From positions 1-56,296 of the IMG/VR virus record IMGVR_UViG_3300045912_000306: DNA of 56,296 nucleotides; one strand, 5' to 3'. The position numbers and the translations under genes are program-made. Origin of the DNA: a virus. Lineage: Duplodnaviria; Caudoviricetes. A model generated the notes under the pieces. That model worked only from the letters and a program-made list of their open reading frames with translations, did no database searches and was not told where the DNA came from. Of this stretch, positions 1 through 56,296 are shown piece by piece. Position 1 is the stretch's first letter. Each line of letters starts with the position of its first letter.

Positions 1-127
1 ATATTCAAGCGTGGAGACCCACGACTTCAGTCGTGTGGAGGAAACGCTTGACCTCCTAACTATTATATGATATAGTTTATCTATATGCAACTGTCTATTA
101 AAGTTAAGCTTATTCCCAACCAAGAGC
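1..127. repeat. Terminal direct repeat identical to 56170-56296 (circular closure, probably assembler overlap)
   Basis: Exact 127-nt match. It cuts through the IS left end and tnpB start, and 127 is a common assembler k-mer. Confidence 0.9.
48..76 (+). promoter_or_regulatory. Sigma70-type promoter of tnpB, near-leaderless
   Basis: TTGACC(48-53)-17 nt-TATAGT(71-76), with ATG 8 nt later. Confidence 0.65.
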
Positions 128-1203
128 AAAAGAACATTCTCCTGAAAACGATTGAGGCTTACAACGAAGCCTGCAACTTTGTTTCTCAAATAGCTTTTGA
201 GAATAAAACTGCTTCTGTGGTAAAAATCCACCATAAATGTTACTACGAAATCCGTAAAAGATTTAATCTTTCCTCTCAAATGGCAGTAAGAGTGGTGGGT
301 AAAGTTGCCGATACTTATAAAGTAGCGAGAAATAAAAAACTTCAACTTAAAAAACCTCATAAGTTTGACAAACACGGGGCAATTGTTTATGACCAGCGTA
401 TTTTTTCTTGGAAGGGACTTGAAAAGGTTTCTATTCTTACTTTGGAAGGTAGACAAGTTATTCCCATTGTTTTGGGAGAATATCAACAAATTAAACTTCA
501 ATTTCCCCGTAGAGGACAAGCATATCTTCTTTATCAGAATGGAAACTTTTACTTGATATCTATTGTAGATGTTCCAGAACCTCCAGAGAAAATATGTAAG
601 GATTTTCTTGGGGTTGATTTGGGAGTGGTTAATCTTGCTGTTGATAGCAAAGGGGAGTTTTATTCGGGAAAGGAGGTGGAAAAGAAAAGAATAAAACTTG
701 ATAAACTTAAATCTGCTTTGCAAAAATGTGGAAGTAAATCTGCTAAAAGACATCTTAAAAAATTGTCTGGTAAAGAAAAAAGATTTAGAAAAGATGTTAA
801 TCACTGTATTAGCAAGAAGATTGTTGAAAAGGCTAAAAGGAACTCTTTGAGTATTGCCATTGAAAACTTGACGGGGATACGACAAAGAGCAACCGTTAGA
901 AAAAGCCAACGGAGACAACATTTTTCTTGGGCTTTTAACCAGTTGAGAAGATTTTTGGAATACAAATCCAAACTTGCGGGGATTGTTTTGAAAACTGTTG
1001 ACCCGCACTATACTTCTCAAAAATGCTCTAATTGTGGTTATATTGCTAAACATAATCGTAAAAATCAATCAAACTTTTCTTGTAAGTCGTGTGGTTTCTC
1101 CGTCAACGCCGACTTAAACGGAGCGATTAATATCGCTCAACTGGCAACCGTCAACTTACCAATCGTAGCCCCCTCAAGGGGAGTTACAAGCCACCTGCTT
1201 TAG
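85..1203 (+). CDS. tnpB: RNA-guided endonuclease TnpB
   Basis: RuvC-I GVDLG, RuvC-II IAIENL, zinc ribbon CSNC..CKSC, RuvC-III NADLNGAINI; 372 aa. Confidence 0.95.
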   Translation: MQLSIKVKLIPNQEQKNILLKTIEAYNEACNFVSQIAFENKTASVVKIHHKCYYEIRKRFNLSSQMAVRVVGKVADTYKVARNKKLQLKKPHKFDKHGAIVYDQRIFSWKGLEKVSILTLEGRQVIPIVLGEYQQIKLQFPRRGQAYLLYQNGNFYLISIVDVPEPPEKICKDFLGVDLGVVNLAVDSKGEFYSGKEVEKKRIKLDKLKSALQKCGSKSAKRHLKKLSGKEKRFRKDVNHCISKKIVEKAKRNSLSIAIENLTGIRQRATVRKSQRRQHFSWAFNQLRRFLEYKSKLAGIVLKTVDPHYTSQKCSNCGYIAKHNRKNQSNFSCKSCGFSVNADLNGAINIAQLATVNLPIVAPSRGVTSHLL

Positions 1204-1238
1204 CGGGTGGTAGTTGACACATTTTAATATTCTAAGCT
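1150..1238 (+). ncRNA. TnpB omegaRNA 3' scaffold plus flank-derived guide (5' start not defined)
   Basis: GTCAAC(1150-1155) pairs with GTTGAC(1213-1218), with inner hairpins at 1165-1187 and 1191-1210. Predicted guide ACATTTTAATATTCTAAGCT. Confidence 0.65.
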
Positions 1239-2207
1239 ATAAAAATATGGGTCACTTGGATCAAACCCAGCTAGCTGAATTTGCTTGCTTATTTCCTCTC
1301 CAATTGCTAATCTTTCTTCATTTGTTGTAGCTTTTTTTTCGGCTTCTTGTTTATATTTTGCTAGTGTTTGATACAGTTCTTGTTTTGTTTGCCATTGTGT
1401 TTTCTTTGGTTCAGGTGGATTTATCTTAGACCAGTTGCTTAAAACCTCATCTGCGATATCTGGATATTGGTTAATAAGATCAACAATGTCCTGCTTATAT
1501 CTATCTGTTCCCTCCATTCCAGTTGGTATCCAATCATTTTTCTCATAACTCCATTGCCATTGACCCAGTGGAGAATGCCACGAAATATTTGTCCTTCCAT
1601 CTTCAGATGGATTAAATGTTGGTTTTTCTTCGGTTGGTTGCCAGCCAGTCTTACCAGATAACAATATCTTTGCTAATTCAGACATACCAGCACTCTTTGA
1701 TGCAGTTGACGACCCCTTTCTGGCTGCTTCTTGTTTCTTAAATATTCTTTCCCATTCTTTCTCTGCTTGTTGTAATTCAAATTCTTGTGCAGCCAATCCT
1801 GCTTTATACAATTCCAAACCCTTATTTAATGCATTTCCAATTACATTTTGTCTTGATTGAATTAGATTAAGTAAATTTCCATATTCTCCACGAATGTCTG
1901 CTTTTTGACCAGAGATAATAGCCTGTCTATTCATTGGATTTTCAATATACATCTCGCTTTCAGGATTTGCATATCTTTCAGCCAATCTTTTGTCGGCTGT
2001 ATAGAGTTCTTGTATTTTTGACTCAACATCGCTCTCCAGTCCAGGCAGGGTCTTCTCCCTTTCATATAGAGCTTTTCTAAGAGCATCTGTTATTCCGGGA
2101 AGACCACTATAACCAGCTTTTACCGCACTCGTTAGGTCTGAGATTTTCTTTTCTACCGCACCAAGACTTCCTGTGTAAGTATTAGTTTGATTATTTTGAT
2201 TGTTCAT
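1224..2207 (-). CDS. Putative DNA ejection/internal virion protein
   Basis: Helical Q/E/K-rich protein between tail genes and the giant internal protein. Confidence 0.5.
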   Translation of the reverse strand: MNNQNNQTNTYTGSLGAVEKKISDLTSAVKAGYSGLPGITDALRKALYEREKTLPGLESDVESKIQELYTADKRLAERYANPESEMYIENPMNRQAIISGQKADIRGEYGNLLNLIQSRQNVIGNALNKGLELYKAGLAAQEFELQQAEKEWERIFKKQEAARKGSSTASKSAGMSELAKILLSGKTGWQPTEEKPTFNPSEDGRTNISWHSPLGQWQWSYEKNDWIPTGMEGTDRYKQDIVDLINQYPDIADEVLSNWSKINPPEPKKTQWQTKQELYQTLAKYKQEAEKKATTNEERLAIGEEISKQIQLAGFDPSDPYFYSLEY

Positions 2208-2222
2208 ATAGTTAGCACCTCC

Positions 2223-3047
2223 TTATCCATAATAATTATTTATCGCTTTCCTCATTAAATTTTCTCTCTCAATTTGTTGTAATGCAATATCATCACTTCT
2301 TTTTTGTCTGGCAAGATTAGCAGCATTAGTTTTCTTTTCTTCTTCAAGCTGGAATTGTCTTCTTTGCCATTGTGTATCAGTATCATCAAGTTTTCTTTGC
2401 TTTGCTATGCCAGCCTCTTCTTCGTATCTTCTAAGAGCCAGGTCAATAGCCTCCTGTCTTGCTTGTTGAGCTGTTCTAACTTTATCGGCAGTATAATTTG
2501 CAATGCCAGATTGTAATATATTTCTCTTATTCAAATTAGAAAAAGCGCTAATCCCCTCTTCTGGGAAAGTTCCATAATCATACTTGGTTCTGTTATAATA
2601 TTGGGCTATACTTTCATTTGGAAGCATTTGCGGTCCATAGTTTCGTTTTGCAATTTCCCAATCTTCCCTTTTTATTCTTATGCCTCTTTGATAATCTTCC
2701 TCAAGTCTCTGTTTTGCTTTCTCAACGTCTCCTCCTTCTTCTCTCAATATTCTTTCATAATACGGTCTCAGTTCCTCAAGAGCCTGTTTTTCATATTCCT
2801 CCCATGTTTTTGTCTGAAGTGGGGGAAGTTGAATAGGAGAAGCGGACAATTTAGCAAAAAGATTAGCAAACTCATCTATTCCGCTAGAAGATAAACCACC
2901 AGACAAAGAACTTGTGGGAGAACTATTTGGACCAGCTCCACCAGTCGGGTCTTCTCCGTTTGTCCATCCCCAAGCACCCCACCAACGCATGACTTTTCCC
3001 CCAGCATCTGGGTTTGGATACCAACCGCCGAATAATTTATTTGCCAT
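2223..3047 (-). CDS. Putative DNA ejection/pilot protein
   Basis: Coiled-coil, Gly/Ser N-terminus, first gene of the ejection cluster. Confidence 0.5.
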   Translation of the reverse strand: MANKLFGGWYPNPDAGGKVMRWWGAWGWTNGEDPTGGAGPNSSPTSSLSGGLSSSGIDEFANLFAKLSASPIQLPPLQTKTWEEYEKQALEELRPYYERILREEGGDVEKAKQRLEEDYQRGIRIKREDWEIAKRNYGPQMLPNESIAQYYNRTKYDYGTFPEEGISAFSNLNKRNILQSGIANYTADKVRTAQQARQEAIDLALRRYEEEAGIAKQRKLDDTDTQWQRRQFQLEEEKKTNAANLARQKRSDDIALQQIERENLMRKAINNYYG

Positions 3048-3128
3048 ATTATTTAATAAATAAAACTCTATGTTTTAATTCTATAATCTTTTTTATTACT
3101 TTTCCAAATAATTTTTTAAAATTTTTCA

Positions 3129-4349
3129 TTATATTAAATTAAATAAGAAAAACGGATTCTTTTCAAATAAAGTCGGATCAGCAACGTCTGTAAATGTAGG
3201 ATTAGTTGTTCCTGTAACGGTTCCTGAATGGTGGATTGCAATGCCTCCATTTCCACCATTGCCACCACCCCTGGTACCTAAATTATTTCCTCCTGTCCCA
3301 CCAAGTGCAGTAATTAGATTGCTTCCCAATGATGCTGTTCTACACACAATAAGACAAACACCTCCACCTCCGCCACCACCGCCTGGAGAATCACCTATTG
3401 CACCACCATTGCCACCATTTAGATTGATAGTTCCTGTAAATTCATAAGAGTTTACAAAAAATACGCCGACACCTCCGCCAGAACCACCTATCCCAACAGC
3501 ATTGGAATATATTACCTGACTTCCACCACCACCACCACCAAGTGTCATTGTTGTTAAATCGGCGGTGCTTATAGCGGAGCCACCTATTCCAGCAGGATTG
3601 ATACCACTCTTACCATTACTACCAGCATTTACACTACCACCACCACCGCCACCACCATAGTTTCCTGAGACATTTGGAGAACCCCCACCACCATTTCCGT
3701 TTGCGTTACTGTTTTCCTGTATTGCTCCCCCAGTTCCTTCTCCACATCTTGCTGGTTGGGTTAAGTGCTCTGATGGGTTATGACAAGATGAACCTGCACC
3801 ATGATCTTGATGGCAACCAGCACCTTTAAAGCCACAACCAGAATTATTATCTGGGACATCACAAGTACCATAACTACCATTTGCTCCCGCCAAATTGATT
3901 GATCCGCTTCCTCCAAAACTTCCTTTAATGGCAATAGGAAAAATTCCACCAACATCTCCATTCCACGCAGTTACATTCCAGGTTCCACTACAAGTTACAT
4001 TTTTGTATCTTGGAATTAAAACCGCTTGAGCTTGTGAAGCCCCAGAGTCGGTATAGGTATATTGAAGCGGTTTAAGAAGTGTAAGAGAGGTAGTGCCACC
4101 ACCTGATACAATCCTATTTACTTCCCATTGTCCAGCTCCAGTCCCTCTTGTTTGATGGACTAAGATAACATCTCCATTTGAAAACCCCGATGAACCTAAA
4201 GTTAAAGTAGTTGAGCTAGCACTCCCAGAGCAAGAGCGATAAGTTATTGTCGGAATAGACGATGAAGAATAATCCCCATCTTTTCCGTCGCCAAATGGCA
4301 TATTGGGGAAAATCCAATCTAATTTCTGCCAATCATACAATTGTGCCAT
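3129..4349 (-). CDS. Glycine-rich tail fibre/receptor-binding protein
   Basis: FGDGKDG start, long poly-Gly tracts, tail module position. Confidence 0.6.
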   Translation of the reverse strand: MAQLYDWQKLDWIFPNMPFGDGKDGDYSSSSIPTITYRSCSGSASSTTLTLGSSGFSNGDVILVHQTRGTGAGQWEVNRIVSGGGTTSLTLLKPLQYTYTDSGASQAQAVLIPRYKNVTCSGTWNVTAWNGDVGGIFPIAIKGSFGGSGSINLAGANGSYGTCDVPDNNSGCGFKGAGCHQDHGAGSSCHNPSEHLTQPARCGEGTGGAIQENSNANGNGGGGSPNVSGNYGGGGGGGSVNAGSNGKSGINPAGIGGSAISTADLTTMTLGGGGGGSQVIYSNAVGIGGSGGGVGVFFVNSYEFTGTINLNGGNGGAIGDSPGGGGGGGGVCLIVCRTASLGSNLITALGGTGGNNLGTRGGGNGGNGGIAIHHSGTVTGTTNPTFTDVADPTLFEKNPFFLFNLI

Positions 4350-4350
4350 A

Positions 4351-4896
4351 TTACAAATTCATAGCAATTACGAAACCGTCGTAAGTATTTGCTCCAGTGC
4401 AAATAAAACCAAACCAATCAGCCTTATTTGCTGTTGGTGTTAAAGTTGGAGCAACACCACCAGCCCATTTAATTGTAGAAAACCAAGTAACTGTTCTATT
4501 TCCACTAGCGTCTTGAATCAATTTTAATGCAAAAGCACTTCCAACTTGTGCATTTGATATGGTTAGTGTTCTATTTCCGCCTAGAGTTACTTGTTGTATA
4601 TGTCCCTGAGACAAATCAAATGTAATAGTCGCACCATCTGTCGCTGTTACTATATCTGTATATGGCTGAATTAATTTTGGTTTTGCGAGCGTTTTGTTGG
4701 TTACTGTTTTAGTATTTGTCGTTGTTAAAATATTGCTATCTAGCTTTGATGCTTCAATAGCGGCATCAGAAGCTATATTAGCATTTTTGATATTACCATT
4801 ATAATCATTGATTATATTGTTAAACTCAGCATTAAGATCTGCTGGAGTTAAAGTATCACCTGTGTTCCATATTTTTATTCTTGAAATTGTTGCCAT
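4351..4896 (-). CDS. Short tail fibre/adaptor protein
   Basis: LTPADLNAEFNNI anchor and IASDAAIEASKL motif; beta-rich C-terminus (WAGGVAPTLT) typical of phage fibres. Confidence 0.65.
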   Translation of the reverse strand: MATISRIKIWNTGDTLTPADLNAEFNNIINDYNGNIKNANIASDAAIEASKLDSNILTTTNTKTVTNKTLAKPKLIQPYTDIVTATDGATITFDLSQGHIQQVTLGGNRTLTISNAQVGSAFALKLIQDASGNRTVTWFSTIKWAGGVAPTLTPTANKADWFGFICTGANTYDGFVIAMNL

Positions 4897-4912
4897 TTAT
4901 AACACCCCCTTT

Positions 4913-6436
4913 TTAAGCATCTCTAATCTTTTTTGGTTTAAATAATAATGTATATTCTCGAATATGTACAGGCTTATTAGCTTCATTTTGACAAAAATTA
5001 AATTGTACAGAATACGCTGGGTCGCCACCAAGTTCTACTCTTTTTCTTAAAACGCTTGGGGAACCAAGTGGTTGTGGTAATATAAACGGTAAAACAGAGC
5101 TACTTCCCTTCAAATTTACGCTAGCAACACTATTAAAATCAAAGGAATTTGAAGATCTTTTTATGTCCAAATTAACATCATTTCCTGTATCTACTGTAAT
5201 AAATAAATATTTCCATTTTGCCTTTGTGTCTATCTTAATATCATTCATGATTCCCCTAGTGGTAAACATTCTAGTTTTATATTGGAAATCAATGGGGTTG
5301 CCATTATCACTATTAGAAGAATCAAGCTTATATACTTTGCTATCATTATTAGCTTCTTGAAAATATATTTCAGCTTTTCCACCAATTGTTGATATTGCCC
5401 ATGCAGCAACATTTAAACCAGTCCATTTAACAAAACTTTTATTTACAGTATCATAAACAATAACAACATTATTTATTGTAGAAGAACCCTCTGGTACGGC
5501 CAAATAATATTTTCTACCATCGAAAATGGAGGTTGATATGTCTAATTTTGATTTATTTAGTCCCAACATTGTCCCTTCAATATCTTCCGATATAATTCCA
5601 CCAGCAACATTTACAGCATACCTTGTCCTTTGAATACTTCTTATGTGTGGAATATTTCCAGTAAAAGATAAGAAAAGGGTATCGTTTCCTATATTTTGGA
5701 AACTATTGTGGGATATATTACCAAAACCGTTTATACGCTCATTGATATTGTTTATAGAAAACGTTCCTACATCAAAACCAGTTAGAGAAAAAACCCTATT
5801 TTTCTTGGAAATAAGCAACTCGTCTCCAAGAACGTATAACCCACTAATAAAATCTCCGTCATTTGGATTAATATCAATATAATCATTTGCCGCCCACGTT
5901 TCTGGATTGCCAGCGTTTGAAAAATACAACCTATTTGGGTATGTTGGATTACCTGCAACAAAGAAAAAATTATGAAACCATATAGCATATTTTCCAATAG
6001 GCATAGCGGTAATCGGGGAAGCACTGCTTCCATTATACGCCAAACACGTGTCAGTACCATTAAAACTATATAGTTTATCTGTCGCCTGAACAAAATTAGT
6101 AAATTTATTAGCAGTCTGATTTGAAGCACCAGTTATTTGTGTCCAGTTTCCACTACCGTCCCACGACATATAAACAGAATTTGTATTGTCCGAATTGTTC
6201 CATACCGCTACTAATCTTTTTGTCCCGTCTGTTTTTTCCAACGAACCAAGTCCAAGACCATATTTATTTCCTATGGCATTTGCCACCATTGTGTATCCGT
6301 ATCTTTTTTTAATACCACCATCAACTACTGCATTTAGTATCATGGAGGCATAACCAGAAGGAAGCATTTCTGGTTTAACGTTATCTTTATATCCTTTGGA
6401 AAAGTCTCTCTCTGTATATCTAATAAGGTCTTGCAT
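4913..6436 (-). CDS. Tail nozzle/stabilisation protein (beta-propeller type)
   Basis: 507 aa, KKRYG start, NRLYFS..NPETW motif, follows adaptor gene. Confidence 0.7.
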   Translation of the reverse strand: MQDLIRYTERDFSKGYKDNVKPEMLPSGYASMILNAVVDGGIKKRYGYTMVANAIGNKYGLGLGSLEKTDGTKRLVAVWNNSDNTNSVYMSWDGSGNWTQITGASNQTANKFTNFVQATDKLYSFNGTDTCLAYNGSSASPITAMPIGKYAIWFHNFFFVAGNPTYPNRLYFSNAGNPETWAANDYIDINPNDGDFISGLYVLGDELLISKKNRVFSLTGFDVGTFSINNINERINGFGNISHNSFQNIGNDTLFLSFTGNIPHIRSIQRTRYAVNVAGGIISEDIEGTMLGLNKSKLDISTSIFDGRKYYLAVPEGSSTINNVVIVYDTVNKSFVKWTGLNVAAWAISTIGGKAEIYFQEANNDSKVYKLDSSNSDNGNPIDFQYKTRMFTTRGIMNDIKIDTKAKWKYLFITVDTGNDVNLDIKRSSNSFDFNSVASVNLKGSSSVLPFILPQPLGSPSVLRKRVELGGDPAYSVQFNFCQNEANKPVHIREYTLLFKPKKIRDA

Positions 6437-7146
6437 TATAGTAATGTGTTCTGAAAATCTAATATTTCTCCACTTGTATCAATTACATATTTTGATTCTT
6501 CCGCTATTCTATCTTCTAATTCTCTTTTCATTCTATCAATATCTGCTTGTGCTTCGTCTTCTAATCTTTTAGCTTCCACTGATTCTTGCTGTCCTTTTCT
6601 CAAAGCTTCAGCTGCGGCTGCCTTAGCAATTATTCCATAATATCTATCTGGATACGGGATATTTATTGTATCACTATCTTCTGATAAATCAGGAATTTGT
6701 TTGATATACCATATTTTTATTGCCTCATCTCCAACCTTGTCGGGAATAGGAATAAAACCAATTACGTTGCCTTGAATATAATAAACTGGGCTTGAAAATG
6801 ACCCTGCACCCAAATTCGTATTTGAGATTGAACCCCTAATAACATCTAAATCAATAGGCAGTGCTCTTACAAAACCAGTTGGGTGGTTGTTTATATCATA
6901 ATTTATTTCTACCCTTCTCATTTTGAAGAAATCATCTGGAAGTTGGTATTCTTGTACATTTGCATCTGTATCTGTGGTTGCCTCTGTTATATAGTAATTT
7001 TCAAACGTTTCCATCACCGCCGTTACAACTCTTTGATATTGCCCATTTATAATGCGGTTTAGGTCTGAATCTAACCAATCAGCTTCAGTGCTTTCGTCAA
7101 GATAGTGTCTTACACTTTTTCTAATTGTGAATAATGTCTTAGCCAT
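6436..7146 (-). CDS. Head-tail adaptor (tail tubular protein A-like); start reassigned to MAKTL
   Basis: W..SDLNRIIN, EYQLPDDF and IGFIPIPD motifs. The upstream extension in the ORF track covers a promoter and terminator. Confidence 0.7.
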   Translation of the reverse strand: MAKTLFTIRKSVRHYLDESTEADWLDSDLNRIINGQYQRVVTAVMETFENYYITEATTDTDANVQEYQLPDDFFKMRRVEINYDINNHPTGFVRALPIDLDVIRGSISNTNLGAGSFSSPVYYIQGNVIGFIPIPDKVGDEAIKIWYIKQIPDLSEDSDTINIPYPDRYYGIIAKAAAAEALRKGQQESVEAKRLEDEAQADIDRMKRELEDRIAEESKYVIDTSGEILDFQNTLL

Positions 7147-7246
7147 TTTTATAAAAAAAGCCCTGAATATAAATTCAGAGCCAATACGTTGTTCGCTTGA
7201 TAGCTGCTGCCACACATAAACTAACAAACTGGAATATACTTGTCAA
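7147..7246 (-). promoter_or_regulatory. Promoter plus leader ending in a terminator-like hairpin
   Basis: TTGACA-17-TAGTTT, then GCTCTGAA-TTTATA-TTCAGGGC-T7 just before the ATG. Confidence 0.5.
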
Positions 7247-8400
7247 TATTTTTTCTCCAAAAATTTAAGGTTTTTTCTGTTAGTATTTTCTTGGTACCAG
7301 CCATCTTTTGATAAATTTAATATCCTTTCAAAATATTCTCTATACATTTCTGTGGCTTTTTCCATTGAAAAATTATGCATTGCCCACTTTCTGCAATCTG
7401 ACGGTTTGATTTTGTGTATGTTTTTTGCCGCCCAGACAAACTGTTCAAATGTATAACAGCGATACCCAGTTTTTCCGTGATGTACTGTTTCTGGAAAAGC
7501 ACCACCATCTGTGGTTATAACAGGCGTTCCAGAAAACATTGCCTCTATCGCTACATATCCAAATGGTTCAAGATAAATTGTTGGCATAAAGACAGCTTTA
7601 GCTTTACTTAATAGTTTTTTTCTTTTTTCAAGACCAGCAAAGCCGATATACTCAACGTTTGGCATTTTAATAAATTCCCTAAAAGAAATAGCGTCTGCTT
7701 GATTATCTTCTTCACTATATCCAAATCCAGCAGCTATTAACTTTGCATTTATTTTTTGACAAACCTGTTGTGCAATAAAAATACCTTTTCTTGATATTAT
7801 TCTTCCAAGATAAAGGAAATAATCATCTTTCTTTTCAGAATATTCAAAATCGTTTGGGTCAAAAAAACCTGGAATTACTGTGTTGTAAAAGTCTATGTCT
7901 TTAATTCCCTCCATTCCGTATGTGTAATTCATAATGTAATAACTCTCAAATATTCTAAATCTAGCAAAAGAGCCCAGATACCCAATACCAATCTCTATTG
8001 TGTATGGTATATTAACAGCATCTGCTATTGGTTTTTGGAATGTACCAAGGCAAAGAAGGAGAAGGTCTCCACCTCTTTTTCTTTTATTTATTTCATTTAT
8101 TGTGTTTTTGTTGAACTCATTAAAAGCAATATCTCCACAATTTAATTTATACACAGTTTCCTTGTTCCACTTGCCATATGCTTTTTCTAGGATATCTTTT
8201 GTTGAGACCTGAACAAACTCATCGCAAATAACATCAGATCCCTCTACTCCATAAAATATTACATAAAAACCAAGTTTCTTTAATATCTTAGCCATTCTTA
8301 CTACTTTTGAAGCAAAAGCATTTGCTATACCCTCGTCACCCATTGTCGTCGGGGTATTAAATGGACCCACCAAATGAACTCTAATTCCATCAAAAGACAT
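7243..8400 (-). CDS. Glycosyltransferase, GT-B fold (GT4-like)
   Basis: LYLGRIISRKG and EPFGYVAIEAMFSGTPVITTD motifs. Confidence 0.9.
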   Translation of the reverse strand: MSFDGIRVHLVGPFNTPTTMGDEGIANAFASKVVRMAKILKKLGFYVIFYGVEGSDVICDEFVQVSTKDILEKAYGKWNKETVYKLNCGDIAFNEFNKNTINEINKRKRGGDLLLLCLGTFQKPIADAVNIPYTIEIGIGYLGSFARFRIFESYYIMNYTYGMEGIKDIDFYNTVIPGFFDPNDFEYSEKKDDYFLYLGRIISRKGIFIAQQVCQKINAKLIAAGFGYSEEDNQADAISFREFIKMPNVEYIGFAGLEKRKKLLSKAKAVFMPTIYLEPFGYVAIEAMFSGTPVITTDGGAFPETVHHGKTGYRCYTFEQFVWAAKNIHKIKPSDCRKWAMHNFSMEKATEMYREYFERILNLSKDGWYQENTNRKNLKFLEKKY

Positions 8401-8401
8401 A

Positions 8402-11400
8402 TTATGTATGCGTTATAAATATTCTACGTCTTTTTATAAATGCCCTAGCAGAAATTGTCTTTATGCGTGTATTACTAACGCTTGCTCTTGCCGAGATACT
8501 TTTTGTTACACCAACAATCTTTATTCTTGCTTTTGCCAAGATACTTTTTGTCTTGCCAAGACTTTTAACTCTTGCTTTAGAAGAAACAGTCTTTGTTTGT
8601 ATCAGTTTTACTCTAGCTCTTGACGAAATAGTCTTTTCTGTGATGGAGAGTTTAATTCTTGCTTTTGCTTGAATATCTTTTCCTTGTGTCTTTTTTACGT
8701 CTGCTTTTGCAGAAATAGTTTTTGTAATTCCAGACGATAAAATTCTAGATTTTGCAGAAATGGACTTTTCTTTGACAAGGGCAATGCGAGCTTTAGAAGA
8801 AACCGTCTTTGTTGTATCAATATGCTTAATTCTGGCTTTTGAGGATATGTTCTTAGTTAATCCAGTAGTCTTTATTCTTGATTTGGCAGATATAGTTTTA
8901 GTAAAAGTTTCAACAGCTGGCTGAATATAAGCTTTAGCAGATATTGTTTTTGTAACATTTTGTAAAACTCTTGCTTTTGAACTAATAAACTTCTCAATGT
9001 TTAATTTTTTAATCCTAGCTTTTGCAGAAACAGACTTAGTAATTCCAGAGGACAAAATTCTAGCTTTTGAAGAGATTGTCTTTAGTTGTGTTAATTTAAC
9101 TCTAGCTTTAGACTGAATTGTTTTAGTAACAGAAAGTTTTCTAATTCTAGCTTTAGCTGAAATATTTTTTGTAACACCACCAGACTTAATTCTTGCTTTT
9201 GCTTGAACATTTTTTTCACGAATGAATATCCAACCACTATTATTCCCGCTATCAATAGAGTTAGTTCCAGCATACCAAGTAGCACTTGGTAACGTACCAT
9301 AGCTAAAACTTACAGCATCTAAAGATAGTGTTAAATCACTGACCGCATTTCTTCCTGTTGGGGTAAAAGCAACATTTCCATATGAATTTTCTATACCCTG
9401 TAAAGCTTTTCCACCAGACTCTGGCTGTGCTGATTGGGTATGTATTTCAATATGGTTATCATTTTCAAAAAGTTTAATCTGGAAAGATACGGTTGCATTT
9501 TCACTATATGTAGGAACTCCATTAAATTCGACAACAAATATTCTGTTTGGTGAAGTTCCAACCGTTTCATATTTAATTGTCCCCCCAGCTTCTGGGTTAA
9601 GGTCAGTATTATAACCAAAAATAGTATCTTTATAATTTATATCGTCACGTGGTATAGGAAAAGGGTCGTAATCAGCAGAACCACTATTATTAAACTTTAT
9701 AGCTCCATTACTACAAATCCAAACCAAATTTTTATCTTCACCAAAAAAATTAAAAATAAAAGGTAAAGAAATTTGCCCAGATTTACCTTCGTCACTAAGG
9801 GTAACCGACGTAGCACCACCCGTTAATGTTGTCCAATTATAAGTTATAGATTGGATATTATAATTTTGTAATGGAACGGTATTAGAATTTTTTATATTAA
9901 GATAATCACATACAACTGTCCCAGAAGATTTATAAAGGTTAAATTTATAGACGCCATCTATGCTATTTAAATTTATTAAATTTCCAGCTGTTCCAGATAC
10001 ATTAAAAGTATTTACTGTTGTTTCACTTCCTTTTTGAAAAAGAATCTGATTTGGAGTTCCTGTTACTTTAAATTCGTTAAAAGTATTTGAGCCGTAAAAT
10101 TTAAAACCAGATGCCCAAGTACCACTTATCCAAATATTATTAAATGTATGAGATGCTTTGGGGCTATTGTAAACGGCGTCATTAACATAAAAAACAGCAT
10201 TGTTTCCAGAACCACTTATTTTTATTGTCGAAGTTTCTGGTGTTATATTTACTTTTTGATTATCGTATTCATCAAAATAAAAGACATTTCCCGAACCAGT
10301 CGCCTCCCAAGTTCCGCTACCCATTATTATTGTTGGTGTATTGGCAGAAGAAGCATAAAAATAAAAGTTATTTGCTATTACGTCATAATCATTAGCATCA
10401 AAAGTTCCATTACTTTGATAAAACGTATTGGTTATTGAAAAATTCCCGCCAAGAATAACCGAACCATTTTCTTGTATAAGATCATTTGCATTTAAATTGT
10501 CTAATGTATTAAATGTTCCAGAACCAACAAACCAAACTTCCCTTAATTGTCTACCGTATGTTGTTATGTTAACTGAAGTATTAGCTTTAAAATAAATTTT
10601 TGCGGCATTAGAATTTGTGTTAAAGGTACTTCCACTTTCTAATGTAAATGAACCATAAACGTTAAATACTCCGCTTCCAGTAATTGTGTAATTGTGACCA
10701 GAAATTGAAGTAAAATTATAACAATTTGCAGAAACATTAATGGTTATTGTCCCTCCGCTACCAAATCCTGAATTAGAATCTATAAAAACATCATCAGAAG
10801 AAGTGGGGACAGAAGCACCACCAGAACCACCACTTGAAGTTGACCAGTGGTTTGTGTCTGACCAATTTCCCGTACCACCAACCCAGTATCTTCTTCTTAC
10901 TATATTTGCTTTTGCAGAAATAGTCTTGGTAACGCCAGTAGATTTTATTCTCGCCTTTGTGGAGACAGTCTTTGTAATTCCTGCAAATTTAATTCTTGCT
11001 TTTGAAGATACTGTTTTTGTAACATCAGCAGATTTAACTCTTGCCTTAGACTGGATTGTTTTTGTTTGAGTGGTTACACTACTAATAGTAAAACTCCTTG
11101 TACTGCTCCAAGAACCCCACGTATTGCTTCCAGATGGGTCTTTACCTCTTACTCTCCAATAATAATTTCCAGCAGAAAGAGGAGACTGGACTGTATATGT
11201 AACTGCTTGTCCTGATGTAAACGGGTCGGTATTGTCGGGAGAACCAGAAAATCCAGCATCAGTTCCAGATATCTTGGACGGCACATCATAAGTTATAACT
11301 AATTTAGGGCGATAGGTTGGATCAGAATAATTAGCGGTTCTTAACATTTTAACCGTATCGTCGGTTGGAGCAACATTATCAAGGTCTTTATTGTCTCTAA

Positions 11401-13477
11401 GACCTAACAACGTGTATCCTTGTTTGTTTATCCAACTCAAACCAGTAGCATTAAGCGTAAAATCAAGCCAACCTGTACTTGAAACAGTCTGGCGTGTTGC
11501 CCCCTCAGTTGAACCCATTTTGCTATAGTCACCGCTTGCCAAAGACGTTGGGTCGGCTTGTGTTGTATTAACCAAACACCAATCTCTCGCACCACCACTT
11601 GTAGAATCTACGTACACAGACAATACAGCACTTGTAATTGTTGCGTTATCTGGGATTGCTGATGTATCAAAAGGTAGAAAAAATCTATCTATATAGTAAG
11701 TTGTACCCACCAACCTTGACCTACAAGAATCCGCAGTAGCAGTTTGATTAGCGTTGCCAGTTGAAAATCCTCTAACTGTTGCCCAATTTGAACTTCCATT
11801 CCATACATCCCCGTCACCATTTGCTGGTGGGTTTTGAGTAAGGGGTGAAGCAATATCGTTTGCGACTGCTATCTGTATTTCATAGCGAATATCATCTCCC
11901 TCAGCGTCGGTACCAGTGAATGTTAAATCTGGTGTTGTGTCTGAAATGATTGCTCCATCTTGGGGAGAATTGAGAGAAACAGACGGACTAATGTTGATAG
12001 TAAAACTCATTACGCTACTCCAAGCACCATATTTGTTAGAGCCAGATGGGTCTATTCCTCTAACACGCCAGTAGTAGGTAGTGCCAGGTGTTAATTCAGA
12101 TTGGACGGTATAGGTAACTGGTTGCCCTGAGGTAAACGGATCAGTGTTATCAGGAGAGCCACTAAAGCCAGCGTCTGTGCCTGAGACTGCGTCTGTGATA
12201 ATTTGTCTTACTCCCCAGTTATCTATAACACCAGTGGTATCTCTTATTCCTATGTACGCATAAAGTCCTGTTGTATAGGTTGTATCTGCACTTGATGTTA
12301 ATACAAGATTTCCGTTGACAAAAACTCTAAATACACCGTTTGTGTCTTTGGAAACAGCTACCTGATCTCCGTTACTAAACTCATAATTTACAGACGCCAA
12401 TAATGTTTCTACAGCATTGTCAGCCCTGCGAATTGCAATAGTATCTGTTCCAGAATTGTCCTCAAAAGATATTCTATATCCGCTCCACGTCGACGTTCCT
12501 GGTTGTTGGATAAAACCCATCTCAACACGTTGTGAATTTCCAGGTTTTGTAACAATAGTGAAATACTGTTCAATATAACCACTAAATGTATTTGCGTTCC
12601 AATAAGCCTCACATGAAGTTGCAGCCGTTACTGCTTTTAACTGATTAGAAACTATTTGGAGTTGATTATTTGCCCCTTCTCCCAGTGCATCATTTGTCCA
12701 ATTTCCACCAATAGGATTTTCATCTGGCCTATTGAAATCGTCAGTTACCAGTGTTCGGTAGAGTTGCACATTATATCTAATATCATCTCCTTCATTATCA
12801 GTACCTGTAAAGGTTAAGTCTGGGGTGGTATCGGTGACTGTTGCCCCGTCTGAGGGAGATGAGAGGGTTACACTTGGAGATGTTTCGGGGGACAGTACCT
12901 CAACAGTTGCTCCGTAGTATCCAGAGCTTGAAGATGTAGTACAAGATTGAGCGATTGAGCCGTCAGAAGTTGAACTGTTTTTAGTGTTAAAACAGACCTC
13001 TGTTGCCACCGATGCCTGTCTAGTATATCCAGACGGAGCTGAATCCCACGCAGTAACAGTACGATGTCCGTAGAAATGTAAAATGAGAGCTTTGCCTGTT
13101 GTTTGCTGTTGGGTAATTGCTGGTGCTGTTGCCGAGTTTGAAGCAGTACCACCACCCCTTGCCGCTCCACCTATCGGAGTACTTGCCTGTCCCTGAATAA
13201 CAACCGCCACCATTCCCGTTGCGTTTGTCCATGTACCTGAAGTGTGATTAGTGGCTGTTGCAACAAAATAAGCAGTTCTTCCACTATTAGTTGAGGTACC
13301 CGTACCAGTACTAATATCTATCCACGCAGGAACCGTCCCCGAAGCAGTTGGTTTAGTAGGTGGAGTAGTTGAACCATCTCTATATGCCCAGATGATAATT
13401 AGGTCACCAACCGCATGGGGCGGAATTGTAACTGTACTTCCTGCACTTGCATTTGCTCCTTTGATTGATGCCGCCAT
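8402..13477 (-). CDS. Large modular fibre/adhesin (split Fn3-like modules, lectin-like inserts, TKTISAKARIK repeats)
   Basis: 1691 aa. Two copies of DTTPDLTFTGTD...YYWRVRG and 4+18 copies of a 14-15 aa basic repeat. Confidence 0.75.
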   Translation of the reverse strand: MAASIKGANASAGSTVTIPPHAVGDLIIIWAYRDGSTTPPTKPTASGTVPAWIDISTGTGTSTNSGRTAYFVATATNHTSGTWTNATGMVAVVIQGQASTPIGGAARGGGTASNSATAPAITQQQTTGKALILHFYGHRTVTAWDSAPSGYTRQASVATEVCFNTKNSSTSDGSIAQSCTTSSSSGYYGATVEVLSPETSPSVTLSSPSDGATVTDTTPDLTFTGTDNEGDDIRYNVQLYRTLVTDDFNRPDENPIGGNWTNDALGEGANNQLQIVSNQLKAVTAATSCEAYWNANTFSGYIEQYFTIVTKPGNSQRVEMGFIQQPGTSTWSGYRISFEDNSGTDTIAIRRADNAVETLLASVNYEFSNGDQVAVSKDTNGVFRVFVNGNLVLTSSADTTYTTGLYAYIGIRDTTGVIDNWGVRQIITDAVSGTDAGFSGSPDNTDPFTSGQPVTYTVQSELTPGTTYYWRVRGIDPSGSNKYGAWSSVMSFTINISPSVSLNSPQDGAIISDTTPDLTFTGTDAEGDDIRYEIQIAVANDIASPLTQNPPANGDGDVWNGSSNWATVRGFSTGNANQTATADSCRSRLVGTTYYIDRFFLPFDTSAIPDNATITSAVLSVYVDSTSGGARDWCLVNTTQADPTSLASGDYSKMGSTEGATRQTVSSTGWLDFTLNATGLSWINKQGYTLLGLRDNKDLDNVAPTDDTVKMLRTANYSDPTYRPKLVITYDVPSKISGTDAGFSGSPDNTDPFTSGQAVTYTVQSPLSAGNYYWRVRGKDPSGSNTWGSWSSTRSFTISSVTTQTKTIQSKARVKSADVTKTVSSKARIKFAGITKTVSTKARIKSTGVTKTISAKANIVRRRYWVGGTGNWSDTNHWSTSSGGSGGASVPTSSDDVFIDSNSGFGSGGTITINVSANCYNFTSISGHNYTITGSGVFNVYGSFTLESGSTFNTNSNAAKIYFKANTSVNITTYGRQLREVWFVGSGTFNTLDNLNANDLIQENGSVILGGNFSITNTFYQSNGTFDANDYDVIANNFYFYASSANTPTIIMGSGTWEATGSGNVFYFDEYDNQKVNITPETSTIKISGSGNNAVFYVNDAVYNSPKASHTFNNIWISGTWASGFKFYGSNTFNEFKVTGTPNQILFQKGSETTVNTFNVSGTAGNLINLNSIDGVYKFNLYKSSGTVVCDYLNIKNSNTVPLQNYNIQSITYNWTTLTGGATSVTLSDEGKSGQISLPFIFNFFGEDKNLVWICSNGAIKFNNSGSADYDPFPIPRDDINYKDTIFGYNTDLNPEAGGTIKYETVGTSPNRIFVVEFNGVPTYSENATVSFQIKLFENDNHIEIHTQSAQPESGGKALQGIENSYGNVAFTPTGRNAVSDLTLSLDAVSFSYGTLPSATWYAGTNSIDSGNNSGWIFIREKNVQAKARIKSGGVTKNISAKARIRKLSVTKTIQSKARVKLTQLKTISSKARILSSGITKSVSAKARIKKLNIEKFISSKARVLQNVTKTISAKAYIQPAVETFTKTISAKSRIKTTGLTKNISSKARIKHIDTTKTVSSKARIALVKEKSISAKSRILSSGITKTISAKADVKKTQGKDIQAKARIKLSITEKTISSRARVKLIQTKTVSSKARVKSLGKTKSILAKARIKIVGVTKSISARASVSNTRIKTISARAFIKRRRIFITHT

Positions 13478-13479
13478 AT

Positions 13480-13917
13480 CTATCTTTTAGTTGAAAATGT
13501 AAGACTTCCGTCTGGCTCAATGATAATAAACCTTTGATAATTTTTGCCTTCAATCTCTGTTTGCCAACCAAGTAGATAACGCACTTTTTGGACTATTCCA
13601 TCTGGATTAAATTCAGTATTAACCCTTCTGTAATAAATAAGTCTGTATTCTTTGGGTTCAAGACGCTTTCCATTTCTAAAACCCAAATCAAATCTGCATA
13701 CAAGCCCATCAAGGTTAAATTCGCCATTCTCAAGATTAACCGAGTATTTTTTATTACCGTTTTGGAGCTCAAATACTTTTATATTGTCTTGGTCTAGATG
13801 TCCAAAGTGTTTCTCATTTGGAGTATTATATTCCTGCCTCACCAAAGAGCCATCTTTGTAGTAACATACAAATTCATAATCTAATTTCTCTGGGTGTAAT
13901 CCCTCAAGTGTTTGCAT
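13480..13917 (-). CDS. Hypothetical protein of the fibre module (possible chaperone)
   Basis: Coupled ORF with LIYYRR..YLLGWQ motif. Confidence 0.5.
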   Translation of the reverse strand: MQTLEGLHPEKLDYEFVCYYKDGSLVRQEYNTPNEKHFGHLDQDNIKVFELQNGNKKYSVNLENGEFNLDGLVCRFDLGFRNGKRLEPKEYRLIYYRRVNTEFNPDGIVQKVRYLLGWQTEIEGKNYQRFIIIEPDGSLTFSTKR

Positions 13918-13924
13918 GGTATTG

Positions 13925-14248
13925 CTATTTTACTTCATCGGCTTTAATTCCTCTATCTGCTGGCAAGACATTGCCGTCAGAGTCAATTTGTTTATCCTCA
14001 AACTCATTTTCATTAACTTTTTCAACACTTATACCAAGTTTCTCAGCTTCAATATAAATACGAACATTGCTACCAATCTTATGAAGAATTACTCCAGGCT
14101 CAAAAATTCTTTGATGAAAGGGAAAATGTGTGGGTTTAGTAAATTTATACTCAAGCACAAGCTCTCCATCGTCAACTTGTAAAGTATCACCTTCGTTGAG
14201 TTTTTTTACTGCTTCTAAAAATTTTGGGTCGTCTGGATTGGCTTTCAT
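13925..14248 (-). CDS. Hypothetical protein
   Basis: Tightly packed ORF. Confidence 0.55.
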   Translation of the reverse strand: MKANPDDPKFLEAVKKLNEGDTLQVDDGELVLEYKFTKPTHFPFHQRIFEPGVILHKIGSNVRIYIEAEKLGISVEKVNENEFEDKQIDSDGNVLPADRGIKADEVK

Positions 14249-14250
14249 AC

Positions 14251-14772
14251 CTACTGCACATCGTACTGGAGGCTAAATACTGCTAAACTTGTGTCCCCGC
14301 TTGGAGTTGTAGAAGCCACATCTAACTGAAGCACTATGTAGTCAGAATATCCAGCTGAAGTCAACGAACCGCTCAAAGAACCACCAATAGAGACATTTGC
14401 AGTTCCAGGGTCAGATGTGGGCACTGTTGATGTAGCAATAGTGCTATCTGTTTTAACGGGTGTTTGGTATGAGCCAACATTATTGCCCTTCCAATAAACC
14501 GTCAGTCCCGTTGATGGGCTGAAGTTGGTGGACATCCAAAACTGAAGATTGTCAATCTTATTGAAAGTTCCAGTAAAATGAGCTCTTAACCAAACCTCGT
14601 ACGACCTACCTTGATCTGCAGTATCGCTTGCAGTAATTGGATAAGAAGTGTAATTTCCTGGAGTTGCATCATCAGCATCTTTGAAATTAAACAAATTTCC
14701 ACTTTCTCCAAGATCAACCGTAGTTCCAGGAGCTGTTCCGTAAGTTTGAGCCCAGTTAAATGTTTCTGCCAT
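14251..14772 (-). CDS. Putative structural filament/decoration subunit
   Basis: S/T/G-rich beta protein ending FSLQYDVQ, with its own TTGACA promoter near 14803-14808. Confidence 0.55.
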   Translation of the reverse strand: MAETFNWAQTYGTAPGTTVDLGESGNLFNFKDADDATPGNYTSYPITASDTADQGRSYEVWLRAHFTGTFNKIDNLQFWMSTNFSPSTGLTVYWKGNNVGSYQTPVKTDSTIATSTVPTSDPGTANVSIGGSLSGSLTSAGYSDYIVLQLDVASTTPSGDTSLAVFSLQYDVQ

Positions 14773-14823
14773 TTGATTTTATACTAATAAAGTAAAATAG
14801 TTTGTCAAGTATTATTTTCAAAT

Positions 14824-15426
14824 CTAATCTACTGTATATTTTATTGTAAAAGTAATTGAGCTACAAGAATTTGACGCTGTTGTCTTAAAGATGATCCAGG
14901 AATTAGCTGGAATTGTTGGGTCGTTAAAGGAAGTTAAATTTTGCCCAGAAGTTTGACTTGTAATTTCAACTGGGACAGATAATATATCTGTGCTTCCGCC
15001 ACCCCCACTTCTGTTTGTATTGTGATATGGGTCAATAGTGCAAGATGTTCCAGTAATTACAGCCTGACACTCAACTACAGTTATAGGAACAAAAGTATAA
15101 CCCATTACAATATCTTCAGAGGCAGAAGGGTTTTCAACAGTTATGGAAAACTGATTTATGGCTGGTGTTCCAGACGGACCAGTTGGACCAGTAGGGCCTG
15201 TTGGTCCCGTGGGTCCAGTAGGACCTGTGGGACCAGTAGGTCCAGCAGGACCTGTGGGACCAGTAGGACCCGTTGGTCCCATTAGTGTCGCTTTTGCATT
15301 CTGAAGTTTAATCTTTTTTGTTGTCGGTGAAGAACCAACATCAGTTACTACAGGAATTAAATCACTATCAGATAAAGTAGTTGTTTCTGCAAGTTGTGTT
15401 ATTTTTTTACCAGGATATGGTGCCAT
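14824..15426 (-). CDS. Collagen-like fibre protein
   Basis: KKITQL..DLIPVV..TTKKI anchor followed by 13 Gly-X-Y triplets. Confidence 0.75.
15163..15279 (-). repeat. Collagen (GPT)n coding repeat
   Basis: 9-bp periodic repeat. Confidence 0.9.
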
Positions 15427-15428
15427 AC

Positions 15429-15674
15429 TTATATCCAAATACTACTTGAAATACTTTTCTTTGTCCATGTCTTTATTGGGTTAGTCTTTTTGTCCCAATT
15501 TTTTATATCTTCTGTTTCTTTTGTATAAATTCCAACTCCTCCCCAATCAATGGCAATAAGACCACCTTCTTCATCTAATAAATTCTGATTATCTTCAGTC
15601 AATAGATAAAGAACGTTATTATATTGCTCAGTCCATTCTATAGAATTATTTGTTTCTTTAGACCAAATTATCAT
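15429..15674 (-). CDS. Small virion fibre adaptor; start reassigned to MIIWS
   Basis: [17 protein letters not shown] motif; ATGA overlap with the upstream gene. Confidence 0.5.
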
Positions 15675-15931
15675 TGTCGTACACCCATTATATAAACAGT
15701 CGGAGTTCCCGAACTTATAACATGAACCTGAGTGCATTGCACATCAAATCTTACAACATTATCTGTTGGTGTAATCAAAAAATCATTTGTTGTCGCTGCT
15801 CTATCAAACGCAAAATAAGCATCGCCAGTTGTTTTGATATAAACAATATTAACGATTCTCCCGAAATCGGCATATTGGTCTGTTCCATTTGCGTTAACTT
15901 TTTTAATATCAGCTGCTTCAGTTACTGCCAT
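15671..15931 (-). CDS. Small beta-rich virion protein
   Basis: Position downstream of the capsid gene and composition. Confidence 0.5.
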   Translation of the reverse strand: MAVTEAADIKKVNANGTDQYADFGRIVNIVYIKTTGDAYFAFDRAATTNDFLITPTDNVVRFDVQCTQVHVISSGTPTVYIMGVRQ

Positions 15932-15959
15932 AAAAATCACCCCCGTTCATATAAATAAT

Positions 15960-16319
15960 TTATTTTAACATTTTATACTCAAATATTTTAGCTAATAAAC
16001 TATCTTTTTTGACAATTTTACCTTTAATTGTAATCTGAGAACAATATGGACACACCTCAACCCATGGATAAAACATTTTCATACAAACAGGACATTGTCT
16101 AGCAACACGCCTGCTTGTAATTTCTTCGACTTTTTCTTTTGGTATTTTTTTATAAAATTTCAATTCTCCACGACAATTTTTGTCTGGACAAATACCAATA
16201 TCTTTTCCAGCCCAAGTTCCTTCGCACTTATTGCATCTATAAACATTAACACCCTCACGTATTACGTTATATTTGTTGCGTAATATTTTTTGAGCTGTTT
16301 CAATTTCTTTACTATCCAT
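15960..16319 (-). CDS. Zinc-ribbon protein; start reassigned to MDSKE
   Basis: CNKC, CPDKNC, CPVC and CPYC motifs. Confidence 0.55.
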   Translation of the reverse strand: MDSKEIETAQKILRNKYNVIREGVNVYRCNKCEGTWAGKDIGICPDKNCRGELKFYKKIPKEKVEEITSRRVARQCPVCMKMFYPWVEVCPYCSQITIKGKIVKKDSLLAKIFEYKMLK

Positions 16320-16403
16320 ATTTACGGTGGGCAGTCCAGTCTCCCGCTGCCCGTGTGCATCTTGAGTCAGGTGGCGATGCAAGACCCCCAGTTAAAACCA
16401 GTC

Positions 16404-16953
16404 TTAGCTGCGAATCTCTATACCAAAGTTAGACCTCAAATTCTTCACACCATAAATGACATCAACTACAACAAGAGTACCGAGATATTCAAGAATGTAT
16501 TCACTCTGAACTCTTGGCTTCTGTTGCATAGCCAATGCCAAAGCCTCTTTGTGAAAGAGCATGTTGTGATATTGGGTCGGTGTACCGGCAGTACTGGGAA
16601 CCTGGTTTGTGTAGTAAGCAGGAATACCCCAGAGCTCACCCCACAAAGAACTAGATTTTGGTCCAGCAGCTGCGGGTTTTGGACTTTGGTAGTTTCCGAG
16701 ATAGTCTGCTCTAACGAATTGGTCGATTTGAGCAATAGCCGTCTTTTGTTTGGGATGGAACACGAATGCTCTATCCTCAAGAGGGGCATTTGCCAAATCT
16801 AGAGCCTCTATAGCACTCAAGATTACAGGGCTTGTGACATTGGTACCATAGGTTCCAACATCAGCATTGCTGAATCCTGTATATAATGCCAAGATGTCCG
16901 AATCAACCGCTTGAGATATGGCATAACCAGCTTTGCTGGTATATTCTGCCATT
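16404..16953 (-). CDS. Major capsid protein, exon 2
   Basis: AGYAISQAVDSDIL, RAFVFHP, GELWGIP, FHKEALALAMQ and DVIYGVK are HK97-fold coat protein motifs. Confidence 0.9.
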
Positions 16954-17199
16954 CAATTTTGTTACTGCACCTAACAATTAAGTTGTTGGAGTGCGGGCTG
17001 GATATTTCTACCAGCCTCTGTACGTCACCGTACAGTTCCGACTATATCTTTACCCATAAAGGGTAGTCCGTACATAGTCTGTACACCTTCTATCTGAAAA
17101 GATAGCTCGGCTCGGTATTGTCTTGCAATTCTTGCAAGATGTCCACCGAATTCTCGGACTTTTTCAATTACCTTTCGGTAAAAGGACCCAATTTTGCTT
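16954..17199 (-). ncRNA. Group I self-splicing intron, 246 nt, no ORF
   Basis: P1 GACCU/GGGUC with U-G at the 5' splice site. P3 AGUCCG/CGGACU. P7 from CAGACUA and AAGAUAUAGUC. Terminal G. Splicing restores D-L-M-A. Confidence 0.93.
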
Positions 17200-17522
17200 A
17201 GGTCGTAATTTGACTGAACTTTTACGATATCTTCAACCAAGAAAGATGCTTCCTTGTGTTTATTGATATCAATAGTCGTTTCAGTCTCTGTTACAGCCTG
17301 CAGTGTTACCTGAGTGTTTGCGCTTTTGTCATTAGCAGTAAGATTGCTCAAGCTAGGAATGTGGATTGTATCACCACGTTCTTTCACAAGAGAATCATAC
17401 CTCTTTACAAGAGGAGCCATGACTAAGGCATCTTCGGTTGCTCGAAGAACCTCCATAGACCAGACATCAGGGATAAACTTAGCCGCAGTCGTGGTTGTAA
17501 TTTGATTTGTACCCAAAGCCAT
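17200..17522 (-). CDS. Major capsid protein, exon 1 (spliced product 290 aa)
   Basis: FIPDVWS, GDTIHIP and EDIVKVQSNYDL motifs. Confidence 0.9.
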
Positions 17523-17573
17523 ATTTTTTCACCCCCTTCCACGGACATAATAAATCATGCCGTCAAAGTAGTG

Positions 17574-18362
17574 TTATTGAAGCTCACCTCTTTGGAGTGC
17601 CGAGAGAATTTTGTCTCTATTTTCCTCGTACCACCTGCGACCTTCGGGTGATTGCAAAATCCTTGATAAGGACTCTGCGGTTATCTCCCCAGTTTCACCA
17701 GCAGTTGCGGATGACGGCTTCTCCCTAAACGATGAGCTTCCAGCTTTTAAGGCTTGCTTAATAGCCCAATCAATAAGCTCAGCTTCGTGCAGGTCTTTAT
17801 AGGCTGCTTCTGGATTATAAATACCAGTTTTTCTAATATGTTCCATGACAGCTTCCCTATCATATTTAGGTCTGCCATCTTCGCCATTATAAATTCTGCT
17901 AAGGCGATTGTGTTCATCTTCAAGCACCATTTTTGCCTCTAGGTTGCTTATTTCTTCTCGGAGTTGTTGTTTTACATCTTCTTTTGCAACAAACCCCAAG
18001 CCTTTAAGAAATTCTTTCGCTCTAGCAACTTCTGGCGAATCAAACTCAGCCTGACCGCTTGGTTGGACCTGGGAATTTTCTGTATCTTCCTCTAAAGTCC
18101 TTCCTTCCAGCTGTGCTTGTAGGGCTTTATTCTTACGAATAAGCTCGCCAATACGCTGTTGAGCCCTGCTTTTTATAGCGTGCTCGTCATCTACACCACC
18201 AGGTTTAACTGTCGTAGTGTCTTCAAACCCTTCTGTTTCTGTTTTTAACGTCTTGTCTGACGAGAAATTTTCTGTTTCTGGGTTCGGAACTTTGTTGTCA
18301 GTCGGCGCTACTGACGGAGTTGTTTCCTCCTTTTTATCGCCGAGGGTTAAATCTTCATTCAT
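17574..18362 (-). CDS. Capsid scaffolding protein
   Basis: Acidic N-terminus, QQRIGEL coiled coil, directly upstream of capsid gene, GGAGGTG SD before MNEDL. Confidence 0.7.
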   Translation of the reverse strand: MNEDLTLGDKKEETTPSVAPTDNKVPNPETENFSSDKTLKTETEGFEDTTTVKPGGVDDEHAIKSRAQQRIGELIRKNKALQAQLEGRTLEEDTENSQVQPSGQAEFDSPEVARAKEFLKGLGFVAKEDVKQQLREEISNLEAKMVLEDEHNRLSRIYNGEDGRPKYDREAVMEHIRKTGIYNPEAAYKDLHEAELIDWAIKQALKAGSSSFREKPSSATAGETGEITAESLSRILQSPEGRRWYEENRDKILSALQRGELQ

Positions 18363-18382
18363 AATACTCACCTCCCCTCCCA

Positions 18383-18492
18383 TACCGAGAACGTACTGGG
18401 TTCAAGGTAAGGAAAAAGGTCCAAAGAGATATTGCCAATCCCAGCCTTTGGTAAGCAACAGGAGTGACCTTGAACCCAAAACGTTCCCGGTA
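18383..18492 (-). other. Long stem-loop in the scaffold/capsid leader
   Basis: TACCG-GAACGT-TGGGTTCAAGGT pairs with ACCTTGAACCCA-ACGTTC-CGGTA; inner CCAAAG/CTTTGG. Confidence 0.7.
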
Positions 18493-18544
18493 CGTAAATA
18501 TTAATATGTCAAATGCCCTAAGTTCCTAACTCAAAGGCATGCTA

Positions 18545-18745
18545 TTAACAAATTCCATAAAAATCATTCGAATCGTCAATAATGTCTTGTAATTTGTTAT
18601 TTTGTTTTGATAATGTTATTCTTTTTCCGTATAAATCCATGGGGACAACGTCAAAATAACTATTGAAGCCAGAATGTTGTTTGTTAAAATTATCTATTTG
18701 GTCAGAACTAACTTTAATTTGTATTTTTTGGGACATATTTTTCAT
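18545..18745 (-). CDS. Hypothetical protein
   Basis: ORF just downstream of a TTGACA promoter (18780-18785). Confidence 0.4.
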   Translation of the reverse strand: MKNMSQKIQIKVSSDQIDNFNKQHSGFNSYFDVVPMDLYGKRITLSKQNNKLQDIIDDSNDFYGIC

Positions 18746-18877
18746 AATTTATTACAGTACTAACATAACCATTTTTTTTTGTCAATAGGCGTGGCTTAAT
18801 ACCAAGTATTTTTGCAATGCGAATCTTACTAAAATACTTTGGATATATTCTTCTTCCTTTGTAGTTTTTTCTACTCA

Positions 18878-19027
18878 TTATCTTCCAAATCTTGTTTTCA
18901 ATCTCGGTCTTAAAACCCTTTCTTTTCTTAATGGTCTTTTAAAACTAGGCGTAACAACCCTTCCAGTCCTAATAATTCTACCGTACGGGGTTGTTTTTAT
19001 TCCAAACCTTTTAATTAACTGTCTCAT
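18878..19027 (-). CDS. Small Arg/Lys-rich protein (MRQLIKRFG...), not in ORF track
   Basis: 49-aa ORF starting 1 nt after the portal stop codon. Confidence 0.4.
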   Translation of the reverse strand: MRQLIKRFGIKTTPYGRIIRTGRVVTPSFKRPLRKERVLRPRLKTRFGR

Positions 19028-19028
19028 A

Positions 19029-21185
19029 TTATTCTCCCGTTGTTAAGGGTGGAGTAGGAACCACGCCAGGGACACGGTTACCAGATATCGATGACATACC
19101 TGATGGTGCCATTGGCACAGTAACACTACTGCCACCCATCACGTCCATCGATGCCGTTTCATTATCATTAGCACCCACCATTGACATGTCTGTTAAATTA
19201 CTTACTCCTCCACCAGTAACCTGACCAGATTCCATTAAATTTATGTGTTCACTCATGTGATCAAGGTATAGTACTTTGTTTTTGGTTTTTTCCAATCCAT
19301 CTCTGTGAACAGCAAGATGAAGTTCGTGGTCATCTTCTACCTGAACTGGTTGTGGATTTCCAGCATCCATAAGCTCATTTTCGGCAAGAGCAAGGGACTC
19401 TTCATCAACACCCTTTCTGGCAATCAGCAAATCCTTTGCCATCGGTTGAGACTGTCTTAGCTGAATAAGTCTTTCTCTGCGGGTGTTCTCCGTAATTTCA
19501 TCAACATTTCCGAACTCTAGATGTTCAAGCAATGTCTTTTGGTCTATAGCACCAAGCCTAAACAACTCTTTAAGCTCTTGTTGTCTTGCTTGTTTAGTAT
19601 ATGCCAACCAACTTCCAACAGTTACCCTTACATCGGTATCTGTTCCTATTATGGCAATTGGCAGATTCATTGAACCAAAGGTGTTTTTATTTTTTCTAAT
19701 AAGAGATTTTGCGGTTGGTGATTGATAACCAACAATATAAAAGTAATCTGGTTCTCCTCCCTTTCCAACAACTTTTGCAAGCTTTGCTGTTGTGTAGTGT
19801 TTGGAAATTATTCTAAAAATTTGTCTGGCAGCTCTAATTAAGAAATCTTCCAATGCATCAACAAGGTCATCTTGAGACGTAGCATCTGCCTGCTTTAATT
19901 CTGCAATTCCAACACCAGATTTAACTCCAGCTGGAATTCTACCCAAAGAAACCTCGTGGAGACCACCTATATCCTCAAGATACTGACGCATGTTTGAAAT
20001 CTGTTGGAAAGTTGACATTGGCAATGGTGCTATTGGAAGATTTGTTACAGTATAACCAGGGTTTTTTTCAATTATCTGTCCATTTTCATTAACAACAGAC
20101 CTGACTCCAGAACCTTTATCTATTACAAATCTTCCTCTGGCAAAGAAATGATTATATTCAAAAACATGGCTTTCTAAAGCGTCAAGAACCCTATTGATTG
20201 GCATAATTTGTTTAGCCCAAGACTCACCATATATTTCCAACGGCTGAATATCTGCCTGGAATATTTCATAGTTAAATGTGTCATCATCTGTTAATTCATT
20301 TCTTAGAGGAAACTCTGAATCTTCTGTAAAGGTTACAATCCTAATTTTCACCGTTCCGTCATCCTGATATTCTTTCATTTGAAGTTCATTTAGGATTGTA
20401 TATTCATTTTCATCATTTAGACTGGGTGATGCCTCATCCGCATTTTTAATAGCTCTCATCAGGAATTGTTTGTATTCAGAATTTGCAAGCCTGCTATCAG
20501 CTTTGATTGTCTCTGTATTCTTGTAAATTGGGTTTTTCTTTATTTCTTTTAGAGGCTTTCTAACAGATTTAATGACATATTGGGCTTCTTCAAAAGAGGT
20601 TGCGTTTGGGTCAATATACAAATCAAACGGGTCAACTACTCTTATAGAAACCTCTCCCTCTCCTCCATTTGCTGTTTGGTCCCAATCAAATTGCCATATT
20701 CCGATAGAAGTATAAAGTCCATGGTAGATTATTTCTTTTAATTTTCTCTTTAACAATAATTTTTCATATAAATAATCAAGCGTTTTTTCACTATATTTGG
20801 CGTTTTCTTTTGCTGATTCTGTTGTCTTGTTTGGGAGACATTCCCATTTTGGTCTAAAAGAAGTGACCTGATTTCTAATTGCTCTTGCCTGTGCCCACAT
20901 CAGGTTAATTGGAATCCTAACCTTTGTCTTTGTTCCAAGAACAAAGGTGCTGTTTACTCTATTAAATTTTGCAAAGTGGTATCCTCGCAGGTAAAGATTT
21001 CTCACCAACCACTCCCAGTCATATTGCCTTCTTGCCGCCTGTGCGGAAGCAAGAAGTTTTTTTGCCATAAGAACAATGTTTTTTTCTTTTTCAATTTTCG
21101 ACTGAAGCTCCTTTACTTCATCAGAAATCTTTTTGTCTTTCTTTTTGTCGCTATCGCCTATTATCTTTGGTTTTCTTGTTGCCAT
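19029..21185 (-). CDS. Portal protein
   Basis: 718 aa between terminase and scaffold; VDPFDLYIDP, SGVGIAEL and DDHELHL motifs. Confidence 0.85.
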   Translation of the reverse strand: MATRKPKIIGDSDKKKDKKISDEVKELQSKIEKEKNIVLMAKKLLASAQAARRQYDWEWLVRNLYLRGYHFAKFNRVNSTFVLGTKTKVRIPINLMWAQARAIRNQVTSFRPKWECLPNKTTESAKENAKYSEKTLDYLYEKLLLKRKLKEIIYHGLYTSIGIWQFDWDQTANGGEGEVSIRVVDPFDLYIDPNATSFEEAQYVIKSVRKPLKEIKKNPIYKNTETIKADSRLANSEYKQFLMRAIKNADEASPSLNDENEYTILNELQMKEYQDDGTVKIRIVTFTEDSEFPLRNELTDDDTFNYEIFQADIQPLEIYGESWAKQIMPINRVLDALESHVFEYNHFFARGRFVIDKGSGVRSVVNENGQIIEKNPGYTVTNLPIAPLPMSTFQQISNMRQYLEDIGGLHEVSLGRIPAGVKSGVGIAELKQADATSQDDLVDALEDFLIRAARQIFRIISKHYTTAKLAKVVGKGGEPDYFYIVGYQSPTAKSLIRKNKNTFGSMNLPIAIIGTDTDVRVTVGSWLAYTKQARQQELKELFRLGAIDQKTLLEHLEFGNVDEITENTRRERLIQLRQSQPMAKDLLIARKGVDEESLALAENELMDAGNPQPVQVEDDHELHLAVHRDGLEKTKNKVLYLDHMSEHINLMESGQVTGGGVSNLTDMSMVGANDNETASMDVMGGSSVTVPMAPSGMSSISGNRVPGVVPTPPLTTGE

Positions 21186-21190
21186 ATTTA

Positions 21191-21496
21191 TTATTTTTCA
21201 GCCCTAGCCCTAGCTTCTGCTGGGGTTTCAGGGCTCCCCTCATATTCTATCTTAAATTCTTTAGGAATTTCCATAAAAGGAATTTCTCCAAGCATAATTT
21301 CATTAGGATTGTCGTTTGTTATTTGGTTTTCCTCTGGTTTTTCTCTTTTAACAAGAGGTTCTTTAATTATCTTTTGAACAACAGGAGACTTGATTTTGTT
21401 TTCAAGTTCCCTGATATGAAGGTCGTGTTCCCTCTCTCTCCACACGAGAAAACCCAACAAAAAGACAATTACAACCAATAAAATTATTTCAGTCAT
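21191..21496 (-). CDS. Membrane-anchored hypothetical protein
   Basis: N-terminal TM helix. Confidence 0.6.
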   Translation of the reverse strand: MTEIILLVVIVFLLGFLVWREREHDLHIRELENKIKSPVVQKIIKEPLVKREKPEENQITNDNPNEIMLGEIPFMEIPKEFKIEYEGSPETPAEARARAEK

Positions 21497-21497
21497 A

Positions 21498-21740
21498 TTA
21501 AATAATTAAATAAGAATCCATGTCATCAATTATTGAATCTGCCAAATTTTTGCTGTTTGAACCTTTTTTGTTTTTAATGGCATCGGGGAGCGTCTCAACA
21601 AAAGACCTAATATCATTTATTTTTTCTTCTTTTGTTTTTCCTGAAAAATTTTGGAGAATTTCATAAACATCTTGTCTAGTAACTTTACCAGCTGATTCAA
21701 TATCGGATTTAATTTGGGCAAGGCTTCTATAATCTAACAT
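21498..21740 (-). CDS. Hypothetical protein
   Basis: Packed ORF. Confidence 0.55.
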   Translation of the reverse strand: MLDYRSLAQIKSDIESAGKVTRQDVYEILQNFSGKTKEEKINDIRSFVETLPDAIKNKKGSNSKNLADSIIDDMDSYLII

Positions 21741-21779
21741 ACCTTAATCAAACTAACATTATAGCACATTATTTGTCAA

Positions 21780-22319
21780 TTATTTTTTGACACCAGCATT
21801 TTCCAGCACTTGAACATCTTCTACCTCTTCTTGCACGGGTTGAGTAAGCTTTTTTAAATCTTCGTCTGTAATTCCTTTAATGCCAATAATTGTAATGTTT
21901 TGCTGTTGTGGTTGAACTTTTTCGCTCCAATCTTCAATTGATTGTAACCAAAGCTTTACTTCAGCAGCCTCACCACGAGTAGATGCATTTCTAAATAAAC
22001 CATAAATAACATCACTTGTTTTATCTTTAGCCCATTCTCTACGGAAGCTAGCAACCATTTCCCAAAACTTTTGTTTTCTTTTCCATATAGATAAAGTTGC
22101 TTCTGTTACTCCCCATTTTTTAGCCCATTCTTTTTGTGTTTTTGGTTCCCTAAGTGGAGTTGGTAAAGACGCCCATTTGCAATATTCATAAAATAACTCC
22201 AATTTACGCATTGGATATTTTTCATGAGGACGACCACGTTGAGAACTAACAATTTTAACCTTTAATGGAAAGGCATATCTGCTAATAGGCATTCTCTTAT
22301 ATTTCTTAATTTTGGGCAT
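21780..22319 (-). CDS. HTH protein, probable terminase small subunit
   Basis: PKTQKEWAKKWGVTEATLSIWK HTH and AAEVKLWLQ, next to the large subunit. Confidence 0.65.
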   Translation of the reverse strand: MPKIKKYKRMPISRYAFPLKVKIVSSQRGRPHEKYPMRKLELFYEYCKWASLPTPLREPKTQKEWAKKWGVTEATLSIWKRKQKFWEMVASFRREWAKDKTSDVIYGLFRNASTRGEAAEVKLWLQSIEDWSEKVQPQQQNITIIGIKGITDEDLKKLTQPVQEEVEDVQVLENAGVKK

Positions 22320-22518
22320 TTTGTTTATCTTGTCTTACAGACACCTCCTCAGAAAAGGTTACAACTTGAACTTTACCGTGTTTAATCAAAATTTTCAAGT
22401 TAACAGCACCAAAACCATATGTGGTAGCAATTTGTTTTATTCTACCGTCCATAACCTTAACAATATCAGACCAAAATTCTAGTGGCTGAAATAATTCTTC
22501 TTTAAGTTTATTCTCCAT
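22306..22518 (-). CDS. Small hypothetical protein
   Basis: GFGAVNLKILIKHGKV motif; overlaps both neighbours. Confidence 0.55.
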   Translation of the reverse strand: MENKLKEELFQPLEFWSDIVKVMDGRIKQIATTYGFGAVNLKILIKHGKVQVVTFSEEVSVRQDKQNAQN

Positions 22519-23950
22519 AGAATTGTCCTAATACAGGATCTCCTTCCTTATCTAACGGTTTAGCAAAAATGCTTTCACTATCTTCTTCGTTAAAGAAACT
22601 TCTTCTCATAACAACTTCTTCTTTTTTAGGCGTTGACGGCCATCTTGTCATTATCATATATCTTAGAGCATCAACTGTGTGATCATCAATATCTGCCGTC
22701 TTTTCAAGAGGATTCCTTCCAGAAAAAGTATTAACTTTTCTCCAATGATATTTTGTTATTTCATCAATTGTTTTTACACAATTTCTAAATATAAATAATT
22801 TGGGAGCACCAAGTTTGTCTTTAATAATTGGGTGCGGTCTATCTGGAATAACCTTTAGATATTCTTTAATTCTGTTTATGCTAGCCGACACATCATTATT
22901 TCCTGGAACTGGGTACAACCCACAATCGTTATATTCCTGAATAACAGAAAAAGGGAATCCGTCTTTCTCTCTTGTCTTTGCTTGAGTTGATGGGTCAATA
23001 ACTATTAAAGATATTTTTTGTCTTCCAGTAATTTCTTTTATTTTTCTTGCGTGATAAGAAACTGGTTTTCCAGCTTCGTAGTGCTCATTGTATATGAACA
23101 AATTTCCCTCTTTATCAATAGCGCCCCACAAAGCAGCTGTTGGATTAACAAGACCATGATCGATAGATATTATTTTTTCCCAAGAATCTGGTATATCAAA
23201 TGGGTCTATAACATGAACTTTCTTATCAAATTCAAGAAAGACTTGCCCCTCAAACACGTCCCAAGAACCATACAAATATCTTTTAATCATTTCTGGCGAA
23301 TAAGAAGACTCCATTGATTTTATATATTCTTCAGGAAGATTTTTCTTGTTGTCGTAAGTTGTCGCTTCAACATAGAAAGAGTTTTTTAATTTATCTGGGC
23401 TGTCTGGATGAAAGTTTTTCCACAACCAATTATGACCAGCTGGGTTACAAATAAGAAAACCATACCTTCTTGGAACTTCATTTTTTCTCAAACGGGATTG
23501 CAAAATACTAAAAACTGTTTCTGGAATTTCCTCTGCTTGGTCAATGGCAAACCAACCAAGATTAAGTGAGAGTAGTTCTTTTTCTGAAATGCTATCAAGA
23601 TGTCTAAATATTATTTCAGAACCATTATAAAGTTTGAGATAATTTTCTGATTTATTCCACACGCCACCATTTTCTGGAGCATACCAATCTGAAGGGCAAA
23701 AATCAAAAAATGTTTTTTGTGTTGTATCTCTAAGTTCTGGATAAGTCAATCTTCCTATCAAACCAAAATTACCGGGCATTATTTGAGATATAAGAATTGC
23801 TTTCATAACTAAGGCAACTGTTTTTCCAGAACCAAAACCACCAGAAAACAAAGAAAAAGTGTGATTGTCAAAAACAAACTTCTTTTGCGGTTCAAGAAGT
23901 TCAATATGTTTTAAATTTGACAGCGTGATGTCTTTTTTTATTTCTTCCAT
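22508..23950 (-). CDS. terL: Terminase large subunit
   Basis: Walker A GGFGSGKT, Walker B variant IDQAEE, CNP, nuclease IDHG and DDHTVDALRY. Confidence 0.95.
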   Translation of the reverse strand: MEEIKKDITLSNLKHIELLEPQKKFVFDNHTFSLFSGGFGSGKTVALVMKAILISQIMPGNFGLIGRLTYPELRDTTQKTFFDFCPSDWYAPENGGVWNKSENYLKLYNGSEIIFRHLDSISEKELLSLNLGWFAIDQAEEIPETVFSILQSRLRKNEVPRRYGFLICNPAGHNWLWKNFHPDSPDKLKNSFYVEATTYDNKKNLPEEYIKSMESSYSPEMIKRYLYGSWDVFEGQVFLEFDKKVHVIDPFDIPDSWEKIISIDHGLVNPTAALWGAIDKEGNLFIYNEHYEAGKPVSYHARKIKEITGRQKISLIVIDPSTQAKTREKDGFPFSVIQEYNDCGLYPVPGNNDVSASINRIKEYLKVIPDRPHPIIKDKLGAPKLFIFRNCVKTIDEITKYHWRKVNTFSGRNPLEKTADIDDHTVDALRYMIMTRWPSTPKKEEVVMRRSFFNEEDSESIFAKPLDKEGDPVLGQFYGE

Positions 23951-24219
23951 ATTTTTTCAACCTTTTTTCTAAACTCCTCCCACTTTTCATCTGAAACCAG
24001 CTCCTCTTTCTTTTCTCCAGCTTCTAATTGATTTTTTATTTGTTTTGAATGCAAAACAACGCTTTCTATATGAGAAATCGAAATTATATCACCCCTAAAA
24101 GTCTTAAACCACCTATCCCCATTCTTCATTGCTATTTCAAGTTTAGATTTTTCTACCTCGTTAATAACAAACTCTTTTCTATTAATGGTAATAATCCATT
24201 GTTCTTTATTCTGAAGCAT
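23938..24219 (-). CDS. Hypothetical protein
   Basis: Overlapping coupled ORF. Confidence 0.55.
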   Translation of the reverse strand: MLQNKEQWIITINRKEFVINEVEKSKLEIAMKNGDRWFKTFRGDIISISHIESVVLHSKQIKNQLEAGEKKEELVSDEKWEEFRKKVEKIWKK

Positions 24220-24913
24220 CGATAAATCCCCCTTTCTTAATTCTAAACCTTTCTTTTTCGATTATTTTAATGGCATCTTTTTTTACAAAGTTTCTAAGAG
24301 CCGCCAGATAATTCTTGTAACGCCTTCCCGTACTTTCACAATAATTTATTAAATCATCTAATTTGCTTTTAACAAACGACAAAGGTACTTTGTAGTTCTC
24401 TGATATTTTAATAAGATCTTCTTCTGTTATGTCTTTAAGTGATTTTTGGTGGTTGTATATATTATTAATAATATGTGTTTCCTTCTTATGTGTATCCTTA
24501 ATAGGTCTGTAGTGTCCTGTGGTTTGGTCTGAAATGTCCTGTGGTTTTTCCAGAGGACTCTCATGTCCTGTGGGTTTCCAAACACTTTTATCAAGAAGAA
24601 AATATGTATTTCTAAGCCACTTTCCATCAGACGACCTTGTCTTCTCATAGTGAATTATGTTATATTCCCGAAGCTTCTTAATAGCCCTCTGGACTGTTTT
24701 AGTTGAAATTCCGTGTTCCTCTGCTATTAGTTTTAATGAAGGAAAACACTGTTGCGTCTTATCTGAGTGTCTGCAAAGTGAAATATAAACTGCTGTAGTT
24801 GCAAGCCCCATGTGTTTTGCATAAATACTCAAATACAAATCGTCTACTTGAAATTTCTCTTTTTGTCTTAAATCTCTGATAGTTAAGGCACGCATATTGT
24901 TATTTTTAGACAA
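24206..24913 (-). CDS. HTH replication initiator (lambda O-like layout)
   Basis: CFPSLKLIAEEHGISTKTVQRAIKKL HTH, central iterons, C-terminal YKNYLAALRNF. Start uncertain. Confidence 0.75.
   Translation of the reverse strand: MSKNNNMRALTIRDLRQKEKFQVDDLYLSIYAKHMGLATTAVYISLCRHSDKTQQCFPSLKLIAEEHGISTKTVQRAIKKLREYNIIHYEKTRSSDGKWLRNTYFLLDKSVWKPTGHESPLEKPQDISDQTTGHYRPIKDTHKKETHIINNIYNHQKSLKDITEEDLIKISENYKVPLSFVKSKLDDLINYCESTGRRYKNYLAALRNFVKKDAIKIIEKERFRIKKGGFIDASE
24513..24573. repeat. Three TGTCCTGTGG iterons (putative origin)
   Basis: Copies at 24513, 24535 and 24564 inside the initiator gene, next to an AT-rich tract. Confidence 0.65.
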
Positions 24914-25002
24914 ATATAGACCGTTTTTATTATTTTGTCAAGCATTTTGATTGTGTGTTTCTACCATCTGTATTTTTTGTGTATGTGGTGTCAATATCCA
25001 AA

Positions 25003-25251
25003 CTAAGGCAACGTTGGATTTTCGTCTGGGTGAAAAATCAAAACTGCAGTATTTCCGTTTCTAATTTCTTTTTTAATTATTCCCCAACCCACAAAAGCAC
25101 TGCCCAAACTTTCATCTCCAAGAAAAATTTCCTCGTAATCATCAGGTTTTAAATCAATTTGGTAGTCTGGGTTTGTCAGTCTTGCAACAACAAAATTCTT
25201 TCTTGGACAACCCTCTGAAACTCCAAGAATTAAATTAGGCCTTTCTTTCAT
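25003..25251 (-). CDS. Hypothetical protein; start reassigned to MKERP
   Basis: ATG start; upstream extension overlaps hairpins. Confidence 0.45.
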   Translation of the reverse strand: MKERPNLILGVSEGCPRKNFVVARLTNPDYQIDLKPDDYEEIFLGDESLGSAFVGWGIIKKEIRNGNTAVLIFHPDENPTLP

Positions 25252-25325
25252 GGCTAAAGCTGGCTTGAGTGGGTATGGATTCAATCCATGCCACCCTGCT
25301 TGTAGGTGGTCCTACACAGCCCCAG

Positions 25326-26288
25326 CTAACTTAGGTTATTCCAATTTTTAACCGCTTTCAAGATGTCTGACAAAACCTCAACGGATTTTTCGTCTTTGTA
25401 AATTAAAACTGAAGCCCCATACATTTCATTGGGAGTTTGTCTTACAAATCCTTGCCTGTCTCCGTATTCATCTCCTGTCTTGTAAGGTCCAATAGAGATG
25501 TGGGTTATCATTCTTGAACCACCAAAAGTTCTAATTGCTTCTTGGGCTATTTGTTTTTGGTGGGTATGGGCAGACACATAAATATCCGCTCCCTGTAAAT
25601 TGAATCTAGCTTCTCTAAAAGTGGGGTGGTTCTTATTATACATACTATGACCTCGCATTTTATGTGCCACAACTAATTTATAAATTTGGTCTCCTACTTC
25701 AATCTCTACTTCTCCCGTTCCTCTTATATAGGGTGCACCTGAAACCTCATAAAGGATTGAGTATGGGTCTTGCCCTGTTTTTGAAGCCCACTTCGAACAA
25801 TGCTCCCCGCTTACACCAAACAAAATCTTTCCCCTCATTTCTCTAAATAAAGCTCTTAAAAACTGATGTTGCTCATTTAAGTTAGCTGATTGTTCCGCCT
25901 GTGATGTTCCACCCCAATAAATCCCGTCGAGTAAATCTCCCATAAAAACTACATAATGGTTGGGTGAGTTTTTGATTGCTGTTAATTCTTGGTTAATTCT
26001 TTTATAATCCGTATCTGGGTGTCCGTAATGTAAATCTCCCATAAAGTGAATTACCGAAGTGTTAAAAAGTCTAATTCCTAATTTTCCCTCTTTAATGGGT
26101 GAAATCTCCTTCATCATTTCTGCTCTTTTTTGTGCTTGCTGAAGTAATTTATTGAGGTCGGGAGGAGATATTAGAGGGGTAGTATAAACTGGTGGCAACT
26201 CCCCATTCAGAGCCATTTCTCTTTTAATCTGGTCATGGCTCTTGAATGAATTTTCATTTGGGCTGGTAAAAATTCCGAATTCTTTCAT
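25326..26288 (-). CDS. Calcineurin-like metallophosphoesterase
   Basis: GDLHYG, GDLLD, GEH (GNH variant), VAH and AHTH motifs. Confidence 0.85.
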   Translation of the reverse strand: MKEFGIFTSPNENSFKSHDQIKREMALNGELPPVYTTPLISPPDLNKLLQQAQKRAEMMKEISPIKEGKLGIRLFNTSVIHFMGDLHYGHPDTDYKRINQELTAIKNSPNHYVVFMGDLLDGIYWGGTSQAEQSANLNEQHQFLRALFREMRGKILFGVSGEHCSKWASKTGQDPYSILYEVSGAPYIRGTGEVEIEVGDQIYKLVVAHKMRGHSMYNKNHPTFREARFNLQGADIYVSAHTHQKQIAQEAIRTFGGSRMITHISIGPYKTGDEYGDRQGFVRQTPNEMYGASVLIYKDEKSVEVLSDILKAVKNWNNLS

Positions 26289-26521
26289 CGTCCTTGTACA
26301 ATTCTAATTTCGTGATTTGGGAACTTTTTGTCATGCTCGGTTGCGATTTTCATAGCTTCATTTAATTGGGATTCTGATAACTCTGGGGCTTCTTCTCCAT
26401 ATCCGTTATGAGCTTGGTAAATTATCTTTTCTCCAAAGTGAGGACTTCTGCAATCATCGTGCGTACACATTACTTCAATAAATGTTGCCCCTAAATTTAG
26501 GTATTCTCTATCTCGTATCAT
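26285..26521 (-). CDS. Hypothetical protein
   Basis: ATGA overlap with the phosphoesterase gene. Confidence 0.55.
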   Translation of the reverse strand: MIRDREYLNLGATFIEVMCTHDDCRSPHFGEKIIYQAHNGYGEEAPELSESQLNEAMKIATEHDKKFPNHEIRIVQGR

Positions 26522-26603
26522 GCTTAGATTGACATAATTTGATATAATAAATTACCAGTGGTCGGGCTGGCATTCTTTGAGAGAGTGAACCCAGCCCGTA
26601 AAA

Positions 26604-26846
26604 CTAGTATTTAGTCTCCGAAACAAACTTCCTGAAAAAGTCAAGTAAAACATTCACAACATATAAAACCATCGCCCCAGTTACTATTTGATTAGGAACT
26701 AAATCATTTAATGAAAAGCCGTCTTTTTGTATTTCCCCTGCAACAAAACTCAAATAAATTGTTGCCAATGGTGCAAAAAATATTAGTGCATTGGTTGTCA
26801 CTTTTTGAATGTCATTTTTTGTTATCTGAAATCTCTTGCTTACCAT
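26604..26846 (-). CDS. Holin-like membrane protein
   Basis: 80 aa, two TM helices, downstream of endolysin, GGAGGTG SD. Confidence 0.65.
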   Translation of the reverse strand: MVSKRFQITKNDIQKVTTNALIFFAPLATIYLSFVAGEIQKDGFSLNDLVPNQIVTGAMVLYVVNVLLDFFRKFVSETKY

Positions 26847-27015
26847 CTAAACCACCTCCAATCAAACTTTCGATGTACTCTTTTCTTTTTTTGTGAAAAT
26901 CGACGAAAGTACCACTTCGTAAATCCCTCAATACCCACAAACTTATCAAGTAATCTTCCAAAAGCTCGGCGGGTATTTTGGATAAATCTATTTCTTTTTT
27001 TTTCGACTCGTTCTT

Positions 27016-28002
27016 TCATCGCTTAAAAATTGCTCTAATCAACTCCATTATAGTAAATCTTTTTAGATTTGCATCTACCTTTTCTTGCAAGTCTTTATTT
27101 TTCATTTCTAATTCGGATATTTTTTTGTTTAGATTTTCAATATCAGAATTGGCTTTGTCTAATTGAATAGTTAATATCTTATTTTTATATTCAAATTCCC
27201 CCCTCTCTCTATCTGCTGTAAAATACTTTTTTTCTAAATCATCAAATTTTTCTGAAAGTTTTAAATTCTTTTCAATTAAACCCCCTATTTCTGTTGCTCT
27301 ATCCCCCAAAGATACATTAACTGATTTTAATTGTTCTTTTAATTCACTAATTTCGTTATCATATTTAACTGCTTTGTCCCAAAAAGCCCTAAACTCTCCC
27401 TCCCTATCTAAAGACAATCCTCTTTCATCTAAAAGAGTCTTGAACCATGCTGGTATTCCTTGTTGGACTTCACCGCTCCAGAATGGAAGAATTTTGTCGT
27501 AAGCCCTAAAAGTATAAACCGCTCTTTTTACTCCTCCGTAAACATCTAAATTGATTTCACTTCCTGTCCAGGGGTCAGCCGCAAAGAAAACATCATCTTT
27601 TGACTCATCGTATCCGTGTACCAAAACAAAGTGCATTTCCTCAGCAGTAGTAGCTGGGTTAAAATCAATCTCACAAATTAAAGGTCTTCCTTCATCAATT
27701 AAAGATTTCATCTTGGCTATTCCCTGAGGTGTTACTGCATCATTGTATCGAGGAGAAGTATAAACATTATTTAATCCTAAAATTGAAGTTTTGCCCCAGA
27801 TTAAATTACCACTTCCTGCAGTAAATAATTCTTTTCTGTTGTTTATTTCGTTGGGATAAATTCCTAAATAAGTAGCTAGACAAGTAATCAAGCACCCGTG
27901 AGAACCAATTGTATATTTGGGAGAAGTATTGTTGCCTAATATGATAGAAGCCCATCGTGGGTCTCTTTGAGAAAAAATCTCTTTTAGTTGTAGTTTTCTC
28001 AT
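27016..28002 (-). CDS. Endolysin: C39-like cysteine peptidase plus coiled coil
   Basis: FSQRDPRW, GCLITC, HFVLVHGY and DPW motifs. Confidence 0.8.
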   Translation of the reverse strand: MRKLQLKEIFSQRDPRWASIILGNNTSPKYTIGSHGCLITCLATYLGIYPNEINNRKELFTAGSGNLIWGKTSILGLNNVYTSPRYNDAVTPQGIAKMKSLIDEGRPLICEIDFNPATTAEEMHFVLVHGYDESKDDVFFAADPWTGSEINLDVYGGVKRAVYTFRAYDKILPFWSGEVQQGIPAWFKTLLDERGLSLDREGEFRAFWDKAVKYDNEISELKEQLKSVNVSLGDRATEIGGLIEKNLKLSEKFDDLEKKYFTADRERGEFEYKNKILTIQLDKANSDIENLNKKISELEMKNKDLQEKVDANLKRFTIMELIRAIFKR

Positions 28003-28325
28003 CGACTTATTTTATCACTTTTATTGTCCTCGTCAAAAACAGACTTCCAAAAAAGGCAACCTGTAATAGCTACTGGCGTAGTAAAAATAAATGAGTATTT
28101 TGTTAGAAAAAGATAACTCTCCAAACTAAAAATTCTTACTATTGGGAAAACGCTTATATAGATAAAAAAAATTCCACAGAAAATAAAAAATATAACCATA
28201 CTAGAAATAATCTTGCTTCTTTTTACTCTTAAGAAATTGGCTTGATTGTAAGAGAACGCCAAATAAAGAAAGACAAAAGCAGACACCAAAGTGGGTATTG
28301 CTCGTAAAGAGTACAATGTTTCCAT
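27999..28325 (-). CDS. Three-TM membrane protein (lysis cassette)
   Basis: Hydrophobic helices; overlaps the endolysin start. Confidence 0.55.
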   Translation of the reverse strand: METLYSLRAIPTLVSAFVFLYLAFSYNQANFLRVKRSKIISSMVIFFIFCGIFFIYISVFPIVRIFSLESYLFLTKYSFIFTTPVAITGCLFWKSVFDEDNKSDKISR

Positions 28326-28326
28326 T

Positions 28327-28611
28327 TTAGAAAAATTTGAGGACTTTTTCAGCTCCTGCTAAAACTACTAACGCACCAATCGAGATTATAAGTATTCTTG
28401 AGACTAATTTAATGAAGTCAGTATTTGAAGCAACCATCTCTTTTAGAGTATCTGTATTTTCGTTTAGAAGCCTATTTCCCTCTTTGTGTTCGTCGTTTAA
28501 CCTCTGAATTGCAAAAGAGAACTTTTCAATAACATTAGACTGCTTGTTTATCGCTTCTAAAGTCTCTTTGTGTAAGTTTAATAAAATGTCGTATTGTTGT
28601 TTGGTTGTCAT
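28327..28611 (-). CDS. Coiled-coil protein with C-terminal TM helix (holin-like)
   Basis: Hydropathy and position. Confidence 0.5.
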   Translation of the reverse strand: MTTKQQYDILLNLHKETLEAINKQSNVIEKFSFAIQRLNDEHKEGNRLLNENTDTLKEMVASNTDFIKLVSRILIISIGALVVLAGAEKVLKFF

Positions 28612-28634
28612 AGCTTCATACTAAATATGAGTTT

Positions 28635-28670
28635 TAATAAAATCAAGTAGGATAATAAAATCAAGTAGGA
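28635..28670. repeat. 18-bp tandem duplication TAATAAAATCAAGTAGGA
   Basis: Two exact copies upstream of the lysis cassette. Confidence 0.85.
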
Positions 28671-28945
28671 TATATTGTCAGAAAAAACTTCTACAAATTT
28701 TTTTTACTAAGTCAAATATGGGACCCTTTTTTCAAAACTGACCCCTAAGAATTTCAAGATGACGCAATTATTTAATAAATGCAAAGTAATAATTCCCATA
28801 AAATAGTAATTATGAATGTGAAGTAATACATTTTTTTTTGACTTCGCACACACGTAAATCCTATGGGACATGACACTTACCCCCCTTTTGTGTAACGCAC
28901 ACGGATACCGTACAGGAAGAAAACATCGTGCCAATATGTTTTTTG

Positions 28946-29005
28946 AAAGATGACTGTTATATCGTCTTTTTTAAAAACCCCTGTCAAAATTGATTTGGTG
29001 AGGTC
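28946..29005. repeat. About 60-bp imperfect direct repeat, copy 1
   Basis: Shares ATCGTCTTTTTTAAAAA and AAAATTGATTTGGTGAGGTC with 31161-31220. Confidence 0.85.
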
Positions 29006-29049
29006 TAGGACACATGTAACATGATGTATTTTGATGTTTTAAGATATAA

Positions 29050-29108
29050 TTGACAAAAATATAACAGTTTAGCTATAGTTTAAGTGTAAATTAGGAGTGT
29101 AAATTAGG
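29050..29108 (+). promoter_or_regulatory. Promoter of the plus-strand island with a 13-bp tandem repeat
   Basis: TTGACA-18-TATAGT, then AGTGTAAATTAGG twice (29083-29108), then an AAGGAGGTG SD. Confidence 0.65.
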
Positions 29109-29123
29109 AAGGAGGTGAAAAAA

Positions 29124-29720
29124 ATGAACGAATATCAAAGAAGAGAATACGAGAAAAAATTAAGACTTGTTAAGCTTCTTAATAGTTTCGATAGCGGTTA
29201 TAGGTTTGAATTGGTGAAAAATAAAGAGGAGCTATCAGCTAGCCTTATAAAATTAAACAGTGATATCCCCGTTTGTGTTAATTTTATAGACTACGAGGGT
29301 AAATATAGTTTTTACCTAGATTATAGCCTGCCCTATATAACCTATGCAACAGAGAAGCAAATCCGGGAAAAGCTAGGAAAAGAGCCAAAAAGGGTAGGTG
29401 TCTTAAATAAAAATAAGATTGCTAACTGGGTAAAATACTTGTCTGAAGTATATCAAGAGCTAATTAAGACAAGTGGGGAAAGAGAGAAAAAAGTTAATTC
29501 ATTCTTGGAAGAGTTCGAAAAAACAGATGGGGAAAAGCAAGTTATGATGACAAACGAGTATAGAAAAACCTATTCAGGAAGCATAATAAAAAATGGGGTA
29601 GTGTTAGAGTTTTCAATTGACGAGGAAGGGTATATTTGTCAGAGGATAGAGATCAGTTATAGCGTAGAGGATAATTTGTCTAATTTTGTAGCCTTGTCAG
29701 ACAATAAATATCAAGGCTAG
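29124..29720 (+). CDS. Hypothetical early protein
   Basis: Strong SD and 198-aa ORF. Confidence 0.7.
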   Translation: MNEYQRREYEKKLRLVKLLNSFDSGYRFELVKNKEELSASLIKLNSDIPVCVNFIDYEGKYSFYLDYSLPYITYATEKQIREKLGKEPKRVGVLNKNKIANWVKYLSEVYQELIKTSGEREKKVNSFLEEFEKTDGEKQVMMTNEYRKTYSGSIIKNGVVLEFSIDEEGYICQRIEISYSVEDNLSNFVALSDNKYQG

Positions 29721-29775
29721 TTTTCATTTACTACGGCTTGGCAGAAATGCGAGGCCGTAGCAAAATGAAAATATA
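29718..29775 (+). repeat. Conserved post-stop hairpin, copy 1
   Basis: TTTTCATTT-CTACGGC...GCCGTAG-AAATGAAAA. Confidence 0.85.
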
Positions 29776-29808
29776 GTCGATATTGAAAAAGAGGAAGGAG
29801 GTGAGAAC

Positions 29809-30189
29809 ATGACAATAGAGAAAGCCATAAAAGAATTAAAAAAGATTAGAGACAATGCGGACACGGTTTTAGAAGAAAGAGTTGTTTCAATCCTTATAAA
29901 TAATATACAAATATACAATACGGCAGAAGGTTTTTTTGAAGATGTTTTTGAAAGAGGATTATATTCCGGAGCAATAAGAGAGTTTATTTATCAAAGAGAG
30001 GTTGAAGCCTTTTTTGATAAATATTATTACGATATTATGAACTTATTTTACAAAATGCAGAAAGAGGAAAAAAACATTGAAGATATGTTACCTAGAGGCT
30101 GGGAATGGGAAATAAAAGCGAGCTGTGCTTGGTTAGCTTTTGAAGAAATAACGGCAAGAATAATCGATAAACTAGGTATAAAAATTTAG
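29809..30189 (+). CDS. Conserved phage early hypothetical protein
   Basis: SG..EFIY..FFDKY..AWLAFEE pattern; strong SD. Confidence 0.7.
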   Translation: MTIEKAIKELKKIRDNADTVLEERVVSILINNIQIYNTAEGFFEDVFERGLYSGAIREFIYQREVEAFFDKYYYDIMNLFYKMQKEEKNIEDMLPRGWEWEIKASCAWLAFEEITARIIDKLGIKI

Positions 30190-30244
30190 TTTTCATTTAC
30201 TATGGCTTGGCCAAAAAAGCTAGGCCATAGCAAAATGAAAATTA
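30187..30244 (+). repeat. Conserved post-stop hairpin, copy 2
   Basis: Same stem with a compensatory change (CTATGGC/GCCATAG). Confidence 0.85.
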
Positions 30245-30709
30245 AGCTATACCCTCAATAACTACAGGATAAATTACAAAAAAGCAAAACTCGGGATTTT
30301 TGTTGCCTCTAGCCTCAAACCCAAAAAAACTATAAGTTAAAAATAGTTGTTTTTTTGGCCTATTTTAGTAGTTTTTTGATATTTTGGGGCTATTTTAGAA
30401 GAATTTTAGGTCATTTTTGATTGTTTTTTGGGTTATTTTTGATTGTTTTTTAGGTTTTTTATTGATTTTATTGATTTTAGGTTACTTTATATTTAATAAG
30501 ATATTGTTTTTATATATAAGAGATTGGGTTCGCATTTAAATAATTTTGTACTAAAAAGGGATTAATTTAATTATCTGTTTCTAAAAGCGTAATCTGATAA
30601 TTTTAATTCTAAATATTAATCTAAATATTAATGCGGTGCGGTTCGTCGCATCGTGACATCGCGCTGTCATGTTATTTTAATTATTTTTGGGGATTGTTTC
30701 TTTTTGGGG

Positions 30710-30742
30710 TAGCCGGTCGTGTTCCTGCTACCCGGAAAAAAA
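30710..30742 (-). terminator. Probable intrinsic terminator hairpin
   Basis: GGGTAGC...GCTACCC stem flanked by T and A runs, just after the stop at 30746. Confidence 0.4.
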
Positions 30743-30745
30743 CAA

Positions 30746-30955
30746 TCAGTATTGAACAGCTGTTTTAGACAGAGCCTCAAAAAAAGCCCATCGGCTCAAA
30801 TTGAATTTGCCCCTTTTTCTCGCTCTCTTATAAGCTCTGCTAAGGAATTTAGCGTTTAACTGATCCATGATTTGCAAGGCTTCGCTTTTTGTGTCGCAAA
30901 CCTTGTAAACTTGAAAGTGTCCGTTTCGGCGGAGCAAAACTTTATATTTTCTCAT
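30746..30955 (-). CDS. Small basic hypothetical protein
   Basis: AAGGAGGTG SD before MRKYK. Confidence 0.6.
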   Translation of the reverse strand: MRKYKVLLRRNGHFQVYKVCDTKSEALQIMDQLNAKFLSRAYKRARKRGKFNLSRWAFFEALSKTAVQY

Positions 30956-31160
30956 TTTTTTCACCTCCTTCCCTTTTTGGAAACAACACACCGAAGAGTC
31001 TTACCCGGTAGCAATTTAAAACGTTTTTGAAGAGTAAAAAATAAAAATCAATTTTAAATTTGGCAGGCTGGTCTGGCATATTTTTATAAAAATAATAAAT
31101 TGTATTTTTTAGCTTGTCAATAGGCAAAAGAAGCCCAAAATTCATATTTTGAGTTTTAAA

Positions 31161-31220
31161 AAAGATGGTATATTAATCGTCTTTTTTAAAAAAACCCGTT
31201 AAAATTGATTTGGTGAGGTC
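31161..31220. repeat. About 60-bp imperfect direct repeat, copy 2
   Basis: See 28946-29005. Confidence 0.85.
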
Positions 31221-31486
31221 ATTTTTTGGCGAGTCCGTTTTTAAAATGGTCATTTCTCTTTCAAAAGGAAGATGGACAAGTAAAACCCAATCACTAAAAA
31301 AGAGGTGCTAGCGTGTTTAGCTGCTAGCAAAACCGAGAAAAATAAAACTGTAAAAAAAAATAAATTTCTTGCCATAAAAAAAGCCTCTGCTTTTGTTTGC
31401 TCGGTTGTAAACCGGCTATCTGGCAAAGGCTTTTTGCTTCCTGCTACAATCAGGATAGCGTGGCAAAGGTTTTTACGGCGATGAGA

Positions 31487-31732
31487 CTAAATGCTTTTCC
31501 CGTCCTCTTTCTCTTTTTCACTTACCACCGCCTGGGCTATCAATAAATCTTGGATGTATTTAGATAGTTCCGCTCTATATGCGGATAACGCATCCCCATT
31601 TGATAGCACTTTTGCAAAATCTTTTGGCTTTACACCCAAAGAGACTACCACAGCCAAAACAGACGGAGTAATCTCATTTGCGATATTAACAGCCTCGAAC
31701 ATTAAATCCTGATATTTTTTTGTATTTATCAT
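31487..31732 (-). CDS. Hypothetical protein
   Basis: ORF with an upstream AAGGAGGTG; start may be slightly further upstream. Confidence 0.6.
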   Translation of the reverse strand: MINTKKYQDLMFEAVNIANEITPSVLAVVVSLGVKPKDFAKVLSNGDALSAYRAELSKYIQDLLIAQAVVSEKEKEDGKSI

Positions 31733-31767
31733 AAGGGCTATTTTCTCACCTCCTTTCTAAAAGCGGG

Positions 31768-31866
31768 TTTTAAGCCTGCTTCAGCGGTGGCAAGCGAGGT
31801 TCGGAAGCGGCAAGAGGAAAAACCTCTGCCAAGTAAACCCCTTGCCACCCCTGAAGATGGCCTAAA
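31768..31866 (-). other. Long rod-like intergenic stem-loop
   Basis: CTTCAG-GGTGGCAAG / CTTGCCACC-CTGAAG, with inner AGAGG/CCTCT. Confidence 0.7.
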
Positions 31867-31872
31867 CAAAAA

Positions 31873-33216
31873 TCAATCCCAAAATGTGCTAGTTTTGGTT
31901 TGTGCGTCTTTTGGTTCGTACTCCAAAAGACCTTCCCTTTCAAGCTCGTCCTGAGCTTTTAAAATATTTTCAAACAAGTCCTTATTTTTTTTCGACAAAA
32001 CCCAATCCCAGTCAAAACCCTGATCAAGCACGGCATCGGTAAAATTTTCCGATCCGAGCCCCTTAAAAATTTCGTCTTGCGTGGGGATGTAAATCTCCCT
32101 TCCGGTTAAACTTTTTCGGAATTTAAGAGCGTCCAAAATGCGCCTGACCTCCATCTGTAATCTTTCAATTTCTTTTGGGGTAATGCTGTCGTTTTCAAAT
32201 AAAATTTGATCTTGGATACTCTCCAACCGCATCAAAAGAAGCTCCGAAAGGTAACCACCCGGCTTCTTGATTGGAGATGTTTCGTCAAAATCAACCAGCT
32301 GTTTTTTTAGTGTTTCGACAACAAACTTGTCATTCTCTTTTTTCTCTACAACAATTGGTTTTTGTGGTAACACCGGCTCAACTTTTGTCTTTCCTACATT
32401 AAAGGTTTTTTCCTCGTCCCAGTTTTGCCAGCGGTAGACATAATAGGACGGCCTTTCAACTTCAAAGCCAACCCAACCACCCAAGCTCAATTTAAGTCCT
32501 GTGTTTTCTTCCATTTCTTTAAAAACAAAATCTTTTTTGTTTATTTGAGAAAAAAATAAATTATGAAAATAAAACTTATAATCAAACAAGGCTTCTTCCA
32601 AAATTGCCCTCGTCGAAGCCCAAAAAATAGTCCCTGTTGGTCTGTGGTAAGCTAGACAAATAGGATTGCCCGAAGAAAGCAAGTAAACATTGCCCGGTTC
32701 GTCCACCCTCAATAAAGCAATAGCCATACTTCCTCTCAATTTTTTAGCCGACGCCTTTATTGCGTTGATGGTTTTGAAATTCTTTTTGAAAATAAAATGC
32801 TCAACAAGTCGCAAAATGACTTCGGTATCCACTTCACCGTCGGTTTTTAAATTGAACTCTTCTTTCACTTCCCGATCGTTTGAAATAACGCCGTTATGAA
32901 CCAAAGCCAAACCCAACTTGCTGACTACGGGATGATTGTTTTTGTTGTTTTCCGCTCCACCTTGAGTCTTTGCCCTGTTGTGCCCAATTACTAAAGTTGG
33001 ATTGTTTTCCTTCAATAAAGTTTTGAAAACTTTTGTTTTGACAAAAACGCTAGCATCTACTGGCTCCTTGTAAAAAAGGATATCCCGATCCTTCACGAAA
33101 GCAAAGCCCGTAGCATCTCTGCCCCGCACCTGACTGGCGAGCAAAATTTTTATAAATTTTTCTTTTGCAAACTCGGAGTGCTCTCCCACTGTTAAAAATC
33201 CGCTAATTCCGCACAT
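31873..33216 (-). CDS. Class II (Ntn) glutamine amidotransferase
   Basis: MCGISG catalytic Cys2, RGRDATG, GHNR, NNHP, HNGVISN and VDTE motifs. Confidence 0.92.
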   Translation of the reverse strand: MCGISGFLTVGEHSEFAKEKFIKILLASQVRGRDATGFAFVKDRDILFYKEPVDASVFVKTKVFKTLLKENNPTLVIGHNRAKTQGGAENNKNNHPVVSKLGLALVHNGVISNDREVKEEFNLKTDGEVDTEVILRLVEHFIFKKNFKTINAIKASAKKLRGSMAIALLRVDEPGNVYLLSSGNPICLAYHRPTGTIFWASTRAILEEALFDYKFYFHNLFFSQINKKDFVFKEMEENTGLKLSLGGWVGFEVERPSYYVYRWQNWDEEKTFNVGKTKVEPVLPQKPIVVEKKENDKFVVETLKKQLVDFDETSPIKKPGGYLSELLLMRLESIQDQILFENDSITPKEIERLQMEVRRILDALKFRKSLTGREIYIPTQDEIFKGLGSENFTDAVLDQGFDWDWVLSKKNKDLFENILKAQDELEREGLLEYEPKDAQTKTSTFWD

Positions 33217-35112
33217 TTATTCCTCCCCTCCTTCCTCTTTGAAAATCTTTTCCCAATCCATGTAGTTAAAATCGTCTCCGTAGTTTGAAAATCTTTCGGC
33301 AACTTCCTTGCAAAGAGAGTAGAACTGATATACTAACTCATCGTCACTAACCTCTTTTAAGGGCAAAGCCAAACATTTTACAGACTCATATTCTCTTTTC
33401 GGCTTAGTATATTCTGATATTTGTCTAGCAACATCTTCTAACTTCCTTACGAATGACAATTTTTCATCAGAGGTAAAGCCAGCTTGTTCAAAAAGTAAAC
33501 CCAAAATTTGATAGTAAGTCATATTTAGATCTATTGGATCAGGTAGCTGAATTCCCCCTAAACTCTCCGGCAATTTCGTTACGGGCAAGCTAGCAGCTAT
33601 CTTTTTACATACTTTCATTGGCTTAAAAATAGACTCAAGAACATTTTTCTTTTTAATATAGATCTTTTTAATTTTTCCTCTGAATTCGATTTTTGAACTG
33701 TAAATCCTTTCATTATTGAGAATTGCAAAAATAGCCGTTGCAATTTCTAAAAACAAAATATTTTCCTCTCTAGCTCTCAACCCCAAACCCAAGCCACGAA
33801 AAGCACTTGTTAGCTTGTGTTCGACATTCTCAATTGGAGATTGATCGGTAAAACCTTTAGCAATTTCAAACAAAAGATCAATGAAGCGAACAGTCCCCCT
33901 ACCCCTGATGTTACTGTTACCCATCCAAATCACATTCCCCCGAACCTCTTTAAGGCCGTAAACATATACAACGTTGATAAAACCAGAAACCTGATCCAAA
34001 ATTTCCCTTGAGATTGCATTGAAAATTGCAAAATTTACATTTGTTTCAATTTCTGCGCAAGCAAAATCCCTGTAATTAGCCCTTACAAATTTCACGCTCG
34101 GTAGTTTGTATTTGCCACTAGCAACCAACTTACTGACTCCCTTTTTGTGAACCTCCAAAAGAATTTTTACAACTTTCATGACAAGTTTTTCAAATGTGTA
34201 AGCTCTCCAAAACTTGTTGGTGTCAAATTTAATATGCCAGCCTTTTTTAATTTCGATGGCAAAAAGGGGTCTTTCTCTTTTTACTTCCCGAATAAAATCT
34301 TCGATTGCTTTTTGATATCTTTCTTCCTCTTTTACTTTTGGCAATTCTCTTTGCTGAGCAAAAACAAATTTTAACTGCGGTCTGAGGAGCTCTCTTGATT
34401 GCCTCTCGAACGCATACCGAAAAGCGCTATCTTTGATGACTGGATTACACCTGTAATTATGATAAATGGTTGCATCGGCGATAGCGTGTGCTAAGTACAA
34501 AATATCCCTCGCCAATTTTTGGCAAGAAAGGAACGAGGGCAAAGTCCTATACTCGAACCCCCATCCTTGCAAGCGAACGTCACCCAACTTGCCATAGCCC
34601 CGAGAGACTTTTCTGAAAAATGCGTATTCGTCTTTTTCTAAAAACATAACAGGAAACCCTAGCAAATTGTCCAAATTCAATATCATTCTTTCAATCAATT
34701 CTCGGCCTCTAGGAGTGTTTTCCCTAAGTAAAGAGTGCCCGAAGTGTATGTGTCCCCCCAAAGAAAGTTTGTCGCTAGTAGCCATTAAATTGTACTTGAA
34801 GACATTGGGATACTTGTTTTTATTTCTTTCTAGTATTTCTCTAATGTTTTTGATGGCTTCCTCTGGGTCTGTTGCTGGCTTTGGTCTGATCTCTGCTGTT
34901 GCTGTGTAACCGTCAAAGCCAAAGTCGCAATCTTGAGACTGCGGGTAGACTTTTTCTCCCGAGTCATCGACTGGAGTAAAAACAGCGTCAGCCTCTAAAA
35001 ACGAATTGCTAATCGGAGAAAAGATGCCCAATTCTGGGTCTGATCCTATTGTGATTGGCTCTCTCTCTTCAACTTTTTGTGAAATGTTGTTTTCCTGTTG
35101 TGTATCTGGCAT
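33217..35112 (-). CDS. COOH-NH2 ligase type 2 (phiEco32-like amidoligase) with C-terminal extension
   Basis: IGSDPE, GFDG, EIRPKP, GGHIHFG, YGKLGDVR and FEYRTLPS motifs. Confidence 0.88.
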   Translation of the reverse strand: MPDTQQENNISQKVEEREPITIGSDPELGIFSPISNSFLEADAVFTPVDDSGEKVYPQSQDCDFGFDGYTATAEIRPKPATDPEEAIKNIREILERNKNKYPNVFKYNLMATSDKLSLGGHIHFGHSLLRENTPRGRELIERMILNLDNLLGFPVMFLEKDEYAFFRKVSRGYGKLGDVRLQGWGFEYRTLPSFLSCQKLARDILYLAHAIADATIYHNYRCNPVIKDSAFRYAFERQSRELLRPQLKFVFAQQRELPKVKEEERYQKAIEDFIREVKRERPLFAIEIKKGWHIKFDTNKFWRAYTFEKLVMKVVKILLEVHKKGVSKLVASGKYKLPSVKFVRANYRDFACAEIETNVNFAIFNAISREILDQVSGFINVVYVYGLKEVRGNVIWMGNSNIRGRGTVRFIDLLFEIAKGFTDQSPIENVEHKLTSAFRGLGLGLRAREENILFLEIATAIFAILNNERIYSSKIEFRGKIKKIYIKKKNVLESIFKPMKVCKKIAASLPVTKLPESLGGIQLPDPIDLNMTYYQILGLLFEQAGFTSDEKLSFVRKLEDVARQISEYTKPKREYESVKCLALPLKEVSDDELVYQFYSLCKEVAERFSNYGDDFNYMDWEKIFKEEGGEE

Positions 35113-35196
35113 AGGTTTTTTAAAATCTCCTTTCTAATTAATTATTAATTTAACAAATTATTTTAATTTTGTCAATAGGCAATTTAGGTTCAAATT

Positions 35197-35466
35197 TTAA
35201 TCCTCATCAAAAATAAAACCGCAATTTTGGCAAAAAATTTCCCAACTGTCTTCACCTGTGACAAGCGACTTGACTTCTCCACCGCAAAAACAAAAAGATT
35301 GGCAATTACTCTTTGATATTTTTTCGGCAAATTCTCTGTGCTCTTTGTCAACAAAACCAAAAAAAGCATGCCCACCGACAGTTTTCAAAAGATGTCTGTA
35401 TGGGTCTGAAAAAGTTTTTTGGCAAACACTACAAAAAAATTGTTCGGCATTTTTACTTTTTGGCAT
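35197..35466 (-). CDS. Zinc-finger protein; start reassigned to MPKSK
   Basis: CSVC..H..H, CFCG and CQNC motifs; promoter at 35492-35520. Confidence 0.6.
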   Translation of the reverse strand: MPKSKNAEQFFCSVCQKTFSDPYRHLLKTVGGHAFFGFVDKEHREFAEKISKSNCQSFCFCGGEVKSLVTGEDSWEIFCQNCGFIFDED

Positions 35467-35622
35467 GTCTCTTTGTCCTTTCTTAGTTAGAATAATAAAC
35501 CCTCTTTTTTTCCTTGTCAATAGGCAATTTAAGCACAAATTATATATAAATAGTATATGTAAAAAAACGAAGAAAAGATTATTTGAGGAAAATTGTTTGA
35601 TTATTCTTTTTTTTGTCCTTTT

Positions 35623-35675
35623 TAAGCATTTGGCTCACCCGCCAAATAGTCTAAGCATTTGGCTCACCTGCCAAA
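35623..35675. repeat. Two 24-bp direct repeats TAAGCATTTGGCTCACCYGCCAAA, 5-bp spacer
   Basis: Copies at 35623-35646 and 35652-35675, each with a TTTGGC/GCCAAA palindrome. Confidence 0.85.
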
Positions 35676-35697
35676 ATTATACCGTGACAGCACGATG

Positions 35698-35919
35698 TCA
35701 TTCTTGCTTTGTTATTTCAACAACAAGGGTATAATTTTTAAGAGAGGGGTCGTTTAAGTCTTTAATTTGGGGATATTCACTCTCTGGAATCTCCAATGTT
35801 AAACGAAAACCGCCACCCAAACTCTTGCCTAACGGCTTAAGCATTGGCTCATAAGCTATAAAGACATATTTATTTTCTTTTTTGGTTGTTTTTTTATTTC
35901 GCATCTTTGGAGTTGGCAT
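35698..35919 (-). CDS. Hypothetical protein
   Basis: GGFRLTLEIPE motif; start uncertain. Confidence 0.5.
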   Translation of the reverse strand: MPTPKMRNKKTTKKENKYVFIAYEPMLKPLGKSLGGGFRLTLEIPESEYPQIKDLNDPSLKNYTLVVEITKQE

Positions 35920-36031
35920 ATAACGCCCTCATATAACGCTTAGCCATAGATACACTTTTTGAGCTTCCTTTCTTAATAAGACGCCCGCCTTCTCTTTTGT
36001 AAACAACATTTCCTTTTCTTACATATGGCAT
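35894..36031 (-). CDS. Small basic protein (MPYVRKGNVVYK...), not in ORF track
   Basis: 45-aa ORF with SD-like GAAGGACGGTG. Confidence 0.5.
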   Translation of the reverse strand: MPYVRKGNVVYKREGGRLIKKGSSKSVSMAKRYMRALYANSKDAK

Positions 36032-36047
36032 AACAATTCACCGTCCT

Positions 36048-36236
36048 TCAATAATTTCCACCATAATTTGTTTTTTCTAATTTTCTTTCAACTGCTACCC
36101 TTGCGTGTTCAGCGGAACAAAATTTGCCTACAATAGGGCTTCTTAAAATCCACCCTCCTTTATCACGACGCATTCCACACAAATCACAAAATATTGTCTG
36201 ATTTATTCTATATCCAACAAGGTCTTGTTTTAACAT
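36048..36236 (-). CDS. Small zinc-finger protein
   Basis: CDLC..FCS..H; GGAGGTG SD. Confidence 0.55.
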   Translation of the reverse strand: MLKQDLVGYRINQTIFCDLCGMRRDKGGWILRSPIVGKFCSAEHARVAVERKLEKTNYGGNY

Positions 36237-36321
36237 TTTTTACACCTCCGCCAACTTAATTATAAAGCTATTATAACAAATAAATTGTGGGGGAGATACA
36301 GATATATATCTCCCTGTCAAT

Positions 36322-36492
36322 TTATTTGTTTTTACCTTGAACTAGCAATATTCCAGCCCAAGTGCCAAAAACTACCCACATCAATCCTGCGATCATATAC
36401 CAGGGACTATCTCCGTACTCATTAGCGAAAGCCATTCCAAGAACAAAAGGAACCCAAGACAATAAAAGCAACGTTCCAACAGTTTTATTCAT
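36322..36492 (-). CDS. Small two-TM membrane protein, not in ORF track
   Basis: 56-aa ORF MNKTVGTLLL with GGGGGTG SD. Confidence 0.55.
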   Translation of the reverse strand: MNKTVGTLLLLSWVPFVLGMAFANEYGDSPWYMIAGLMWVVFGTWAGILLVQGKNK

Positions 36493-36691
36493 TAATTACC
36501 ACCCCCTGTCTTTTTTGAAAAAAATCATTTAGACTGACATTAAAAACATCTCTGACAACTTCTGTTTTGGCATCTAATATTTGCTCGATAACAAACTCAC
36601 GCAAGTCATCTATAGTTGTCCCGTTTGGTTTATTGTAAGAGGACATAATCTCACGCAGTTTTTTGTCTATCATATTAATTTTGTTTGTCAT
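36485..36691 (-). CDS. Hypothetical protein
   Basis: SD and promoter at 36718-36745. Confidence 0.55.
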   Translation of the reverse strand: MTNKINMIDKKLREIMSSYNKPNGTTIDDLREFVIEQILDAKTEVVRDVFNVSLNDFFQKRQGVVINE

Positions 36692-36730
36692 ATGTTTATG
36701 TTCCCCTTCTTTACTTTATATTACCACATT

Positions 36731-37048
36731 TTACTTGCCTGTCAATAGGCAATTTTGAAAGTATTCAGATTCTTTTTGTTTTAATATTTGTTTTGATAGA
36801 CAATCTTCAAGAAAGCAAGATACAGCCCAAACCAAATAATGCGGATTGGAAGAAGCATTGGTTTCATTGGAACAACACTCATCATAAATTACCAAAACAC
36901 AAGTCTTTTCTTTCCGAGCAAGCCTGAAAATTGCGTTCTGTGCCAACGAAAAAGCATTGGTAGCGTTTTTCCTAGACAGTTTTCTTTTACCTATTCCGAC
37001 TATCCACCCGCCACCTTCTTTTTGCGGAAGCTTAATCTTTATTCTCAT
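36731..37048 (-). CDS. Hypothetical protein
   Basis: ORF on the coding strand. Confidence 0.45.
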   Translation of the reverse strand: MRIKIKLPQKEGGGWIVGIGKRKLSRKNATNAFSLAQNAIFRLARKEKTCVLVIYDECCSNETNASSNPHYLVWAVSCFLEDCLSKQILKQKESEYFQNCLLTGK

Positions 37049-37126
37049 ATTTTGCAGTCATCGTTTGTAATCAATTGAACGATTCCATATTGCTATTTGG
37101 TCAAAAAGATTAAAGTGGTAGGTTTT

Positions 37127-37849
37127 TCATAACATTGGTTCTTGAATTGTGTCTATTCTTTTTTGGGCTATCTTTATGTAATCGGAATTAATTTCTATAC
37201 CAATATAATTTCTATTAAGCAATTTGCAAGCAACTGCAGTTGTTCCACTACCAAGATATGGATCAAGCACAATTCCACCTTCCTTACAATGCCTTTCAAT
37301 AATTTTTTTTGTAATTGAAAGTGGTTTTTGGGTTGGATGATCTGTTCTTTCCTTTCCGCCAACAATGGGAGCGTAAAAAACATTTGTCATTTCTTTTTGC
37401 CCTTTAAAAATAAAATTTGAATTGTTTTTTGTATTCTTTTTCTTCAATGCCCAAAACAACAACTCCGTTGCTTGCCTATATCCAACCAATCTAAATTGAG
37501 GAAGCGGATTTGTTTTTACCCATATTAAAAGTTGTTTGGGATACATATTTTTTTCAAACCAATCACGATATTTTCCATACAGCTGTTCTGAAGTCCAAAC
37601 AATAATGCTTCCATTATCGTTTAAAACTCGTTTCGCTTCTTCTAAGAAAGGCTCTATTTGAAAATTATAATCCCATTCCCCAAAATCAAAATTGATATCT
37701 GCCCTCTTTCCGCTTCTATAATCACGAAAAATTTTGTTTTTTTGACTGATATTATATGGCGGATCAGTAAAAACTAAATCGACGCTTCCGTCAGGAATTT
37801 TTTTCATAACTTCTAAAGCATCTCCTTGATAGATTTTATTTAGTTCCAT
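37127..37849 (-). CDS. N6-adenine/N4-cytosine DNA methyltransferase (beta class)
   Basis: DPPY, HPTQKP and DPYLGSGTT motifs. Confidence 0.92.
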   Translation of the reverse strand: MELNKIYQGDALEVMKKIPDGSVDLVFTDPPYNISQKNKIFRDYRSGKRADINFDFGEWDYNFQIEPFLEEAKRVLNDNGSIIVWTSEQLYGKYRDWFEKNMYPKQLLIWVKTNPLPQFRLVGYRQATELLFWALKKKNTKNNSNFIFKGQKEMTNVFYAPIVGGKERTDHPTQKPLSITKKIIERHCKEGGIVLDPYLGSGTTAVACKLLNRNYIGIEINSDYIKIAQKRIDTIQEPML

Positions 37850-38897
37850 AGTTAAAAAGATATTTTAATATATGAGCAACCACTTCAACATTGAAAGCGT
37901 TTCCTAGCATTTTGTATCTCTGTGTATTGCTTACACCTTCTGTAAAATTGTCTGGGAGTGATTGAAGTCTTTCACATTCTATGGGAGTTAGTTTTCTAAC
38001 TACATAGTCATTCATCACCATTGAGTCGGTTTGGACAGTTGTTAGTGCGTTTGCCTTATATCCGCCAATTTCTGGCTTCTTGCCTTCTCCACGATTGCGT
38101 AGTGCTACCGCATACAGACCAGTCTTTGCACCCCTACCGCCACCAAGAGCAGACAATGTGACTGACTTTCCTTCTGGTGAATAAACCCTATCTCCTTGAC
38201 AAAAGTTTCTTGAATAATTTTTTCCGTCTTTAGCCCAATCCTTATTCCTAATCCCACCAATAAAATTAAGTTCTTTTTTAATGTTAGATTGAGAGCCAAT
38301 TAAAACAACATTTTGCACAAAATACTTTTCCTCTACCTCTTCCTCTAAAATATCCCTTAAAAAAATCCCTCTATCTTCTGGCTGTGGTATTTCAACTTGG
38401 ACATATTTATCTCCAACTCTTGACCCCGCCCAAAACAGCCTTTTCCTATTCTGGGCTGATACAAGTGCCGCATTTATCATTACTGGTTCTACACCTAAGG
38501 TTTGCGAGATTATTTCTTTGTCTTTCTTTGGCATACTTGCCACGTTTTCTAATACAAAGAATTTGGGTTTTACCTCTTTTAAGATACGAACATATTCCCA
38601 AAACAAGGCACTTCTTTCTCCCTCTAATCCTTTGCGGTCTTTTTTTGCTATAGACAAGTCTTGGCAAGGTGAACCACCACAAATCAAATCAATCTTTGGA
38701 AAATTTGAACCCCTAAGTTGTTTAATATCTCCCACTTGGATTGTGTCTGGATAATTCTTTTGAGCTATCTGAATGGCGTATTTATCTATTTCGCTTGCGT
38801 AGTAGTTTTTAATTGGAACTCCCACCCTATCAAGTGCAACCCTCGCAGAAGAGATGCCATCAAATAAAGATAAAACATTGATTTTATTTATTTCCAT
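37836..38897 (-). CDS. C5-cytosine DNA methyltransferase; start reassigned to MEINK
   Basis: LSLFDG, GGSPCQDLS, ENV, QNRKR, RLQSLP and GNA motifs. Confidence 0.92.
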   Translation of the reverse strand: MEINKINVLSLFDGISSARVALDRVGVPIKNYYASEIDKYAIQIAQKNYPDTIQVGDIKQLRGSNFPKIDLICGGSPCQDLSIAKKDRKGLEGERSALFWEYVRILKEVKPKFFVLENVASMPKKDKEIISQTLGVEPVMINAALVSAQNRKRLFWAGSRVGDKYVQVEIPQPEDRGIFLRDILEEEVEEKYFVQNVVLIGSQSNIKKELNFIGGIRNKDWAKDGKNYSRNFCQGDRVYSPEGKSVTLSALGGGRGAKTGLYAVALRNRGEGKKPEIGGYKANALTTVQTDSMVMNDYVVRKLTPIECERLQSLPDNFTEGVSNTQRYKMLGNAFNVEVVAHILKYLFNYGTK

Positions 38898-39261
38898 TTT
38901 TCTTAACATAATCTTCAACCTCTTTAACAATAATGCCCACAAAGTGAGCAAACAACTCGTCTCTGTTGTCGTCATCAATGTATGTAAAGATTTTATCAAC
39001 TGCGTGGACAGCCTCGTGAGCAAGAATAGACCAAAAATTTTTATTCTTCATCAAGACTATCACAGGATCGTCGCCTTTTATCCCATAAGTAACCCCTTTG
39101 ATATATTCCCAGTTATAATCAGAGATTGAGTCGTCATCAAAGTATTTTCTCAACCACTTTAGTTTCTTTTTCTGGTCTCCCCAAATAACATACACTGAGT
39201 ATTCGTTGTATAGAATTGGGATTTTTACAATATTTAATTTTTTATTCGTCAACTTTTTCAT
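38884..39261 (-). CDS. HExxH metallopeptidase-like protein
   Basis: LAHEAVH..ELFAH. Confidence 0.6.
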   Translation of the reverse strand: MKKLTNKKLNIVKIPILYNEYSVYVIWGDQKKKLKWLRKYFDDDSISDYNWEYIKGVTYGIKGDDPVIVLMKNKNFWSILAHEAVHAVDKIFTYIDDDNRDELFAHFVGIIVKEVEDYVKKNGNK

Positions 39262-39487
39262 AAGTCATTTCAAAAATGTCGGGTTTGACTGGATAAAACT
39301 CTCCCTTTACCCCTTTAACAATCCAATCTCCCTTTCTAGCATAATGATTACCTTCTAATGTTTTGATTACCAAACAATTATTTTTTGTTTCAATGTGCAT
39401 TTTTCCCATAAAATTACATATTTCCAACAGATTTTCTCCCGTCCATTGTATTGCTTCTATTTCTACTGGTTTTTTTCTAAATCTCAT
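39242..39487 (-). CDS. PGDYG-like phage protein
   Basis: KKPVEIEAIQW, TLEG, GDWIVKG and FYPVKPDIF motifs. Confidence 0.8.
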   Translation of the reverse strand: MRFRKKPVEIEAIQWTGENLLEICNFMGKMHIETKNNCLVIKTLEGNHYARKGDWIVKGVKGEFYPVKPDIFEMTYEKVDE

Positions 39488-39493
39488 AATTAT

Positions 39494-39709
39494 TTATTTC
39501 CACATTTCAATCCAACCCGCTTCCATAATTAATCTTCCAATTTCTCTTACTACTTCGGGCTTTGAGTTCTTGAAAAGGAACCTATCGTGTCCATCTTTAG
39601 TTAACAAAGTAATTCCTTTCTCGCTTACTTTGGCGATGATTTTTAGTTTTTGATTTGAAATTTCGTATTGGGTATAAAGTTTTTTGATTTTCATTAATGA
39701 TTTTTTCAT
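39494..39709 (-). CDS. Hypothetical protein
   Basis: ATGA overlap. Confidence 0.55.
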   Translation of the reverse strand: MKKSLMKIKKLYTQYEISNQKLKIIAKVSEKGITLLTKDGHDRFLFKNSKPEVVREIGRLIMEAGWIEMWK

Positions 39710-39981
39710 AAGATTTTAGCAATTTCATTAACCAACTCAATGAACTTTTTCAATGTAATTTTCTCAATTATCTTTTTATTCATTAACTTTTGGACAATTT
39801 TGAATGCTTGCTCAATCTTACTGTCTTCTTTTACCCAATAAGTGTAATAAGTTGTTGGGTACCAACGCTCAACATACGGATAACACCAATTCCAGCCCGA
39901 ATAAGTTGTTGAGTCCAACTTATAATCAGTTAAAAATTTACCATTACTATATGATAAAGTTGTATTTTCGTTAAGTTCCAT
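39706..39981 (-). CDS. Hypothetical protein
   Basis: AAGGAGGTG SD before MELNE. Confidence 0.6.
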   Translation of the reverse strand: MELNENTTLSYSNGKFLTDYKLDSTTYSGWNWCYPYVERWYPTTYYTYWVKEDSKIEQAFKIVQKLMNKKIIEKITLKKFIELVNEIAKIL

Positions 39982-40015
39982 TATTATCACCTCCTTTGTT
40001 TTTTAACTTTCTCCA

Positions 40016-40180
40016 TTAAGGCGTTCTGGGGCAGAGCTGTATCGAGAGCAGTTGCGTCCATCTTACTCGATATGACCGCTTGGCGTTAGCCAAGCTTTCA
40101 GATGCCCCAATTTTAATGTCGTTGGTCACGCCACCGAACCAACCAAGAGAGGCTACCGCAACCTACCTCTCACGCCTCAA
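40016..40180 (-). ncRNA. Candidate structured RNA with kissing-loop pseudoknot
   Basis: GC-rich intergenic island with six nested stems and complementary loops GUUGCG/CGCAAC. Confidence 0.6.
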
Positions 40181-40228
40181 TCTGCAAGAACTTACAAACT
40201 GAAGCGTAGGGTGTAGATTTTTTGATTT

Positions 40229-40420
40229 TCATAAATTCCTTAATACCTTATCTGCAATTTCAAATGCATCTTTCATATTTTTGTATCTAATACAGCCCAT
40301 ACACTTTCCACACAACAATTTTCCAAAATCACAAAAGTTTTCTTGCCTAACAACACGGCGGACATCTTTAATCGCAACTGCCAAACAAATAATTTCTTTA
40401 TCAGTTAATTTCATTTTCAT
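40229..40420 (-). CDS. Cys-cluster mini-protein, paralog A
   Basis: C-x6-C-x2-C-x2-C motif. Confidence 0.6.
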   Translation of the reverse strand: MKMKLTDKEIICLAVAIKDVRRVVRQENFCDFGKLLCGKCMGCIRYKNMKDAFEIADKVLRNL

Positions 40421-40429
40421 CTTTTTTTA

Positions 40430-40648
40430 TTATATTCCAAAAAGTTTTTTCATTCTTTTGGGTAATAACTTTTTGGTGATTTTATATGCTTTTTTCAAAT
40501 TTTTATATTTAAGACAACCCTCGCATTTTCCACATCTTTCCATTCCCTTTTCACAAAAATCTTCTTGGTCAATGTAAAGGTAAATATCCACTATAGCCAA
40601 CAATGGGTAAATTATTTCTGTATCTAGTATTGTTTTTTTTGTTTTCAT
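40430..40648 (-). CDS. Cys-cluster mini-protein, paralog B
   Basis: Same motif and flanks as paralog A. Confidence 0.6.
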   Translation of the reverse strand: MKTKKTILDTEIIYPLLAIVDIYLYIDQEDFCEKGMERCGKCEGCLKYKNLKKAYKITKKLLPKRMKKLFGI

Positions 40649-40830
40649 TTTTGATTAAGTTTGTCTATAATTTCATTTATTTTTCGTCTTAACATTTCTA
40701 GTTTTTCAGAATCTCTCCAAGCATCTCTAAATAAACCACCTTCTTCAACCGTGAGCCAAACAGGAGTAGTCCAACCTGTTGCGTTGGTTGATTTGTTTAT
40801 TTTTTCTATTTTTCTATTTTTTGTTTTCAT
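40645..40830 (-). CDS. Hypothetical protein (MKTKNRKIEKI start)
   Basis: ATGA-coupled. Confidence 0.55.
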   Translation of the reverse strand: MKTKNRKIEKINKSTNATGWTTPVWLTVEEGGLFRDAWRDSEKLEMLRRKINEIIDKLNQK

Positions 40831-40988
40831 TTTTGATTAAGCCCTTCAGATAAAGTTACACCAAAAATTTTCATCATTTGCAAGGCTGTAAATCTTCCTC
40901 CAATTTTAATTATTACCTTTGCCAAAATAAAAAGCAAATATATAAGTGGAAATGCCAATATGTCTCTAAATTCTATTTTTGTTTTCAT
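40827..40988 (-). CDS. Small membrane protein (MKTKIEFRD...), not in ORF track
   Basis: 53-aa ORF, ATGA-coupled to the next gene. Confidence 0.5.
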   Translation of the reverse strand: MKTKIEFRDILAFPLIYLLFILAKVIIKIGGRFTALQMMKIFGVTLSEGLNQK

Positions 40989-41090
40989 TTTTCTTTTAAT
41001 ATAAACAAACTATATGGTTTTGTTTCTTTTTGTGGCTGACTCAGGGTTGAGGCTTCACGCTCTCTCGCTCTCCGACAGCCACTTCAAAAA

Positions 41091-41375
41091 CTAAAAATAA
41101 TTCCTTTCCGAAACTGCTTCTAATTGCCCAAGACAAACATCAGAGTCAAGCTCGGTAACAATTTTTCCACCTTTCAAGTGATGATGTTTTTCAAGTTTCC
41201 TCACCTTTTCGTTCAACTCAAACAGCCTGTTGTTAATCCAAGATAATTCTTTTTTTACAAAATTTCTAGTCCTTTCTATTTTCTGGCTATCAGTGAGTTC
41301 ATCCCACTCTTTTCTCTCTATTTCAAACTCATATTCCATTTTTTCTCGTTCTTTTTTACTCATCTTTTTTTCCAT
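41091..41375 (-). CDS. Coiled-coil hypothetical protein
   Basis: GGGGGTG SD before MEKKM. Confidence 0.55.
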   Translation of the reverse strand: MEKKMSKKEREKMEYEFEIERKEWDELTDSQKIERTRNFVKKELSWINNRLFELNEKVRKLEKHHHLKGGKIVTELDSDVCLGQLEAVSERNYF

Positions 41376-41376
41376 T

Positions 41377-41586
41377 TTAATCACCCCCTTTTTCAGATTG
41401 TAAATTTTCAGACAAAAATTTAATAATTGCAAAAATCATATAAGAGTTAAATTCATCTTTTAATTTCATTGTCGCAGCCCACTCTAAACTCATATAATCA
41501 GTCATATTTCTTTCTTCTTTAATTTCATCTTTAGCTAATTCTTTTGCCATTTTAATAATTTCTTCTTTTAATTCTTTGTATGTCAT
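41377..41586 (-). CDS. Hypothetical protein
   Basis: Packed ORF. Confidence 0.55.
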   Translation of the reverse strand: MTYKELKEEIIKMAKELAKDEIKEERNMTDYMSLEWAATMKLKDEFNSYMIFAIIKFLSENLQSEKGGD

Positions 41587-41756
41587 AGTTATTTTCTATA
41601 CTTTAACAATTTTCTTACAAAATTGATTACTTTTCGTGCCTTGTATTTTTGTGGCACATTTTCAATGATTTGTGTAATTCTTTGCTCCCAACCAACCGAC
41701 CCATTTTCTTCGGTAAAAATGCCAAAACCAAATTATTTTGTTTTTAGTTTTATTTT

Positions 41757-42098
41757 TCATTTTTGTATATCCAATCCCAGTCCGTCTATTTTTTCAATTT
41801 TATTTACGTAACCTGAGACTTCTTTGTAAAGATTTTCCAGTACCATATTTTGCAAACATATTTGTTGGTGTATTGATTGTAACCTTATAAAATTTTCTGC
41901 CTGATCTGATTGCAAAATCGTTTTTGCAAACTCTTTTTCTTGATTTTCAAGAGATTTTATTTTTTCTTTTACAAGAGAAATATTTTTTATACAACTTTTT
42001 ACAAAATATTCCTCATAATCCCGCTGTTCATTACTGGTAGGTAAAAACCAAAACATATCTCTTATTATTTTTTCTATTTTTCTATTTTTTGTTTTCAT
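41757..42098 (-). CDS. Hypothetical protein (MKTKNRKIEKI start)
   Basis: Packed ORF. Confidence 0.55.
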   Translation of the reverse strand: MKTKNRKIEKIIRDMFWFLPTSNEQRDYEEYFVKSCIKNISLVKEKIKSLENQEKEFAKTILQSDQAENFIRLQSIHQQICLQNMVLENLYKEVSGYVNKIEKIDGLGLDIQK

Positions 42099-42119
42099 CT
42101 TTCTTTCAATGTAAACAAA

Positions 42120-42512
42120 CTATATGGTTTTGTTTCTTTGTCCGTCAATCGGTATCAAAATTACCTTATATTTTTTAATATGGACTTTTAGTTTTTTAAC
42201 ATCAGTTCCAGAAAAGACAGCGTCTTCTAATTCTTTTTTGTTTTTCCAAATTTCAACAATTATCTCTTCGTCATCTGATTTGCCATTTTTGTACCTGTCT
42301 AAATCTTCTTCTACGATGTATCCATCTATTTCTTTTTGGGTTTGTTGGTTTTTCATTACTTCTTCCAAAGTTTCTTGGTGGGTTTTATCCATAACATAAA
42401 ATACAAAAGACTTTATATCCGCAAGCGTTGCCTTCCTCATATCAAGTACTCCTGGTTCACGCCCTCCCTCCCATATTACTAGAGTTTCTTTATGCAACCC
42501 AATAGGTTTCAT
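42120..42512 (-). CDS. Hypothetical protein; start reassigned to MKPIG
   Basis: AAGGAG SD; the GTG extension lies in a structured RNA. Confidence 0.6.
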   Translation of the reverse strand: MKPIGLHKETLVIWEGGREPGVLDMRKATLADIKSFVFYVMDKTHQETLEEVMKNQQTQKEIDGYIVEEDLDRYKNGKSDDEEIIVEIWKNKKELEDAVFSGTDVKKLKVHIKKYKVILIPIDGQRNKTI

Positions 42513-42526
42513 TTTTTCAATCTCCT

Positions 42527-42643
42527 TGAAAACTTTGCGAGGCGTGCAGAGTAAATCCTCTGCTGTCGGCTTGGTTGCTTTCGCAATTGCCGTCTCGGAT
42601 GTTTCCACCCCAACATTTCTGTTGCCGCCTCACGAAATTTTCA
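42527..42643 (-). ncRNA. Candidate five-way-junction RNA with three GAAA tetraloops
   Basis: Closing stem with 17 of 18 positions paired, plus four internal hairpins. Confidence 0.7.
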
Positions 42644-43291
42644 AAGTCCTCTAAAATCCTTTACTTTTATTTTTGTTATAATTCTACACCCACCTCTATC
42701 TTTCAACTCACAAGTCGGTCTCAAAACTAACCCCTCCGCCTCCGCTGTCCCAAAAGCAGACTTAAAACCTTTCTTGACAATTTTTATGGCTTCTTCAATA
42801 GTCCCATAACCAACAACTGGACAAACCTTTATTCCCAGTTTGTTTCCAATGTCATAAACATTCTTTCTTTCAAGCCACCAATCACCAATTTTTACATCAA
42901 AAAGCACAAAATCAACATCATTCATTAGATAGTCTGTTCCAATCTTTCCTTGTATCTTAAAACCAAAGCCTTCACCATATAAAATAACATTTGTTTTTTC
43001 ATCTTTCTTATTAAAGATTTCTTTGAAAATTGTTTTTTGGGGTAAAAATATATCTTCAAGTTTCTTTGCCAAATGTGTAGGAATCTGAGCGTTGTCTGTC
43101 TTTCCGCCAAAAGATATATCATTTCCGTCAAACATTACTCTGATATTTGTTCCGTCTATCTTTTCTGTAAATTCCCATTGGTTATTTTGTAGATATTCAA
43201 ATGCAGGCTCAGACCACTCTCCAACAATGAATGGTGCACCTGGCTTACTCATATCTCTTTTGTAAATTGAATTTATTTTGTGATATTCCAT
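42641..43291 (-). CDS. ATP-dependent RNA ligase (Rnl2-like nucleotidyltransferase domain only)
   Basis: Motif I EKIDGTN, LYGEGFG, FVLFDV, EGLVLR and KIK. Confidence 0.85.
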   Translation of the reverse strand: MEYHKINSIYKRDMSKPGAPFIVGEWSEPAFEYLQNNQWEFTEKIDGTNIRVMFDGNDISFGGKTDNAQIPTHLAKKLEDIFLPQKTIFKEIFNKKDEKTNVILYGEGFGFKIQGKIGTDYLMNDVDFVLFDVKIGDWWLERKNVYDIGNKLGIKVCPVVGYGTIEEAIKIVKKGFKSAFGTAEAEGLVLRPTCELKDRGGCRIITKIKVKDFRGL

Positions 43292-43303
43292 ATTTTTGTC
43301 TCC

Positions 43304-43380
43304 TCAAGAGGCGGTTCGGAAGTCCTGCCTACAACCGAACGCCCCCACAACGGTTCAGATTTCTCCAAGCCGCCTCTTGA
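43304..43380 (-). ncRNA. Candidate rod-like RNA upstream of the RNA ligase gene
   Basis: Perfect 11-bp IR TCAAGAGGCGG/CCGCCTCTTGA with continued inner pairing. Confidence 0.6.
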
Positions 43381-43388
43381 AAAGACTT

Positions 43389-43697
43389 TTAGTTTTCATT
43401 TTCTTTTAACAAATTATTATATTTTTTGTTGGCAATTTTTAGAGCCTTTTCTAATGCCTCTCCTGTTCCAAATGAAAAACCAGGTAATATTTGCATCCCA
43501 AGTATACCGTCTATGTTTGTGCAAGTTTTTTCACCGATTAAGTTTTGGTTCAAATCATAGATTGCAACATCATAACCATTCAGACAACTTTCAAGACATA
43601 CCTCATATTTGTCATCTTTATAACTAAAGTAGTGACCAAAACTACCTAGTGGAACAATTCTTTTAAACATTCCCAAAGTTAATTTTTTAGTTTTCAT
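43389..43697 (-). CDS. Hypothetical protein
   Basis: ATGA-coupled with AAGGAG SD. Confidence 0.6.
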   Translation of the reverse strand: MKTKKLTLGMFKRIVPLGSFGHYFSYKDDKYEVCLESCLNGYDVAIYDLNQNLIGEKTCTNIDGILGMQILPGFSFGTGEALEKALKIANKKYNNLLKENEN

Positions 43698-44020
43698 TTT
43701 TTCTCCTTTCTAAATTTAAGTCTTTTATTAATTTCTTTTGCTGTATAGACACGCACCTCACCACAATCCCTGCAAACAACAAACACCTTGTAATGTTCCT
43801 TCCCATCAAAGAAAACGTCAACATGTTCAATTTCAAAAAAGTGTTTATGAGATATCTCTTTTTTGTCAACTTTCTTGTTTTCTTTTAGTAACGATTTTTT
43901 CTTTCGCACATATTCAATCTCAACAGAGTGTCCACTTATCAAATCAGACAAAATGTTCTTGCACAAAATCACAACTCCCCCAAATCTGTTTTTCCCTTTG
44001 TATATCGTTTCAGTTTTCAT
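43694..44020 (-). CDS. Hypothetical protein
   Basis: Overlapping coupled ORF; HxH..CxxC. Confidence 0.55.
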   Translation of the reverse strand: MKTETIYKGKNRFGGVVILCKNILSDLISGHSVEIEYVRKKKSLLKENKKVDKKEISHKHFFEIEHVDVFFDGKEHYKVFVVCRDCGEVRVYTAKEINKRLKFRKEKK

Positions 44021-44366
44021 AATATTCCCCCTCCCTTTTTCTTCTTTCTATTACTTGACTCACCAAAGACGCATGGCTTAAGAGGTTTTGGTAGGCAGTA
44101 TCCTCGCCAATATAACAGCCAATTATAAAGACCACAAAAGCAGTCTCTCTAAAGTTGTGGGCAACCTCCTTCTTCGTAACCTCCTTTAATAATTCAGCGG
44201 GTTTCCATGTCGATTTCTTCTGAATCCTTTTAATAATTTTGTCCAGTTGTTCCAATATTATATCTCCTCTTTTTAGTTTTATTCCAAAACACTCATGGAA
44301 TGTTTCCTTTTCAAAACTAACTATTAAATCTTTAAGTGTAATTTTCTTTTCTTTAATTTTCACCAT
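44010..44366 (-). CDS. Hypothetical protein
   Basis: AGGAGG SD. Confidence 0.6.
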   Translation of the reverse strand: MVKIKEKKITLKDLIVSFEKETFHECFGIKLKRGDIILEQLDKIIKRIQKKSTWKPAELLKEVTKKEVAHNFRETAFVVFIIGCYIGEDTAYQNLLSHASLVSQVIERRKREGEYYEN

Positions 44367-44368
44367 AA

Positions 44369-44737
44369 TTATTTCCTCCTTTCAAATTCCTTTGCTTTGT
44401 TTTTCCAATCTTCCAATTCCTTTAACACATCTAAAAACGTTTCAAATTTCATACTAACCATTATCGGTCTAAAGTTTGCCGAATGAACTAATATTGGCGG
44501 TCTCATTGGTTTAGAGTTTGCTTCTGCTTGTTCCCACCATTCCCAAAAGTTCATTCTTTCTTGGCACTTGGATTCTATGGAAAAAGGAATCTTTGTGTAG
44601 ATATCCGATTTCCAACTCCAGTGTGCACCACTTTGGAAAGAACGCTTAGCTTTTTTATCGAGACCACTTGCTCTAATAAGTTCAGCTATCTTTCTTTCTA
44701 GTCTTGCTCCTTTTTGTCTTTTACCTGCCGCTTTCAT
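44369..44737 (-). CDS. PD-(D/E)XK Holliday junction resolvase-like nuclease
   Basis: KGARLERKIA, SGA, SDI, IESK and WWEQA motifs. Confidence 0.8.
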   Translation of the reverse strand: MKAAGKRQKGARLERKIAELIRASGLDKKAKRSFQSGAHWSWKSDIYTKIPFSIESKCQERMNFWEWWEQAEANSKPMRPPILVHSANFRPIMVSMKFETFLDVLKELEDWKNKAKEFERRK

Positions 44738-45230
44738 TTTTAACTATTAGGCTATTAAACCTACTATTACAAACTGGAAATTCGTTTTGTCTTCCTTTGT
44801 CGTACATACAAGTTTTTGTAATCATTATTTGTTCCTTTAAATTCCAAATATCAGTCCCCCCACACCTTTTATAGGTAATTGGTGAGTACTGAAATAGTCC
44901 GTAATAGCCGGCAGGATTAAAAGCATTAGGATTGCAAGAAGACTCGCAAACAACAATAAATTTAGCCCACGCAAGAGATTTCTCATCAGTAAATACTTTT
45001 TATATCTCGTCAAATACAAATTCGCAAGCTGGAGCATTAACATTCTTTTTTGTATTTGGTTTATGTGCCACAGCTCTAGGAGAAGGACTCTCTTGAGGTA
45101 TTCCCGCTCCGACAGATACTCCTTCTTCTCTAACAAATTCCTCTTTTTTTTGTTGATTGCTGGGATTTTCATATATTATTATTGAAATTAGAATTAAAAA
45201 TAATATTACTTTAATTAGCTTACCACTCAT
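44721..45230 (-). pseudogene. Membrane-anchored lytic transglycosylase (SLT/Rpf-like) interrupted by in-frame TAA at 45000-45002
   Basis: The frame continues past the stop as KVFTDEK..CESSCNPNAFNPAGYYGLFQY..EQI to TAA at 44721. Confidence 0.8.
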
Positions 45231-45280
45231 CTGAATATAGAATATCAGATATTTACAATTTGTCAAGAGGCAATTTTATC

Positions 45281-45772
45281 TCAATAACGACAGGAGCATA
45301 TTTCATTATCTGGGATTGCAAACAATTTCCATTTTCCACAAACATCACATTTTTCAATTCTTGATTTATTTTCTTTTACTTCTTTTAACCGCATCTTTGA
45401 TTTTGATATTTCCATTTCAAGCATTTCACTTGTCCAACCATTATCAGAAGCCTTCTCAAGCCACTCTTTTGGATTATCGGTATCTGCGGCTTTTTGGTGG
45501 TGTCTAAACGACAAATGTGGTATTCTCATTTCTGGAGGTATTTTAAGGTGAACTCTTCTATATTCTCTTAAAGAGTTGTAGGGTATTCCAATTCCTGCGG
45601 CTAATTTTTTAAGAGAATCTCCGCCAAACCTTTGACAATTCTTTTCTGCCCACTCACCCAACGCCCATTGGATATTGTCTTTTGCTTCTCTCAATTCAAT
45701 GCCAACAGAAATGGCTTCTTCCCAAGCCGATTTTTGGGGTGCTTGTATTATGATAGCTGGAATATCTCTCAT
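45281..45772 (-). CDS. LmbU-like DNA-binding protein
   Basis: WALGEW..GIPYNSLREY..LSFRHH pattern. Confidence 0.55.
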   Translation of the reverse strand: MRDIPAIIIQAPQKSAWEEAISVGIELREAKDNIQWALGEWAEKNCQRFGGDSLKKLAAGIGIPYNSLREYRRVHLKIPPEMRIPHLSFRHHQKAADTDNPKEWLEKASDNGWTSEMLEMEISKSKMRLKEVKENKSRIEKCDVCGKWKLFAIPDNEICSCRY

Positions 45773-46023
45773 TGCGACTCTGTAGTTGCGTTGTTAGGGA
45801 ATTCTTTTTTTAGATATTCGTCTATGGCAGATATTTTTCTAACCAAACCAATATTTAATTCACCATACGCCTGTATCTCCCAATAGTATTTTCCTTTGGC
45901 TGTCATTTTTAAATTAATCCCCTCAACAAAATTTGGTTTCTTCTCCTCGATATTATTTTGGCGTATCGGAGAATATTGTCTTATATTAGGATTTTGTCTT
46001 GATGGTATTGGCGGTATTTCCAT
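45769..46023 (-). CDS. Hypothetical protein
   Basis: KGKYYWEI motif; start uncertain. Confidence 0.55.
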   Translation of the reverse strand: MEIPPIPSRQNPNIRQYSPIRQNNIEEKKPNFVEGINLKMTAKGKYYWEIQAYGELNIGLVRKISAIDEYLKKEFPNNATTESQ

Positions 46024-46417
46024 GTTGCTTCCCAATTAATTCACCCAAAACACGGGCAAGATTTAGAGCGTGTATTATTGCAATACTGAAAGCAATGTAC
46101 GGATGTACTTTATTTTCTAAATCTTTATTGAACAATCCATATGAAGTTACTAAATAACTATTTAATGAAGTGGTGCTTATTCCAATTTTATCTGCGACAT
46201 ATTCCATTACACTTTTATTTTTTTGTTCTTTAAAAGATTTTATCTCCTGAGATACTTTTCTTAACAATATTTCAAATTCATAAACTTCTAGTGGTTTACC
46301 CTCTGCAATCTTTGACAGAAAGGACAACTCCTGCTCAGGATCGACGGGTGTTTGGGAGTCTTGTTTTGTCTCTTTATCTGATTGTTCTGTTTTTTTAGAA
46401 AGGTATATCTTCGTCAT
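45986..46417 (-). CDS. Hypothetical protein
   Basis: SD before MTKIY. Confidence 0.55.
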   Translation of the reverse strand: MTKIYLSKKTEQSDKETKQDSQTPVDPEQELSFLSKIAEGKPLEVYEFEILLRKVSQEIKSFKEQKNKSVMEYVADKIGISTTSLNSYLVTSYGLFNKDLENKVHPYIAFSIAIIHALNLARVLGELIGKQHGNTANTIKTKS

Positions 46418-46967
46418 CAAATTCTTCCTCCTTGCCATATGGCTCAGTTGGGAAAGGAACCCCATCTTTATCTTCCGTGATATTGCTCACAGATTTAACA
46501 TGTTTTTCGGCGACTGTAGTATTAGATGCTTTTGTTTGAACAATGGGAGAGTATTTAACAATCTTTGAATATTGATTCCCTGTTTTGGGAGATGTTTTTA
46601 CTTCAATCCATATCTTTAATTTTCCTCCCATCAAAACATTGGGATAAAAATCACTATTTAAATCTGGTTCCTTACCCATGACTGACTTGGCAATAGTGTA
46701 AAGGTGAGATGGGTTTCCGTTTTCCCAACCAGGGTTTAAAGACATACTTACCCAAGAAAACAACGTAACTCCACTATATTCACCACTAACTATTTTAAAC
46801 TTAAATCTCAATTGGGGCTTACCGCTTATCTTGTTTCGTTCTGGCGGAATATACGTGATATCAATTATTTCTGCGTCATAAATACCCTCTCCTATTACAG
46901 GTGAAATTTCGTCACCCCTAGGAATGTTAAACATCGGTGTAATTTTAATATCGTTTGTAATTGGCAT
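46395..46967 (-). CDS. Putative single-stranded DNA-binding protein (DUF669-like)
   Basis: EGIYDAEI OB-like core and acidic tail ending DEDIPF. Confidence 0.7.
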   Translation of the reverse strand: MPITNDIKITPMFNIPRGDEISPVIGEGIYDAEIIDITYIPPERNKISGKPQLRFKFKIVSGEYSGVTLFSWVSMSLNPGWENGNPSHLYTIAKSVMGKEPDLNSDFYPNVLMGGKLKIWIEVKTSPKTGNQYSKIVKYSPIVQTKASNTTVAEKHVKSVSNITEDKDGVPFPTEPYGKEEEFDDEDIPF

Positions 46968-47239
46968 TATTTATTTCCTCCTTTCATGACAGCGTGCTGT
47001 CTATTACCACGATTTATACCCAAAACAGAATCGTCATCTATCCAATCTGGATCAACATAATCTATTAATTGTTTTTTAACTTGTTCATTAACATATTCCC
47101 ATGCTTTTTTATAAACTTCTTCTATCTTATCTCCGTCTTCTATGGTTACGGTTATCGAAGCATCTTTGCTTATACTCGAATATCCAGGAAGACCAACCGT
47201 TCTTTTTGATGTAACTGTAATTTCTTTTACTTTTGGCAT
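46967..47239 (-). CDS. Hypothetical protein
   Basis: RTVGLPGYSS motif; coupled. Confidence 0.6.
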   Translation of the reverse strand: MPKVKEITVTSKRTVGLPGYSSISKDASITVTIEDGDKIEEVYKKAWEYVNEQVKKQLIDYVDPDWIDDDSVLGINRGNRQHAVMKGGNK

Positions 47240-47241
47240 AA

Positions 47242-47448
47242 TTAAATATTAAATTCTTTTTTAAATTCGTCTAATATACCTTTAACTACTGGCTTAGTTG
47301 TTCCGCCAAGTCTTCTAACAATTTCATTTAAAGACAATCCTTTTATATATAAAGCTAAAATTGTATTTTTTTTTACTTCGCTAAATATCTCTTGAATTTC
47401 TTTAATACTCAAATCTCTGTATTTATCCTCAATGTTATTTTCTCTCAT
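47242..47448 (-). CDS. Small HTH protein
   Basis: KGLSLNEIVRRLG; near-leaderless from the promoter at 47457-47484. Confidence 0.6.
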   Translation of the reverse strand: MRENNIEDKYRDLSIKEIQEIFSEVKKNTILALYIKGLSLNEIVRRLGGTTKPVVKGILDEFKKEFNI

Positions 47449-47480
47449 ATACTTATATATTACCACATTTTACCTGCATG

Positions 47481-47675
47481 TCAAGAGGAAATTTTAGGCT
47501 GAGAATTTTTTGCTTGTCTTCTCCTTTCTGCAACCACAGCAGAATAATTGTTTCTTCTCCACCACTCCCTTGAAGACATAAGGCTTCTTTCGGCTGAACA
47601 ACTCTTGCAGTATTTGGAGTTACCATGAAGTCTCGTTATACTTTTCCCGCAGTCTAAACACACCCTCTTTCTCAT
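47481..47675 (-). CDS. Zinc-finger protein
   Basis: CLDC..KYCKSC. Confidence 0.6.
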   Translation of the reverse strand: MRKRVCLDCGKSITRLHGNSKYCKSCSAERSLMSSREWWRRNNYSAVVAERRRQAKNSQPKISS

Positions 47676-47685
47676 ACCAGAGAAT

Positions 47686-47714
47686 ATTATATTAGACATG
47701 CCAATAATTGTCAA
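47686..47714 (-). promoter_or_regulatory. Perfect consensus sigma70 promoter
   Basis: TTGACA-17-TATAAT, 10 nt before the ATG at 47675. Confidence 0.8.
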
Positions 47715-47723
47715 CATATTATT

Positions 47724-48023
47724 TTAATCAATCCCGAAAATCTCCTTTGCCTTTTTAACAATATCGTTTTTGATAATATCATCAGAAGAATATTTTGAAT
47801 AAAATTGTGGATAAATATTGTTTTTATTTGAACCTCCGTTAGAAATGTTTTTTGTGGAATTGTATCCTTTTAATTCTTTGTCAAGCAACGTTTTAAGATA
47901 ACGATAATGCATTCTGTCAATCGTGCGGAGCGTTTCTTCCTTACTTTTTGGACGAACGTCTTTACCCTTCCATTTATCTACTAATGCTTGCATTTTTGCT
48001 TTTATTTCTTCTATTCGACTCAT
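47724..48023 (-). CDS. Hypothetical protein
   Basis: SD before MSRIE; ends AKEIFG. Confidence 0.5.
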   Translation of the reverse strand: MSRIEEIKAKMQALVDKWKGKDVRPKSKEETLRTIDRMHYRYLKTLLDKELKGYNSTKNISNGGSNKNNIYPQFYSKYSSDDIIKNDIVKKAKEIFGID

Positions 48024-48201
48024 ATTTACAAAAATCCTCATCGTTTAAAAAAAAATCCTGCTTTGTTTTATATTCCTCAGGCATTGTTTCAAGTCTCCGT
48101 TTATAAAATCTTATTAAAACGTTTTTCCGTTTATATTTCAATTTCTTAAATCTTCTTAAAATTCTATTAATGTAAGTATCAACATATATTGGTTTATACA
48201 T
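47974..48201 (-). CDS. Small basic hypothetical protein
   Basis: ORF on the coding strand. Confidence 0.4.
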   Translation of the reverse strand: MYKPIYVDTYINRILRRFKKLKYKRKNVLIRFYKRRLETMPEEYKTKQDFFLNDEDFCKYESNRRNKSKNASISR

Positions 48202-48216
48202 AGTTTTATAAATTCC

Positions 48217-48267
48217 AACTTAATTAATATTATAACTTAATTAATATTAAAACTTAATTAATATCTT
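48217..48267. repeat. Three tandem 17-bp AT-rich repeats AACTTAATTAATAT(TAT/TAA/CTT)
   Basis: Copies at 48217, 48234 and 48251. Confidence 0.85.
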
Positions 48268-48271
48268 AACT

Positions 48272-48580
48272 GTTATCCCCGACGCCACAAGAATCCCCAT
48301 AATGGTAGTTTCATCTTGTTTTTTTTCGGTTTTCTCTCCGACAAGATTTAGCAAATCGGCTATCCCAAACTACTCCGAGACAGAGTAGAAGGGAGGAACC
48401 CCCGATGCGTAAGGTTTATCCTCGCACTTTATTGAGGTGTCGGGTCATCCCCGCTTGCCAGCTCCGAATGCAGTCGGACGTAGCTTCACCCCCTCACTTA
48501 CCGCTACTTTATTTTAAGTGGTTCGTTTCCACTACCCTGCGGCCCCGTGAGCAGTAATGGTGGGTGCAGATTTTACTGCT
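48272..48580 (-). ncRNA. Candidate large structured noncoding element
   Basis: GC-rich, no long ORF, many hairpins within a GGUAGU/ACUACC closing pair. Confidence 0.45.
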
Positions 48581-48740
48581 ATTTGAAAAAAGACGTGTAA
48601 TCAATTTTAGCTGATGTTTCTTGCTTAGACGCTAACAAATACGCTGAAGTGAAAAAAACGCTTCTAGTTTCGTTTGGTGAAGCCAAAAACAAAATATTTT
48701 TGCCACCTGTTGGAGTAGAAATAAACATTACCTTTTCCAT
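48579..48740 (-). CDS. Small near-leaderless ORF (MEKVMFIST...), not in ORF track
   Basis: 53 aa, 8 nt after a TTGACA-17-TATCAT promoter. Confidence 0.35.
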   Translation of the reverse strand: MEKVMFISTPTGGKNILFLASPNETRSVFFTSAYLLASKQETSAKIDYTSFFK

Positions 48741-48822
48741 TGGTTAAGATGATAGCTGGTGTAGTGTTTATTGTCAACACGATATTTCTATATCAAACAA
48801 TATCAAACTATCGGAATTGTCT

Positions 48823-49008
48823 TTAGATGTCGTTTCTGGTTCTCCAACCAATACTTAAAGATGGTGGTTTGTCATACCACTTTATTGCTCTTATACCCCT
48901 CCATATTTTGCTTTTCTTTTCGCAATGCTTACAAGTATAAACCACAGTGAAGTCATCAGCCTTAAACTCTTTACCACACCAGGCACAATTAAATTTTTTA
49001 CGTCCCAT
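48823..49008 (-). CDS. Small zinc-ribbon protein
   Basis: CAWC..CKHC. Confidence 0.55.
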   Translation of the reverse strand: MGRKKFNCAWCGKEFKADDFTVVYTCKHCEKKSKIWRGIRAIKWYDKPPSLSIGWRTRNDI

Positions 49009-49939
49009 TTTTGTTAAGATAAAGGTCTTCGTCTCTTAGTGTTGCTGGAGCACCGTTAAATGCCCTAACGCCTTCATATTGCAATATTATTTTTGCCATT
49101 ACTGTATTCTTGTATGGGTCTTTCAAGTCTTCCCATGTGTTAATTCCATATTTTTCTAATAGTTTAGGCATTCTTCTCTTATAGTCGGCAAAGGTTCTGT
49201 TATTTATTTGCCAGAGACCAACATCTACAGAATGATATTTTCCATCAGAACCGAGAACATCGCCTTCTGCAATTGGGTTATATGATGGAGCAAAGTACGG
49301 TGCGTTGTAAGCGTCTTTATCCTCATTTGAGCTAACAATTTCTGTATCAAAATTTGGATTTTCTCCTAATCCCCAGTTTCCACCCATTTGTTTTTGGTGG
49401 GAATGTTTAATAATACTTACAGCCAACGCAGCACTCATCGGAACGCCCTGTTCCTCAAATACACTGATAACAATTCTGGCAATATCATCTGGAATACCTG
49501 GAATACGATACCCCTCTCTTTTATATTCGCTGATTATTGGTTGTTGTGTTTGGCTAGAATTAAATGTTGTTATTTGTTGTGTTTGATTTGTTTCTGGTTT
49601 CAGTTCTGGTGTTGATTGAGGTGTTGGTTGTGGTATTGTCTGCGTGTTTTTTGGATAGTAGTTGACGTCTTGCGGGGTTTGTATATTGGGCACAACCTCT
49701 TTTGGCTGTCTTACATTGTTGGATTGCCGTAAAATTGGAGGCATTGGTATCATCTCTTTTATTGATATCCCCATTCTTTGTGCGGCAGCCAACGCTTTTG
49801 CTGTTGGAGTACTCCAAAAATTTGTCCCCTGATTTGAAGTTGGGTCAAAATAATCAATTGCTCTTTGAAATATTGATTTTGGTTTGGGACTATTTTCTGA
49901 TTTTTCGATAATTTCTTTCCAATTATTTTCCATAACCAA
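48998..49939 (-). CDS. Virion-associated lysozyme-like/transglycosylase protein
   Basis: ENPNF..DVGLWQINN..DPYKNT..AKII; follows the giant ejection protein. Confidence 0.7.
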   Translation of the reverse strand: MVMENNWKEIIEKSENSPKPKSIFQRAIDYFDPTSNQGTNFWSTPTAKALAAAQRMGISIKEMIPMPPILRQSNNVRQPKEVVPNIQTPQDVNYYPKNTQTIPQPTPQSTPELKPETNQTQQITTFNSSQTQQPIISEYKREGYRIPGIPDDIARIVISVFEEQGVPMSAALAVSIIKHSHQKQMGGNWGLGENPNFDTEIVSSNEDKDAYNAPYFAPSYNPIAEGDVLGSDGKYHSVDVGLWQINNRTFADYKRRMPKLLEKYGINTWEDLKDPYKNTVMAKIILQYEGVRAFNGAPATLRDEDLYLNKNGT

Positions 49940-49942
49940 ATA

Positions 49943-52900
49943 TTATCTTTGTGTGCTAAATTTTTCAAATGGTAAAATATTTTTCAGCGGATTATCTTCC
50001 TTTTTCCTAAATGTAAATGTATTTTGTATCACTTTTTTCAATATATCTGGAACATCGTCGTTTAGAGAAGCTTGATTAGAAAAATATAATCCAGTTCTTA
50101 GTTGTACAATTTCCTGTCTTTTTTTGTTTCTCTGTTCAACCAAAAATGATATTTTTCTTTTTTTCTCCTCTATTGTATCATTAGAAGACATAACTTGCTT
50201 AATCTTAAAAGTAATATCATCTATTTCCTTCTCCTTACTTCTTATTTTGCCAAGCACCACATTTTCTCCGCCCGAATAAGCTGGCATGCCCAAACTTCTT
50301 GCAATGGCAACGCCCTTAGACGGTGGTTGTTTTATTGGATATCCAGTTTTTTCGCCAGAAAAAGCTTTTGCAATTCTTTCTGCGGCAGTTATTGAACCAG
50401 GACCAAGTTGCTTTGCCATATATTCAAGAATCTTCTTCGCCTTATCTGGGTCATAATCTCCGTCGTATATTTTCTTTGCCGTAAATGGATCGTAGTTATT
50501 TACAATATTTTGATATACCTGCAAAAATGGCTGTCCACCAGTAAATAGATTTTGTGCCTGATTAAAATCTATAAATGTCCAAGTCAGCGGTTTTTCTGGG
50601 TCTGGCAAAGAAAATGGCAATATGTAAGCAAACGACATATAAATTGGATTTCCGTTGCTGTCTAATACTGGCAATACCGTTGCTGTTTGTTTATTCTTCT
50701 GAACCCATTCTGGCATGTTTGCTTCGTATTGATTATCTGTCATATTTAGCATAACTTTCCCAAACTCCCTTACAGCTTTTAATGCAAGGAAAATTGTCAA
50801 ATAAACCCACGGTCTAGTAACAAGAACCTCCAATACTCTGGGTATCATTAAATAGAGGAAGGAAATAAAAGGAGAAATAACACCACCAACACCTTTTCTA
50901 AAAGCGTCAATAATAAGAGGAACAATTTTGTAATTAAGTTCCCACTTGTTTGCAAATTCGATTGCTTGCTCTGGTGTTAGCCCATTTCTAATTGCACACT
51001 CAGCAAGATATGTTCTTGCAATGTGGTCAATTTGCCCATAATACTGGATAATCACACTTTCCTTTATGTTCTGTCTTGTTATTTCCCGATTGTTTAATCC
51101 AAGCTTTTTCTCAACAATTTCGCCAAATTTTTTCATTGGATTGGAGGCTTTTTCAACAGATTCCATTTCTTTTGTGTTTATTTCAACATTAAAATAATCT
51201 GATCCATACAAGCCCCTATCTCTCCAAAATTTATATCTTTGCCCTTTGGTGATATAATCCTTTACGCTACCAACATATACATGTGTATTTTCTGGGTGCC
51301 ACACAGGAAAACCAGCCATATATGTTTGAATATAATGACCAGATATCCAGTTTCTAATACCAGTGTCGAGAGACAAAGATGTTTTAGATATTTTCCACCA
51401 ACTAATAATTTCACCAAAGAAATTGTTTATCCACGTGTCCTTGCCATACTTAACCATCGCAGTCAAATCTTGTTCTAATCCAGGGTGGACCCAACCACCT
51501 TTTAACGGACCAAGATCCTTGTTATACCCCTTAGAAACAATATCAGATACTGGAATAAATCCTTCTTTTTCTTCTTTAGAAAATAGTTCTGGGTTTTCTC
51601 TTATATTTCTAAGGTACACAAGTGTTGTGTAATTGTGTATTAATGACTTAAGCGTTCTGTCTAATACAGCGTCTGCTTGAGTAACCCAACCAGCCTCCTT
51701 CTTGGCAGCAAGACCAATTTCTTTCAAATCTTCATCTGACACCTTAATTACTGAACCACTATCAACAAGCTTCTTTGCATTCTTAATAATTTTCTTGGCA
51801 ATATTTGTTGGGCTTGCAAGATATATTTCAGTCCCCAAAGTTCTAGTAGATTTCATTTCTATTAGTGGCTTAAGTTTTTCTTGAGACAATATAAAATTCT
51901 CGAAAACATCAACTGCTGTTGGGGCAAGCTGTTTTGCCAATTCTCTGTCTGTCACATAAAGAGAAACAAATTCTGCAACTTGTTCGCCTCTTTTACGAAC
52001 ATATTTTTTATAACTTGGCGTTGGACTTTCGCCTAAAATAGTTTCTGCTTTACTGTATCTTAGATCCGAAACAGCTCTCAACTCATGTTTAATTGAAACT
52101 CTCTGCCTGTAGTTTTCATTTTCAAAAAACAATTTCTTCAAGTCGTACGAATAATCTATTGCGTGTCCAGCTTCGTGGGACAAAACCTTTTCGTCGTCTC
52201 CAATTATTGTCTCTATCTTATTTTCTCCCCCTAAATAATGTCCAAGTTTTTTACCCCTTAACGACAAAACCCTCCCTCTTTCTACCCCGAGAGAATCAAT
52301 AAGGTTATTTAATTGTTTCCTTAAGACCTCGTCTATAGTAACCTTTATTTTTACTTTTGGAACAGATAGATTTTTAAGAAGCGTCTGCTCATCAATACTA
52401 GCCAAATCTGTGATAGTATATTTCCCCTTCAATTGTTTGGTAATCTTTTCTGGAAATCCAAGTGCTTCCACATTTCTGTCCTCTACCTGACCATCATGGC
52501 TTAAAGCCTCGAGACCCCATTCTTCAAGCGTAAGTTTTTTCTTAAAAATGCTTGTTGACAACCTATTGGGAGAAAACCCTGCTGGTTGGCTAATAATCGG
52601 TTTTCCTTCTTTATCAATGCCATTAATATAAAATGAGCGTGTATATCTTCCAACAGTAGTTTTTGCTAAATCGACAGACCATTTTGCATCCTGTGGAGAT
52701 ATATATCCCTGTTCAACCTGATACTGGAACTCTCTCCCAATTGCAAGACTGTATTTACTTATTTCTGCACCAATATCTATCACTCTACCACGATATTTTT
52801 CTGTTACTGGAATATAACCGCTAAGCATTTCTATAAGTTTCTCGCTTTCTTCAGAAGACAATTTTCTAAGTGGTTTAATGTAATCTTCCTGCGCTCTTTG

Positions 52901-55900
52901 ATACATACCGTCAGCAATTCTCACTTTTTCTTTTAATAACCTAAATGCAACCTCAGGTCTTCCTTCTTGCGGGGTTATTTTTTTAATTATTGGGGCATTA
53001 CTAATTAATTGGACAATCCCGTCCCAAAGCTGGTATGCTTTCTTAGAGTAAATATTGTTATACACAAATGTGTTGGGACGCACCTCTTTCCCGATATACA
53101 TTTCTGGTACATATCTATTTTCTGCCTCTTTAAGTATCTCTTTTTGTAATTCATCTAGTTCTGGTTTACCCGTTGGTGGCGGGTCTCCTGCACGTCCGCC
53201 AGTTGTTGTTATAAATTGATCATTTTGTCCAGTTTTGAAGTTTACTGGATTTGTTGAAAGATTTGATAATTCTCTTAGTGTACCAACAAAATCTCCCTTG
53301 TCGTACGATACAGTTGAATCTGGGTCAACTCCTTTATTTATTAAAGCGTTTGCTACTTTTGAACCAATATTTCTCCAGTCTATTTCACTTAACTTTCCAG
53401 ATTCTCTCAGGAATTTATTTTCATCATAACTAATTTTGAAAATTGGAACTTCTCTGGCGTGTCCAATTACCAACACACGCGCATTCTCTGGAGATGTAGC
53501 TTTTCGATATTCGCTAGCTTTGACTTGTCTTACATCTCCACTATCAACGTTAACAACAGCGGCAGATTGATATGAATAATCAAAACCTTTATCTGTTATA
53601 AAAGTAGGTCTTTGAGCAAAATTACTACTAGAGACTGACACGACAGGTGTTTTCTTTTCTCTTCTGGCTCTAAATTTGGGTGGAGTTGAAGATATTTCTT
53701 CCATTAACATTTGCATAAATTCGTTTTCAGTCATTCCCAAAGCAGAAGCAACCTCATCAGAAGAGATTCCGAATTTGCTCGCTGGTATGTGTTCACGATA
53801 TAGTTCTCCAGTTTTTTTCGACCTAACATCTGCGTTTCTTCTCAGAAAACTCTTAAATTTATTAATGACTTTTAGCTCTTTTGCGCTTCCAGGATTAACA
53901 AGGTGCGAAGCCCATTTTTCTTCCCCCACCGCTTTTCTGGCTTCATTCAAAAGCTCATTTTGTTCATTCAAAAACTCATCTTGAGCATTACTTACTTCTT
54001 CGACAAGATCCTCAAATGGTGGTCTAAGTTCTTTTGGTATAACTTCATATAAAGCTTTAGCGGCATCAACATCTTCAACAAATAAAGCACCTCTAACTTC
54101 GTCTAAAATTGCGTCAACGTCTTTTTTGGTGTATTGAAAACTTTCCGTTGGTGCTTTTATGTCGGCTAAATCCTTTGAAGTTACCTGTTCAACATTCCCA
54201 TAAAAAGATTTATCAGGTTCATTTTTAAGTTCTTTAGGAATAGATACTTCTGTGGGTTTAGTTGGTGGTTGATTGAAATTTCTGGCAGTTTGATAGATTT
54301 TAGAGAGCGTCTCCTTGTCTGTTAAAGGATATTTTGTTTTATTGGCAATCAACCATTGTGCAATGTCAGAGGTTAAATTATCGTGTGAAGAAGTGTGTCC
54401 TAATCCACGACCATTTTGTAACTCAATGTAATGAGCTAGTTCATGGGAAAAACTTTCTATATCTCCAAGTCCGTTATCATAAACAATTATTTTTCTTGGG
54501 GTTTCTTTTGCTTCTTTGCCACCATTACTAACTTTTGCAGTAACAAGAGATGCTTTCCCTCCACCCCGACTAAGTGGTTCTGTGCTTATTACAACTGGTA
54601 TTTTAGGAACACCCCAAGTCTTACTAACCTCATCCATTATGTTGTTGTATTGTTCTAAAAGAGTGTCTCTAATAAAACCATTAGTACCAACGCCCTGCTT
54701 AATTATCTTTTGAGCATATTTAAATTCTTTGGGATATTGTTGAGCTATTTGTGGTAAATCTTTTGCAATATCAACACCAGCTGTTTGCTGTGTTGTCGTT
54801 TGTATTGGTGTTTGTTGACCCATTTGAGTTTGGTTTGGCTGGGTGACTTGTTGTCCCTCTAAGTTTCCGAGCGGCGTCCCCTCAAGACCACTGCCTGTTC
54901 CACTAGGAAGATTAGCTCTTGCCTGTTCTATTTTGTTTTGCACTACTCTGCTGATCTCTGATTGTGGATTAAATTCTGGCGGTAATGTTGTTTGTTCTCT
55001 AACATTTGTTTGCGGTTGATTTACTTTAACAATAGCACCATCACCGGGCTTGGTCTCTGGCTGTTTTTTCCACAAGTTTTTAATCCAGTTTTTAAGATTA
55101 TCAAAAGAAGTTAATATACCAGAAGGCGGTTCGGCGGAAGTAACTTTTCTAAAATCTTCCATAAAAGATTTGAATTCGTCTGGATTACCACCCTTATCTG
55201 GGTGAAGTCTTTTAACCACATCGGCAAATTTAGATCTAAGGATTTCAGGGCTTTCATAGTCTTTTAATTCAAAACCATACTTTTTCAATCTATTTCTTGC
55301 AAATGCAAGTTCTGTTGTTGGAACACCATTTAGCGGAGTTGGTCTTGTGCTAAGTGCGCCCAAAAATGCACTTGTAGCAAACGTTTCTGCTGTGTTTCTG
55401 GGAGTTATTTCTTCTCCTGACATCTTTTTAAGAGCGGTGTTAATTGCTGTCCAAAGCGTTCCGAACGAGACAGCGTTTTTAGCAATATCCTGAGGTGATG
55501 CTCCGATTGGAAGCCTAAATGGTATTTGTCCGCTCATCAATCCACGCATAAACATTGCATTCAAAACAGACGAAACATCACTTGATACAGCTCTACCAAC
55601 ACGCCCGCCTTTCCACGATTCTGGTTGGAAAAATTCTTTTATTTTTAGCGGAGTTTCTTCTTCGCCTGGTTTTAATTCTCCAGAACCAAAGAATCCTTTT
55701 TGTGTCATTATTGCTACCTTTTTATCTTTACTAACTGGAATAGCCAATTCAGCATTACCAACACTTTCTGCTAATTTTCCTAGACCAAGCACATCTTTAT
55801 AGAAGCGAGTTGTTTCTTCCTGTTTTTTCTTTATAGTATTTTTATAAGAATCAATGAAGTTTTCTGTATTTTTTATTGCTGGTCCTAAAATATATTTTTC

Positions 55901-56167
55901 AATTAAACTTTGCTTGGGTTTGTTTTCTTGTGTTTGAAATAAATTGGTATTACTTTTTAATTGAGCAGATGGTTCGCTTACATTATTGTTGGAAATATCT
56001 ACACCCAATCTTTTCAGAGAAACCAGTTCTTTGGGTGTGGTTGTGGGATCTTCTATTTTGCTTTTAGCCCAATCATCAAACGTGAGGATACCCGATTTTT
56101 TATTATCAGTTTGAATACTATTCCCATTTTGACTTTTTAACCAATCTGAAAATTTTAGTACTGTCAT
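49943..56167 (-). CDS. Large polyvalent internal virion protein (J-domain, two HExxH motifs, LPD38-like C-terminus)
   Basis: 2074 aa; LHPDKGG, HELAH, HEAGH, PFISFLY and NYDPFTAKKIY motifs. Confidence 0.75.
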   Translation of the reverse strand: MTVLKFSDWLKSQNGNSIQTDNKKSGILTFDDWAKSKIEDPTTTPKELVSLKRLGVDISNNNVSEPSAQLKSNTNLFQTQENKPKQSLIEKYILGPAIKNTENFIDSYKNTIKKKQEETTRFYKDVLGLGKLAESVGNAELAIPVSKDKKVAIMTQKGFFGSGELKPGEEETPLKIKEFFQPESWKGGRVGRAVSSDVSSVLNAMFMRGLMSGQIPFRLPIGASPQDIAKNAVSFGTLWTAINTALKKMSGEEITPRNTAETFATSAFLGALSTRPTPLNGVPTTELAFARNRLKKYGFELKDYESPEILRSKFADVVKRLHPDKGGNPDEFKSFMEDFRKVTSAEPPSGILTSFDNLKNWIKNLWKKQPETKPGDGAIVKVNQPQTNVREQTTLPPEFNPQSEISRVVQNKIEQARANLPSGTGSGLEGTPLGNLEGQQVTQPNQTQMGQQTPIQTTTQQTAGVDIAKDLPQIAQQYPKEFKYAQKIIKQGVGTNGFIRDTLLEQYNNIMDEVSKTWGVPKIPVVISTEPLSRGGGKASLVTAKVSNGGKEAKETPRKIIVYDNGLGDIESFSHELAHYIELQNGRGLGHTSSHDNLTSDIAQWLIANKTKYPLTDKETLSKIYQTARNFNQPPTKPTEVSIPKELKNEPDKSFYGNVEQVTSKDLADIKAPTESFQYTKKDVDAILDEVRGALFVEDVDAAKALYEVIPKELRPPFEDLVEEVSNAQDEFLNEQNELLNEARKAVGEEKWASHLVNPGSAKELKVINKFKSFLRRNADVRSKKTGELYREHIPASKFGISSDEVASALGMTENEFMQMLMEEISSTPPKFRARREKKTPVVSVSSSNFAQRPTFITDKGFDYSYQSAAVVNVDSGDVRQVKASEYRKATSPENARVLVIGHAREVPIFKISYDENKFLRESGKLSEIDWRNIGSKVANALINKGVDPDSTVSYDKGDFVGTLRELSNLSTNPVNFKTGQNDQFITTTGGRAGDPPPTGKPELDELQKEILKEAENRYVPEMYIGKEVRPNTFVYNNIYSKKAYQLWDGIVQLISNAPIIKKITPQEGRPEVAFRLLKEKVRIADGMYQRAQEDYIKPLRKLSSEESEKLIEMLSGYIPVTEKYRGRVIDIGAEISKYSLAIGREFQYQVEQGYISPQDAKWSVDLAKTTVGRYTRSFYINGIDKEGKPIISQPAGFSPNRLSTSIFKKKLTLEEWGLEALSHDGQVEDRNVEALGFPEKITKQLKGKYTITDLASIDEQTLLKNLSVPKVKIKVTIDEVLRKQLNNLIDSLGVERGRVLSLRGKKLGHYLGGENKIETIIGDDEKVLSHEAGHAIDYSYDLKKLFFENENYRQRVSIKHELRAVSDLRYSKAETILGESPTPSYKKYVRKRGEQVAEFVSLYVTDRELAKQLAPTAVDVFENFILSQEKLKPLIEMKSTRTLGTEIYLASPTNIAKKIIKNAKKLVDSGSVIKVSDEDLKEIGLAAKKEAGWVTQADAVLDRTLKSLIHNYTTLVYLRNIRENPELFSKEEKEGFIPVSDIVSKGYNKDLGPLKGGWVHPGLEQDLTAMVKYGKDTWINNFFGEIISWWKISKTSLSLDTGIRNWISGHYIQTYMAGFPVWHPENTHVYVGSVKDYITKGQRYKFWRDRGLYGSDYFNVEINTKEMESVEKASNPMKKFGEIVEKKLGLNNREITRQNIKESVIIQYYGQIDHIARTYLAECAIRNGLTPEQAIEFANKWELNYKIVPLIIDAFRKGVGGVISPFISFLYLMIPRVLEVLVTRPWVYLTIFLALKAVREFGKVMLNMTDNQYEANMPEWVQKNKQTATVLPVLDSNGNPIYMSFAYILPFSLPDPEKPLTWTFIDFNQAQNLFTGGQPFLQVYQNIVNNYDPFTAKKIYDGDYDPDKAKKILEYMAKQLGPGSITAAERIAKAFSGEKTGYPIKQPPSKGVAIARSLGMPAYSGGENVVLGKIRSKEKEIDDITFKIKQVMSSNDTIEEKKRKISFLVEQRNKKRQEIVQLRTGLYFSNQASLNDDVPDILKKVIQNTFTFRKKEDNPLKNILPFEKFSTQR

Positions 56168-56169
56168 AC

Positions 56170-56296
56170 ATATTCAAGCGTGGAGACCCACGACTTCAGT
56201 CGTGTGGAGGAAACGCTTGACCTCCTAACTATTATATGATATAGTTTATCTATATGCAACTGTCTATTAAAGTTAAGCTTATTCCCAACCAAGAGC
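56170..56296. repeat. Copy of bases 1-127
   Basis: Exact match. Confidence 0.9.

Follow-up and report, generated by a model that had tools for sequence, protein, structure and literature searches.

RNase III signals of the T7 type are intercistronic hairpins of about 50-60 nt, in which an upper and a lower stem are arranged around an internal loop. Mutually exclusive helices are found in phage leaders such as those of lambda cIII or N, and in P1-switching riboswitches; the lysine and purine riboswitch aptamers are P1-closed junctions with a loop-loop kiss. Loops that pair between molecules are found in the pRNA of phi29-like phages, which are small and have a packaging motor that uses this RNA rather than a classical terminase.

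How does the locus described here compare with these systems? It is carried by a virus record of 56,296 bp, which was analysed in full and is referred to below as the window. The element (40016-40180, minus strand) is a real, non-coding, strongly structured RNA-level feature. Its compact fold comprises a closing stem (P1), two hairpins (H1 and H2) and a three-way junction. It is overlapped at its 5' end by a further hairpin, hairpin A (40160-40219, minus strand), and the P1/H1 state and hairpin A are mutually exclusive. The leader is novel in its sequence and architecture, but the general kind to which it belongs is already known.

Hairpin A resembles the RNase III signals of the T7 early mRNA (R1.1) in being intercistronic, in its length of about 60 nt, in having two stems and an internal loop, and in its location in a polycistronic early region. 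It shows the T7-type architecture (7 bp, internal loop, 17 bp; z -6.41) and likewise follows a stop codon and precedes the next Shine-Dalgarno (SD) sequence. There is no sequence similarity between the two, and the T7 signals lack a downstream multi-branched domain (P1, H1, H2 and three-way junction) that shares an arm with the hairpin. As in the lambda cIII and N leaders and the P1-switching riboswitches, one strand, UUGAGGCGU, has two alternative partners, and an anti-SD-like sequence, GCCUCU, pairs with the SD in one state and is sequestered in H1 in the other. In contrast to these leaders, the helix that competes is on the 5' side of the structured domain, the SD pairing does not stand out statistically, and no family is matched.

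With the lysine and purine riboswitches the element has in common a P1-closed multi-helix junction and two distal loops that are complementary over 6 bp. However, the helices come in a different order, the element lacks the conserved cores, Rfam gives no match to it at E<=10, and it is an orphan. The phi29 pRNA is similarly a phage-encoded RNA of comparable size with two mutually complementary loops, but the present phage has a 56.3-kb genome with a conventional large terminase and a portal, the RNA has no Rfam match, and it is a leader inside an operon. The size of the genome and the presence of the large terminase and portal genes speak against a packaging motor of the phi29 pRNA type, while the complementary loops could pair either within or between molecules.

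The phage and the genes around the element

The record has a GC content of 35.8% and a terminal repeat of 127 bp, and is a complete tailed-phage genome. Nearly all of its ORFs are carried by the minus strand. They encode a large terminase (phrog_2, 4.9e-45), a portal (1.5e-31), a major head protein and a tail protein, as well as C5 and N6/N4 DNA methylases and an RNA ligase, the gene for which lies 2.5 kb upstream of the element. The terminase has less than 31% identity to any of 50,697 GenBank phage records. The sequencing runs in which the stretch is found are labelled as hot-spring or microbial-mat metagenomes, and none of them is listed as an RNA data set; both of the runs that contain it in full may be the source of the record itself. 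In two other runs the phage is represented by short contigs of low depth; these give one listed difference, T>C at 40111, and no other population variant was seen. Since this position corresponds to RNA position 70, in an unpaired linker, the variant is uninformative on pairing.

A phiEco32-type COOH-NH2 ligase gene adjoins a glutamine amidotransferase gene (window 31873-35112, minus strand), and the pair is possibly involved in base or protein modification. A protein of 2074 aa (window 49943-56167, minus strand) has no Pfam or PHROG match. The gene for the major head protein is divided by a group I intron (window 17018-17209, minus strand; Rfam 68.6 bits, E 2.4e-15) into two ORFs, 17025-17522 and 16404-16952. 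The two halves of the head gene are contiguous in a related contig, L033 (3030-3899), which is therefore without the intron.

Among the few plus-strand genes is a TnpB/Cas12f-like transposase (window 85-1203). A GC-rich stretch at its 3' end (1081-1220) could encode a guide (omega) RNA. The protein is 82% identical to a TnpB on a 6.8-kb contig from a Candidatus Shapirobacteria metagenome-assembled genome (MAG), although the flanks of the two genes are not shared. Because of this identity, the host of the phage may be a CPR (Microgenomates-type) bacterium, for which the TnpB match is a weak hint.

The element lies within an operon-like run of minus-strand genes, starting 49 nt after a stop codon and ending 35 nt before an SD and ATG; the compact 165-nt RNA of the first-pass annotation is not supported as a free-standing unit. 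No promoter-like or terminator-like site flanks the element on its own strand, and no convincing recurrent promoter-like 10-mer was found in the intergenic regions of the genome. Upstream is a 63-aa ORF (40229-40420, minus strand) with Cys-X2-Cys motifs, the stop codon of which is 10 nt before hairpin A. It is in tandem with a 72-aa paralogue (40430-40648, minus strand), with which it has a C-x-GKC-x-GC-x-YKN motif in common. The 63-aa protein has no homologue except itself in a collection of 5.8 billion proteins.

Downstream is a 91-aa ORF (39706-39981, minus strand), the likely regulated gene. Its strong SD, AAGGAGGUGA (39987-39996, minus strand), is 7 nt before the ATG at 39979-39981. Pairing of the SD with the upstream anti-SD has an energy of -11.3 kcal/mol, which ranks 10th among the 22 genes scored in the same way. 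SD sequestration is therefore without statistical support, and as a special feature of this leader it was rejected as unremarkable.

What is the product of the 91-aa ORF? The protein has no match in PHROG or Pfam, and its AlphaFold model (pLDDT 72.9) has no fold match in the PDB (Foldseek, E<=0.001). It has five close homologues (P0002-P0006, 57-80% identity), encoded on contigs of 1-4 kb, and one partial homologue. Neither the 91-aa nor the 63-aa protein has close relatives in the IMG/VR viral contigs, and a tblastn search of the phage records with the 91-aa protein was negative. A family alignment search found distant homologues with 35-63% identity at 23 loci (20 metagenomic and three viral). 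The comparison of leaders covered these 23 distant loci; in all of them the gene is packed against upstream ORFs, with no GC island and no leader of this sort.

Compact fold and competing hairpin

What does the element look like on its own? All of the helices and both of the complementary loops in the first-pass annotation were recovered at the same positions of the minus strand, and the MFE and centroid structures of the isolated 165-nt RNA are exactly the fold that had been drawn (-67.8 kcal/mol, z -4.36; none of 200 shuffles as good). The element is an island of 53% GC in a background of about 30-36%, and no minus-strand ORF of at least 40 aa runs across it. Among 1021 sampled windows of 165 nt on the minus strand of the genome it has the lowest energy, at -64.2 versus a mean of -29.3 (sd 8.9).

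The closing stem P1 consists of a 5' strand, UUGAGGCGU (40172-40180), and a 3' strand, ACGCCUUAA (40016-40024), which form nine pairs including one G-U; in hairpin A the 5' strand is paired instead with 40200-40208. P1 was recovered also as inverted repeat I4. The probability of such a stem arising by chance is 3e-4 if the gap to each of the two adjacent helices must be 0-3 nt, and rises to 7e-3 when the 5' partner is free within 110 nt. H1 (GAGAGGU/GCCUCUC, 40147-40171) has an 11-nt loop, L1 (AGGUUGCGGUA), which includes GUUGCG at 40157-40162. Taken alone H1 is weak (-8.7 kcal/mol, z -1.99), and its 3' strand, GCCUCU, is the anti-SD-like sequence.

The remainder of the element is the same in both folds and extends from 40027 to 40143. 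It consists of H2 (GUUGGUU/GACCAAC, 40121-40143), which is lengthened by two pairs up to a GUGG loop, and of the three-way-junction domain (40027-40109). Here, P4 (UGGGGCA/UGCCCCA) encloses both P5/P5a (GCUUGGC-UAAC-GCCAAGC, 40073-40100), which is interrupted by two A/G mismatches and capped by a UAAC loop, and P6 (UAUCGAG/CUCGAUA, 40040-40072), with a 19-nt loop, L6. The three-way junction alone has an energy of -36.5 kcal/mol and a z of -5.21; together with H2 the z is -4.69.

L1 and L6 are the only two large loops of the compact fold. CGCAAC in L6 (40051-40056) is the exact complement of GUUGCG in L1, and the two are the proposed kissing pair. The claim that the loops match exactly is borne out, with six Watson-Crick pairs and one flanking G-U, and the L1-L6 duplex has a calculated energy of -10.1 kcal/mol. 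In 200,000 random trials with loops of these sizes, at least six Watson-Crick pairs were found in 1.3-1.6%. The complementarity is thus suggestive of a kiss (p about 0.015).

Which strand is the functional one? The minus strand had been preferred because G-U pairs were said to favour it. This argument is thin, since only three of the 52 pairs are G-U and the plus strand of the same 165 nt also folds well (-56.8, z -3.84). Better grounds for choosing the minus strand are the orientation of the genes and hairpin A, which is strand-specific and was absent from the original model. Hairpin A comprises 25 bp in 60 nt: a lower stem of 7 bp (AAUCUAC/GUAGGUU), an internal loop, and an upper helix of 17 bp, UACGCUUCAGUUUGUAA/UUGCAGAUUGAGGCGUG, with five G-U pairs and a GUUC loop. 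On the minus strand it has an energy of -30.2 kcal/mol and a z of -6.41, and none of 200 shuffles is as good. The same region of the plus strand reaches only -14.4 (z -2.33), and the five G-U pairs would become C-A mismatches there. Hairpin A is therefore an RNA-level feature of the transcribed strand.

Hairpin A overlaps RNA positions 1-21, which hold the 5' strands of P1 and H1 and half of L1. In its natural context the compact fold is no longer preferred, and P1 and H1 give way to hairpin A. When the element is folded with its natural flanks (39975-40235, 261 nt), the MFE structure (-88.6 kcal/mol, z -4.49) contains hairpin A and lacks both P1 and H1. In the context ensemble at 37 to 75 C the pair probability of P1 is about 0 and that of H1 about 0.06-0.08. 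In the context MFE, the GCCUCU freed from H1 (40148-40153) pairs with GGAGGU of the SD (39989-39994). The loss of P1 is a property of the native flank: with shuffled or foreign upstream flanks of 55 nt, P1 was kept in the MFE in 142/150 and 141/150 trials, respectively.

The exchange of partners by UUGAGGCGU is nearly symmetrical, with ACGCUUCAG upstream or ACGCCUUAA downstream. Forcing the compact fold in context costs 5-7 kcal/mol between 37 and 75 C, a figure that excludes the kissing energy, because the nearest-neighbour model gives no credit for the L1-L6 kiss (about -10 kcal/mol). The two states are therefore plausibly close in energy. Competition between two individually improbable structures for a single strand is what marks a switch or a refolding that depends on processing. 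That the leader would act as a switch is suggested by the calculated thermodynamics of one sequence.

Known families and homologues

Does the element belong to a known RNA family? According to the first-pass annotation it matched no tRNA, riboswitch or ribozyme, and the Rfam and ARAGORN scans agree. At the Rfam 15 gathering thresholds the whole window, scanned on its two strands, returned only Intron_gpI, the group I intron at 17018-17209, and a scan of 39800-40400 at E<=10 gave only a snoRNA-like chance match of 19 nt outside the element. None of the ribozyme, pRNA, Y RNA, 6S or riboswitch families in Rfam matches the element, and ARAGORN found no tRNA or tmRNA genes in the window. A search of the literature, as far as titles and the openings of abstracts go, found no description of such an element.

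Searches for relatives by sequence gave a similar result. A blastn search in 'distant' mode with 39900-40300 had no match among the 50,697 phage records, and an exact 26-nt pattern had none in the IMG/VR viral contigs. In the same contigs a pattern of the two loops, with a gap of 85-115 nt, occurred at 44 loci, which is about the number expected by chance, and none of these passed the covariance model. Blastn and nhmmer searches of 29 loci gave only chance matches, including a match in L002/L003 that lies inside a terminase gene. There is no synteny around the element at 29 loci with RNA-ligase relatives or at 14 loci with relatives of the portal.

The covariance model R1, which was built on a single sequence and with strict filters detects only fairly close relatives, had no true match over 111 fetched loci (29 + 34 + 48) and none in 10 whole virus records. 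With filters off, it found only the element itself in the window and no paralogue. About 300 Patescibacteria genomes were scanned with R1 in all. There were no matches in the Candidatus Shapirobacteria MAG, in eight genomes of its order, or in 151 genomes of its phylum. The 151 genomes of its class yielded one match (E 0.11), which falls within a 614-aa ORF of the other strand and was therefore rejected as a chance match. In the collections searched the element thus appears to be an orphan.

Explanations of the leader and its sister leaders

What might the leader do? The best reading is that the element is an intercistronic leader with two states, which acts in cis for the 91-aa ORF through processing, stability or translation; belief and doubt in it are about evenly matched. 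The analysis shows the structures with their statistics, and shows that they are strand-specific and exclude each other; the processing, the switching and any effect on expression are what we infer. The leader would sit in an early-gene run of the 56-kb tailed phage, with H2 and the three-way junction (40027-40143) as a constant core and the remainder as a two-state module. In state one, UUGAGGCGU-GAGAGG would be held in the 25-bp upstream hairpin A (40160-40219). In state two the same strand would pair downstream to give P1 and H1, and thus the compact 165-nt fold, to which L1 and L6 could add a 6-bp kiss.

Hairpin A would be the first to fold during transcription. Cleavage at hairpin A, or strand exchange aided by the L1-L6 kiss, would then alter the 5' structure of the downstream message, as the downstream part refolds into the compact P1/H1/kiss form or into the SD-paired form. 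Such an altered 5' structure may change the stability of the message of the 91-aa ORF, the access of ribosomes to it and its translation. The existence of sister leaders in the genome points to a conserved habit of the lineage and therefore gives a higher prior to a functional, cis-acting role of 40016-40219. Counting against this reading are the absence of a leader from the distant homologues of the 91-aa gene, the weakness of H1, the unremarkable SD:anti-SD energy and the orphan status of the element. The core of H2 and three-way junction also counts against it, being more elaborate than a processing site or a stabiliser needs. Since simple processing or stability leaves this core unexplained, more novel readings are kept alive.

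Could the element instead act in trans? A stand-alone small RNA of about 165 nt, cut from the early transcript and serving as a decoy, a scaffold or a tRNA-shaped mimic, is unlikely, if still a serious candidate. The same grade applies to its variant in which L1-L6 would lock an L-shaped compact fold, or join copies into dimers or rings like those of phi29 pRNA. Such an RNA would account for the closed architecture, with four arms and the 5' and 3' ends held in a 9-bp stem, and for the exact complementarity of the only two large loops. The compact fold is both the MFE and the centroid in isolation, with a P1 that is improbable by chance; a simple leader would not need so elaborate a core, and the RNA ligase gene lies 2.5 kb upstream. 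However, in the natural transcript context hairpin A outcompetes P1 and H1, no promoter-like or terminator-like site accompanies the element on its strand, and an SD and ATG are only 35 nt away. No pRNA, Y RNA, tRNA-like or other Rfam family is matched, and packaging of the pRNA type is not expected because a conventional large terminase is present.

Is it necessary to assume a dedicated function at all? The stretch might be a GC-rich remnant of a degraded gene or a mobile insert with fortuitous stems, or it might be a DNA-level signal. The sequence is an orphan, both of the neighbouring small genes are poorly conserved, and the plus strand likewise folds better than its shuffles. This explanation is nevertheless doubtful. 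It requires that several improbable features coincide, namely three sub-structures with z between -4.4 and -6.4, a P1 with a chance probability of 3e-4 to 7e-3, and a loop match seen in about 1.5% of trials. Hairpin A, being rich in G-U pairs, works on the transcribed strand only, no minus-strand ORF of at least 40 aa crosses the element, no similarity to the phage database was found, and one of the sister leaders is retained in related contigs, where its closing stem shows compensatory changes.

A new riboswitch for a metabolite or an ion, with H2, the three-way junction and the L1-L6 kiss as the aptamer, seems improbable. In this equally improbable mechanism, ligand binding would shift the balance from hairpin A towards P1 and H1, which would expose the SD of the 91-aa ORF. 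The position as a 5' leader, the P1-closed multi-helix junction, and the long-range loop-loop contact of the purine and lysine riboswitch kind all fit this idea. There are also clear mutually exclusive structures that involve P1, and in the alternative state the 3' strand of H1 is able to pair with the SD. As a rule, riboswitch classes occur widely; the element, by contrast, is an orphan with no match in the 111 loci, the 10 virus records or the about 300 Patescibacteria genomes. Expression platforms do not usually have their competing helix upstream of the aptamer, the SD:anti-SD pairing does not stand out (rank 10/22), and no terminator is present. Moreover, the candidate regulated gene encodes a small phage protein without a metabolic link, and its distant homologues lack the leader. 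A new self-cleaving ribozyme is scarcely credible: only the compact, pseudoknot-capable architecture and the phage setting, with a group I intron in the same genome, speak for it, against the lack of any Rfam ribozyme match even at E<=10, of a repeated or circular-replicon context, of a recognisable conserved core, and of homologues in which invariant nucleotides might be seen.

What would follow if the cis-acting, two-state leader were confirmed? The lineage of this phage, hardly any relatives of which have been characterised, would gain an elaborate RNA-level control or processing element. This lineage possibly infects CPR bacteria, the gene regulation of which is essentially unknown. There is a slight chance that the element is the first of a new bistable class, possibly from a phage of CPR (Microgenomates-like) bacteria: either a junction, locked by the 6-bp kiss, that senses a ligand or a protein and controls an early gene by toggling against the upstream hairpin, or a processed small RNA whose copies associate by way of the complementary loops. 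At present, the element is a well-supported structure without homologues, which makes it a reasonable candidate for probing and not yet a discovery.

The structured leader at 40016-40219 is the most branched of several in the genome. GC-rich, strongly folding leaders are found directly before an SD and start codon at four further minus-strand positions: 18384-18500, 31733-31872, 42520-42645 and 43292-43388. The first of these, a long irregular hairpin, precedes the SD of a 269-aa gene that is located upstream of the head gene. The hairpin has been conserved in the related contigs L033 (about 2100-2215) and L031 (about 4285-4377), and its closing stem shows compensatory changes, with GGGAACGU/ACGUUCUC in one version and GGGAGUCU/AGUCUCCC in the other. 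The occurrence of several such leaders, one of them with compensatory changes, suggests that structured intercistronic RNAs may be general in the organisation of expression in this phage.

The leader at 42520-42645, just after the RNA ligase gene, is a closed structure of four hairpins, including some with GAAA loops, and has the closing stem GUGAGGCG/CGCCUCGC. It was considered as a paralogue of the element because of a similar GAGGCG/CGCCUC closing stem, but this was unsupported by the R1 model. A 162-aa ORF near this leader probably starts later than predicted, at an ATG after the SD AAGGAG near 42512. The leaders at 31733-31872 and 43292-43388 are intergenic, with a GC of 0.50-0.52, and form long hairpins before the SD and ATG. 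Of these two, the leader upstream of the RNA ligase gene has its SD region paired in a duplex of -22 kcal/mol. Elsewhere on the minus strand, a non-coding, GC-rich stretch of about 260 nt (48320-48585; -87.2 kcal/mol, z -2.32) has no Rfam match and is followed by three tandem copies of ATATTAATTAAGTT (about 48217-48264). The stretch and its repeats may represent a further RNA, an origin or a promoter region.
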